Assembly: GCA_000708835.1 (NCBI GenBank)
Contig: DF237188.1
Coordinates: 66,278-130,277, forward strand
Source: Klebsormidium nitens
Lineage: Eukaryota > Plantae > Klebsormidiophyceae
Length of the DNA stretch: 64,000 bases
Direction of reading: 5' to 3'
Both the position numbers and the translations under genes were made by a program. Below are positions 1 through 64,000 of this stretch, piece by piece (the first letter of the stretch is position 1; each line of letters opens with the position of its first letter). The notes under the pieces are model-generated. The model was given only the letters and a program-made list of their open reading frames with translations, searched no databases and was not told the DNA's origin.

Positions 1-3000
1 CAGCAGTGGCAGGAGTGCCGATAGTCTTTCTACTGCCGCCAAGGAGCACGTCGGTTGCAGATCACATACACTCCAAGAGCTCACCTGTTCCGGGCCAGGC
101 TCGCCCCCCTGCTTGATCTCTGTGTCGTTGTCCTGCTTTGATCTCGGCCAGCTCTTCCGTTGCCGGGCCTTTGCCGGTGCGCACATGAGCCGCATGTGGA
201 GGGCGTACAGCAGCGCGCCGCTGCCGAACGACGCACCGGGCTCCGCTCCCGAGCTGGCGGGGCCCGACGAGAGGACCTTCTGCCGGAGGAACGTCTGCAG
301 ACAGGAAAACACACGCTCAGCGGACTTCAGCTTATGTATATGTTTTCAACATTGTCCGACTGGAGAACATAGTTCGTCCCCAGTATGCAGCAGAGCACAT
401 GCTGATGGCACATTCTATAGGTTTGTTACTCGGTTGTTTCTTATACTTCAGCCTTCTTGATGCAAAGTCTGCACATGAGGATGGTTATATCCAATCACGG
501 AAGACACTGCCGAGTGTCCCAGCACTTCGAAGAGGTCACCGTACCTTAGTCCCATGCGGCATGTCTTGCAGGTCATAGCTGCAGACGAACGTGTGCACCG
601 GCGTCTGCTCCGGGTTGCTCAGAACCTGCGATAGACGAGAAGGGGTGAGAGACAGAAAGCGAAGTCGAGCCTCTGGTCTGGAAGTAAGTCTTTCCTGCTA
701 GCCAGATAGCAAACGACTTTGCTCGCCCCCTTGTAAGCCAACCGTACTTGAAAGGGGCCCATGCGATTGACGGACAGCTCACTTTCCCCTCCTTTACTAC
801 CATGACGGTGACCATGTCGCCGGTGCAGAAGAGGGCATCACTCGAATGCCCAAAGCCCCGGTACGTATCTTAGGCCTTTAAAAAGTGATGCACTACCAGA
901 TGTTCCATTGCTGCCGATGTGCGAGCGTCACACAACCCCCTCAAGCGCAAAAGCCGTTTGGCTGGATTGTTATCTGCCCTCCAGTGCTCAAAGCTGACAG
1001 CTGCCAAGCACCAGTAGAGCGGCCAACAAAGAGTCCGGTGCTCACCAGCTGCACCTTCCCATTGGGGGGCACCCTCAGCCTGGCGTGGTGGCCATGCCCG
1101 GTGTTGTCCTCTGTCCCGGCTGAGCTGTTCCTGCGCGGACTCGCTTTGCCTGGCGGCACTGCATGGAAGAAGAGTGCGTTTTCAGGTTCAGCGGCGCATC
1201 AAAAAGAGCCACTCTTTCCCGTTCTTAGAAGGGCCACTGTTCAAGTCGGGGCAGGAAAAGTATGTAGGCATGCTTTCCGTTTGCTACCTGCCTTGGGAGA
1301 CTACTTTCTGAGCGGCTGTGAGTATGCGTTGTGCGAAACTGTAAGACCGTCGCCATGGGATACGCACCACGCGGAGCACCAGCTAAAGGACACGCTGATC
1401 AAGCACCCTTCACCACCTTCCTCCTGAACGTGTCTTTCATTTGAAGCGTGACATTTTCAGATGGCCGAAGAAAATATGCACGAGGCACACCAGATGGGAA
1501 GTGAATTGTTGCGCAGTAGAGCGACGACGTTCCATCCACGCAGACCACTGAGAAGGGCAGCTTCTGGCGCTCGGGCGTCCACTCGCCGCCACTGACACTC
1601 AGGAGGGCCTGGAAGCCATCCAGGCGCTGTACAGCCCAATGGAGTGATGCCACGCGTTAGCTGGATAGCCCCTGACAGAAGTCCTTGGTTAGGGGTACAA
1701 GAGACAAGAACTGGACCAGTTTGAATGTCCGACAGAGGGCTTGAGTTGTTTGAAGCAGCATGGACAAAGCCAGCCAAAGTCAGCCCCGCATCTGAGGGCA
1801 GTGGCAGCTCGAACGATTTGCGGGCTTGCACGGTTTCTGCGCAGTTCTTCACCAAGCATGCTCCAGCACGAGTGGCCAATGCACAAGAGGATCATGCTTA
1901 CACTAAGAAAAAGACACGATCGTGATTTTCTGGTTTGACGGCAAAGGCGTTACCTGAAACGCTGGCGCGGCTCTCGTGATTCGGCCAGACAGGAGGGACT
2001 CCTCAAACGACCCGACCAGCGACCTCTTGAGCGATCCAAGCGATCCGGGCCCTGTATAGACCAACAAATACAACGGTGAGTTCTTCAGCACTGAGCTATC
2101 TAGCACAGACAAACCCCTCTCCGTTAAAACTTCCGTTCAAAATACATCGAGTAGTGAGAAGCTGCATCAGTCGACGCTGGGCTGGTTGACTGGGTCGGGT
2201 CGTACTTCCCAGGATGACCCTCCTACTTTTACGACTATGCAAAGAGGCGCTGGCTTACCAGGAGGTGTGCCCTTAGGAGGAAGCGACACCGCCTGCTCCA
2301 GCATGTGCCAGTCGCCCCCTTGTGGCGGCGTTATACCCCCCCGGAAAAGGTGCGCAGACTCAGCCCCAGCGACACGGTTCCGGAGGGGGCTCCCCTCTAC
2401 GGGCGACGGGTCTAGGTGTCGAGCCACGAGTTTCGAAGGTGAGACGCTCATAACCGGGCCCGGACGGTGCGGGTGTGCGTAGCCTTTCCACGGCGACTGC
2501 TCCCAAGGCCGATTCTCAAGCTCCGAGAATAAGAGCGCTCGTCGAGCGCCAGCGCGGGCATCTATCGGCGCGACCGGGGGCCGGCCAGCCGTCTTCAACG
2601 GGAATGTACAAGGCGGAGACACGTGGTGTGCTTCTCGCATGGAAGGAATGCCACTGCTGACCGTGCGGCTTAGCGACGTGACAGCCGCCAGGAGGGGGCT
2701 GCGGGGGCCGAGCGGGGACAGTGACATGGCCGCTCGCCGATGCACAGGCGACGCTGTGCTGGAGTAGCGAAAGAGGCTGGCGGGGGGGCTCAGGGGCTCG
2801 GGCCGGCCATTTGTGCTGGGCTCGTCGGAATCGTCCAACGGGACAGGGAGAGTTTCCTCAGTTTGGGGAGGGGGTGCAGGGATGGGGATGGGAATGGCGC
2901 GGCTGGCGGGAGGCTTGGGAGACACTGCAAGTGAAATAGGAAGTGCTCAGTAATCGGACTCAATCAGGAAAAGGCCGGCAAATTAAGCTACAGGGATCGT

Positions 3001-5702
3001 TTCTGCCGCTGGTACACATAATCGGCGAGATAAGCAGCTGCAAGCGCGTTGAGCACTCCAGTCTTTCCATGTCTGCACGATGAACCCTTGGGCAAGCATT
3101 CAGGGGCCCCCGAAGCACAAAGGAGCGGTTTGAGAGTGTTATGAGATGCCAAGCGTGCATGAAAAGTCCCATAGAATGTTCCAAACGGTTGCATCAAGAA
3201 AATTCTCGATGCGTCAAGCTTTTGCAACAGTCTTTCTGCTTCGACAAGCTGACTGAGAGGATAAAGCAGATACCGGAGCTGGCCAAAGACACTTGACCTA
3301 AAATCTGAGGAATCAACGTTCTTGGTAGAATGACCAACCAGAAGTTCGCTTCTTCCTCTGCGAAGGGGAGCGCCGCAGAGATTGGGGAGCCGGAGATGGA
3401 GAAGAGCTGCAAGAACGACAGGCAAGGATTTCAATTGCGGGATATCTTGCGCCGTGTATGTTGGTAAAGACATTGGCAATATGAAGGCAATCAGAAAGAC
3501 CCTAAATCAAGATACTTGTTCGAAAAATTGCAGGATAGATTTCGCAAATGTGAGAAAGCTTCAATCATTGAATAGTAGGAACCAAAACAGAAATAGGCTT
3601 GTCACTTCTTCTTCCAAGGCTCTAGCTCTGACAAGTCGCCAGGACTGCTTGAAAGTACAGCAACGAAGCATATGCAAGCTCCTCTAAAAGGGACTTCCGA
3701 CACCAGAGCCTACATATGATCCACAGAAAGCAAAGAGATATTTGTACCTCTCAGACTCCTCCTGAGAAGTGCTGTCGTTGTCTAGGTTCAGGTCGTCTGA
3801 TCCAGCACCGTCAAGGTCGATCACGGGAATAGACTGCCAGTCCGTCAGCATCCTCTGCAGGGGCGACAGAGGGTTCCGTTCCCCAACCACTGGTCTCCCC
3901 TCCTCGGCGAAACCCTTTCTTTCCGGTCTGCTCTCGTGCCTCTTGCTGTTCTCGTCACCAAAGGGGCTACTAGGCAAGCTGCCTTTCACTGGACGGCTAG
4001 TCGCACTTTGCAGGGGGCCAGTACTTGGCAGCTTCGGCTGACCCAAGGAGAATGATGATGCGGCCGGGTGGTGCCTACAATTGGACAGGTCTACCGTCTG
4101 CTTCTCAGCCACTGGAGAGGGGCGCTCAGAAGTCTTGAAGCCGATAACTACAGAAGACGGCCGGGGGGTGCTTGATTGCAGGGCGGGTTCAGCTGGCTTC
4201 TGAAAGGAAGTTGCCCGCGGAACTCCTGTGCCTCTGCGTGCACTGCTGTCCATGTTGGTGCCCTGGCTGATGGATGAAGCCTCTGGTGCGGCCGCTACCT
4301 TGGCTGCAGGACTGCTCTTGGGAACGGTCGACATGGATTCAACAGAGACAAGTAGGACGCCACAGGCTAGGGAGACGGGAGCAAAAGTGAACTCATTCGG
4401 TTGCCCTGCATGAGAAAATGCCAGGATTATAATTGCATCATAGGCCACTATTGAAACATGAGCGGACACCAAAAATGGCTTATTCAAGTATCAACAACAT
4501 TGTCGACAAAGTTGTTTGCAGTGGAAGCACAGAAGGGAGGTTTATTTTGTTTCACAAAAGTCATACACTGCAAACATGCAATACATGGAGAGCGCAAAGA
4601 AACAAAGTTGCAGTTCCACTTAATGGTTTGAAAGAGGCAATTGCTGCTAGAAGGAGGTTCTGAAAGGGTGAGGAAAGAGTTACTTGCCAGGGAATGCTCG
4701 AAGGAAGGAAGTCTTCGGTCCATGGTATGCCTGGTACAGCAGGTTGCCTGTCTCAGACCGCTCTTTGCGGCCCCACATCCTTCCAGGAGCAGGCAGCAGC
4801 CGAACGCAGCTGTAAACAGACCGCAACAGACACGCCACCCCAAGGCTTTCCTGGCTGGCAGCCAGAACGCCTTCGCTGTCAGAATCTTCAGCAGCCAGGA
4901 ATGCTGCCCCTTCAACTGTGCGCTCACGTAAACAGCATTCGTCTGGGCGCATGTGGCGGTGGTGCAATTCGGCGTTTGTCTGCGGCAGCTCTTGTATCAG
5001 TCCAACTTGACTCCCGCACGATGAAACTTCCTCTCTTGCGATGTTCTCTTCTCGGCCACTGTGGCCGACGCTACTTTCAGAAGGGGACGGTTGAAAGGAA
5101 ACCCTCCATCTCTCCAGAAGCAACTTCACTCCTGGTTTCTCATCTTCCTGCTCTTTGTAGAAATCCAGATGAACCATTTGCTTGATTGCTCGTGTGGCTG
5201 ACACTGCCTCCTTCAGCAAAGGCTCGAGTCCCTGCTGGAGGCTGTTGTAACAGTCAATCTCAAGAAGACACTGCAACCAAGTGGGAGAAAGTCATCAGGA
5301 TTGCAACCAATGCCATCGTCGGTCAACCGAGGATTAGGCTAGCCAATGCGCTTGATTGTGTGGGTTTCCATTCACATTGCATTTTCCAGAACAATCATGC
5401 TGGACAATAGGCTAACATCTGGCTAAAGCAATGCCTCAGCTGGACGAGAATGTTCGATTTCCACTGCACATCGAATCAACCATCACACAACAATGTGTAA
5501 GGTATGATGCAAATCTGATGCTCAAAGTGGTCAAACATGTACGTACCGTCTTGCTTGTGCAACTTGTTTCATGAGTTGGAACAAAGTGCAGCCTACTCTG
5601 GATAATCTGCATAAAAAGGTAAAACGCACTGTCAAGCAAAAATGCCTTGATGCTGTTCAAGAAATCCAAGTCTAGGGCTCTGCACGCCTTCTCTTGACTC
5701 AT
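1..5702 (-). CDS. Atos/FAM214-family protein (DUF4210 plus Chromosome_seg C-terminal region) with an ATG13-HORMA-like N-terminus; multi-exon, 3' end lies beyond base 1
   Basis: Hand-spliced exons give [14 protein letters not shown] (~1960-2050, DUF4210 core), [33 protein letters not shown] (~1490-1635), [13 protein letters not shown] (~1040-1110), [27 protein letters not shown] (~546-625) and TFLRQKV...[13 protein letters not shown] (~76-297), which are Atos-family motifs. Upstream exons (~5275-4688, 4405-~3747, ~3407-3339, ~2926-2204) join in frame. The start is uncertain: ATG at 5702, or possibly an upstream exon at 6174. Confidence 0.85.
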
Positions 5703-7659
5703 TCCGCTGCCTCTGCCTTAGCTTGCACGTGCAACTATTGCAGGGGCCTTTCGTAAAGTACTTCTCACAGCATTGCAGGTCTTTGCCCATCGATTTACAT
5801 CAAGCAGTATTTAGACAAGCACAACAAGTCCTCAGCATTCCTTAAAGTTTTATACACTGCTTCTTGAAACAAGGATGTCTCACCACTTGAAACAGCTTGC
5901 TCAAGACTTCGTGCAATGGCTCCTTGGTCTCATTGTGCCCAACGGAGCGGTGGCTCAGTGCAGTGTCCTTCAGCAGTCCGTACGTGCAGGGGCCTCTTTC
6001 TTTCCTCAACAAGGTTTCGCTGGAAGAGATTTTGGACGCAGGACCTTTTGCTTGCTTGTCTGACCATGTACTCTTATGAATCTCTCGCTGTCTGAGCTTG
6101 AGCTGCTGAATAACAACCTGTTCGCTGTCATCCTCCTCCTCAACATCGTTTGGACCTATTATCGAGCCCGCCATTTGACCGACCTGATTGTTCTACATCA
6201 AATCATGCTCAAGGATGAAGATGGGCAGGCAGGAAGTCGTGACTCGCAAACAAGAGTGAGCCTAACGGTATGAGTGACCATATCTGCGTTCCTTTCACCA
6301 TTTCCTCCACAATCGAGCAGGACACAAGGACATTCCCCCATAGGGTGGAGACCAGGATGGAAGCCTCAAGGCTCGAACCACCTGCCTGCTCCCGGTGACG
6401 ACCACCATGCGGGCGACCACCTTGCGGGCCCCGCGACTTATGACCCCTGCTTTCACTGTCAGTGTCAGCGTGCTGTGTACATGCAATAGGTAATCAATTG
6501 CGTGTTCAAGTGCTCCGCTCAGGTTCGTCTGAGCTGGCCACCGTTTTACCCCTCCCCCCCTCCTCGACTCCGAGCCGGGTCAGCTCGATCTCGATCGAGA
6601 TCGCCGTCGGCGTGCATACGCATGAGGAAATACCGACATAGGTATTCAACATTTGTTAGATAGCCTATAGGTACCTAGCTCTTCCTTAAACCTGGTCCAG
6701 ACTTGGATCCAGACGCCAGGAACTAAAACTTTCTCAGGTCAAAATCACATTCTAGCTAATAATATTGCAAATATTTTGTCATAATAGATCAAGGCCTTCA
6801 TAATAATTCCATCATTTTCTCGAAGATAAGTGGGCACCATGCAGATAAGTGAATGCAAATCATTGATTTGGGGGGGGTGCCCGTCACAACCAGCCATGAC
6901 CTCTATGGAGAGAGATGAACACGTGGCACTGCAGTGGGGGGCAAATGAAGGCCAGAGGATATTGATGGTACGCTCGTCGGTGCCTACAAATTTTGATCTT
7001 TGCGCGCGTATATGTCTTGAACAGACCGCGCGCGAAATTTGTTGTGCATGTTCAATGCGGGCGGCTGGCCGAGCGCGGCTTTTGAAGTTTCACAAAATCC
7101 AAACCCCAAGCCTTGAGTCAGGCCTTCCAGAAGCTGACGTGGAACTCGCAGTCTTGAAAAGTGCTCTGAGACAGGATCTTTTGAACGCACGTGATTGGTT
7201 AGAAGGTCTGAAGTGGCCAATCGGGTGTTGCAGAAGTCTATCTGGTGAATCTTTTGTGGCCACCAAGTTGCGGGCCTCTACGAGTCCAGGCTTTGCTTGT
7301 TGCTGCAATGGCGAGGTGTGAAATGTTTTACTTCCTGGGCTAATAGGTTCCAAGTACCTATACCGCCAGGATAGTCCGGCTGCTCGGGGCAACGAAAAAG
7401 TGCTGATTTACATTACAAGTTATGCTGACAATACCAGTAGCGATTGCCAGAAGAGCCAAAAGACACCTGGAGGCTGAAGTCTTCTCGGCACATGTGCTCT
7501 CACGAGTGCTCGCAAGAGCCCCGTAGGCTTTTCAGCTTTCATTGTGAAGGAGCAAGGAAGCACGACCAGAGCTACCATAGACGCAGGGAGAAATCAAGAA
7601 GCAGAGCCACCTGAGTTTAAGAGTTTAGTTTCCAACACTGTTGCTTTCAGGCACAGGAA

Positions 7660-10104
7660 ATGGCTCAGGCTATCTGCGCTTCGTCCACCGTTGCAAAGAC
7701 ATTTGCAGGCGCGGTGAGTTTTATGCACAGAAAAGTCAATCGCATACGTCTAGCATTCATCATGTATTTGAAGAAAATGCTGCTTTTAACTCGTGTGGAA
7801 AGTTTGTCAGAGTTTTGCTGTACTATATCAGAGTAGGCATTTTCGTTGCATAATGCAGCAACTTTCCCCGCTTTATCCTTTTGTCCTGTTCACTTGGATA
7901 TGAATCCGGACTTTTGCACATACTTATGTCTTTTTATGTTTGTAGTTTTGCCTGCCTCGCTTTTCAAGGTTCTTCTCTGTTGTCCTTTAGTGCTTTTCTT
8001 GAGCAATTGCCATTTAATCAGTTCTTAGAACAGGGTGATTCTTACACAACCTCTTGAAAATGACAAGGACTGAAAAACGCCCGACTCCAAGGTTAGGGTT
8101 CCGGAATTTCAGTTGCATCCTCTTGTCCGCTTGTTAGAGCTGAGTCAATAAATCTATGTATCTGGTTACACAATGGACCACAAGTAACAGGTTCTGTAAA
8201 GCTCATTAGGTGTCTAAGTAGATTTGCACAAAAGAGTTGACCATGCCCATATTGGGGCACCTTGAAAAATCCTTCTTCTTAAGCAATGCATTTAACGGAA
8301 ACTACCTTACAACAGGTTCACTGCAGCATTGCTGCATTCTCCCAATTATGCCACATACTTTTGCAAGAATGCATGAGTTTTGTCCTGGTTCTGCCCCTTC
8401 CATTGGACAGAGTCTGTCTTTGCAATGAGAAGTCCTTGCCAGGCAGGCAATGGCCCAGCGTTCATGTTTCATGTCAACTGCATAGAACACACTCTATTTG
8501 TCTGCTAGACTCCTTACTGACCCCTCCAACTCCCCTCTTCTCAACGGCAGGCCAGCCTGCAGTCTTCTCGCAGCAATGCGGGAACCTCCCTCGCCCTCCC
8601 CTCCAAGGTCGTCAGCAAGAGCAGGGTGATCTGCTCCGCTGAGAGCAAGCCTGTGCAGGCCTCCAGGAGAGCAGCACTCGCCGGTCTCTTGGCTGGCGTG
8701 GCCGCTGTGACCCTGCACGAGGAGCCTGCGCTTGCAGCATACGGACAGTCTGCCAACATCTTTGCAGAGGCAAAGAAGGACACAGGTAAGTGACCAAGGG
8801 CGCTGCGAGCTACTGCACAAAATATGCGTGGCCGCATAGTATGTTTTGTGGCTCTGCACACAGTCCATGTTAAGTGCTTCTTTCAAACCAGGCTTGTTAG
8901 TTCATTCCCCTATGTAAGGCAGATTGATCCTACTCTTTAAAGGTTGCTTGGGACCAAGCGAGCCTGGGTCTGTTCGAAAGACCTTGTTCTGCCTTTAGTC
9001 ATTCTTTGATTCGACCAATCCTTACGCATCTTCCTCTTGTGCAGACTACATCCCTTACAAGGGTGACGGGTTCACTGTGGCCGTACCCTCAAAATGGAAC
9101 CCCTCCAAGGAGACCGAGTTCCCCAACACAGTCCTGAGGTACGAATAACTTACAGGGGGATCCCTGGGCAATCCTACTCATGACCAGGCATAGATACTTC
9201 TGCAGATTTTGTGTAGAGGCCCGTGCCCATTCTACTTGGCAATTTGATATTTTCTGCCTATACATTACAACCAGCATTGTGGATTTGGCATACCTATTGT
9301 CCAATTTGCAGTTGTGCCGCCTCTCTCAACCTCTTCAGTGCCCAGAGAAAGAGTGTTTGTGTATTGCGGGGATGTCTCAAGTCAAATCGCGTGTGCTGTG
9401 CGTGCAGGTATGAAGACAACTTCGATGCCCTCTCTCACATGGTGGTCATCAAGGCGCCTGCTGGCGGCAAGTCCAGCATCGATGCCTTCGGATCCAAGGA
9501 GGCCTTCCTGGAGAGCATCTCATACCTGCTGGGCAAGCAAGCGTATGCAGGAAAGACGCAGTCGGAGGGAGGGTTTGACGCTAACAAGGTGTCGTCCGCC
9601 AACATTCTGGACGCAGGCGAAGTCACCAGCAACGGCAAGAAGTACTACAAGTACGAGGTGTTGACAAGATCAGGTGCCGCTCTTCGCCCTTGCAAATGCC
9701 TCTCAGCAATCTTCAGACAATCAGGCGTGTTCGTCTTATTTCTTGTTACTTTTTATGGAACTTCAGTTTTCTGTCGGCCACAATTTTGAAGGATTACGTA
9801 AGTTGTTGGCCACAATGAGTTGTCTGTACATACGCTGTAGTAGGGCAACAGTTCGCAAGATGCTGACCATGTACAAAGTTGTTTGGTTTGCCTCTTGGCT
9901 TGTTTTCCACTGCAAAGTACCCTGATGGATCCTGGGTACTATGGTGCAGCTGACGGCAACGAGGGAGGCCGGCACCAGCTTGTAGTGGCGACCGTTAGCA
10001 ACGGGACTTTGTATCTGATGAAGGCTCAGGCTGGAGACAAGCGCTGGTTCAAGGGGACGGAGAAGCTCGTCAGGAATGCCATCGATTCATTCCAAGTTGC
10101 ATAG
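7660..10104 (+). CDS. psbP: Photosystem II oxygen-evolving enhancer protein 2 (PsbP, OEC23)
   Basis: Exons 7660-7713, 8551-8785, ~9044-9137, ~9408-9673 and 9950-10104, with compatible phases. There is a transit peptide, a twin-arginine SRRAAL motif and a PALA cleavage site. The mature protein starts AYGQSANIF and contains [38 protein letters not shown] and [10 protein letters not shown]. Confidence 0.97.
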
Positions 10105-10836
10105 GTTGTCATGTTGAAGGGAGGGTCTCGAGCGTGGGAGCATTCTCAGTGGGCCATGCAAATAAGTGTAAGATGCGAGTTTTCCGTCTCCTCCGGTCAA
10201 GGAGAGGGTCCGAGCTCACCGAGTGTCACACGATTGGTACCATATAGATGCTGTAGGCATGCAGTCTACGTGCCCGCCAGCAGCGTGTGTTGTAGATCTA
10301 GGACTGTGTTTGCACAACCGGATATAGGACGTCAACGGAAGCCACTCCGAACCCAGGGTATGCCCAGTCTTGGTACCATAGCAGCTGGAGGGTTTGTATA
10401 AATTGGAATTTGAGTGAGTTGTGTTTGCTAGGGCACCAATGGTTGTTGGGCATCATCCTGAACTCTTCGATTGACAGCAGTGTTTCGTTGTGCAATCACT
10501 TACTGAATTGATTTCGCCCTACTCAAACTTGTTTCGATCTGCCATCGTCACTACTTTCTTCAAGTCGAGGGATGGCGTTTATTGACTCCAACATTCTCGC
10601 AATCCTGAAAAGATCTGCGAAACACATAAAACTGTATCATTTTAAAATGGGCCCGTACTTTGCTCGAATTACGCATGTTCTGAGCTTTTCGTAATCTGCA
10701 TATTGCTAAATATCGTTTCGCGGATTGAATTAAATTGATGACTTCGGCACTGAAATTTTTGATAAGCATGATATCCAGTCTCCGATAAATATGTCAAACG
10801 GCCATAGGCATGCCAGTGAACATATGTGCGCCCATG

Positions 10837-11048
10837 GCATGGTGTCAAAACATGTGTGCAAGGGCGTCCGGAACTCCGAAAATCGGCCCTCGTTGGGGGG
10901 GGGCTGGTGGCCGGTTGGGGCAACATCTAGGGGCCAATATTTACCCCTAGGTAAAATGGTGCATTGAGAGAAGGAGGGGGGGCTGGTGGCCGGTTTTCTT
11001 TTCGGAGCTCCGGACGCCCGTGCACACATGTTAATTTTGACACGATGC
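10837..11048. mobile_element. Short foldback/MITE-like element
   Basis: Imperfect inverted arms at 10837-10882 and 10999-11048. Inside is a direct repeat, gggggctggtggccggtt, in two copies (~10895 and ~10976). It is non-coding and lies between the 3' ends of psbP and CSE1. Confidence 0.55.
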
Positions 11049-11493
11049 CCATCATTCGAATGAAGAATCATGCAATGATTCAATACTATATTCATTTCCA
11101 TGCACCACTCAAGTCTTGAACTGAAAAACAAAGGCCGGCGCCTGTTGACGTGGGCCGCCCCATGTGGGTCATGTGTTGACAAGAAAGCATGATTTAACAC
11201 CATACCATTGGTATAGATTGCACCTCATGCTTGCATGCTAAGGGACCTACCTTGATGCAAGCCATGCTGATACGGTAACGATCTTATAGAATCCTCTTAA
11301 CAGATCCGATGCAGCGTATGAGTCAACATGACAGCATCAAGAATACAAGTGACAAGTACAACATGCTACAGCTCTATCTATTGCCCCAATCTAGCTTGCG
11401 CACTTCGAAGCTTCTCGTAAGTACTAGCGCTGATGTGAGGCTCAGGCATCCTATGCAAGCAAGCGAACTGTCTGCAGGTCCTACTGGCAAGTC

Positions 11494-14400
11494 TCAAGAA
11501 ATGTTTTGCCCGTAGGTCGCACAGTATCTTAGCAAAGCATCTTGATGCTTCTTCTCTAAACTTTGCTGGATCACGGGCAAAAACTTCCCCGGGTTCTGCG
11601 CCGTAAACTTGGCAAGGCTTTCCGTCAAGTATCGCCGCGCATCCTCGACCTCGCTAAGCGGATCCTGGTACTCTTTGTGCGCATTGTGGAGTTGAGCGTA
11701 CGAAGCCGCATACCCCGGTATCTCGTCCACTTCGAGCACGTCATTCTCTTCTTGGGCGACCGTGGCTTCCTCCGAGCGCTCTAGCAGCGCAACCTCGGTG
11801 TCCAGCAGCTTGCCCCACAGTTGGAGGGAGGCGTCGTCGGCCATTGGGGGGCACTCGCACAACAGCTTTGTGGTTGCCACGCTCGTGACTTTGACCTCGA
11901 TGTCCCCCGTGATGCTGATGGCGCCACCCCGCTCCGTGCTGCCCAGCCACACGCCGCCCAGCAGCTCCCGATAGATGCCCGCTTGCAGCTTTTCCAGGCT
12001 CTCCACCAGCTGCAAGACGGGGAGGAGGAAAAGTCGTTACACCGTGCTCCGGAAAAAGTAGCAGAACACTGGCAGCTGCGTGTGGGACAAAGATATGTGC
12101 ACTCTAGTCGATTGCTGTCGGAAATACCTGGTCTGCAAGGCGCGATGACTTACAAATGCTCGGAAGTGACCAGATTCTCGTCTTTTGAGAGCAAAATCTT
12201 CGCTCTGGCAACTGAGGTGCTTCCGCTGCCAATACAAAAAATACTTCGCCATGACTATGAGCGGGATCCTTATGGAAATGCCTGAAAAAGGGGTAATCAT
12301 ATGCGTAGCCTCACTTCCCCAGTAGACTGTGCGCGTGATCCGTGCGAGGATGCCCACAAACTACCAAACAGGAGATCGTCGAATGCGTGGCCTTACCTCC
12401 GTGGCTCCGTATTTGAGTATGAACAGGGAGAGGAACACCACCAGCGCCTTGACGAACTTGACGGTCCGGGACTTGGAGAGGCGAGTGAAGAGCAGCGTCC
12501 ACAGCGGGGTGAGGTACGGCCGCACAGCCTGCGGAAGAGACGCAAATCGGGTAACAGCGAGTTTGAGGGTCACTAAGTGCAATTTGAAAGCAAGCAGCAA
12601 GCGGCCAGCAAGTCGCCGCAAACTCTTCGAACAGACTTCGAATTTGCCAAGGCCCTCAGAGCCAAAGCCAGGTCTGGAAGCGGGTATGGCACAATGCGAT
12701 ATAGACACTTAAATTCGAAAGACTCCTTCCCTCTTTATGACAGTTGCCTTTCATTCAACGAAAATCCTACATATTCAAGAGTTCCATCGTTTTGGCAGCT
12801 TCCAGGATCGAAAGAAGGATGCGACACCCAATCGAAGCTGGGAGGCGCAGCATTCCGTGCATGTGACTGAGCTTCTTGAGAACGTCGTCTGCTAACCAGC
12901 AGCCTGTGCTGCCAGAGACATCGCCTCGGAAACCCTTAGCACCTAGGCGACCGTCCCTACCCAACAACCCTATTACGCCTCAAGAGTGTTGAAACCAACT
13001 CACGTCGACGGGAAGGCTCTCCACGACGGTGTTGAGGATGAAGAAGCCCTGGTGGTCGGTGTGGCGCGACGCGATGAGCTTCTGGAAGACGCCCAGCACG
13101 GCGGGCAGCTTCTGCTGGCTGATGATCTCCTGGGGCGCCTTTTGCAGGTACGCCTGCAGGAGCCGAACTAGAGCGGGCACGTTGGCGCTGCGCTCCCACA
13201 GCAGCGGCGTCAGCAGCGGGCTAAAGAGGGCCATGTAGATGGTGGGCAGCGGCGCGGGGCGCAGCTCCACCAGCTGCGACAGTATCTGGAACACGTACGG
13301 CATGAACTCCGCCACGTCTGCGCAGGAAGAGAGCAACAGTGGGCGTCAGCAAAGGGATCGTGGCGGCGGTTAGTAGCGGCCAAGATAATGTAGCACGTTG
13401 TTTGTAGCCCAGAGCGATACGTCCAGACAAGGGCCAAAGGTGGTAGGAAAAGTCAAGAGGAAAGGGTCGCTTTTATCGAACACACGCTGTGATTGAGCTC
13501 ATGACCAACTTTACAAAGTGGCCAGACTTGGCGGGTTGAAACATGTGCCTATAGGCCGCCTCGAAAGCCTTTCAGTAGCGCGATTTGGTTGATTTGACTA
13601 ATCTAACTTCCTGAACAGCCACGAATGCGACCATGCTGACAAGAATTGAATGAAAGACCGGGAAAAGTTTCGAGGTACGGTCGACAGCAGGAGAACGCGG
13701 AAAGGCGCAAAGTCCACCATCTCAAGGTAACATGATTCAGATTCGAAGCTCGGTGGAAGGCCCAGACGAAACCATACAAGCGTGAACAGATACCAAGCAC
13801 GCTGCAACATCCCCGCCTTACCATCTTGCAGCACGATGTCGAAGACGGGGAACAGCTTCTTCTCGAAAACGTCCAGCCGCGCGGGGTTGGCGGCGCACGT
13901 CTGCTTGATGAGCGCCGCGACCGCCTCAAAGAGGTAGTGGTTGAAGCCGGGCTGCGTGGGATTCTTGCACACGGCCTTCAGGATGTCGGCCAGCTGCGCG
14001 AGCACGCCCTCCGCGTACTGGGCCACGGGGGACGACGAGATCATGCGCATGACGCACTTCATCACGTAGTCGTTCTCCTGCACCACGTGGCGGCCAAGGT
14101 CAGCATAAGCCATTTCCTTTGACCCATATGCAGCCCTCACTTTGGCAGAGGTTGTTGTTGCGACATTTGCACTAAGAACGGCTAAGAGAAGCAACTATTT
14201 CAAGGGAGGTCGAACAGTCCAACAACAAACGGTTGACGCAGGATGAAGGGTGTCAGCACATGCGCATACGTTGTTGTCTCAGAAGCTGTACGCAGTTGCG
14301 TCCGAACCAAGAGTCAAGGCCTAACTGATCTGCAAAGAGACATAGAAGCAATATGGGATGCGAGCTGGCCCTAAATCCAGCCGAATACTGACCTGAGAGT

Positions 14401-17400
14401 CGGGGAGCTTGAGTGCCCCGAAGAGGTTGGAAAGAAGCTGCTGCGTGAACGGGGCCAAGTCCTACAAGCAACAAACCGTTGGGTCAGAGCAAACCCAGCT
14501 GCGTCAGCGAAAACCCAGAAGCCGGACTGCCGCGCAGTACTCCACATAGAGGCCGGGCTTGCATCCGCGTTGCAAACATGTCAAATCGTGAGAACCAAGA
14601 AGCAGCACAACATGTAACCCAGCGACTGGCAGCAAAATGTAACCTCGTTCAACAAAGGCTGGTCGAAAGCCCTCAAGCGACCTGTGAATGACTGCATAAG
14701 TGCCGTAACAGAGTGCCAGAATGAACTGTACGGGGTAGCCACCCCACGAGTTCTCACCTGGGGAGTGAAGCGGGGCCTGCCCCCGTCCTTGACGACCAGC
14801 AGCCGCTCAATCGCATGCGCAGCGTACGAGTGGACCACGTTGTGCTCGTCCAGGAGCAGGGCAACTAGGTGCGGGAACAGGGACAGACACGCCGCCTTGG
14901 GAATCTGCAGCAGATGCACAGCAGCGAGCTCAGAAAAGACGCAACATCACCAACTTTGGGATTAAAATGGAGCAAATGTGGTCTTGACTACAAAAAAGAC
15001 GAGGAGCTAAACGGGAGTCGTTTGAAGGAGACCTCGACCGTCTTTAATCGCGACGCAACTCGAGGCGTAAGTGGTACCTAGATCGCCCAGCCGGCCTCAT
15101 GAAGATCCTTCATCTTAACGGGCTGGACAAGACTGCGATGCAGAAAGCTAGCGTCCCTTCCTGCGACCACTTCGCTAAATCCATGCCCTCTGTCACCGTC
15201 AAGTTAAGTTGAACGCCAAACGTAAACGCTCACAGACATTCGACCCGGGACCTTTGTACGGGAATAGGAGCAGCCAAACAAGTTCGCAACCGCTTTGAAG
15301 AAGCGTTTTGAAGCCAAAGATGAAGCCGCGGCTCTCAGTAAGCGGCGGTCCCTCACCTGGCTGCGGAAGGTGGTGACGAACTTGAGCGCGTCCGCGCGCA
15401 GAACGGGGCTGCCGTCCGTCTTCTTGAGCTCCGGCTCGATCTGCGCCGTGAAGAAGTCCCCGATGTTGACCAGCTGATTGGTGGCCGTGGCGCCCTGCGC
15501 GGCCGTCTTCTGGCGCACCGTCAGCGCCACCACCAGGTAAATCGCGCAGTCCTTCTCCTTCCAGTTGACGGCGGGGTTCGCGGCGTACGTCTGGAGCATC
15601 AGCGTCACGTACTGACCAAAGAGCTGCGTCACCTGGGGACAAAACGAAGACGAGGCTAACACGGGAGCGAGAGAGACGAGGGCTCCAGACTCTTGATACT
15701 GCTCACTGCGACTTTTCCATTCACGGGTTCGACCACCCGAAACCAATCATTGCTTCAAATCAGAATCAAACAACATATGACTGGTTGTGAAGTTTAGGCT
15801 CGACAAGACGAGCCAAGCCCGATCGGGCTCGGATCAGGCCCAAAAATACAAAGTGCGAATGTCCAACCAAGGCCGCTCCTGCACCATAAAACAAGGTTGA
15901 CGACTTGAGCCCGTTCGGAGTGCGGTGTACAATGGTACCCATGCGTCCATTGTGGACACAAAAGTATTCCCCCGAACCGAAAAGGGAGATGCTAGAACTC
16001 CCGGCTCCTTTGAGTTTGTACACCCGCTCACCTGCTGCTCATAGTATGTCGTCAGCCCCTTCACCAGTTCGCACGCGGTCCTCCTCCGTGTGTCTGTGTC
16101 ACTGCCCTCCATGTCCCTGCAGAGAAACACGAAAACGATGCCGTTCAATTCATATTCCTGACTGTTTGCTACTCAGATCGCACGTTGGCGCTCGTCCTGA
16201 AACTCGTCCGAGTTTGACGTAGGTTGACCCACAAGCAGCCTCGTTCGCTTCGTTTCGATCAGGACCTTCATTGATCGTAGGATTCGCAAACAAGAATCGA
16301 CGGGTCCTTCTGCAACGCTTGCACGAACCAGATGGCGGCTATACATTTGAACATTTTTATAGAAACCAGCGAGCAACACAAGTGCCACATAAGCGCACTT
16401 AAGCCTTGCCAGTAATAGACACACGAGAGGGCAAGCGACCACACCTTCGGATGTACTCGACGTGGTTCATCTCAAAAAGCTCCTCGTCGTCGTCCCTCAT
16501 GCGCAGGTTGGGCACCACAATTTTCTCACAGATCTGCTGCACCACCTCCGCCTGGTTGAACAGCTCATGGTGCACGCTGCGGGCCACCGTCGTCAAAAAC
16601 TTGATGGACGTAATTGCCAGTTTGTCGTGGCTGGCGGACAGGCCCACCTGCCATTCACCAGAGACCGTATGTTTGTCTGATGCCCCTCAGCTTGTTGGAA
16701 GACAAAGCATATTTCTCCCAAGATGGTCGGTTTGTAGCTGATCCTCCTCCCTTTATATCTGATTGCGTTGAACTTGTCATCGGGATCCAAGAGCATGGTT
16801 CCTAATCCTGAACCGTCGGACACCCTTCTTGTTTGTCAAATGACAAGGAACTAATTGTTGTTGATCAAGAGCCGCGCTCGGAGCAGTTGGAATCCAACAG
16901 CAGATATAAAACAAAGTTATAGCATGGCATGGAAGTGCGCTAGCTGCGCAAGGCTTCACCCTCGAAAGCTGCCCCTTTTAGTAGTGTTAGGGTGATTGTG
17001 TGTCCAAAACAACTTGATACAAACCGGCATTTAGTCAGACCTGCTCTTGCGGTGTCTCACCGAATTGCCAATTCTTGAGTGGTGTAGAAAGTTCACGCAC
17101 TATGAATCACCAACTTACCTTCATCAGAAGACTCCACACATCAGTCACAAACGTTTGCAGGTAGCTCCGGAACTCCTCCTCGTACTTGCTCATGTACAGA
17201 TTGATGTTCTCGCACACCGCAGCCTTGACCTGCGCAGCACATATGCATGCGATCTTCAGTCAGAAAAACAACACTCGGCTTCCACTTGCTTAGGACTGAC
17301 AGGTGCACCGAACAACGCTGCCATCGTCGCATTCCATCCAGTGGCACTGACTGACCACCATCTAAAGCCCAAAATCATCAATTCCACACGCATGGGCATG

Positions 17401-18510
17401 GGTCTTACCCCGACTGAAAAGAGCATGCTGAGAGGAATAGGATGACTCCAGGTACTCCACGCATGTGCACTTTGTGTGTCAGCTTGAAGATGCAATGCAA
17501 GCCATACCAGCACTCAATCCTTAACCTGCGGAAATCTTCGGTGGTCGCAACTGAGCTATTGCTCGCTGATGATCGATGAACACTTTCATACCAGTGTGCT
17601 GTTTCTCATACCATACCTGGTAATGGTGAGCACACTCCTATCAGAACGTTGACCACCTTCCAAACCGTTCATAGAAGCACTAAGCTTGGTGTCTCACCTG
17701 GTCAGCCACCGACTCCTTGTCAGGATCGCTCTCCTCCAACCGTGGATTGTCATATGTCAGATACAAGTGGAATTGATCCATCCATTCCTTCATGTGATCC
17801 TCGAAAAACTCTGGCAGGTCCTGAAAGTTAAGCGAGTAGAAGATCCTGCATGCCAGCCGCAGGCAGGGGAACAGCGCCCTCAGCGCAACCGCATCGTTTG
17901 CGCTAGCCGCAATCAACTGGCCCATGCGCTGGACAAATTCAAGGAGGGGTTCGCAGAACAGGTTCAGGACATACTTGAGCTCCCCAAAGAGCTCGTCTGA
18001 CTTGAACTGGAACCTGAAGCGCTTGAAGATGGAGTTGGCGGTTTGGAGCACGCCATTGATGACCACGGGGTCCGTTGCAGACCGCAACTTTTCTACAAGC
18101 TCTGGTAAGAGAGACGGCCATTTCGAGGGGAAGTCATAATTTGAGATGATGGACAGCGCTTCGCTCAATTGTGCCTGGACCTGAGGGGGGGTGCTCAGCA
18201 TCAGAGTTGTAATGTGCGTTTTGATCTGCTGCTTCTCTGCATCCTGCATAGGCGCCACTTGCAGCTCCTCGTGCTCTGACGCATCCCAATGATACTTGAC
18301 ATGGTTCTTGAAATTGACCGCTGCCGCTAGCCTGATCTGAAGGTCCACGCTGTGTGCCGCCACCAATTGAAGCACCGTCACTCCGTAGTTTGGTTGGTTC
18401 GCCGCCTCCTTAAGAAAGTCCTCCGCCCGCTTCCTCGGGACAGGGTCCGGGAGGAGGCTCTGTCTAAAGCATTCCGTGAGCTCCTGAAGGGGGTTCCCGG
18501 CTGCAGCCAT
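11494..18510 (-). CDS. CSE1: Exportin-2 / importin-alpha re-exporter CSE1 (CAS)
   Basis: The first exon has an importin-beta N-terminal domain ([16 protein letters not shown]). Other exons give [112 protein letters not shown] and [18 protein letters not shown], all characteristic of Cse1. The exons are bounded by GT-AG sites. Confidence 0.97.
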
Positions 18511-18835
18511 GGCTAGATCATCAAATGATGTTGGCTCTCTTCGCGCCTCTAGGCTCTAGGCTCCAGCTGTTCCCAACTTTCGTCTGCGCCTGCTTCTGCT
18601 TGGTTGACCTGCCAAACAGTTTCTCATAGGTATGCGTGTTGCCAAAATTGGACCAACCGGGCACCGACGGGAGACCTGGTGTCGATCTATTATGGTCCTA
18701 CTTAGATCGCAACATTTGACACTCGTTTTTAATCTCCTAGGCACCTCGAAATACATTGTGAATATGAAAATTATAATGCCAATGGATTCTAGCTCACTGC
18801 TGATCAGAACCGGCTGACTGAAGGGTGAGCACAGC

Positions 18836-21446
18836 ATGGCGGCAACTGGCGTTTTGCGGGCCCCTGGTCTCCTCCCCTGCGGTTACCAACTATCTGAGGG
18901 CTGCCATTATGGTGGCCCTGTCCAGTCTAGCATCCCCATTCCTTGCATTCCCCAGTTCAGCACTGAAGCACCTCTCCGTGCTCCAACGGGCGTGTCCCCT
19001 GCATCCTATCCTCGCAGACTTCATTCCCCATTGAAGCGCGTCTCTCGGAAGCAACTACGGCATGTGTGCAAGGCCTCCTTGGTCGTGACTGCTGAAAAGT
19101 CTGCAGACATCATACAGTTGCAGCGTATTACAGAAACTGTTCCGGAGGTGGCCCTAAAGTCCGTGCGAGCGTTCGGGCCTGCGACTGTGGCAAACCTGGG
19201 GCCGGGCTTTGATTACCTGGGGTGTGCGCTCGACGGACTGGGGGACTACGTAACAGCGGAGGTGAGCAGAACTTGTCAGACATACTGGTCCATAGGGTGG
19301 ATGCTGCGCATGAGATGTCGCGTCAGCATACTCCTTGAGTGACCTTGCCGTCAATTGCTCTCAGCATTTCTAGGAAGAGGAAGGATGAGGAGATTGTTTG
19401 GAGATGGAGGTTGCCAATAAGAAGCGCAACCTATTCAGATGGCAAATGATGTTTCATCATGTTCGTGACAGCTCCATCATTGTGGTGGGGGCCGTATGTG
19501 GAGGAAGTTTGCCAGGACTTGACCGGGTGCAATGTGTGCAGGTGCGGGACGAGCTCGAAGGGGGTGCAATTGTCATCAACTCAATAACCGGCGACGGTGG
19601 CCGGCTGAGCCTAGAAGCCAACGACAACTGCGCAGGAATAGCCGCGAAAGCCACCCTTCAGCTTCTAGGCGTTACGGACGTCGGCATCGCATTGACACTC
19701 GAAAAGGGTCTTCCTCTGGGGAGCGGCTTGGGCTCAAGTGCGGCGTCAGCCGCTGCCGCCGCGTGGGCCGTGAACGCGCTCTTTGGGGGGGTGCTGACTC
19801 GGGCCCAACTAGTGGAGGCGGGGCTGGTGTCGGAGGCGACCGTGAGCGGGTACCATGCGGACAACATCGCACCGGCGATCATGGGCGGCTTTGTGCTTGT
19901 CAGGAGTTACAACCCGCTGCAGCTGATCCCTCTGCAAGTAAGACAGCTGTTTGTGTCGCTTGTCTCAATCTTCCGGAGTAATAGTAGACGGTATCTGTTC
20001 CATGACAAAACATGGTTTGAGTATACTTTGGCTGCAGACGGTCAATCACGACTCATCTTCGCCATAACGTCTGTGATTGCCACAAGATAGATGCTTCATG
20101 CCTTTTGACTTGGATAACCCCTTAGAGGGTGGCCCTATGGAGGTTGGCAAGACCGTGACGCCTTTCAGAAGCCTGTTCCGGGCTCATACCTTCCATCCTT
20201 TCTTCTTCCAGTATCCGGAGGACCGCTCGCTCTACTTTGTGGTGGTCACACCCGCGTTTGAGGCGCCTACGCGGGAGATGAGAGCCGTCCTGCCACAAGA
20301 GGTGAGTGCCGTTCTTCCCACCTCGAACCAGACCCATCCTGAATCCTCTACAAACTGCTTTGTGTCTGGGCTTGATGTAGATTGACAACTTCAACATCGC
20401 TCAAAGGGGACGGTCTCCACTTCCTGACTGTCGGCGCTCGTGACGCGAGCAGCACAAGAGGACCACAGCAAATCTAGAGAACAGTCAGTGAACACGCCTC
20501 TGCACGCTGAGATTTGTTTCGGAAATTCGTCCTCATCTTGCTCCTAATCTGCTGTGCGCCCTTCTTCTTCCGCTCTCCTCCAAAGCTCCAAACTGGAAGA
20601 TGAAAGCCCGCGCAGAACGGGCTTAGCTACCCTCTGCAGGTGACTCTGAAGAAGCACATCGCAAACTGTAGTCAAGGGGCGGCCCTGGTTGCGGCCATTC
20701 TGACGGGGCAAGCGGATCTCTTGGGGTCGGCCCTTTGTGAGTATGCTCCGCTCTTTGTCAGATCGTGATTCTGCGAAAATCAAGAGGACGCAGAAGAATC
20801 TTCGTTAGGCTGACTCATGCATTACACCTCCTGCGTTCTTTGTCCCTCGTCTTGTCGAAAATAAGCGAAGGCTAGTGCGGGTCAAGCGTTGACATATTGC
20901 TCAGAGATTCTGTACCTCTGCCTTTCTGACCCCGCGGAATCTATCAGCGCTGTCCCGTGAGAGTTTTTTTGTCGCATCGTGCAGAAAGAAGTCATTAATT
21001 CGATCCTCATTTCGTGTTTCCACCCCCCAGCTTCCGATACCATTGTTGAGCCCCGGCGAGGACCTCTCATCCCGGGCCTGGCAGCGGTCAAAGTCAGCGC
21101 CATGGCGGCAGGAGCGTTTGGGTGCACCATCAGGTAAGCCATGTCGCTCGTCATTTTCCCGTAACACAATTTCACCCAGACGTTCTGGTGTTTTTACGTC
21201 GGCTGCTTGCTTTCTTGGCTGGAAAACCGGTTGCAGAAGGACGTTACCCGCCGCTTGCAACTAAGATGATGCTTTCTGTTTGCTTGTTGCAGTGGGGCTG
21301 GTCCGACGGCCGTTGCAATTACGGATTCGGAAGAAAAGGGGAAGCAGATTGGGGAGGCGATGCAGGCTGCTTTTGCGGAGAATGGCCGTTTAAAGTCAAC
21401 AGCGGCCGTCTTGAGCTTAAACAGGGAGGGAGCCCAAGTCGTCTGA
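18836..21446 (+). CDS. HSK: Plastid homoserine kinase (GHMP kinase family)
   Basis: Exons 18836-19261, 19542-19937, 20212-20301, 20640-20736, 21031-21133 and 21293-21446 splice in frame. Motifs include FGPATVANLGPGFDYLGCA, the GHMP loop PLGSGLGSSAASA, HADNIAPAIMGG and GAFGCTISGAGPT. The N-terminus resembles a transit peptide. Confidence 0.97.
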
Positions 21447-21798
21447 TGTCCGATCGCTTCTTAGAGGGAGATGACAACATAGCCTGTGTTTGTGAGTTGT
21501 AGCCTATCCCGTTATTATGCAAGTGATCATCAAATAATGATCATCATGTAATGCGCGACGTTCTTCCAGCTATACTGCCATTGCTATTGAACTTTTGTGA
21601 CAATCCTTGCACATTGCTCACTCTGCATGTCGGCGAGCCGCCTCGGTTCATTTTTTCCTCGATGACACACGAGCAGGGCAATTCCCATGCAGATTCGTGA
21701 CACAGATGCAGAATTCATGAGAGCAAAGCCGCATATGTCGGATCATATCGAATAATTGGGAAGATTGCAAGTTTGCATGTAAGGTCAATTGAACTGTG

Positions 21799-22158
21799 AG
21801 AACCCGTGGAAAAAGAACGTGGACTCCAGTTTTCGTTTGTGACCCCCACACCTTTTGGTACCCCTATGCGCGAGCAGCTGAAGGCTCCGGACTGGCACGT
21901 GTAACCTAGGGGTTATTCAATGGTAACGTAACCTCGACTGCACTTGATGTCGACCGACCGATTGAACTCTCACCGAGGGTTCCATTTCAGTATGCCGCAT
22001 GGTATCGATGTGCAGTTTCGGCCTCCCGGATGTAGAGACAAGCGACCGGGTGATTTCGCGCAGTAACCAATCTACTGAGACGCACGCGCAGGGGGTACCA
22101 ACCATTGTGGGGGTCCAGAATGGAAAACTGGAGTCCACGTTCTCCTTCCACGGGTTCT
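21799..22158. mobile_element. Foldback/MITE-like inverted-repeat element
   Basis: Arms at 21799-21872 and 22085-22158. The outer 36-bp core matches as an inverted repeat at 34 of 36 positions. The spacer is about 210 bp and has no convincing ORF. Confidence 0.65.
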
Positions 22159-22547
22159 GTGAGATCGTTGAGCGTTGTAGAGGCGCATGACTGCTACACG
22201 ACAGCCTGGCACATGTACGGCACCATATACAGGGGCCGGCCCAGCGGATCATATGAAACATTGCTGAAAATCTTGCCACTAACACCGAATTTCCAATGGA
22301 CTCAATCAACCCAAATGAAATTTTGCTGCCTTGTGAAAGGACGTACTTCAATTCTCGATAATAAGACGTAGTTCTCACCTGAAAGGCGCGATCTGCAAGA
22401 TTGCAACTAATCTGCATGGCCAGCAGGATCTGCTCTTTACCATATCGCAAAACCGTTCTTATATTCGCAACACTGCAAGTTGTACAACAAGCTGCTTCAA
22501 TTTGCCGGCGGCTATGTAGCGCTCAAACCACCGCCCCCTCGCTCGCA

Positions 22548-25500
22548 CTACAAAAAGAGCGTCCCTATGTAGTCCTGGAACCGCTGCGAGTACGTCCTGG
22601 GGTCCACCGCAGACATGGCCTGGCTGTCCCCGAACTTGAGGCTCTTGTACGTGTGCTCAACGCGCTTCGACACGTCCCACTCCTGCAGTATGTCAATGAT
22701 CCCAAAGTAAAGCACCACGTCGCGCGCCCCGCCCTGCGACGCCGCAGAGTCTTGGCGCTCGTTTTTGGGCAGCGCGGTGGCCGCCATGTTGACGCCCAGC
22801 TGCACGCGTGAGCGACCGAAGCTGTACGCGAGCGCGTCCGTCCCGCCGCGGCTGCCCAGCACGGGCCGCAGCGTATCGGTGCGGTCGGGCGCCATGGCCG
22901 CGATCTACAAGGACGAAATGCGCGGTCAGGATGATGCAGTCTTTCCTCTCCATCGCGTGGATTAGTGCGGCTGGTTAGTCTCGATCATCACCGTCAGCTT
23001 CTCCGCACCACTTCTGCATCTGGCACGCCCACACCTCTTTCCCGCATACTCGATCAGCAAGCAGCCAAATACTGTAAAGACAGAGATCAACTGCCGCTGC
23101 CAAGGTAACCGTGTCTCCTCAGCTTCTAGTCGTCCAGATCAACTGATTCCAACGCTTTTGCGAATGTTCATACAGAGAAGCAACCGAACAAATACGAGCA
23201 AAGTTCCGAACAGTGCACTCATGCACTCCCATCCCTTGCTAAACCCCACTCACCACGTGCCCGTTCATCCCGTACGGCAGCCGCGGCGCCGCACCCCGGG
23301 TCCCTAGCCTGGTGAACGCACCCCCCCGCTGCGTCAACGTGGACACCTCCTCCTCGCCATCGTCGACCGTGACGGCACTGAATGTCGACACCCCACCCGC
23401 GCTCTCCTCGGTGAGGGTGGACAACTGCGACTCGTGCTTGATGTCGCGGTAATGCACCTGTGACGCCGAGGTCAAGGCAAGATGAGTGTCCTGCTTTTTA
23501 TCGGAACCGGGTGTTACACTGCCAATGAAGTGCCGGTCTGGAAAAACGTCCTTGTGAAGTTATATCGTTACAAGAGGTACTCGGTGAGCGCCGAACCTGT
23601 CAACCGTTTATGCAGCAGCGAGTTCACCGACTCAAAGCGGTGAGCGGCTCGAGTTTGCACCATGCTGACCCACCTCAATTGCGGTGTAACAGAAACACAT
23701 AAGCCTCAGAACATGGAACTGATGTTGATCGCCCCATCTCTGAAGCCGGCCTCACCCCGAGCAGCAGCGAGTAGTCCATGATGTGCAGCTTCTGCAGAAA
23801 GTCGCAGTCCTGCGCCAGCTGACGGGCCAGCCGCTCCCGCCAGCCCTCCTCCAGCTTGAATGCCATGTCCAGGTCCAGGTCCTTGAGCGTCGTGGCCGCG
23901 TCGCGCGCGGCGGGGTCGGTGGCGCGGCCGTGCGAGGAGCCCTTGAGGTCGAAGCGCGCGTCGATGCGCAGGTCCGTGTGGAACATGTTGCCCATCACCA
24001 TGAACCGCACCTGCGACAACAGGGAGGACACCAGAGCCTGGATCAGCACAGCTTTCATAGCCTTTCGCTGATCGCCCCAAAAAACAATTGAGTTGACAAA
24101 CTTTGTCAATTTGAGTATCCCCGCACAGCCTTCTCTGGTAACCAGAGGGAAACTTGAATCGACATTCTTGTCGACTTGGGTGCGAGGAGGAGGGACCACA
24201 TCTCATAGAGCCAGACAGGGAGGATAGCAAACGTGCGCAGGAAAAGAAAAGGAAAGGATCCAATCAGGGACAGAGGCCAGACGCAACTGAGAGCGACATC
24301 CACGCAATCTCTGGTCGATTTATTGGTGCACGTTCGAGTGCTTCCTTCAACATGAATCGATGCCCCCTAGACACCCTGCACTCCGCTGCGGAAGCGACGC
24401 GCGCACCTTCCTGCCGTGCGCGGGCTTGATGCGGTGGAGTCCAAAGAACTTGGTGAGCAGCGTGTTGTCGTGCGTGCGCACGTGCTGGTAGTAGGCGGGC
24501 AGCATGTTGAGCAGCACGTGCATCTCCGTCTTGCGCATGGTCTTGATGAGGAAGCGGTCGTCGTGCGACAGGTAGAACACGGAGCCGGACTTGCCGGGCG
24601 ACGACAGCTCGCGCAGCGCGTCGCTGCCGGTCAGCGACATCATATAGTCCGCCGCGTCCGTGCCAAACAGGTCGCGCAGGTGCCTGCACCCATAGAGCGG
24701 CCGTGCGCGATCAAAAAGGTGGCAAGTACGAGTGGAAGTATAATCCGACCGTTTTGTGGTGTGCGCATTTACCTCTGTCAGCAGGATACTTCCGACAGCC
24801 CGCGATGTGGAGTTGATCAGCAAAAGAGCAGAGGAGAGCCGATGAGCAGGTTCCTCGTAGTTCTCAAACATCGAAGGTTGGGAACGTTGAAGCCCACACC
24901 ATCTGGCTCTCATGTGCTTGTTGTTCTCGGCCGGCACCGTTTCCGTCAGGGCGTCTCCAGCCAGCCAGTCAGCCGCCAGCTGACATATCCACGGCAGGCG
25001 TCAAATTTGACAGAAATGATGCCAGAATTCTACATGTGGCATGGCCCAAAGCCGAATCCGTACGAACAAACGGAACATCCCGCTTGACTGCGGATCTCAA
25101 TGACAAACCTCGCCTGTTCGTCTGCAAGCACTTGGAGAATATCCAACAGCACTAGTGTGAGGATGCCACGGCAAGCGCCTTGAGCGATGTCTTCCGGGTA
25201 GCATGTTTCCAAGAGTAAAGCTTTGCTACCTGAAGACCATGGGGCAGTAGTCCTTCCACTTGAAGTCGTGCGAGCGGTGCGGCGGGGTGGTGCTGGAGCC
25301 GTTGGGCGGGAAGCGCTGGCTCATCTGCGCCTTGAAGTCGGACGGCCGGATCTCGCGGAACTTCTCGGGCGTGATCTTGCCCACCGTGTACCTGCAAAGT
25401 AGTTTCGAGGCTGAGGCGAGGGAAACGGGAACGTCAGCGGGTAGGCGCATTTGGAGTAGTCAACAAAGCGGAAAAGGCGACCCGAATAAGCTCCCTGGTG

Positions 25501-28122
25501 TCTCTGTCGCATGGGAACACTCTATACGAAAAATTCAAGGAGCAGAGCTTTGAACATCACCCTGCCCAAATAATCACCAGTCAACGACTTGATCACGAAC
25601 CAGGCAGGCCGAATCAAGCACCCCAGCAGGAGGGAAGGACCTATTACAACGCCACCGGTTGGTGTAACCTTCAAGAAACAGCATCTGTCGGGTTCAGTCT
25701 CGAGGGCGCGCCTCACCGGATGCCCGTCTGCAGGTTGAGCATGAGGTCGTAGCTGCGGTGGCCCTTGAAGATGGTCTCCCCCGGCCGCTTCACCTCGCGC
25801 GTCCCGCGCCGCGAGTGCCGCTTCACGCGCTCGCCGCGCGGCTCCGCCTCCGGCATGGCCTGCTCCTCCTCCGACACCAGCTTCCCCTCCACGTACTCTC
25901 GCACAACCACGCGCCGCACGCCCCCCTCGCCCCTCCCCCCGCCAAAGTTGCGCGCCAGCGTCATGTCGACAGACTGCCGCGCAGCGGCCCCCGCGTGCAT
26001 GCCCGACAGCCGCCGGTTCGCCGAGTCCTCTTCGGGCGTCGCGTGGCCGCTGCCGTTCTCGATAGTGGTCCCGTTCTGCACCCCGCTGCTGCTGCCAGAG
26101 GACTGCCCGAACAGGTCTCGCGCCAGGCCGTCGCCCGGACGGGGCACCGGCGGGCGCTGCGAGGCGAGGCGGCTGCGTGGGACCAACGGCGAGTAGACGG
26201 GCGTGCTGGCGCCGCTCTGAGAGTCACCAAAGCTGGACTCGCTCAGAGTCGTGTCGGAGTCGTATGTCAGCCCCAGGGCTGAGTTGCGGCTGCCAAAGGG
26301 GCTCGCCGCTGTTAAAAAGCGGCCGTCCTCTGGGAGGGGTTCGGAGCCTTCCCGTGGGAAGCTGAAGGAGTTCCCGTCTGCGGAGATGCTGCGGCGGTGG
26401 CTGGCCGGTGGGGGGCTCGAGATGATCGTCTTGTCTCCAGGCGGGGGAGCCTCAGGGATGCCCGCAGGGTGCGACGCCTCGCTGACGCCAACCAGTGGCG
26501 TTCTGGCGGCATTCCAGTCCGAGAAGCTGGTCACCTTCGCACTCCGCAACTTGGGCGCGTTGCCCTCGGCCTCCCCATCCTGGCCCGGGCTATCCTCAGG
26601 GAGACTGCTACCTGCCGCCTTTGTCGCAGCCTCGTCTGAAGCCTGGCTTTCATTAGCGCCTGTCCGCGCCTGTTCCTCTCCACTCTCAATGGAATCTCCC
26701 TTCCCTTCGTCCATTCCGTTCCCCGCAGCCTGCTGCTCATGGCTGCTTGCCCCTCCGTCCTCACTCTCTGCTTGCCCGCCCGCCCCAAAGTCCCCGCTGC
26801 TTGTGGGCGTTTCCTCCGGGACCCTGGGTGGCATCAGATCCTTCCTGCTGCCCTTTCTGCTGCGCAGCGCTCCAGGGGGGTAGTACACTCCCCGCCCATG
26901 GCGCAGCCCGTTGAGCCAGCTCCCCTCAAACACCGCCCCGTCCGCCCAGGTGAACACGCCCTTGCCGTTCTCGCGCCCCCCCGCCCACTCCCCGTCGTAG
27001 CGGTCACGGTTGGCCCACACAAAGATGCCGCGCCCGTCCATCTTGCCCCCCCGCCAGTTGCCGCTGTACGAATTCCCGTTGGCCCAGATGTACCGCCCCG
27101 GGCCCTCGAACGCGCCGTTCTGCCAGAGCCCGTCGTACACGTCTCCGTTCGCATACTTCTTCTTGCCCAGCCCGTGCTTCTGGTTCAAGTGCCAGCTGCC
27201 GCGATACGACTCCCCGTTGGGGCTCCGGTACGTCCCCCACCCCTCCATGACCCCCCCCATCCAGTCGCCCTCGTATACAGCCTGACTGGGCCATTGGAAC
27301 ATGCCTTTCCCGTGCTTCTTCCCAGCGGACCAGTCCCCATCATACGAGCTGCCTTCGCGCCACATGTACCGGCCCTTGCCATGTGGCACGCCCGCAGCCA
27401 CATCCCCTGTATACGAGTCTCCGTTGGGGAACTGCTTGCTCACGACGGTGGTGCGCACGCTGCCCCAGCTGCTGGTGCGTGAGTGGCCGCGCTCCCTGCA
27501 CGAATAAATGCAGCATATGCCTCAGCGGCCGATTCCTGCTATAAAAACATTTTGAGGGACAGCCAAGGCCCTCTGAGCCCACCTAAGGGCAACTCTTGTG
27601 AAACTGGGGGCCCAGTGTCGATTGATCAGGGTTGAACTTTGCTTAGAACAAGTCTGCCAAAGCTCCTCAAAGGGGGTGATTGCTTTCCAGATAGCTTGCC
27701 CTGATGTCCCTCACATTCACTTGCCACATCTGACGAAAGTAGCCAGATATGTAAAAGAAGGCAAACAAAGTTGAGAAACGTGGCATTTCTTATTCCCTAA
27801 GAAGTATGTCTTGTAGGAGTCTAGTAGCCCTGGCCTCAAGCGCAACGCAGGACAATAGAACAATCCCACCAAGATATGAGCAAGTGGACACAACAAAGAG
27901 TATTCTTAAGGGAAAGGGTTTGTTCACGGGCATTGCCAATTGTCTTACATTCCTCCTTATCCTATAACAGGACTCTTCCAGCATGTTCAAGCAGCATGGT
28001 TACATGCCGGTGCTTTTCAAGACAGTCCTTAAAACGAAAAACCCTTGATTAAAACTCGAAACTTGCCGCTGGTGACATCACTAGTGATTTCTGAACCGTG
28101 CAACGGATGCACGCTCACCCAT
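22548..28122 (-). CDS. PIP5K: Plant-type phosphatidylinositol-4-phosphate 5-kinase with 8 MORN repeats
   Basis: Eight MORN repeats lie in the large exon (~26880-27420). Motifs are [69 protein letters not shown] and [10 protein letters not shown]...SAVDP..YS.RF. The stop is at 22548. The first coding exon (ATG at 28122) is tentative. Confidence 0.95.
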
Positions 28123-29968
28123 AGCGGACGATACTGCTTGTTGGGGAGATGGACGGCGACGCCGTCTCCTCCGCCGGCGTTGCGGGGGGGTCATCGTCAG
28201 TGGGCTGGACCCCCGACATACAGAACGTGCGTGGAGTGGACGACCCCGTCTCGCTGGCACGTGCCGCAACCCTTTACAACCTTGCACCCATGATGTCCAT
28301 CTGAGGCACTTTCAATCAGGAAAGATGCACTGGGCGGAGCTGCAACCGCGTCAGAATCAACGCACGAGGGTTTTTGCGACGAGCGGTCTATTGTCGGACC
28401 ACCAAAAGTAGATCTGCCACAGAAGGAGCAGCCCTGTTTCAAGGAAATGTGTGATGAGAGTCTCTAGCTGAAAGCAGACCCTGCGGAGCAAGCGCTGCAG
28501 ATTGGCCCAGCACAATGTATCAACCACTATGGCAAAACAGCTTCCAGAGGTTTATGAAGAGCGTTATTTTGTGAAAGGCAGGCTTCTATGTAAGCTTCAG
28601 ACCGTTGGAGCATCGATTGCACTTCACATTGATTCTTGGTTTCAAGAAGAAGCTCTCGACCAAGAAGCTTGATCAAGCATTCCGGGGGTTGATCAGAGGG
28701 AAGTATCTCAAAGAATCTCAAGCTTCCCCAAATTCTGATCAGATAACTTGGCTCGCAGAAGGTCTCTTTGCAATTGCTCTTGTCAGGTTTTGCACGCCTC
28801 TCTTGCTCAAAGCCTGCTTGCAGGAACCAACTTGTAAACCATTTTGCTCAAGAGATTGCAGCATGGGCAAGAGGCGTCCTTGAATGTCCAACTTGAAGTT
28901 AAACGTACCCACTCGGAATGAGTCGGAGGAGGGACTCGGACTCAAGAGTCGAGTCGGAGTCGGAGTCGGACTCGAGGTCCGAGGATACGGTTGGGAAAAT
29001 TAATTCCGACTCAAATTTTTGGGTCATTCACAGATTTGGCCTGGGTTTGCAGCTTGCTAGCCCGGAAACTATGTACCAGTCACCTTTCGGCTGAGATTCA
29101 ACTGTACGTGCTGCTCGGAAAAGCCTACCGGGTTCCGGAGTTGGCAGCCTGGAGGTCAGGTTAAGAGCGGTTAAGTGCACAATTGTTGTTGAGAGACCAG
29201 TGAAACCACCAGGCTTGCCAATGCTGTGCAGAGTCCGCGTGTGCCCCGCAGACTCGCGCGCAGGAGAGGAGCAGCTCCAGCCTCAGGCTCCACCACGGTG
29301 ACCACCACTGCCAGGCTCCAGCTGGGCCAGCATGCGGGAGCGCGGCCTCTTGACTCATGAATCACCGCTGGATGGGAGCAGAAGAGCTATGGATTGTGAC
29401 TCGTGTAGAGCGGGCACCTGAGTGCATGATGGTGAGTATCCCTCCATGACTTCTCCATATTCTGCATTTCCAATGCTTGGTGTATTTGATTGGCGAGTAG
29501 GTCTACTTGCAGTGGCATGTAAATGGCATTTGCAATTGAACAGCTTCCAAAGTCCATTTGCAGTTTGCAATGGTCCATTGATTGGTTAATTTGTTGTACG
29601 AGCGATTTGCTGTGCTACTTCACATATCCAACCAACAATGCCAAATCCAAGATAGACAGCAATACAGGGAGGATCTGCCTCATGCCCTGATTGTCTCACG
29701 CATTGCCAGCTTCATGTCTCCCTCAGAACACATTTGAGTGCACAGGCTTGGAGGCCACCTCACAATGTTGTCTTCTGCTTGCCATCTCTCCTGATTGCTA
29801 AGAAGCATGGATTTGCAATGAAGCCTATGTCCTTTGGGCAGCCCCTGGATCTAAGCGTTGCAACATTCAAGGATGCTAGAAGCAATTGAAAGAAACATTG
29901 ATTCTCATGCAGTGAAGTGATGCAAGGAAAGCTTTGAAATATCAGGCGCTATTCTGAAGGGGTCCAGC

Positions 29969-32900
29969 ATGGCGTCTCCGGGTGACTATCAACACTTCCG
30001 GGGCATAGTCCCGGAAAGAAAGATCCAGGTGAGATCCCCATGAAGTGATTGTAGGTCGGAGTTCGATGAAACCTCAAGGGGCTCTAGCTTGCAATCCTAT
30101 GTCAATATGCAAAACGACGGTGTGGCATTCTGTGCGGGGCACCTGCCAATGACACCACTCTGAGGTGCCATTCGCCGAAGCGGAGACTTCTCAAAATGTT
30201 CAAGACTTGTCTAGCAGCCACCACGGGTTCTCCATTTCTGGGGCCACCCTGAGGGCCCACCTACCAGCCACCCGGTGCCCGCACTCTTTGGTGATGTTCT
30301 TATAAATGTCTACTTTTGCGCTGACCACGGCTAAATGTTTCTGCTGATGCAGGTGGGCATGCATCAGAACAAGCACTTCCGCTACTACGAGTTTGGGCCC
30401 AAGCGGCTGGACCCCCTCATCTGCCTGGGCGGCGCCGCCTCCACTGCAGACTGCTTCTACAAGCAAGTGCTCGCGCTCTCCTCCAAGGTGGGCACGACCA
30501 CCGCCGTGGCATGGTGGACACATCTAGAGAAGTTCCGAGTACTATGTTTCCACATCTTGTGTCTGCCTCATTCACAAGTTTGAGGATTGGGGGATACCAC
30601 AAAGTGTCCATCGGTCCATGTTTTCGATGCTCCGGTGGTGTTCTTGACTTTTATGGTCTGAAAGTTAGAAATCTGTTTAGAGGCTTGAAAGTCCATCAGG
30701 TGCCGACCAAGCGTTTGGTCTGTCTGGTTGCCCTTTTGGTGGGTTGTGCTTTGCTAAACCAACCTGCGGGTCAGCGGGCCCCCCGCAAAGTTCCAACTTG
30801 CACACTAGCAAAGCGCAAGGTCTGAGTTACTTCTTCTCAATTGGCGCAGGGCTACCGGATCATGGCCGTTGACGCCCCAGCTTTGTGGACACACGCGGAG
30901 TGGATGGCGGCCTTCGACAAGTTCCTGGACTCCCTCCGCATCAACCAGGTCCGCGCTTTGACCTCACAATAGGGCCCGGTCTCAAAGCTCTGAAGCCCAT
31001 GTGCGTTGGGTCCACTCTTTGTGGAGCTTCGTCAAGGGGCCACTTGCAAGCATTCTTACTCGTGACCTCCGGCCTTGGCATTAAAATTCTATCCCAGATG
31101 CTTTCCAATGGGATCTTTCCCCAGCAGATCACGCTTACGTAGGAAGGTTCCGTCAGAGTGCTGCAAAGTTCCTCTGAGACCCTTTTATATTACAAAATGG
31201 GCCGCGCTCCCCAGAATCAGGTGTTTGAGGTTTGCGTTGCAGGTGCATCTGTATGGCACCTCCCTGGGCGGCTTTCTGTGCCAGCTGTACGCTGCATACC
31301 GGCCGCGGCGCGTTAGGTCGCTCGTCCTCTCCAACACCTTTTTGGACACCAAGAACTACCACGAAGAGCTCAGCTGGAGCTCTTTGTAAGTTCCGCCTCC
31401 CTTTGTCGACGTTCTCTTTGGCTGTAAAATGATCAATATTGTACAACGAATCATCTGCCGAAGCCTGAGACTGGGCAGGGGTGCACGTGGGAAGCAAGCG
31501 CAGCCGGCTGGTTTGCATCGAGGATTACTAATTCATCAGGAATCTCGCTCGATTGCCAATTCTCAGGGTGCAGTAATGGTCGCATCCCTTGTCTTACGCG
31601 TTCCTTGAGGGCCCTCCTGCCGCTAGCCTAGCCTTCGCTCACCCCCGTCTGCCTCTCGTGCCTGTGGGCCAGGTTTCAGTGGACCCCCGAGTTCATGCTG
31701 AAGCGCATCATCATGGCCGGCCTGGGGGAAGGCTACCGAGAAGCACATATTGCAAACTCCATCGACTTCGTCGTCAGTCAGGTGAGAAGGCCCTGCTGGA
31801 TCCCAGGCTTTTCTGCTTTTATGCCGATTCCCAAGCCAGGGTTGCAACACAGAGCCAGCGGCAGAGATAGATTTTGGTAAATATGACGCAGTCTGGTACC
31901 AGCAATCTGGGCAGTCTGGCTTAAAGACGCTTTCCAGAGTGAAACGCAACGAGGACCGTCACTGATCCCACAATACGTAGACAGCGAGCTTTTCACTGTA
32001 AACAACTGTCTGGAGGCCAGTCCAAGCGCCTGGAGGCTCGACGTCTGAGAGTGCATAAATTGCTCACACGTTAATCGAGACTACTTGGTAATCTGTGCAT
32101 GTTTCAAACTTTGTTGCGTGTCCCGTGCAGTTGGAGACGCTGCACCAGCAGGAGCTAGCGTCGCGCCTCACGCTCATGAGCCAGCTGGGCGCCGTGGGGC
32201 ACATCCATGTGTCAGATGACGTCATCACCATCATGGACGTGAGCACTGCTCAGTAACGATCCCCTGTCTTCATCACAGCCTGACCGAGTACTGCCGGAAT
32301 GAGCGGGCACCTGACACGCTTGCCCTAAGGAATTTCGAAATGCTCTTGAGTGTCCTCTTCTTGTTATCGAAGGCGCTGGCAGAAGGGTTTCGGCACTCAC
32401 TGCACGAGATTTTGCTCTTCTTCGAAGGATCTCTGCTCGATAGCGCACTCTGTTCCGTGCAAGTGCTGTTTGCTCGGACGTCGATGACTGAGCGGTGCGC
32501 GGTGCGCTGACGTGTGCAGACGAACGACTACTGCGCAGTGAAGCAGGACGCACGGGATGCACTGTATATACGTTATCCCGGGGCGCGGCGCGCCTTCCTC
32601 AAGAGCGGCGGCGACTTCCCCTTCCTGAGCCGCGCCGACGAGGTCAACCTGCACCTCCAGGTAACTTGCACGGATTGAACAAATGCTCGGAAAAAAAACA
32701 TCTCGGAAGCGGTGAGGTGGATGGAGCGATACCCGTCTCTTCAAGCTGCAGCAATATACCCGACAGAACATTGTCTGCCGCGGATCTCATTACTACTACT
32801 TGTGAGAAGCCAAGTGAAAAGTCGAATTGCCTCTGCTAGTCTTTCCCATTCGCTTCACATCATCTTACTTCCAGTGACTGCTGTGTTCATCAACAGCTGC

Positions 32901-33700
32901 ACCTGCGACGCGTTGGAGTCGAGCCCGATGCGTCCGCAGCCTCCCCTGCGCCCTCCCCCGCCCGGGAGACCGTCTTCTCCTCATCCCGCTACGACTCTGA
33001 TACTACGACCACCAGCGCCGACGAGGGACCCCCCCTAGAAAGGCCCTCGCGCAGGGAGCAATCCGGGGGGGTGAGCGAGGCGCCCCCTGCAGGGCACGAC
33101 GAGCAGCGAGCAGCCCCCCACGAGGAGGAGAGCGTGGGCGCGCATCTGGCGTACAAAAAGGACCCGCTCTGGGCGGCGCTGGCGGATGCGGAAGCCAGCG
33201 TGTGGGAGGACGCGCTAGAGGAAAGGGCGGGCTCTGGCCGGGGGGGCACCCCAGGGTCGAAAGAACAGGAGAAAGCGCACGGGGAAGGACCCCGGGAGAG
33301 CGAGCCGGGGCCTGAGGCGCAAAGCCCTGCCTCGCCTGACGCGGGAAAGACCGCTCACGCTGATCAGGACGTGGCTAAAGCACGCGAGAGCGGCGCACCT
33401 TCTGATGGTCAGGGAGAGGCGAACGGAGGTCAGGAAGGAGACAAGGAGCGAGCGCAGGAGAGGCACGGCGGCGGTGCGGTGGCGGCATCTGGGGAGAGCG
33501 ACGAAGGGGGGTCGAGCGAGGAGGACGAGGAAGGGTGGCGCAAGGAAGAGGGCGCTGACCCGCTGCTGTGGGGGGCGGGGCGGGCCGGGGACAAGGAGCG
33601 GCAGGAAGGGGCGGGGGATCCCCTGTCCCGGGCGAGCAGCCTTGCGGACCGGGAGGAGGTGCCGGACACGCTGGGCAAGCGGACAAGCGGGCGGCTGTGA
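29969..33700 (+). CDS. Maspardin (SPG21)-like alpha/beta-hydrolase-fold protein with a long acidic C-terminal tail
   Basis: Exons give MASPGDYQHFRGIVPERKIQ, FRYYEFGPKRLDPLICLGG..STADCFYKQ, GYRIMAVD, HLYGTSLGGFLCQLYA.YRPRRVRSLVLSN, SIDFVV and LKSGGDFPFLSRADEVNLHL, which match the maspardin family. The last exon (~32897-33700) is E/G/A/S-rich. Confidence 0.92.
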
Positions 33701-35961
33701 GAAGTGCCGCTCGGGGAGGACGGGAGAGCGGTCGGGGGTGCGTGTATGGGGGCACGGAGAGTCACTCAAAAAAGGGAGTCGGCATGGAAGGATGCCCGGC
33801 GGTAGTCGGGGTGAGCGGTCAATTCTTGACGGCTGATACGGCCACAGTCCAATTGCGGGTAGCAAACAATATCTTTCTTGTATACACTCATAGGTTCGTT
33901 AGCACGCAAGCTGAAGAAGAGGCGATTCTGACTGGAAAATAAAAATAAACCCGTGATTTAGCATGGATTGACAGATGGTCGATGATCGGGCACTTTGCTC
34001 AGTAGTGCCAGCTGTAAGACTCCCGTATGCGCTTGCTGCTGAAGTGCCTCAATGCAAACAGTCACGCCCTTCGCAAACCGGATTAGTGCACCTTTGGACG
34101 CTTTGTCCCTTTACCAGCTTAGATCAACCATGACGCACGCCTTTAGCTCATGAGCGTAGATGATGCGTATATGGATTTGCCCAGCCGCATCCCAGAGTCA
34201 ATTGACATGTGTTACCGCAGCGTGGCTTGCATGACTATTTGTGCATCACCATTTTCATGCCCTTGCCGTGGTGTTTGACGATGGAACAGACTGAGTCTCA
34301 CGCACCATTCGTTGGGTCCCCAAACGTCACAAATAGGTTGCAAGAGCGCTGCGCATGGATTTGATATAATTTGCTGACTCAGTGATACAGGCTGGTTTGA
34401 AGCATGCATGATAGCGGCATGGAGGTATGCAAGCATATGCATAGCGACGAAGTCAAATGTTGATCAATCGAGCACGAGCGCTGTATATGTGTGAGTGAGT
34501 CATAAGCGGGAAGCAAACGCTGATGGTGTAAAGCAGGTCATGGCCAGCTAGAATTGGCCTTAAGTTACTCCATGTTGACCGGGCCTTGATGCTCCAGTAC
34601 ATCTGCTTATAGCTATGATACTGAGTTCGATTGATCTTGATTTTAGCTATATGGCATGACCTTTCTGACCCGCCGTGCACGGTTTCAGCATATTCTTTCC
34701 GACTATAAGTTGGCCTCTGCATCAACATGATACATGGCCGGCCCAATTCTCTATAGATACAATGAATTATGTAAGAATCAATTACAAGGATGAATTAAGC
34801 ATTGGAGCGTCTCAGGCGTTTGTCAGCCGTCCGAAATTCGAGTCTACGACAGAATTTACTATCCTAATGCTCTTCAATTAAAGTAAGATTGCTTGGGAAG
34901 TAATCGAAGTGCTTCACATGGCGGTAAGCGGGTCCTGCTTCCAAGCAGCAATGGACGAAAGTTGTGAATACGGAACGTCCTAACTTTCAACCATTTGAAC
35001 CAGCCAAACAAAAGAGAGTGCAGGACTGAGGACGCAGGTGTGTCGATTGACAAGATTATTGTGCCCTTGTTCAGGCTACACGTCGACTCGTAGTGCCAGG
35101 TGTCGTCAGTTGATTGGAAGCACTGCTTCAATGAGCCGTTAATTCTGCCAGGTGTACGGCCTTGACGGTGACATATGAGTCTTGAGGCCGGGACTGCGGG
35201 AGCATATCAATGTCATGCGGTGCTACACTTCTAGTGCTTGACTATGTACCGCACTGGCTATTAGTGAATTAGTAGATACGACTCCAAGCTGCTTCTGGAT
35301 CGCCTTTCGCTTTGAGATTTGGGGAAGAACGGCATCCTTAGGCTTTGATCAGAGGGTAAACGCGACTGAGTAGCCAATGCTGAAATGCACGCAGCAATAT
35401 CGGAAGAGCGGTTGAAACCAGATCATGAGAATGCTGAGCCCGCAGGTGAGCATCGGCCTTGGACTCATGTCTGGCACCAATGGTTTTGCCAGTTGAACGG
35501 AACAAGAAAGCAGAGCACTTTCTGAAATGGATTGCCACTTGTGTGTTACGCCGTGTTCCTTGCACGGATGCCTAGCTGTTGCCTCAAATTGCCGGTAAGC
35601 CGCTCAAGTTTCTGAGATCTTCGGGAGGACAGACAGCTTTTGACTTTAAACCATTTCTTCAGAAGAGCAAAGGGTTTTGAGCCCGCTCTTACGTTCCTAA
35701 GTTTTGAGGATCATTGGGAAACCTTCGAGTGCTGATTAGGAGCCTGACTTTGATCACCAAACAGGCCATCATTGCGTTTAAATCATAAATGTGGCAATTG
35801 CATAACCTGCTCTTATTTGAGAAGGAGAAAGAAGGTTTGGCTTATCTTTCACCCTCTCTTCGCAGGACAGCGCAGGAGAGTCAGTGCGCTGATGCTGTGG
35901 ATGTTCAAAGGTACATAAAGCGCGGTGTGACATCTGGTGGAGACAGCCGAAAGATCGCAGC

Positions 35962-37323
35962 TTGCTTAAGAAGAGGTCCAACCGGACCCTTGAAGAGGAG
36001 GCAAATCAAAGCAGGAATTCCAATGCTCAGCAGAGCATGGAGACCTCCAAGGGTCCCCTTGCGGACGGGAAGCAAGCTGCAGGAGAGACGGTGGCTAGCT
36101 TTGCACGCATCGAGGCCTCCCTCTCGGAGTGTGGCAAGAATGAGGAAGCCTTATCATCAGCATCTACAGGGTGGAGTAAAGCAAAGCACTCCTTGGACAA
36201 AATGTCCATTGCAGAGGCTGAACAGGATAGTCTCGAAATCCTGCTCAAAGATCGAGAGAAGAAACTTGCACGATTGGCAGGTCTCGAATTCGATCTGGCC
36301 CAGCACAAGAACCAGGTCTCTTTTCTGGAGTCTGCAGTGCGAAGGTTCAGGCAAGATCTAGAGGCGTTGAGAGAGCTCAAGGAGCAGCCCAGGGCTGTTT
36401 CAGAATGCTCGACCCCCGCAGCTTCCGTCGAGAGGGGTCAGCGTAAGACGGATCCGCAGGGCACAGGACACGCAGCAAGTGATCCGGTGACTGAGGGAGC
36501 TGAAGACGCAGTAGGACCCAGGGTTTCGATGCTGAGTTCTCAGGGCAATCTGGATAATCAAGAAACCGAGTGGAAAGACAGTCAACCTGCGCAACTAGAT
36601 CGTCAGAGCTTTGAAGTACTGCTGCAAGATCGAGAGAAAAAAGCAGCACTTATTCGGAAGCTGAGCTTTGACCTGATGCAGCAGCAGAGGCGGGCTTCGT
36701 TCTTCGAGTCGACACTAGAACGATTCAGAGAGGATGTCAAGATGTCGGACGCCCTTAGAAATGACAGCTTCACTCTAATGAGCAATTCAACTGAATCAAT
36801 CTTGTTATCTCGGAAAGAGAGTGGAAGTGGTTGTCTCGTCTGTGGATGCACAAGCGCAATCCAGGGGGTGGAAGAGAACTCCTTTCTGGACGCGAACGAA
36901 GCAGATCCCGTCTCGTCCATCAGGCGCGATGAAGAATCTTTGCTCCAGCGAGAAGGCCTTGAAGCTCTGCTGAGAGATCGAGATGAAAAGCTGGGGCTAA
37001 TCAGCAAACTGCGCATGGATCTAAGACATAAAGCATCTCTCGTTGAAATAGTCATCTGGAAGCTTTGCCAGGAAGCGGAATCAACAGAGTCATGCTTGGA
37101 AAAGGGAGATTCTCATCTCATATCTACGGAAAGGGCACTAGTGACTGTTGAAAGCAAGGTAGAATTGCTGTCTCAGAGATTAAGCGAGGCAGCTGACAAG
37201 GTGTGCTGTTTGCGGAACGAGAAAAAGGCTTCAACATCCAGGAGAAGCATCAAACGGAGGTTGACAAGCTGGTTGATATGTGGCACCAGGTCAATACAAC
37301 AGTATAACGGCAATGTAGATTAG
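35962..37323 (+). CDS. Hypothetical coiled-coil protein with three internal ~45-aa repeats
   Basis: A 453-codon uninterrupted frame in moderate-GC sequence, with heptad-like composition. The motif [LF]E.LL.DR[ED].K..L...L..DL occurs three times. A 3' splice-like gcag at 35957-35960 suggests an upstream exon. Confidence 0.6.
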   Translation: MLKKRSNRTLEEEANQSRNSNAQQSMETSKGPLADGKQAAGETVASFARIEASLSECGKNEEALSSASTGWSKAKHSLDKMSIAEAEQDSLEILLKDREKKLARLAGLEFDLAQHKNQVSFLESAVRRFRQDLEALRELKEQPRAVSECSTPAASVERGQRKTDPQGTGHAASDPVTEGAEDAVGPRVSMLSSQGNLDNQETEWKDSQPAQLDRQSFEVLLQDREKKAALIRKLSFDLMQQQRRASFFESTLERFREDVKMSDALRNDSFTLMSNSTESILLSRKESGSGCLVCGCTSAIQGVEENSFLDANEADPVSSIRRDEESLLQREGLEALLRDRDEKLGLISKLRMDLRHKASLVEIVIWKLCQEAESTESCLEKGDSHLISTERALVTVESKVELLSQRLSEAADKVCCLRNEKKASTSRRSIKRRLTSWLICGTRSIQQYNGNVD

Positions 37324-38349
37324 CAAGCTATAAGTAGCTAGGAATCTGTCTCCTCCGATGTAACGAAGTGCTTACAAGTATGCGTTTTAGAACTCGAACC
37401 TTATAGCACGAAGCTTAGGTGAGAACTTTGGTGCCCGAATCTTGAGGGTGTCACATCATGAAGCCGGAAGAGTTATTGGTATCCGTCAATCTGAAGGCCT
37501 CGCGCCTGATCAACAAGACCAATGCATTGGATCCTATATAGTCCACAATCCTATCTATAGTCCACGATTTTGGCATCTAAAGATCCGAAAAAAGTGCGAG
37601 ATCCTCTGATTGTTTTGTCAATCAAAAAGCACTGCCACTGATTTGACACGTCGCTTCGTGGCAGGATCGAGCCCCATGTACACAGCTTTCAACTGAAAAT
37701 GCGTGCAGATAACGACACGCTAAAAGTCTTCTTTTGAGGCAAATGGACATTTTCGAAGCTTTAGATACGCATCTTTCTCATGGGAGCCCATCAAACTTCC
37801 AAAACCTTGTCACTAGACCTAGCCCGTTGCCGCGGTCCAGCTTGTTACTAGCTTCAGCTGATCAGCGGCCTCCTGAGCTCTTCGCATGTTTGATGGGAAT
37901 GAAGCCGGCAGCGTTTCTTTTGTGACCTGCGCCCGGACGTACGATCGCTGTGTTCACACTAGATATCATGAATTGCCTTTCCGCGGATCAACGTCGCTGG
38001 TCTGTTGACAACCCATCGACACAATAACACTGTTGCTGAGTACCCGATGAAGTTCCATTCACTGACGTTTCGTATACAAGTCATCGACAACAAAGACATT
38101 CGTAGAATCGAGGAGCATTGACAAGATTTCGATTCTAAGAGCTGCCCGAGAGCTGTTGGACGTCGTGCTACTAGGACCAAGAGGTCGATCAACATCTATA
38201 CCTATATTTACCTCAAAGGTTCAGATTATCTACCGCGTACAGTCGATCAGGCACCCACCTCATAATTCCTCGCAGTACGTCCAGTACGTATTTGCATTGA
38301 TGTCGGTCAACTTAACCGCCGTGTGACCATCGTATCCACGAAGCTATGC

Positions 38350-38900
38350 TACTGGTTCCGTGCATGAACGCAAGGCCCTTGGGCGCGGCCCACCATGCCG
38401 GGCCTGCCGCAATATTGTTTCACTGGATGCATGGCCGCCACTACGGCACCGCCCCAAACCGTGGTCAGCTGACGGATCGACTCTGATCGGTCTGGACTAG
38501 CCTCGTTGAGTGGCCGTCCGCTCGCGGAGCTCCCCGCCCGTCCACTCAGCAACGTAGTACGGCCGCGCGTAGTCGTGGGGGCCGGGCGCGCCTTTTGGCG
38601 GCTCGCGGCCGCTCTGCGGCACAGAGGGTTTGGGGAGTCCATTATTGTTGAAGCTTTATGGGTTAGGTTTTAACCGCAGATGTTATTTTCAAACAAACGT
38701 ACCCGCTCGGGGCCCTGGGCAAAACTACCGGGCACTGCCCTTATGTATTTTCCGGGCCGAGGCGACCGGCTGTGCCGTCCAGCGCGGCCCGCCAGGTACT
38801 TAACGGCATGCAGAGTCGCCGAGTGACTTTCCGGCCAGGCCTTTTGTGACCGGGGGACAAGACTCGTACTGCATGGGCTAGCCGGGCTCGACAAAAACAG
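38350..38900. promoter_or_regulatory. GC-rich putative promoter region upstream of the zinc-finger gene
   Basis: A CpG-dense non-coding island with several GGCCC/GGGCC (site II-like) motifs, upstream of a plus-strand gene whose ATG follows a 5'UTR acceptor at ~40954. The function is inferred only. Confidence 0.3.
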
Positions 38901-40973
38901 TGGTAGGTTTATTGAAACTTCGATCTGGGAAGCGGTGGCTTTTCACACTGAAGCCGTACGGGCAGCTCACTTGCTCGCTGAAACCGGCACATACGACGGC
39001 TATCTCGACAGGGTACAGCGAACCGCCGGTACAAACCACCTTCTTCTTGGTTGGATTGTGAATAACACCCAGAATAACCCAAATAAGGTTAGCGAGGTTT
39101 CCGGGATCCGCTCGCTAGAGTATCTTTCGTCTGTTGCCGTTTCTCGTCAGGCTTTGAACAGTAGCCCTCCAATGGGAAAGGGCGTCCCTTCAGATCTTGT
39201 TCAGGAAGCTGGCCATATGGAGCCTGAGGAGCCCTGCAAGGCGCTCTGCTAGCAAGCTCGTGTGCTCCCTTGTTTGAAGCTTCTCAAACATCGCTTGGGG
39301 ACTCCGAAGAACGCCCAGGCTACAGAATCTGAGCTATGGGTTCCATTCATCCAAAGGAAGTTGACAGCGATTGCATCGCGTGCTCTCTTTGCCTGAGCTG
39401 ATTGGAGCGAAAGTGCGTTGTGCTTGAAGCACTCTGAGAACTACTTTTCAGGTGAGTTCCAGTTCCCAGATGTACTGGGCTCTTTCAGCTGTGTCTACTG
39501 TGCTGGGCCTTTGCACATACTGAAAGCTGTGGTTCCTTGGAGGCTTCCTAAAACCAGAAACCTTGGTCTGGTTGCTTTTTACAAGACCACCCCGCAGGTC
39601 TTGTGGAAGAGATAAGTCTCTAACGTAAACAAGTTCTGTCAGTGTGTGCTGGCTTTAGCTGGGGCTACACCCTTTACCAGCACCATGAAGAGGGGCTAGG
39701 ACAAGCTTTCTCTTGTGATTCTGGCATTCACCTGTCAGTGTACAGAGGACTTTGTCGACAGTTCAGCTAGCTTGAGGAGTCATCTCGTTTATCTGAGCTG
39801 CCTGTGTACCATTATGTGAGGTCGTGCATTATCCTAGCCGTTCCCTAGTCTCCAGTCATCAGTCTGTATGTCAATGCTTTTGATGAGTTTGACTCGATCA
39901 ACTTACTTATTGTTGTTAGTTGCAAGCTGCAAATCTGACGCCCGGCATTTCCTTGGCATCACATGAGTTGTATAGCTGTCCCCTTCCAGTGAAGCTGCGC
40001 GGAACTGTCCAGCATGGGGACAGTGGGGGTCTGTTTCTGCCAATGCCTGCTCGCAGAGGCTTCGTAGCTCCTTTCCAATCTTGAAAGTTGGTAGTTCAAG
40101 CTCGTTGACAATGCATTCTTGACAGGGAGGTCAGATTCAAAGAGCAGCGTTTGCTGGCAAAAGCCAGCAAGAGATGGACCTAGTGTCATTCCAATTGTTG
40201 CAGCTTTCGAACAGCCATGCTTTCCATCTTTCAGATCAGGTGCTTGGTACTGTGATTTAGAATAGGAAGTACTTCAGGCTTCTTCAAAGGTCCATTAGGT
40301 TCATGCGGTTCGCCAATGTGCAAGGAGGCCAAGCATGCGGCCTTTGTTTGGGTAGAGGGTCATTCCATGTGCGTTGTTACCGGCATGTCCGCAGGCTGGT
40401 AGTGCTGGCGCTAGACCCCTTGCAATTGGGCAATATCCATGATTGTGGCAGGTGTTCCTGCCCTGGGGATTGGATTATGTAACTGTATAACCATACATTG
40501 GTCAATGAGCTCTGGGATGGACTGAAGGCTGCCCTGCTGCTTCTGTATCATGTCTGGCAGTTACGTAGCATTTGCCAGGTCAGCCTTGCTAGGCGCAGCT
40601 CATGCTTGCAAAGGGCGCTTTCTTGTGTCGGGGTTGATTGCACTGCCAAAGAGACTGTGAACTGCTTTCTGGGTCGTACTCTCAGGCCAGGAATGAATCT
40701 CAGTTGGCTGTCTGGCATGCTAATGAAAGCCAAGAGCATGCGACCTGGCTTGTGACGCAAGGACTTGCCTCTACTGGCGGAGTCTGCAGAACTCTCTGTT
40801 AATTCTTCCTTTCTATCCACTCTTGGAAGCAGTGTCCAAGACAACTGGGAAACAGAGATGCTCTTCAATGACATTCACTCAGCCAATCACAAGGACATTC
40901 AATTATGATTTGGCAGGTGTACCCTTTGTGATTGATTACCTGCCTGATCTGCAGGTATCTGCAACAGAACCTC

Positions 40974-43900
40974 ATGGAGGACGCAGTCGACAAAGCAGAA
41001 AAGCCAGCAGGTGCAGGTCTGGAATCCCCGCCAGCTGATCCTCCCAGCAACCCCAAGGACATGGAGACTGAAGACGAGACCAGCAACGCCTCAGCCTTGC
41101 CTGAGGGCTCTGCTGTGGTGGCAGACGCTGCATCAGACCTGCTCCCAGCAATTCCGATAAAGAAGAAGCGCTCCCAGATGCGCACGCGTGATGACGGGGC
41201 GGCCAAGTGGAAGGGCCCCGTGCTGGATGGGGCCGCTGCAGGCGCAGCCGCAGTCCCAGTGGAAGTCAAGGTGGAGGAAGTGGGGTCCGAGGCAGAGAGC
41301 GAGGATGTGCGGGGGGAGGCGCAGCCGCCAGAGCGGCCGGGAGAGCGGCGGCTGGCCAAGCCGGGGACCACCATCAACGGCAAGGGGCCACTGCAGGTGT
41401 GCTCCATCTGTGGCTTCAAGAGCCGCCACGGCCCTGCGCTGACAGCGCACCAGAAGGGCCACAAGAACGAGAAAGCGCCGCGAGTGGAGAAGCGCAAGCA
41501 CAAGCTGCTGGCGGATGTGGTGGAAGCGGAGCGCAGCGATAAGAAGGGGGTGAAGAGCGAGCAGTCGGAGGGGGTGGCGGCGAGCGAGGGGGAAGACGAC
41601 GGGGAAGAGGTGACACAGGAAGGTGGGGCAAAGGGGGAGGCGTGGGGCGCCAATGTTTGTAATATCTGCAACAAGAAATTCAAGAATGACAAGGCGCTGT
41701 TTGGGCACAAGGGGCGCGTGCACAGTAACCACAAGCAAGAGCTGGAGAAGCAGGCCGCTCTTGCAGGGGGGCCGGAGCGCAAGGTGCGGCGGCGCGGGGG
41801 CGAGGGGAAGGGCCGCAAAAGGGCGGCGAGCGAGGAGGGGCGGGGAAGCGAGGAGTATGTGTCGGCAGAGGAGAACGAGCTGAGCGGGGATGAGGGAGGG
41901 CCAGGAGAGGAGAATGAACAGATGGAGATGCTGCAGGCGGCCGAGGTTCTGATGGCGGTGGGGTTTTTCAAACGAGACGATGAGAAGAAGGAGGCGTGGA
42001 AGAAGGGGGGGAAAGGAGAGAAGGTCACGGAGGAGAAGGGGAAGGGAAAAGATTCCACCGGGGCTGCTGAGAAAGAGACTGAGGGGCAGACAGAGGGCAA
42101 GAAGGGCGAGGCGGAGCCTGCTGCAGCGGGCGAAAAGGCGACAGGGCCTGCGGAGAAGGACGAGAAGCTCGCTGATGGTGGCCAGGAAGAAGGGCGCGCA
42201 GGCGGAGGTCAGACGCAGGATGCGAAGGACACTGCAGCACAGGCGGAGGGGGAGACACCAGGAGTAGGGGATGGGGACACTGGAGATGAGATCAAGGAGG
42301 GGGGCCCTGTGGAGGAGGCTGCCCTGGCCCTGCCGTCCAAGAGAGCGGAAGCAGCGGACGAGAAGGCCGCAGGAGAAGCACCTGGCAAGGAAGACCCAAA
42401 GGACGAAGGGCCCCCTGGCGCCGCACGGGACGACGAGCCTAAGGGTAGCCAGGGGCCGGAGGGGGCAGAATCGATGGACACCTCTGATGCGCCCAAGGAG
42501 GACGCCAACGGGGCCTTCAAGGGAGATGGCCCCCAGGATGCTGTGGCGCCTTCTGCCCCTGTTGAGGTAGCAGCCTCAGAGCCTCAAGACGGGCCAACCC
42601 ACAAGCAAGCGGAGGGGGTGACAGTGGCAGCAAAACCAGCGGGGGTGGACACTGATGGCCCTCAGGGGGTTGAGGAAGCAGAGCGTGAGCCCCCTGCTGC
42701 GACGCCTGTGAAGGGAGTGCCAGAGGAGACCGCGGTTGCAAGGGGGCAGTCAGAAGGAGTAGCTGCCCCTGTGACAGAGGCTGTCGAGCAAGCCGAAGCC
42801 AAAGATGCAGTCATGGCAGAGGCAGAAGGAGAAGCGGTTGCGGATGAGATGGAGGTGGATGTTGAGCTTGAGCTGGCCTCCCCGCCTGTGGAGCTGGAGC
42901 CAGAGGTGCCAGTGGCACTCGACTTGCCTGCTGGAATCAAACAGAGCGCACCAGGGCTGGCAGCAGCAGCAATCGAGCCAGCACCAGTGGCGGGAGGGGC
43001 GATGCCCGAGCAGAAAGCGACGGTGGGAAAAGGTAGGACACGCCGCGGGGCGGCGGGGGGCCTGCCTGGAGGAGCGAAGGAGGAGGGAGATGCAAGAGAG
43101 CAGGTGAGCGCTAAAGCAGTGTGTGATAGGTCGACTGTTCGTATGCCTCCTTCCCTGCCAGATTTTATGGGTGACCGCACCTTGAGGCCTCCTAACTGCC
43201 GCAATAAAAGCATAATAGGACGACTCGGGGATGGTTCGAGTGCTCTGCCTATCATGAGTCGATTTTTCCTAACCGTTATTCAGCGCTGTAAGTGATGAAC
43301 AGTCAGCAAAGTTCTGGTTGACAATGTGGCTTCAATAACATAGCCTGAGCATGTTATGCAGTTGCACTGCGGCTAAGCCTCTAAGTCCAGAGGCTTTTAC
43401 TGCTGTTCAACTTGAGATCTGTCAGAGTAGTCTGCTGTGGACTTGAGCACCTGCTCAATAGAGCTCTGTCTGTCTTCTCAATGCAAGAATGTTCCTTTTC
43501 ATGTCAAACTCGTTAAGACTTTGTCTACTGCTGTCAGTACCAGCAACTAGGAATGCAGCACCTAATGCACCGCCCTTCACCTGACCTCTCTCCTCGTTTC
43601 CCCTGTCCAGGCCACCATGGCCCCAGTTCCTAAGAAGGCAAGCGCACGCTCCCCCAAGCTGCGTCGCCACGTCCCAGAAGGCCCCCTGCCCCTGCCCGCG
43701 CTGTGGTCCGAGAGCCAGGAGGATGCGCCCCTCGCGCAGCCCCTGGCGCGCAGCAGTAGCAGGGGCTTCAACACCGCCCACAAGTCCAGCATGGTGCACG
43801 CACCCTCGCCCCAGCTCATCCTAGCGGACGGGCCCGCTCTCGCCGTAGTGGGTACCGCAGAGCCAGGAGGGGGCTTTGCCACCGAGGTGGTGCCATTTGC

Positions 43901-46900
43901 TGCCCACCCAACTTCATTCGAGCCTTTCCCGGAGAAGGGGATGCATGACCTGGGGGCGTACGTGGAGGCGCCAGCTGTCCTGGGGGCGGGGTTGGCTGGC
44001 CCGCTCCGGCCTGCCTCCTTGGGGCGGTGGTTCTCAGGAATCCTCAAGAAGGTGGTCCCCATGGGGGGCAAGGCGCCCTCAGATCACGAGCTGGCCAGCG
44101 CCCCTGCCGAAGGGGGCCTGGGCCAAGCAGACATGCCGGGGGGTGCCGCAATGCAGGGGGAGGGGCCAGGGGGGGCGGTTGATGAGCCCAACCTGGGAAG
44201 CAGCGAGCCTGTGAGTGGACCCTCAGAACCCAGCAAATATGTTCCAACACTAGAGAGCGGGCCTGCGAGGGATGGGACAAGGGGCGAGCCTGGGGGGGAG
44301 GCCGGGCAGGGGGAGACAGGGGCAGGCCAGGAGGTGAGGCAAATGAAGGCTGCATCGAATGAGGAGGCGACTCCTGAGGAGAAGCAGAACACCAAGCCCG
44401 CTGCAGAGCAAGAGGCAGGGCAGGAAGGTGACCCAGAAGTAGAGGATCCGCCTGGTGATCAAGTAGTCACAATGGAGGACGCGGAGGGGCTCGCTCAGGA
44501 GGCTGTTGTTGCAGCAGGCACAGGCAGCCAGCCCCAGACCTCTCTGGAGCCAGGCAATCTGGACCATGCAGCGGTGGTGGGGCTGGAGAGCGGGGCACCG
44601 CTGGGGCTGCCAGAGGGCAGGCCTGCCGCAGCCACAGAGCAGCCTGCCGCAGATAAGGAGCCGGCGCCAGCTGGCGGGGCGGGAGAAAGCGTGAGCGACA
44701 GCGATAGTGAGCGGCGGCTGAGTGACCAGCCCATCATTCCTGTCAAGGCGGCCAAGAAGGCGGCCAAGGACAAGGCGGGCAAGGCGCCCCGCGCCAAGAA
44801 GAGCAAGAGCAAAGCGGCGCAGCGCGCGGAGGAGGAGCGCCTTCTCGCTGCCAGCGGGCTCATCCTGCCGACCGCCCCACCCAGGGTGGTGCAGGCGGAG
44901 CATCTGACACTCATGGCGCCCAACACATTGGCGCCAATGGCACCGAGCTACGGCGGTGTCAATCCTGAGAGCGAGGCCGGCCAGGAGGGCGGCCTGGCGA
45001 GCTTGTACAACGCGGCCAGGGACATTGTGGCGGACTTGCAGCGCGCGCGCAGCCGGCGGACGACCGAAGGGGGCAGCGGGGCGGATGTGGCGGCTGCGGT
45101 GCGGGATAAGGTGCGCGAGTACTTCCAGTCCAACCTAGTTCGCTACCAGCGCTCCTTGGACGACCTGGACGACTACGACTTCATTGTTACGCCAACTGCG
45201 GGAGAGGGGCGCACACGCGACTGGGAGGTCGAGTTTGAGGCGGCGCCCAACGTGGCGGGCCTGCTGGCGGTGCTGGCCGAGTTCGACCGCGAGTATGCGG
45301 CCGTTAATGCAGCCGTGGTGGAGGCGACCAGCAAAGTGGTGGAGGCAGCAGCTAAACCCCCTGCTAAGAGGGGCCGTCCCAAGAAAACGTCCACCGGGGA
45401 AGGACCCGCAAAGAAAGCACGGGGGGAGGCAGTGTCGGATCCGATGTGGCAAGACGTTGGGGCCCAGGGCGTCACGTCTGCCGGCGGCGCGGGGGAATTG
45501 AGCGAAGCGGGCTTCTCGTCGTTTTTGGAGGCCATGGGGTCGCAGCAGTCGGCAGGAGACTCCATGGGAGGGGCCGGGCCAGACAGCGGCCAGGGCGGCG
45601 ACTCACACCTGGGGGGAACGCCGGGCTTCCCAGGGGGCCAAGCTGTAGCGCAGCATGTGGCGGGGGTGTACGACTTTGGTGCAAAGGGACCCCCCCCTGT
45701 GACGGTGGTGCAAGTGGGCAAGCGCGGCGGCAAGAAGTCCCCCAAGACCGTCAAGGCGGATCCTCTAGAGGGCCTGATGAACTTCCCCGTGTCCCAGGCA
45801 GCTGCGCGCGCGCCCGCCCAGATGCTGAGCGTGTACGCGACCAAGCCGCGCAAGAACGCGGCCGTGACGCTGACGTCGGAGCGGCAGGCGGCGGACCAGT
45901 ACCCGCAGCAGATCGGGGACAGGCTGGTCGTGTCGGAGGAGGGGGCAATCCTAGAGCAGGTGAGTAAAGCATCTGGGACCCAATACCTCGCAACCTGGTG
46001 CAAGTGTCGGGAGGCGTGTGCATGTCTTCCGAACCAAAGCTCTTTTAGTCGAACACTTCGACGGTCGACAGGGAACCAGTCTCGATGTGGTACTCTTCTT
46101 CCTTCTGGTCAGAGGCGAACGTGCTAACAATGCAATTGTGGCAATTACTCAGCTTCACTTTCATGACCTATGCCGGAACAAGATGCGAGCCATTCGGTGT
46201 GACAGTCTGCGCTTTAAGAGTATTGTCCATGGCGCAAAGCTTAATTCTCTTTTTCGTGCAGGTGACGGGCAGCGGCGTGGGCCCGCTGCAGGTGATGCAG
46301 CGCGTGGGCGACCAGCTGATCCTGCTGCCGTACCGCAAGGCCGCCGCCGTGAAGCGCCAGCTGCTGCGCCGCGAGAAGGCGCCCGTGCAGGTCGTCACCA
46401 AAGCGCGCCGCGCCAAGGAGCGCACGCTCGCCAAGAAGGGCCTCCTTGCGGTCGCAGGGGCCGCGTCGGCGGGGCTGACGCCGCCCCCCTCGGGGAGCAC
46501 GTCCTCGGGCGTGGCGCAACCCGCAGAAGCGAAGCTGGCGGCAGAAGATGTGACGGAAGAGCAGCTGAGGGCGGCACTGGGGCTCTCCGGCCCGAGCGAG
46601 GGAGGGTCAGAGTCGCTGTCGTGGATGGGGGGGGCCAGTGGGGCCCCGGCAGAGAGTGGGCTCGACCCGGGGTTTCAAGCAAGCAGCGCGCCTGATCTGA
46701 TGCCGGCCTCAGGGGCTTTGCAAGGGCTGGGCCAAGGGTTAGGGCAGGGTTTGGGGCCGAGGTTTGACACGGGCTTAGGGCAAGGTTTAGGGCCGGGGTT
46801 TGACACGGGCGCAGCGTGGGGCGGGCAGCAGTACGGGGCCCCTGGAGCGCAGCACTTCGGAAGCCAGAGCACGACGGGGGGTGCTGCGACTCTCAACTTC

Positions 46901-48747
46901 GACCTGACAGGAGAGATGGACCCTCTTGCGCTCCCTCTAGATACGGGTGCCAGCAACCCGCCTGCAGAGGGACTGAGGCAGCCAAAGCGGGCCCCCCAGC
47001 CCAGAGGTCGAGGGGGAGGGGGGGGCACGGGGCTCCTGGGGGGTAGCGAGCAGTGGGAACTGACAGAAGGGCAGAGGAAAGAAATTGACATTCGCAGTGA
47101 AGATGAGGAGTCGGAAGAGGACCCAGCCCAGGGTGGGGGAAAGCGGAGCGCGGATGCGGCGTTCCTGGACGAAACTGGCTTGGAGGCTCCTGCTGAGAAG
47201 TGGTTTCCCGAGCATGCCGTGAAAAAGCGGAGGAAGTTCCTCGAAGTCGGTCTCGAGGGCGGGGCTGCCAAAGGTGGGGGGCAAGAGACACTTAGCGTGC
47301 AGCTTCCCTTGTCAGAGAGGCGAGAGGATGACAAGCCCCGCGAACGGAACCTATCCATCCGTGGGGGTGGCATCGAGATGACCAGGAAAATTGCCCGGCG
47401 GCCGCGGAACAACAGCGCCACCTCTCCCGGGGCGCTGAGCCCCTTCGCCTCCGCGGCAGAGCAAGGGCTGCCCAGCCCGGCCTCGGCTGTGACCCCCCGG
47501 CAAAGCAAGCGGCTGCGCAATCCTCAGACCCCAACCTCCCAGGAGGAGCCGCCGAAGGCCCCTGAGCCACCAGTAAATGCGGCACCGGCGCCTGTTCCGG
47601 TCACCGTCACCCAAACCATAACCCCGGCGGATGTCGTGCTCCCTGCGCCCGGCCAAGTCGTTCTTGCGCCGCCCGTGCCGGCCGTGCCGCGCCCGCCCGC
47701 CCCCCCGACGGTGACGATCAACACGCGCGCCGTGCCCATCACCGTACAGGGCCCTCCTCCACGAGCCACGGGGCCGCTCGCCGGCCGCCCCGCGCACCCT
47801 CTCGCCAAGGGCGGGCAGGGCAAGTCCCAGAAGGTGGTCACCCTGGACGCGATCCTGGGGCGGCCCCTGGAGGCGGCGCCCCCCGCGGGGGCGGCGGTGC
47901 ATGCGTGCAGCTGGCCGGGGTGCCCGCGCGTGTTCTCCACGGTGCAGGCGCGGTGCGGGCACATGAGCAGCCACAAGCCGGTCAAGAGCCGCGCCTCCGA
48001 GATGGCCACCAAGCAGGCAGCCGCGCCCGCGCCACCGCAGCAGCAGGGCGGCGGAGAGAAGGTGCTGGACAGCCGCGTCTTCTTCGGGGGGCTCAAGAAG
48101 GACGAGGAACCGGGGGAGAGAGACGGTGACGCGGACGGGGAGGAGGGGCTGCCCGAACAGGGGTGGAACGGACTGTGCCGACTGGTGAGTAGGGGGTCAC
48201 CTGAAGCATTGGTGGAGGGAGAGTAATACCATTCAAAGGACTGGCCGCATCAGCTTGTTCTGTTTCACAAAAGGAGGTCTTTCACCTTCTGAACCGTTGT
48301 GCGATGCCTTCCTGTTTGCTCCCATCACTTCTGCAAAAAGTGGTACCCGATGGCTCACAAGATGCATTTTGTATGTTTCAGGTGGGCGACAGCCTGGTGT
48401 GGCTGGACGAGCACGGCCAGACGGTGTCCATCCGCTACGTCTGCACGGAGCCCGGCTGCAAGCGGCGCTTCAAAACGGTGCAGGCGCGCAGTGCCCACGC
48501 TCGGAGCCACCGGGGGGAGCGCCCCTCCAGTGGGGGCCTGCCCGAGGAAGGGAGCCCCGCGGAGGGGTGGCGCAAGATGTTAGAGGACGGGGGGGAGGAC
48601 GAGGAGGAAGAAGCGGACGAGGACCCCCTGCGGCACCTGCTGGAGAGCGAGGGGGGCAGGGACGGGGAGGCGGGGGGCGCCGACCCTGCCGGCCAGGATT
48701 TTGGCGGGGGGGTAGGGCCGGGCCCGCAAACTACCCCACAACACTAG
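40974..48747 (+). CDS. Very large (~2255 aa) low-complexity nuclear protein with four dispersed C2H2 zinc fingers and an AT-hook-like motif
   Basis: Exons 40974-43103, 43611-45959, 46262-48184 and 48382-48747, all with phase-0 GT-AG junctions. Fingers are CSICGFKSRHGPALTAHQKGH, CNICNKKFKNDKALFGHKGRVH, CSWPGCPRVFSTVQARCGHMSSH and CTEPGCKRRFKTVQARSAHARSH. KRGRPKK is AT-hook-like, and there are several basic NLS-like patches. Confidence 0.85.
46736..46807 (+). repeat. 36-bp tandem duplication within coding sequence (GLGQGLGP[RG]FDT x2)
   Basis: gggttagggcagggtttggggccgaggtttgacacg (46736-46771) is followed by ggcttagggcaaggtttagggccggggtttgacacg (46772-46807). Confidence 0.85.
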
Positions 48748-49246
48748 GGCCAGGTGAGACAGTTTTAGATTTTGCCGCTGTGCTGCCGACTTCGTCGGAA
48801 AGACGAAGAATCACCTTTGATACTTTCAAAGCAGTCAAGTTGTGTAACCAGCTGCTGATGAAAAACTTCTGGTTCGTGGAAGCCAACGTTAGGCAGGCCA
48901 CTTGAACCGGGTCCTGCGCTTTGCTCTGCTGCGTTTGCAGAGTCCCAAAGGCATCTTGTGTCTCACATGCCTTGCTTCCCTGATTTTGACCGCAGTCCGT
49001 CGAACGGGACAGCAAAGGTGCCTCATCCTTTCCTGACGGCTCCGTCTCTCGAATGTGCTCCCAGCGCGGCGCCGCCGCCGGTCCAAACGGCGGTGGGGCC
49101 CGTCGGACGCGGGTGGTCCGCGTCCGTGGGTGAGGCGCGCGCCCCTGGCTCACGTGTACGGCCGCATCGAGGCCCCGAGCGGCCTGGCGGCCCGCTTGAC
49201 CAAGGTGCAAACAACGCCAGTGGCGCGCCCGCACAGGCGGCACGGC

Positions 49247-52200
49247 ATGCGGCTTAGGATGGTCGTCAAGGGGAAGTCCGAGTGGTGGAAGGCCGGGGGT
49301 GAGCGCGGGGCGCAGGTCGTTCTAGAGAGGGGAGAGGATAACGAGGAGGCCGGGGCGGACGGGCCTGCGAGCGCGCCCAGCGACCGTGAGGCGGAAATGG
49401 TGACGGGGGAGGTGACGTTGGGGCCGCAGGAGGACCTGGTGTTTGTGGGGGAAAGAAAGCGGGGCGAAATGGAGCTGTCCAGGGGGCTAGAAGTAGAACC
49501 GCTGGAGTGCGACGTTGTTCTGGACTGCGAGGTTGTCGAGGAGCTGGTGACCCAGCAGGAGGCACGGGAAAGCGGCGTGGCTGCACGGGAGCAGGCAACG
49601 GGGGTACCCGCAGAACAGCGGACTAGAAAGGCGCGAGAGCCCGGGCTTGAGGAGGGCCCGCAGACACGTGGCAAGAGACAGCGGGACTGCTACCCGGCGG
49701 AGATGGTGCTGCGGAGTAAAGTAGCGAGGACCGGGCTCGGAAGAGCCTGCGCCGAGGGCATTCTGAAGCGGAGCACGCGGCTGGCGCAAACCAAGCAGCG
49801 CAAGCCGGCATCTCCCGAAGGCGTGCTTCCTCTGAACGTCGTCAAGATACGCCCGCCCAAGAAGGTGGTGGCCTTGGCTTGCCAGGAGGCGAGGCGAAGC
49901 AGCGCGAGGGGCCATCACCGGCAGCGGCAGCGCTCCTCGCCCGCAGTGGTGGAGCTGTGCGATCTGACGGGCGACGAGGCGGGACACGTGGCGGACCCAG
50001 AGGAGAAGCCGGCCGTGAGCCCGGCGAGCATCTGCTACCCCGCCGGCGAGGGTGGATTTGAACTGCACGAAGCGGTGAGCAGGGACAGTCAGTATGAGGT
50101 GCAGCGCAGCGCAGCCTAGCCGTTTCGAGACAGACCTGAGGTGGTTGCCCCTTGAATCCTTCGATTTCGCTTCCTAAATGCATTCTTGTATATCTAGACC
50201 TTATTCAACAAGGCGCTGAGATCCCTGTGATCGCCAGTGTGTGCTGCTCGCTACTTGTATTGCCGATCTTGACGTCCATCACACGTGCTGCGCGCAGGAG
50301 CTGCTCGCGCTGGCGCCCCTCACCGACCTCAACGGCTCTCTCATTAACTTCTACATCAGGTGCGTTGCACAGATCTTTTGGAGGCGCCCTGCGTGAACCA
50401 ACCGTCAATCCATGCCGTATTGAGGTGAAAGCCGCCAGCGCCTGGCAGCAAAGAACAGCGACGGATCAGATCGTATACCATCCCGCATCCTGGAAGGCGT
50501 TTGTGCGGCTTTGGACCTGAGCCCCCAACAAGCTTGAAATCAGCTCCTCCCATTCGTCAGACCCATGTGTCGCAAATCTCAGCAAGTGTGCGACTCCCCC
50601 CCCCTCGAATGCTTTCATCCGTGCCTCGCAGGCACCTGCAGCAGCACGGCGCGGTGCGGCCCGGCTTCTTCGTGGCAGACACGTACTTCTACGCCAAGCT
50701 GTGCCAGGTGGCCGCCCGCCCCTCCCCTGCCGGTGCTGCGCACGACTTGCGCTCCCTGCTTGCTTACCTGGCCTGCCCGGACCTTTTCGCGCACAACGCC
50801 ATCGCCATACCCGTGCACGCAACCGGTGGGTCCCAACCCGATGGAGTTTCCGGGCTGACGGGGCCAACTTTTATCTGCTCGTTAGGGGTGGTCTCGGTTG
50901 TTGATTGATCCAACAAGCATTTGCGCCGCCTGCTATAGCGAGCATGCCCCTGGACAGCACTCCTCACTCGTTCGTTGTTGCGATTGCCCACAACATTCCT
51001 GCCCAAGTGTAACGACGTTCACAGCTGCAAGTGTCTTCTCGTTTTCGCAAGACAATGCTCTCTTGAGCTTTGCCTATCGTGCTCGCGTTTTGCCTGGTAA
51101 CCACCCTTTCTCTCCTGAGTGGCCGTTTCTCGGTGCTGCGCGCAGGCCACTGGAGCCTGGCGGTGGTGTGCGCGCCCGGCCTGCTGGCGCCGCTACAGCC
51201 GGGCAAGAAAAGGGCGGCGCAGGGCCCTGCGCCCTTCATCCTGCACCTGGACAGCCTGCCCAAGGGCCGCGGCGGCCACGACACAGCCCTCGTGGCGCGA
51301 CGCCTCAGCAGGTGCGCTCAGGTTGGCACCTCGTAGATTCAAGCACGTGAACGTTTCGCCAGCGTACAGCCTGGGACACGTGTCGCTGACGGCAGAGACC
51401 AGGACTGCTTGGTTGCGAAGGGGCTTCACAGCTGTGGTACTCGCTCACCGGCTGTTGCGTAACAGAAGGCAAGGCTCGCAGGATCTGTTGTTGCAGCTCA
51501 TCCAAGGGCGTATCGGACGAAGCGGACCCGTTTGTGGCTGTCTGCGCTCTGCGCTTACCATCTCTGCGTGCTTGTTGCCAGGTTCGTGAAGGATGCCTGG
51601 CGTGCACGGGAGGCTGCGCGGCTGGTGGCGGCAGGCCGGGCCGTGCCCAAGGCATGGCACCTGCCGGACCTCAAAGAGCGCAGAGTCCAGGTGAGGCCCC
51701 CGTCACAAGAATTCTGCAATGCTTGGTCTGGGCGCCGCTGCCTGCCCTTAATATGCTGGCTTGGGACTGCATGTCGGCTAGCCTAGAGGGAGGGCGTTGG
51801 AAAGGGCAGACAGTTGGAGTGTCGAGCCAGCCGCATGGGAACTTGCTCCGCATCCTCCCATGTTTCCGGTCCGCGTCCTCTTGCGAATTCTCGTGGCCCC
51901 AGCGTGGATGCTCGGTGGCAGGATCCGGTGTTGTTCTCTACCAGTGGAGCCCAGGACGAGGGCAAGGGTCGTTCCTGCGTCCGCAGGGTTAAGTAGGTCC
52001 TTTATGGTCCTCTCTGCCGCGCTGACGTTGCTCTGCGGGTGCGTCGCTGGCAGGTCCCGCAGCAGGACAACAGCTGCGACTGCGGCCTCTTCCTGCTGCT
52101 CAACCTGGCGCGCTTCCTCGCGGCCGCGCCCGACGTCATCCACTGTGCCCAAGTCGACCACGTCGTAAGTGCAGCCTCGTCACGGCCAGCGTCGTGCTTG

Positions 52201-52626
52201 TGGCACCGCTTGCCAAGACGGTGTACGGCTGTTGTTGAGAGCAGCAGCCGCCCTCTTGTTCTCACAAACGCCTTGTGTCTGCGAAAGAATCTCGGGGCGA
52301 TCGTTGCATGCAAGAACTGCAAGTGGTCAATATTCTGCTTCTATGCGGAAGCTCGCAAGGTTGCTTGCGTGCTTGCCCGGATTGCCGTTCTGCCTATGTG
52401 CTGACCGCCTCCCACGCGCTAACTGCAGTTCCGGGGCCATGACTACCCCCTGACAGACGCCGGTCTGCTGCGCGCGCGCCTGCTGCAGCTGGCGTGGCGC
52501 GTCTTCCGACAGCAGCACGGCCCGCACTGGCGGCCCACTGTGTCGGCCGCAACAGGCGCTGCGCTGGGCGTGCAGCTAGAGGCGGACCCTCGGGACGAGG
52601 TGGAGGAGGAACACTCCGCGTGTTGA
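49247..52626 (+). CDS. Ulp-family (peptidase C48) SUMO protease
   Basis: Exons 49247 (or 49065)-50074, 50298-50359, 50632-50825, 51146-51311, 51582-51690, 52054-52164 and 52429-52626 join in frame. They give ICYP...ELLALAPLTDLNGSLINFYIR, DTYFYAKL, GHWSLAVVC (His), ILHLDSL (Asp) and PQQDNSCDCGLF (oxyanion Gln and Cys). The start codon is uncertain. Confidence 0.9.
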
Positions 52627-55600
52627 GATACGTAGTGTAGAATGGTTTTGTTTCCGTCTGCAGAAGTCCTGCAGCGAGACGTGTCATTCGTTTCTAAGTT
52701 TTGCTTTTCTTGTAGAAATGTACTTCTTTTTGCACCTTAATTTCATAATTACAATGATGTGTGTTCATAAGAGTCCTCAAGTGACACGATCCGCGTCAAA
52801 TCTTGCACAGCGGATATCAAGTACGATTGAAATCTTGGATCCAGGCTATGTAGCATCGACCGACCTGACCAATGATGGATCGCGCACAGCACTGCCAAAT
52901 CGAGATCGGCTTACCGGCGCCCGTGTCATTTTTCATTCTGAGAAATGATATCAATAAATGCTCGTGTGCGAGTGCCATATGACCAGTTCATGCATTTAAT
53001 GTTTATCTACGTTGTCTTGACACAGTCACTTTCGGGCCATCCTATCATGAGACATTTGTGTAGGCAACTTCTTTATGCCTGCTAGCTCGGCAAGCTTGAC
53101 ATCTATTCTATGAGCCGCTTGTCTAACAACGATGGTGCTAAATCATCATTGCCTAGGTTGAGATAGACAGCTTCGTGTAGTCTGCCAAAGGCGCGGCCAG
53201 CTTGAAATCTACACATGTGTTCAATAACCATGCATGACCCTAGGGAACTCAGGAGCTAGTGCATGAGACAAACCGTTTGACTGCATTGCACTTTGTGCTC
53301 AGTACATGAATTCGTTGTCCTGCAGATTATTTCGCCTTGGGCTGACTACTGCATATGAAATTAAGGCTACATGCCGATGAGCCGCGGCTGCGGGTTGCCA
53401 TTCATGCTTAATTCATTCCATTTCACACCTGATCGGAGAACATATTGTTACAAGCAGTTGAGCGAGCGGCTTGTGCGTAAATTTTGCAAGACCAGTGATT
53501 CCTGCACAGGGTGAGCCACTTCTGCTGGCTGGATCGTGCCAACGATCGCATTGGCAAAGGATTGACATTACAATGTTAAACTGCGGGAAATGCATGATGC
53601 GTGCAACAGATAGCTTCCCGCTACTTTGGCAACAACCCAGGCAAGGACTAGTGCAACAGGTGTATAGGGGTCAGGGCCCGTGCAGAGTGGCGAGAGGCCG
53701 CGTCCGGACGTACATGCTATATCCTTGCATGCATGTCCTTCAGCCGTTCGCATGCGCGTCTTTACGGCTGCACTCACACTGGACGAGCTGGAAAGCACGC
53801 GGCGGGGCACACCTCGCCAAGGGAGACTGCCATGGGCATATTGTGCTACGAAGCTGCTACAATTGAGTCAATGGAGACGGTGTGCACAACATCTGCGTAC
53901 AGGTCAGCTTTCCCCTTTTAACCGGCAAGGCTCTTATTGAGGTTCGTGCTGTCAAGTTGCACATAAGCAACTTAACTAGTCGTGCTTCACCTTTCAAGCT
54001 ACGAGGAGCATACCGGTACTCGGGTGGGAGTTCCCTCTGCAACTAGCTTCTCGACTCTGCAGATCGCCAGAAATCACCCATGCGCGGCGCGGCTCTGGCT
54101 CCTATTCTGCTTGCTACAAGCTGCTCACGGTCGCTCCTCTGATGAAGATAGACTACTGGTGTCCTCTACAGGAGACGAGACAGCTGCTCCCTCCACTTAG
54201 ACTGAAGGTCTGTGCAGACCCTCAGACTGCCTTTCCCATAGTGGCCTACACGTTTGAAATAACCGCCCAGGTCCAGGCCGTTTTTCAGTCTTGAGCCGTG
54301 CCTGATGTAGATCAGTGAGCACGATCTACCAGCGCAATCCATGACGTGTCAGTGATGAGGTGGCAGCCATAGTACTTTATCGGAAGTATATATTATGTAT
54401 GTATGCATACTTAGATACATACAGCACCTTCGCACCTCTTCAATTCGAATGATTGCCCTGCAATTATATATATACTGGATTCGGAATCATGCGCCAATCC
54501 TGGCATTGAGTAACGTTCGTTAAAATTTGATCGTACAGGAGAAATGGAATTTTAGCTGCAATGTAGCATGCGTCTTATCCCTTAGAAGTGCCTTCGTTGG
54601 TAGACGTGTCTCACGGTGCAGGCAGTGCAGTCTAACATGAGCGACTGCTCGACTAGCCTCAAGTACTGCCAAGGCTCCACCCAATGGCACCCACACTCGT
54701 TCCGCTAAGACAAGGTGTGGGCTGACTCGTGCGGTATAACTAGTACCTCCTGTGCCCAATGATAAGCCGGCATGAACCAGACATGGGTATATCCACGCTA
54801 AGAGCACGTCTGCATCCATCGTCGCCATTGCCATCCTAGGTCATCGCAGTCCGGCTAGACATGCATAACGAGTGCCTATGTACACTGGGTACCTACTTGG
54901 CAGTACTGCTGCTGAAAGCACAGCTTCTCCCGAGCATCCTACCAGTTTCAGTGTCGACTAGTTTTAGACTGATTTCACTCAGCAGAAGACTGTCCAACCT
55001 ACACACTTTTCTTTTGCAGATTCCTCAGGAGAAGCTGTACTACCTAGGCAGGTACTGCCTAGCGCTTTTGGGCTCACGTACCAGCTAGCGGAAACCATGT
55101 AGGCCCGCCCACTGTGCCTATAACCTATCAGATTTCAGTACATTGGATCGTCAGATCAGGGTCAGATCCATTATTGAATCGGCGAGTCAGGTCAAGGGTC
55201 TCTTCAGAGTCTTCACTGTCTCCAGGTATTTTCGGCTACCCAGTTGGCAGTGACGAGCCAGGCTCCCCGAGTCCTGGGCACCTACTTTCACGTGTACCAC
55301 GTACGCAGCGTACTGCATCCGGACTCCGGGGACCGGAGGGGGTCTAGCCCAACCATCGTTCCCCTCCTTTCCATGGGGGTCGTCTTGCCACCTCAAAGTC
55401 TCCCCCCTTGTATCAGCGGGGTGAACGTGTTTGCCAGTGACGTCAGCACGGGTGACACCCAGCGGCCGATGAGCTTCTCGACAGTTACCCCTGCACGTAC
55501 GACCGATCGAACGGCTGCGATTGAAGCCGATACCGAACGTGGTTCAAGAATTTCAACCCGACAATTTCTCCGTCACGGCATAGACGCGTCAGGTTACATT

Positions 55601-57660
55601 GACGCAAAAGAACCGTCCGTGTGTTCTGAGAGCTGCCATCGACGGTTCACGTAAGCGTACGGACTCGTACCCCCTTCGATTGTTGAACTCCGCAAAATGT
55701 ACGTCATTGATTGCTCGCGTCAATGTACAGCGGACTCCGGAGCCGCCTGATCCCGAAACCTGTACTAGGTCCCATTGATTTCGTACCCCCAAAAGCGCAG
55801 AATTTTCCAAGGCCACCAGTACGTGCGCACACAGGCTGCAGAGCCCATGCATGACGACCTTGACATTGAAAAAGTGCACCGACGTCACTCCTTGGTTGAA
55901 CGAGCTCGACATTCGCTGCAGCCCTTCTTGCGATCCACCGCACTTCCCAATGCACGCAGGCACCCAGCAGGGAGCATTGTCTTGAAAGCGACTGAAGGTA
56001 CTCCGCCCTTGTCTCCCCTCGCCCTGCCTTGCTTGCCCCAGCTGCGCGCCAGCAAGAAAGAAACAGCAGGCAGCAGCTCGCTGCCTCACTCCACCATCGC
56101 CACCGCAAAGGAGCACTGCTGCACAAGTTGAGGCGCCGCCGAAAGATCACAGCGCAGCTTGGAGCAGCTGGAATTGATCAGGGGCCCGGCATGTGGTGGC
56201 ACCCCTGACAGCGTAAGGCAAGGCGCACGACGCTGTGGCATTGCGCAAGCTGGTCTGTGCTAGTAAAAGCAGCTAGCTGGGAGCATTGTGGGCACCAGTC
56301 GCCTTGTTTGCGTCTCTTTGTAATGTCTGGCAGCAATATGCAGATCTTGCTGGAAACTTTGGAGTCCTGTGGAACAGCTGGGCACTGCGTTCCTGATCTG
56401 CCCAGTCCCCACAATGACCAGTTTTGCACCAGCATTGCTCTTTTCTGCTCATGGGCACTCCCTAGATCCCTGCAAGAGCATCCACAGAAGAGCTCCTGGG
56501 CTTCCTCTACTACAACGCATCTGGAGAAACAGCTTTACTGCGTGGTGGTCTCACTACCTTCCGGTATGTCATCACCAGGGGCTAAGGTGCAGTACTCCTC
56601 TTTGCAGGCACATGCTCACAGCCCTGGCGGGGAGCATTGTGGTGACCACACCATCAGGACTACCGATTGAAACTCTGAGGCTGCAACACAGGTGAGGGCC
56701 GGCACATTGCGCAGCACGCGGCAGGCAGTGGGCTTGCTTTGGAGCTGGTTGGGGATCAGTGCACAAGCCCCCGGCCTGAAAGGGGCCAGATCTGGGCCTG
56801 CCAGTCCCTGTATCAGATGTCCCTGCGGTCATGAGAAAGCAAGAAGCAGGGGTTTACTGGCCTCACTCGTGATTTGTCCCCTCAATGTAACTGCTCACCT
56901 GTGGGTAAATCCAGGATAAAACAGGCTGGGTGGGAGTCGCGCCTTGTGTCCTATCAACCACTTGTGAGAGACACATTATGCACAATGGGATGGACATGAC
57001 TATGCACGAGGTCCTGACACTTCAAGTTGGAGGGCAGATCTGTCTGTGGTTCATTCCCAGAACTGTTTCACAGCTAAGAGCAGGTTGAAGTATCCAGATA
57101 GGTACTTACTTCCCTCCCCCCCAAAAAGCTCTCCTTTCCTTGGCTACTGAAGATCTTAGCAATGGCATTGTCGTAATGGACAACTCCCCTCCTTGCAGAA
57201 CACCTCTTCACAATCCCTTTCAAAGCAGAGTGTCTTGACATGTTTTCTAGCAATAAGCTCAATCAAGCAAACCACTGACATAAGCAGTGTGAATCCTCCA
57301 GAAAGATCATCCACCAAGCTCTTGTCCAGGTCGCCGTCAAGCTTCCTCCTGTTGCTCCTAGACTGGCAGCCCAACTGGGTGTGCTCTTGGGTGACGACAT
57401 CCAGTCAGCTGTACTGAGAGAATATCCCTCAGGATTCTGAAATGAGGCAAGCTGTAAGCGTCCTCTGGTCCAGGCCCATACTGGATTCAGTGTCTCGGTG
57501 TGCTTATAACCAAGGCGCTTGCTGCTCTAAGGTCTCTTCCCACACAGGAGACCCAAGGCCAGTCGCTCCAGCAGTACACACCCGCAGCCAGTCATGCCTT
57601 AACCTCAGCTTAATCCAGAGAATCTGACCATTTTTCGGCATGTCTCTGCAGGCTCACATC

Positions 57661-60469
57661 ATGGCTGCCTCGCTCTCCCTGCTGCTCCTGGCGCCGCTTG
57701 TGCTCCTCTGCTCCCTCCTGGTGGGGCTGCCTGCGGCGGCCGCACTCGACATTTTCAACCCGGGCTGGACTGCGGGGCAGGCCACCTTCTACCCGGATGC
57801 AGCACAAGGTGCGACACACGCACACGTGGCAGCTCCACCACAGGCAGCCAGACTAGTCTCTTGATTCTCCAATGGACGGGCAGGGTATCCTTTCCAATGT
57901 GTGAGCTTTTGAGGGGTTGCTTCAAGGGATTTTGGCACCATATTCGATCGTCGACAATCCTTTGGAGCCTTTCCGAGGCCCTTTTTCAGCTCAAGGAAAG
58001 CCAGAACTTTTTGAACTAGTTGGACGTCTTTCTCTTGCAGACTCTCTCTTAGCCTCCCTTTTCAGTGGATTATTAAAATAGTAAGCTGGGTAAAAGAACC
58101 GAGTTGAAAGAGACAGGAAGCAGAAAACCTGAGTAAAAATAGCACGGTCCCGAACTGTGTCATCATTTATGGGGACCTTCCTTGCAGCAGAGAATTCGCT
58201 CTGCAGTTCAAGAGGCGCTGCCTGAAAGTGGACTTGTCAACTGCTTCTAAAGTACTCCCTCATTTTACGACATCGATGAAGTAAACGGTACCTTCGGCCT
58301 TTGAATTGTCTTGTGAGTGAGGCCCGCGGATCGCCGTTCGCTGTCCTTCTGGTGCTTCCACATAAAAGACGTCAACTCCTCGTTGACGTACAGGCGGGCA
58401 GTGCCGGTACTTCGGGTACTACGGCAACGCGATCGTGGCGATCGGCAACGAGTACTGGGCCAACGGCGGCGCGTGCGGCTCGTGCTTCGAGCTGCAGTGC
58501 GACCCGAGCAACAACGGCAACGGCAATGCCGTCTACTCCTCCGGCTGCCGCCCCGGCCTGCCCGTGCTCAAAGTCACGCTCTCCGACATCACCGACGAGT
58601 GCTAGTGAGCCGCCCAGCAGCCATGAACAACCCAATGCCACCAGCAAGTGTCTTCGTTTGCGTGCGTCGTCCTTGAAGCCGCCGAACTTGCGCAGTTGCT
58701 TTCACCAGCTTCTCAACTCTAAGTTCGGTAGCACGCAGTTTATGCGCCCTTCGCAACCGACTTGCTGGGAACTGGTACAACTGGCAACGTTTCATCTTGC
58801 TGTCAAGAAGTGGATCACGCGTCCCACTTGTACCCTTCATAGATAAGAGTCTAGCCGTTCCCCTCGTCTCCTGCCGCACAAGAGCGGACATCTCCGGCTC
58901 CCAGCTTGAATACGTCCTAGAAACGTCTCAAGTCTTCCTCGGCACGAGCGGCCATTCGTGCAAGCCCACATTCTCGGCGTCACGTGCATCCCCGTGCGCT
59001 ACTGACGCCTGCTGACGTGTGTGTGCAGTGCCGACAACTGCGGCAACACGGGGTACCACTTCGACCTGGACCCCAGCAAGTACGCCGAGTTCGCCAACTT
59101 CGCGGCGGATGGGGGCGGCATCGTCTACATCAAGTGGAGGCGGTGAGCTGCCCTCCGGCTGCCCACAGCTCATGTGTTGCGAGGCCGTCTAAAAGTTTCG
59201 CATTCACACATTTGAGCAGGACAAGATGCTTCTATACCGTTTATCAAGCTGGAGCATGCTTTCCTCCGCGGATCGCGTTCTGTTGTAAAGCTTCAGCTCT
59301 GATCCATTGCAAGATTCTCAATCAGGGGGGTGAAACACAAGTTCTGGGTTGCACATTTAGGGGCCATGCCGCCTTATCTAGGGACTTCTTCTGAAAGTCA
59401 ACTTGCAACAGACTGGAGGAGACAGTCAGGTTAGGAAAAAAATACCCTACCCTGCTAGCGCTAGTCGTCCGACGGCACGAGCTCTGGCCCAACCCAGCTC
59501 GTAGCGTCACGTGGCGAGTGACCCTGTGTCTGATGGTTGTATGCGCATCGATGCAGGGTGCCGTGCAACTATCAGAAGAACCTGTTGCTGCGCGCGCACG
59601 AGCAGACCAATCCGTGGTGGCTCGGTGAGCCGCACGCTCTCCGCGCAAAGGGGTAGCACGGCCCGTTCCGGACTGGCTGTTCCTTGCACACGACTCGAGT
59701 CTATTCTGCTCGACTCCCGTGTTTCGACATATGCAAAGCTGCAGGCTCCGCTCATTTACTTCCTGCAAGGCCCGATGAATGTTTATGACCTTCAACGAGA
59801 TCGCCAACTGCTTGCAAGCATGACGAGCGCCGTGTTGCTGCCGCAGCGTTCACGGTGTTGGACCAGAACGGCGCGGGGGACATCGACCGCGTGGAGTGGA
59901 GCAGCGCCACCCGAGGTGAGCCGCGCGTGACACGGGACCCGGCGCGAGGCGCCACAGCGCGCACCGCGCTCCTCGGCCAGCCTGCCTTCTCCATGTATGA
60001 GCTCATGGACGACTGTCTGGACATCCAGGAACAGGATCAAACAGGATCATTGTCATGCAGAGTTCGTCGCTCGTACCTTCTGCAGCCGTTCTTGTAATGG
60101 ACGACCCTGCTTCGACGGCTTCGTACATCCGATCACCACTTTCCTGACGGCGTGTGCTCATTACTTTCTTCAAATGTATTGTTGCTCTCACGCTTTTTCG
60201 ACCATCACTGAAAGCTCACCCAACCCGAAGACGCGCGTGTCCGAAAGCCCCGCGCATCAAGAACGTTTTAACACCAATTGTGGTCACTAGCTTTAAGAGT
60301 TCCACGGTTTCCTGATACATCGTGCTTCACGGATTTCAACACTCTCTCCCCGCGCCCGCGTGCAGGGTGGCAAATTGCTCCGCGGTTGGCGTACTCGGGC
60401 AACACGTTCACGATTGGGGGCTACCCGTACGAGCCGCTGTCGGTGCGCATCACCGACTCGGAGCAATGA
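57661..60469 (+). CDS. Secreted expansin (DPBB domain 1 plus CBM63-like domain 2, beta-expansin-like), ending at the first in-frame stop
   Basis: Exons 57661-57808, 58394-58604, 59029-59142, 59557-59624, 59847-59915 and 60366-60469. There is a hydrophobic signal peptide, W..GQATFY, GGQCRYFG, GGACGSCFELQC, the HFDL motif, WRRVPCNY, NPWWLAFTV.DQNGAGDI..VE and PLSVRIT. Confidence 0.9.
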
Positions 60470-60610
60470 ATGTGTGTACTCTACGATGTGATGATCAGAT
60501 CAAAGGCACCTTAGCGCCCCAATTGTGAGTTCGTTAAGTTGACTGGTCTTGTCTGTTGTCGTCATTCGCCGTCATTTTGCTAACTGTTGTGCGTTCCCGC
60601 AACCCTTCAG

Positions 60611-61956
60611 GCTCCCCTCCCGCGGTCGCTGCCCCCACTCCCGTTCCCCCGTCCCCGACCCCTGCGCCGGTCAAGCCATCCCTGGGAGGAAGCAACGTGT
60701 GTGCCAGCCTGGCGTACTTCCCCACTCAGGTGACGCACGCTCGCCACTTTTCCTGGTTTGTTTGCGGGATCTTCTTCTTTCCCGCAGGAGGGATGGTGGG
60801 CGATACTCTCGAACCGGTGTTCCCCGTGGAACCAGCCCGAGGGAATCGTTGCCACTTCCCCGACGGTAGAGGCAGACTGTCTGCAAGGCGACTCGCTCTG
60901 TCAGGGATTTTTATGAACCGAATGTGCATGACAGCTGGTGCTTCGATATAATGCATTCACGAGCAATAAAGCCGGCAAGGTGGTGACTCCTTTTGACATC
61001 TGCCTTCGGTTGTGTGCAGTGTTTCTTCAACCGGGACACAACACGGTACGTCTGTTGCGATGGTCAAGGCTGCAACGGCTTCAACTCCGACAACTTGACG
61101 CCCAACTGCCGCAACAACGGGTATGTGCCGCCCAATTTCGGAGCCGGAGCCTCGCCGAGCGTCTCCCCGCAGAGCCCCTCGACGCCCCCACCCCCGACTG
61201 GAGGAGCGCAAGGTATGACACGCTGGCCCACAAATGCCTCAAAATATCAGCTGGATAACATGACAATGGCGTCGGACTAAGGAGACTCGATATGTTTTGC
61301 CGCTGCAAGCCGTTGGTGTTCTCAGGAGATTCTTTTGGCTTCGACGAACTTAGAAGTATGCCGTTCAGTGGGCACAAGGCTCCGCACCCGTCCAACTCCT
61401 TAGCGTTTCGAAGTTCCCGAAGGAAAGAAGGTGCCTTGCCATCTATGTAGCTCGCGAACTCAAGCAACCAATCCAAACAAGATTTCCAACTTTATTGGGT
61501 TCACTGATATAGAGGCATCAATGCAGCTCAAGCGGCTAGATGATCTCTGCACTGCCGTGCATGATTCGCAAAAGAGTAACTGAACAGGGTTATGGTGTGT
61601 CACTTTAGGATGTTGGCAATTTGTTGGACTAACGCTGCCGCTTATGCCTCGCTTTGGAGGGTTTGTCTATTACGGCAATCGAGACCAACATCATCATAAA
61701 CGGGCCTCGTTCTGGTTATTCGTTATGCGTACAGCAAGCTTGCTTGACCAGGGCTTAACTCAAAGACTCTTCTCTTTACGCAGGAGTGTGCGGAACGGGT
61801 TCGGCAACAAATTTTCCCACCCGTTGTTGGTTCAACAGCGATCCTTCTGGAAGGTACGTTTGTTGCGACAGTCAAGGTTGCGACGGCTTCAATAGCGACA
61901 ACTGGACCCCTCACTGTAAAAACTATGGGTACGTGCCTCCACGTTTTGGCACCTAG
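60611..61956 (+). CDS. Three exons encoding a Pro-rich linker and two copies of an unrecognised six-Cys module; probably the C-terminal extension of the expansin (possibly pseudogenised or alternatively spliced)
   Basis: Exons 60611-60729, 61020-61212 and 61784-61956 have canonical AG/GT sites and compatible phases, and end at TAG 61954-61956. The two modules share 33 of 46 aligned residues. Confidence 0.7.
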
Positions 61957-63216
61957 TGACGGTGGGTCATTTTGCACGCCACGTTCTTCGAGTCAACGTT
62001 AGAGGCACCGTGACAGAGATTCAATAGTTCCTTCCGCCAAATGCAAATGATTTTGCAATGTTTATAGCTGGCGAAATCTGTCATAAGTTATTGTGCGCGA
62101 CTCAGAGAGGGAGTAGGCAGTTTGAGTTGGGCCTCAAGGCTCTTTTGAAATGAAGAGCTAGCTAGAGTGCGCGGTCAGAGATGAATTCATTTGATAGATT
62201 TCCGGAAGTGCACGACCGATCATTTTCGGGGACTACAATTGGTCGGACACTGCACCAAGGCTAGCCATATATCTCGATGGCATTACAAATAGGCTTACGA
62301 GATGTTGTTGTCAGAAAATAGGATTTCCAAGCAAACATTCACACGATGATGTCCGTTCCAATGATGCAATTCCAATCCTATTGATTCAAAGCAACAAGGG
62401 ACTTGTGGATGTCGGACGGTGACGCTTGACAAAGTTTGATTGTTCAACCTACTATTTGAAAGTGAGACCCAAAAGCAAATTGAAAATAGTTCGTGAACAG
62501 TTATGCTAAAAGGCGATCGTCAAACGGCGGTGCTGTTCAGATGGTGCATGCATATGTACATGAATCTTTTTGCGCTCATAAGGCTGCAAGAACGTGTGCC
62601 TTGAATGGATGCCTCGCCCTTCTTTGCCATGTGGTTGATACTGGTCACATAAGTGAACGTTCATGTTTTAACGTACTTGTTCCAAGATCTGCTTCCATGA
62701 TCAACACGTTAGGTGTTTGCATCTACGTACTTGGAGTTCTAGCACCTGAGGATGACTTTTTTCGTCGCACATGTAAGTTGTGGTGTTTGCTCGTGCATAA
62801 CCTTGCAGGTTCGTTTGCATTAAACTCACCCCGGCATCGTCCCAGTATGCTATTGATATTCTGCCGGTGTCTTATTACCAACTTGCCTAAGTTCTTGTAC
62901 GTACTTAGGTTGAACGCGCACATTCCTAGTTTGTTGCGTCCTCATGTGCTCACCGACGTGTATACGCTTTAATATGTCATGTCCTAGAGGCTTTTGCCCT
63001 CCATACATGAAGTCCTATTCTATCAAGCACCGCTCCGGTTTCGCTCTGCTTGCTGCTTCGTTCCGATGGCATATCAGTAGATCAAATTGCTCGCATTCGG
63101 ACCGCTTCGTATCCCTACTACACTTTCCGCACGGCTCGGCCCGGCGGATCGAATTCAGGTCGTCTACCGAAAATGTTGAAGTCCACAGTCTATAGTGCCT
63201 TTAAAGGATAAAAGTT

Positions 63217-63609
63217 TGTTGAAACACGGCGTTGTTTGGAATGAATGATCGAATGATCAAGTTCACACAATATATATCTAGTGTTCGGAGTCTAGCGGCG
63301 CTAAGGGTATGCAGTCTGTGTGCTATGCTAGACTCACTCAAGTAGAGTCACACTCCTAGTCTAAGTCTACACTGATAGCCTAGTAGGCTCAGTTGACCGC
63401 GGATAAGCAAGTCCGAAGATCTCGCGCAAATCTGAATATCTACGGCTATTATCGAACCTACTCATTACGGCGGTTATCTCAATAAGCTATTTGGGTGTAA
63501 CGCTGTAATCGGTGCGCATTTAACCGCCAACCGCTAACTATCGGTTATCGTCGAACTCCCGTCGACGTCACCCAAGAGATCGCGCACACTAAATGCCCGA
63601 ATCTCAACA
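63217..63609 (-). repeat. Putative 3' LTR of a Ty1/copia element
   Basis: On the minus strand the purine tract GTGGGGGAG (63618-63610) is followed directly by TGTTGAG at 63609. The matching inverted end TGTTGA appears on the plus strand at 63217; an alternative end is at 63174. Confidence 0.65.
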
Positions 63610-63629
63610 CTCCCCCACACACTAATGAC

Positions 63630-64000
63630 TTATGCAATTCCTATCTCGCTCTTGCACTTCTTGAACTTCCCTGGTGCTAACGCGTTGGTCATGATGTCCG
63701 CCTTCATGTCCTCCGTCCCGCAGTACGCGAACGCGACCTCCTTGCGTGCCACACGCTCCCGTGCAAAATGATGAATCACGTCAATGTGCTTCGACCGCTG
63801 TGAAGCGATCGGGTGCTTGAGGAGCCATATTGCCCCTTGGTTGTCGCAGTAGATCAGGACCGTCCCGAGGTCCAACTCAAGGTCTCCCCCGAGTTTGGGG
63901 AACCACAGCGCCTCCTTCAGCGCTTGCGCTGCGCTCATATACTCCGCCTCTACCGTCGAGGCCGCCACCGTTGGCTGCAGCCTACTCGACCAGCTCACCG
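63630..64000 (-). mobile_element. Ty1/copia LTR retrotransposon pol, RNase H C-terminus (partial; continues beyond the window)
   Basis: SWSSRLQPTVAASTVEAEYM, IYCDNQGAI, RSKHIDVIHHFARE and ADIMTNAL are the copia RNase H motifs. The stop is followed by a PPT and an LTR. Confidence 0.95.

What the first reader, a model, noticed from the sequence alone, without database searches (positions are those of the whole stretch)
60611..61956. Expansin followed by a tandem pair of an unrecognised six-cysteine, aromatic-rich module
Seen in sequence: three spliceable exons downstream of the expansin encode SPPAVAAPTPVPPSPTPAP, then module 1 (VCASLAYFPTQCFFNRDTTRYVCCDGQGCNGFNSDNLTPNCRNNGYVPPNFG), a second S/P linker, then module 2 (VCGTGSATNFPTRCWFNSDPSGRYVCCDSQGCDGFNSDNWTPHCKNYGYVPPRFG). 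They share 33 of 46 aligned residues and the pattern C-x-C-x-CC-x4-C-x11-C. Established: canonical expansins have two domains and no such tail. Inference: this is a disulfide-bonded, F/Y/W-rich extracellular module on a linker likely to be O-glycosylated. That layout resembles a carbohydrate-binding module on a cell-wall enzyme. I do not recognise the family, so it may be a new wall-anchoring domain on an algal expansin.
Basis: partly seen in the sequence, partly recalled or inferred. Interest (0 to 1): 0.8.

Follow-up and report, generated by a model that had tools for sequence, protein, structure and literature searches.

The report
Broken algal expansin with orphan cysteine modules
Downstream of a Klebsormidium nitens expansin gene lie three correctly spliced exons for two copies of a small six-cysteine module that matches no known domain or fold, but this alga carries the module on many other secreted proteins, and here two stop codons cut it off from the expansin.

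Summary
Exons 60611-60729, 61020-61212 and 61784-61956 have matching splice phases and encode Pro/Ser linkers plus two six-cysteine modules. One RNA contig removes exactly the predicted last intron.

The module is a real family: 24 cluster representatives at E<=1e-10 among 1.84 billion proteins, and 76 copies in 38 proteins. Every named source is Klebsormidium (K. nitens, K. subtile); most carriers are secreted EGF-like proteins. It has no Pfam or PDB sequence hit. AlphaFold gives a confident small beta module (pLDDT 94.6) with no match in PDB, ESM Atlas or BFVD.

This scan has already met the module on other DNA of this genome (notes s1-299410, s1-313253, s1-282088), so it is not special to this expansin.

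The window is the last 64 kb of a K. nitens scaffold. The public expansin model kfl00239_0180 ends at TGA 60467-69. That TGA and a TAG at 60512-14 separate the expansin frame from the tail.

A syntenic metagenome orthologue (L002) has the same expansin-linker-module-linker-module layout, one base short of a single ORF. The fusion is therefore ancestral.

In the K. nitens reference the tail is either a very recent relic or reached by in-frame skipping of exon 6. Binding to the wall or to sugars is inferred, not tested.

The parts
57661..57808 (+). Expansin exon 1: ATG, signal peptide and start of domain 1 (phase-1 donor GTGCGA)
   Evidence: Translation. 56% identical to the start of the L002 orthologue, including the signal peptide and the GWTAGQATFY-type motif.
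58394..58604 (+). Expansin exon 2: domain 1 (DPBB) core with the GGACG motif and conserved Cys
   Evidence: Pfam DPBB_1 at E 0.0016 for this exon alone, below the gathering score. The best PDB sequence matches are two beta-expansins, E about 0.26. 77% identical to L002.
59029..59142 (+). Expansin exon 3: end of domain 1 with the HFD motif
   Evidence: The translation contains GYHFDLD. 83% identical to L002, dN/dS 0.17.
59557..59624 (+). Expansin exon 4: start of domain 2
   Evidence: Translation. In L002 this exon is fused to exon 5 with no intron between them.
59847..59915 (+). Expansin exon 5: domain 2, ending in phase 1 at a GTGAGC donor
   Evidence: Its phase-1 donor is compatible with the phase-1 acceptor of tail exon 1, so skipping exon 6 stays in frame.
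60366..60469 (+). Expansin exon 6 up to the in-frame TGA (60467-69), which is the end of the public model kfl00239_0180
   Evidence: The end of the published gene (scaffold position 126,746) maps to 60469 when the window is taken as the last 64,000 bases of the 130,277-base contig.
60470..60524 (+). Rest of the ancestral exon 6: still in the expansin frame, with a second stop TAG at 60512-14. It ends in phase 1 at the GTGAGT donor (60525).
   Evidence: It is homologous to the open C-terminal coding stretch of L002 exon 6. The TAG aligns with a TAC (Tyr) codon of L002.
60525..60610 (+). 86-nt intron (GTGAGT...CAG) between ancestral exon 6 and tail exon 1
   Evidence: Splice-site reading. L002 has the equivalent phase-1 intron. 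No RNA evidence here.
60611..60729 (+). Tail exon 1: Pro/Ser/Ala linker and the first Cys of module 1. It has no start codon or signal peptide of its own.
   Evidence: 52% identical to L002 6092-6211, with the same intron position before the second Cys.
61020..61212 (+). Tail exon 2: rest of module 1 (five Cys) and the second Ser/Pro linker
   Evidence: Family profile E 2e-20. The RNA contig covers 61166-61212. dN/dS 0.27 against L002.
61213..61783 (+). Intron removed in RNA
   Evidence: The contig of run X2 skips 571 bases, GT..AG.
61784..61956 (+). Tail exon 3: complete module 2 and stop TAG 61954-56
   Evidence: Family profile E 5e-32. No deviation at the 20 family-conserved columns. AlphaFold pLDDT 94.6. 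RNA contig to 61979. dN/dS 0.036 against L002.

Best explanation
This is the 3' end of the Klebsormidium nitens expansin gene kfl00239_0180.

Ancestral gene. It encoded one secreted protein: signal peptide, expansin domains 1 and 2, a Pro/Ser linker, a six-cysteine module, a second linker and a second module.

The module. It belongs to a family seen so far only in Klebsormidium. It is about 55 residues long with six invariant Cys (three disulfides inferred) and is predicted to be a small four-stranded beta domain. It normally occurs in one to four copies at the C-terminal end of secreted proteins, behind Pro/Ser/Thr linkers.

Likely role. By analogy with CBM1-type tags and with microbial expansin-CBM fusions, it most likely holds its carrier on a wall polymer or matrix partner. 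This is inferred, not shown.

State in the K. nitens reference. Two nonsense codons in the last expansin exon (TGA 60467-69, TAG 60512-14) cut the reading frame before the linker. The annotated product is therefore an expansin lacking the last strands of domain 2. The tail exons are still transcribed and correctly spliced and show no decay. I take them to be a very recently stranded, spliced 3' region and not part of the main protein product.
For: Gene structure and RNA:
- Splice phases are consistent across all nine exons.
- The last intron is removed in RNA.
- Tail exon 1 has no ATG or signal peptide and needs a phase-1 upstream exon. Only the expansin gene, 86 nt upstream, can supply one.

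Orthologue L002:
- It lies on the same 35,588-base contig as the PIP5K orthologue of the window's PIP5K gene.
- It has the same order of expansin exons and three tail exons.
- Its last expansin exon runs open to a phase-1 donor that joins the linker in frame. Only one base is missing, next to a G4 run.

Family and novelty of the module:
- 24 representatives at E<=1e-10 among 1.84 billion proteins.
- Named sources are only K. nitens and K. subtile.
- 76 copies in 38 proteins.
- No Pfam, PDB or fold match, with a confident model.

The stops and the public model:
- The stops are read directly.
- The public model ends at the TGA (mapped through).
- No annotated protein combines an expansin with this module.

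Expression and constraint:
- Expression is very low: of 24 listed runs only one held any of the stretch, and that one held 4% of the sampled words.
- Expansin exons show relaxed constraint (dN/dS 0.44).
Against: - The tail shows no sign of decay. There is no stop or frameshift in 160 codons, all splice sites are intact, and module 2 has 0 of 20 deviations at family-conserved columns. dN/dS is 0.14-0.16 against L002.
- Both stops fall within one 19-codon stretch that has otherwise diverged strongly from L002. This pattern would also fit a stretch that is spliced out while the tail is still translated.
- No RNA was recovered across 59,900-61,160, so the actual junction is unknown.
- Binding has not been tested. 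Most carriers are EGF-like proteins and not enzymes, so the CBM analogy is not secure.
Confidence: 0.5

Rival explanations
1. The tail is still part of a K. nitens protein. The stretch carrying the two stops is bypassed by alternative splicing. The route could be skipping of exon 6 (the exon 5 donor and the tail exon 1 acceptor are both phase 1) or use of a weak internal donor. The product would be expansin domain 1, a shortened domain 2 and the two modules.
For: - Skipping exon 6 is in frame and gives an open junction.
- The tail is intact and constrained and correctly spliced in RNA.
- Both stops cluster in 19 codons, while 160 tail codons and 237 upstream codons have none.
- L002 also has its only lesion in the same exon.
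Against: - No read shows such a junction.
- No canonical GT-AG intron bypasses the stops while keeping the 60611 acceptor. The only options are GC donors at 60398, 60419 or 60446, or a GT donor at 60442 joined to an acceptor inside the linker.
- The product would lack about half of domain 2.
- The first part of exon 6 is conserved as coding sequence.
Confidence: 0.3
2. The two stops are errors or strain-specific variants of the reference assembly. The real gene is then one open expansin-linker-module-linker-module frame.
For: - Both stops are one base from sense codons, and the TAG aligns with a Tyr codon (TAC) of L002.
- The frame and splice phase are otherwise continuous.
Against: - Two independent substitution errors within 45 bases are unlikely.
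- The stretch between and around them has also diverged strongly from L002 and is two codons shorter.
Confidence: 0.08
3. The module is not a carbohydrate binder. It may instead be a protein-protein adhesion or cross-linking unit of the extracellular matrix, or a ligand or receptor-type cysteine knot. Its place on the expansin would then be incidental domain shuffling.
For: - Most carriers are EGF-like, LDL-receptor-A-like or otherwise non-enzymatic secreted proteins.
- There is no similarity in sequence or fold to any CBM.
- The most conserved non-Cys residues are polar (N17, D19, R23, D28) as well as aromatic.
Against: - The layout is that of CBM tags: C-terminal tandem copies on Pro/Ser/Thr linkers, with several conserved aromatic positions (F10, W/Y15, F16, Y24, F35, Y49).
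- It is attached to a wall-loosening protein in two species.
- Microbial expansins repeatedly gained CBMs (10.1101/637728).
Confidence: 0.3
4. The tail exons are an independent gene or chance open frames unrelated to the expansin.
For: The public annotation does not join them to the expansin.
Against: - Tail exon 1 has no start codon or signal peptide and begins mid-codon at an acceptor site.
- The same arrangement is conserved in L002.
- Profile scores are 5e-32 and 2e-20, and the exons are spliced in RNA.
Confidence: 0.02

Closest known systems
Klebsormidium six-cysteine module on EGF-like secreted proteins (for example K. nitens GAQ79076.1, GAQ89934.1, GAQ85452.1; unnamed in Pfam)
   Same: Same domain family. 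Module 2 is 82-88% identical to copies in GAQ89934.1 and keeps all six Cys and all 20 family-conserved columns. Like them it sits at a C-terminus behind Pro/Ser linkers.
   Different: Here the carrier is an expansin and not an EGF-like protein. Module 1 is a divergent copy, with a shorter first loop and loss of the conserved Pro20 and Gly22. The reading frame to the carrier is interrupted.
Microbial expansin-CBM fusions (fungal swollenins with CBM1; bacterial expansins with CBM2 or CBM32)
   Same: A two-domain expansin is extended through a flexible linker by one or two small accessory modules presumed to target the wall (10.1101/637728).
   Different: The module is unrelated in sequence and predicted fold to CBM1, CBM2 or CBM32. 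The host is a streptophyte alga. No binding has been shown.
CBM1 (fungal cellulose-binding domain) and hevein/CBM18
   Same: Small disulfide-stabilised beta modules with conserved aromatic residues, joined to carriers by Ser/Thr/Pro linkers, often in tandem (own knowledge).
   Different: No Pfam match at E<=1, a different number and spacing of Cys, and no structural match.
Canonical plant EXPA expansins
   Same: The upstream gene has a signal peptide, a domain 1 with GGACG and HFD motifs, and the start of domain 2. It is listed as EXPA in PMC11547041.
   Different: The ancestral form has a C-terminal linker and module tail. The K. nitens frame stops before the last strands of domain 2.
Second Klebsormidium six-cysteine module (C-termini of GAQ77602.1 and GAQ78935.1)
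   Same: Same order of Cys (C...C...CC...C...C) and similar length. It often follows the present module in one protein. Profile-profile P-value is 4e-4 with the Cys in register.
   Different: Only 34% hhalign probability and a lower-confidence model (pLDDT 79.9). Kinship is not established.

Membership tests
Klebsormidium six-cysteine module family (unnamed) | Six Cys in register: C-x9-11-C-x10-11-CC-x4-C-x11-12-C | tested here: met
   Both window copies align with all Cys in register with 76 family copies.
Klebsormidium six-cysteine module family (unnamed) | Significant match to the family profile | tested here: met
   Six-frame scan of the window: 5e-32 (module 2) and 2e-20 (exon 2 part of module 1); next best 0.57.
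Klebsormidium six-cysteine module family (unnamed) | Family-conserved residues (20 columns at >=90% from the second Cys onward) | tested here: met
   Module 2 has 0 deviations and module 1 has 2 (Pro20 to Thr; Gly22 deleted). The other 71 copies have median 0 and mean 0.63.
Klebsormidium six-cysteine module family (unnamed) | C-terminal position behind a Pro/Ser/Thr linker on a protein with a signal peptide, in one open frame | tested here: not met
   The gene layout fits, but TGA 60467-69 and TAG 60512-14 break the frame between carrier and tail. The feature is met, apart from one missing base, in the orthologue L002.
Expansin (EXPA) | Signal peptide plus domain 1 (DPBB) with conserved Cys, GACG-type and HFD motifs | tested here: met
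   Exon translations. DPBB_1 at E 0.0016 for exon 2 alone, below the gathering score. The best PDB sequence hits are beta-expansins at E 0.26. Listed as EXPA in PMC11547041. The joined protein was not searched.
Expansin (EXPA) | Complete domain 2 (CBM63) | tested here: inconclusive
   Exons 4-6 encode about 80 residues of domain 2. The frame stops where L002 continues for about 25 more residues with expansin-like C-terminal features. No Pfam hit on the short single exons.
CBM1 / CBM18 (hevein) / CBM14 / CBM49 | Match to the family's Pfam profile | tested here: not met
   No Pfam family at E<=1 for any tail exon, nor for the module-bearing parts of relatives.
Any solved small disulfide-rich fold (knottin, EGF, TSR, hevein, CBM1) | Structural similarity of a confident model | tested here: not met
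   Model pLDDT 94.6. Foldseek against PDB: best E 3.7, TM<=0.26. VIA-align against 48,161 chains: none at Z>=2. ESM Atlas: TM<=0.43. BFVD: none. A missing match for a 56-residue domain is weak evidence.
Carbohydrate-binding module in the functional sense | Demonstrated binding to a polysaccharide | not testable with these tools
   Needs recombinant protein and binding assays.

The most novel reading that the evidence does not exclude
The module is a new carbohydrate-binding or wall-anchoring domain family with a fold not yet seen. It was invented in the Klebsormidium lineage and used to tether many secreted proteins, including an expansin. In K. nitens the expansin-borne copies are still made, through splicing that bypasses the two stop codons.
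Probability: 0.2. Interest if true: 0.7.

Novelty: new variant of a known kind. Interest (0 to 1): 0.45.

Why it matters
Klebsormidium is a key reference for how green algae adapted their walls to life on land. A lineage-specific, well-folding, disulfide-rich module is attached to dozens of its secreted proteins, and ancestrally to an expansin. That would point to a private way of anchoring proteins in the wall. If binding is shown, it would be a new CBM family.

For annotation, the finding shows three things. The public expansin model kfl00239_0180 stops at a nonsense codon inside what was a longer gene. Three spliced exons downstream are unannotated. The family has no Pfam entry.

The interest of this particular locus is limited, because the frame is broken here and the module has already been noted elsewhere in this genome.

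Tried and rejected
- Word search with module 2 found nothing. It sees only proteins of 31-98 residues.
- The ESM Atlas feature search gave no usable hit.
- Two metagenome scans with expansin exon 2, alone and aligned with L002, found no further orthologue.
- Exact look-ups of the window's open frames found none of them in the protein collection.
- RNA runs: 24 runs were listed and only one held any of the stretch. The four runs laid gave one contig, so the junction between the expansin and the tail could not be seen.
- I first took P0011 to carry an expansin end ahead of its modules. Its locus L001 has no expansin exons, so I rejected this.
- I tested whether one of the stops sits at a conserved Trp, as note s1-355457 says. 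Against L002 the TAG aligns with a Tyr codon and the TGA with no Trp.
- I looked for a canonical intron that bypasses the stops and found none that keeps the 60611 acceptor.
- I folded the second six-Cys module type, hoping a known fold would place both. It matched nothing.
- Papers: no paper names these proteins or describes the module.
Module 1 was analysed only as its two exon pieces and the expansin only exon by exon. Frames across junctions were checked locally.

Full report
WHAT IS IN THE SEQUENCE

On the + strand from 57661 to 60469 lies a six-exon expansin gene. Its parts are:
- exon 1 (57661-57808), with ATG and signal peptide;
- exons 2-3 (58394-58604, 59029-59142), encoding domain 1 with the GGACG and HFD motifs;
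- exons 4-6 (59557-59624, 59847-59915, 60366 onward), encoding domain 2.

Introns begin with GTGAGC, GTGAGT or GTGCGA and end with CAG. Exon 2 alone gives a weak Pfam DPBB_1 match (E 0.0016). Its best PDB sequence matches are two beta-expansins (E about 0.26).

- T1, 60611-60729;
- T2, 61020-61212;
- T3, 61784-61956.

Their splice phases agree (1 to 0, 0 to 1, 1 to stop). T1 encodes a Pro/Ser/Ala linker and the first Cys of module 1. T2 encodes the rest of module 1 and a second linker. T3 encodes all of module 2 and ends at TAG 61954-56.

Over the T2 part the two modules share 30 of 41 residues. A scan of all six frames of the window with a family profile finds these two copies (5e-32 and 2e-20) and nothing else.

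TRANSCRIPTION

Only one of the 24 listed runs of this species held any of the stretch, and it held 4% of the sampled words. Laying four runs gave one 243-nt contig (run X2, depth 2.6). It joins 61166-61212 to 61784-61979 and skips 571 bases with GT..AG ends.

The last predicted intron is therefore really removed, and the tail is transcribed at a low level. Nothing was recovered over the expansin exons or over the junction between expansin and tail.

WHICH ORGANISM AND WHICH GENE

An open frame at 25713-27455 (- strand) is 580/580 identical to K. nitens GAQ85523.1, a PIP5K encoded on a 130,277-base contig.

The supplementary table of PMC11547041 lists the expansin kfl00239_0180_v1.1 at scaffold positions 122,889-126,746. 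It has 288 residues and 8 exons and is classed as EXPA. With an offset of 66,277 the window is exactly the last 64,000 bases of that contig. The published gene then runs from an ATG at 56612 to 60469, the last base of the TGA.

So the public model ends at the TGA and does not include the tail. A length-appropriate word search also found no annotated protein that combines an expansin with this module.

THE BREAK

In the expansin frame exon 6 reads through TGA (60467-69). Fourteen codons later it meets TAG (60512-14). It then reaches a good GTGAGT donor at 60525 in phase 1, the phase the T1 acceptor needs.

T1 has no start codon and no signal peptide and begins mid-codon, so it can only be a downstream exon of the expansin gene. 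No canonical GT-AG intron bypasses the stops while keeping the 60611 acceptor. Only weak GC donors, or a GT donor at 60442 joined to an acceptor inside the linker, would do so. Skipping exon 6 altogether is in frame, because exon 5 ends in phase 1.

THE ORTHOLOGUE

One hit of the large protein search (P0018) led to a 35,588-base metagenome contig, locus L002. The same contig also encodes the orthologue of the window's PIP5K (P0043, 64% identity). This is conserved synteny.

L002 has the expansin exons and the three tail exons in the same order:
- 56-83% amino-acid identity in the expansin exons;
- 52-75% in the tail;
- the same intron before the second Cys of module 1;
- no intron between exons 4 and 5.

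Its exon 6 continues past the point of the K. nitens TGA with an open, expansin-like C-terminal stretch. That stretch ends at a GTGAGC donor in phase 1, which joins the linker exon in frame.

Exon 6 of L002 is 185 bases long, one short of a multiple of three, and the frame changes next to a run of four G. One more G would make the whole gene a single open frame (inference). The expansin-linker-module-linker-module layout is therefore ancestral to both organisms.

Against L002, the K. nitens TAG aligns with a TAC (Tyr) codon. The stretch around the stops is poorly conserved and two codons shorter. I found no support for the idea in note s1-355457 that a stop replaces a conserved Trp.

CONSTRAINT

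Nei-Gojobori estimates, window against L002:
- expansin exons: dN/dS 0.44 (dS 0.52);
- tail: 0.16;
- T2+T3: 0.14;
- T3: 0.036.

Synonymous sites in the tail are close to saturation. The modules are also so conserved across the family that orthology of single modules is uncertain: window module 2 is nearer to copies in other K. nitens genes, up to 88%, than to L002 module 2.

At the 20 columns conserved in at least 90% of the other 71 copies, deviations number 0 in window module 2, 2 in module 1, and 2 and 1 in the L002 modules. The family median is 0 and the mean 0.63.

So the tail has not visibly decayed, while both stops sit in one 19-codon stretch. That argues either for a very recent truncation or for a route that bypasses this stretch. 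I cannot decide between them without RNA across the junction.

THE MODULE FAMILY

A profile of the two window copies, run against 1.84 billion representative proteins, found 24 proteins, all at E<=1e-10. With a follow-up word search there are 38 proteins holding 76 copies.

Every source that carries a name is K. nitens or K. subtile. The rest are unnamed Logan, ENA and JGI contigs.

Carriers:
- mostly proteins with a signal peptide, EGF-like domains and three or four C-terminal copies separated by Pro/Ser/Thr linkers;
- others with LDL-receptor-A-like repeats, a DUF7933-like region or a single copy.

K. subtile transcripts show that family members are expressed.

Family consensus, where '.' marks a variable position:
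- vcg.g.a..Fp.rC.fNnDPqGRYVCCD..GCdGFn.dnl.PhCkn.GyVPp..g

Evidence on novelty:
- no Pfam family matches at E<=1;
- no PDB chain matches by sequence at E<=10;
- AlphaFold2 with a 42-sequence family alignment gives mean pLDDT 94.6 and pTM 0.77, with four short strands;
- Foldseek against PDB gives best E 3.7 and TM<=0.26;
- VIA-align against 48,161 chains gives nothing at Z>=2;
- ESM Atlas gives TM<=0.43;
- BFVD gives nothing.

For a 56-residue domain a missing structural match is only weak evidence of a new fold.

A second six-Cys module at the C-termini of four carriers has the same order of Cys and a suggestive but inconclusive profile match (P 4e-4, probability 34%). It also matches no known family or fold.

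I found no paper that names these proteins or describes the module.

HOW IT MOST LIKELY WORKS

Shown:
- the module is an independently folding, extracellular-type, disulfide-rich unit;
- it is placed in tandem at C-termini behind linkers;
- it was joined to an expansin in the common ancestor of two Klebsormidium-like organisms.

Inferred:
- the six Cys form three disulfides, and the linkers are O-glycosylated or hydroxylated;
- the module acts as a tag that holds its carrier on a wall polymer or matrix partner. This rests on the conserved aromatic positions and the CBM-like layout, and on the precedent that microbial expansins repeatedly gained CBM1, CBM2 or CBM32 (10.1101/637728).

A protein-binding or cross-linking role is a serious rival, because most carriers are not enzymes.

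COMPARISON AND NOVELTY

The closest known relatives are unnamed: the same module on K. nitens EGF-like proteins. In function the nearest analogues are swollenin-type expansin-CBM fusions and CBM1 or hevein-type tags. Membership of those families was tested by Pfam profile and by fold and was not met.

Earlier notes of this scan describe six-cysteine modules on other DNA of this genome (s1-299410, s1-313253, s1-282088 and others). My results agree that the EGF-linked module is the same family. Whether the xylanase-linked module of s1-261812 is this family or the second type I did not test; no xylanase appeared among my hits.

I rate this as a new variant of a known kind: an undescribed accessory module family on secreted wall proteins, seen here at a locus whose frame is broken.

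LIMITS

Exons were searched singly by reference, and junction frames were only checked locally.
- No DNA reads were laid, so the two stops rest on the assembly alone.

Noticed in passing
window 56612-57660: The public model kfl00239_0180 (8 exons, 288 residues) starts at an ATG at 56612. That is about 1 kb upstream of the ATG at 57661, which opens a typical signal peptide conserved with the L002 orthologue. The extra 5' exons of the public model may be spurious.
   Followed up: partly
L002 4941-5083: In the orthologue, expansin exons 4 and 5 form one exon. The K. nitens intron 59625-59846 is absent there, so an intron was gained or lost between the two organisms.
   Followed up: partly
P0016:111-161, P0017:339-390, P0022:319-369, P0024:387-437: A second about 50-residue six-Cys module (consensus CP.V.GF..NSCF...G..HVCC.NPDSC......G.P.C) follows the present module in four proteins. 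It has the Cys in the same order and a weak profile match (P 4e-4). It has no Pfam or fold match either.
   Followed up: partly
window exons against L002: Synonymous divergence is about three times higher in the tail exons (dS about 1.6) than in the expansin exons (dS about 0.5) of the same gene pair. Possible causes are exchange of modules between paralogues, codon-usage effects or saturation. Unexplained.
   Followed up: no
L001 3445-6504: Another contig of the same metagenome carries at least four module-coding exons in a row (3445-3504, 4264-4392, 4960-5166, 6343-6504) with no expansin exons. A reverse-transcriptase gene lies 3 kb downstream.
   Followed up: no
window 63630-63998 (- strand): An open frame running off the window end looks by eye like the C-terminal (RNase H) end of a Ty1/copia-type retrotransposon polyprotein. 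Pfam gave no hit at E<=0.01.
   Followed up: partly
window 25713-27455 (- strand): Large exon of the MORN-repeat PIP5K gene GAQ85523.1, 100% identical. A Logan contig encodes a 90% identical copy (P0042), so a close relative of K. nitens is present in public read archives. It could supply a third allele of the expansin-tail gene.
   Followed up: no
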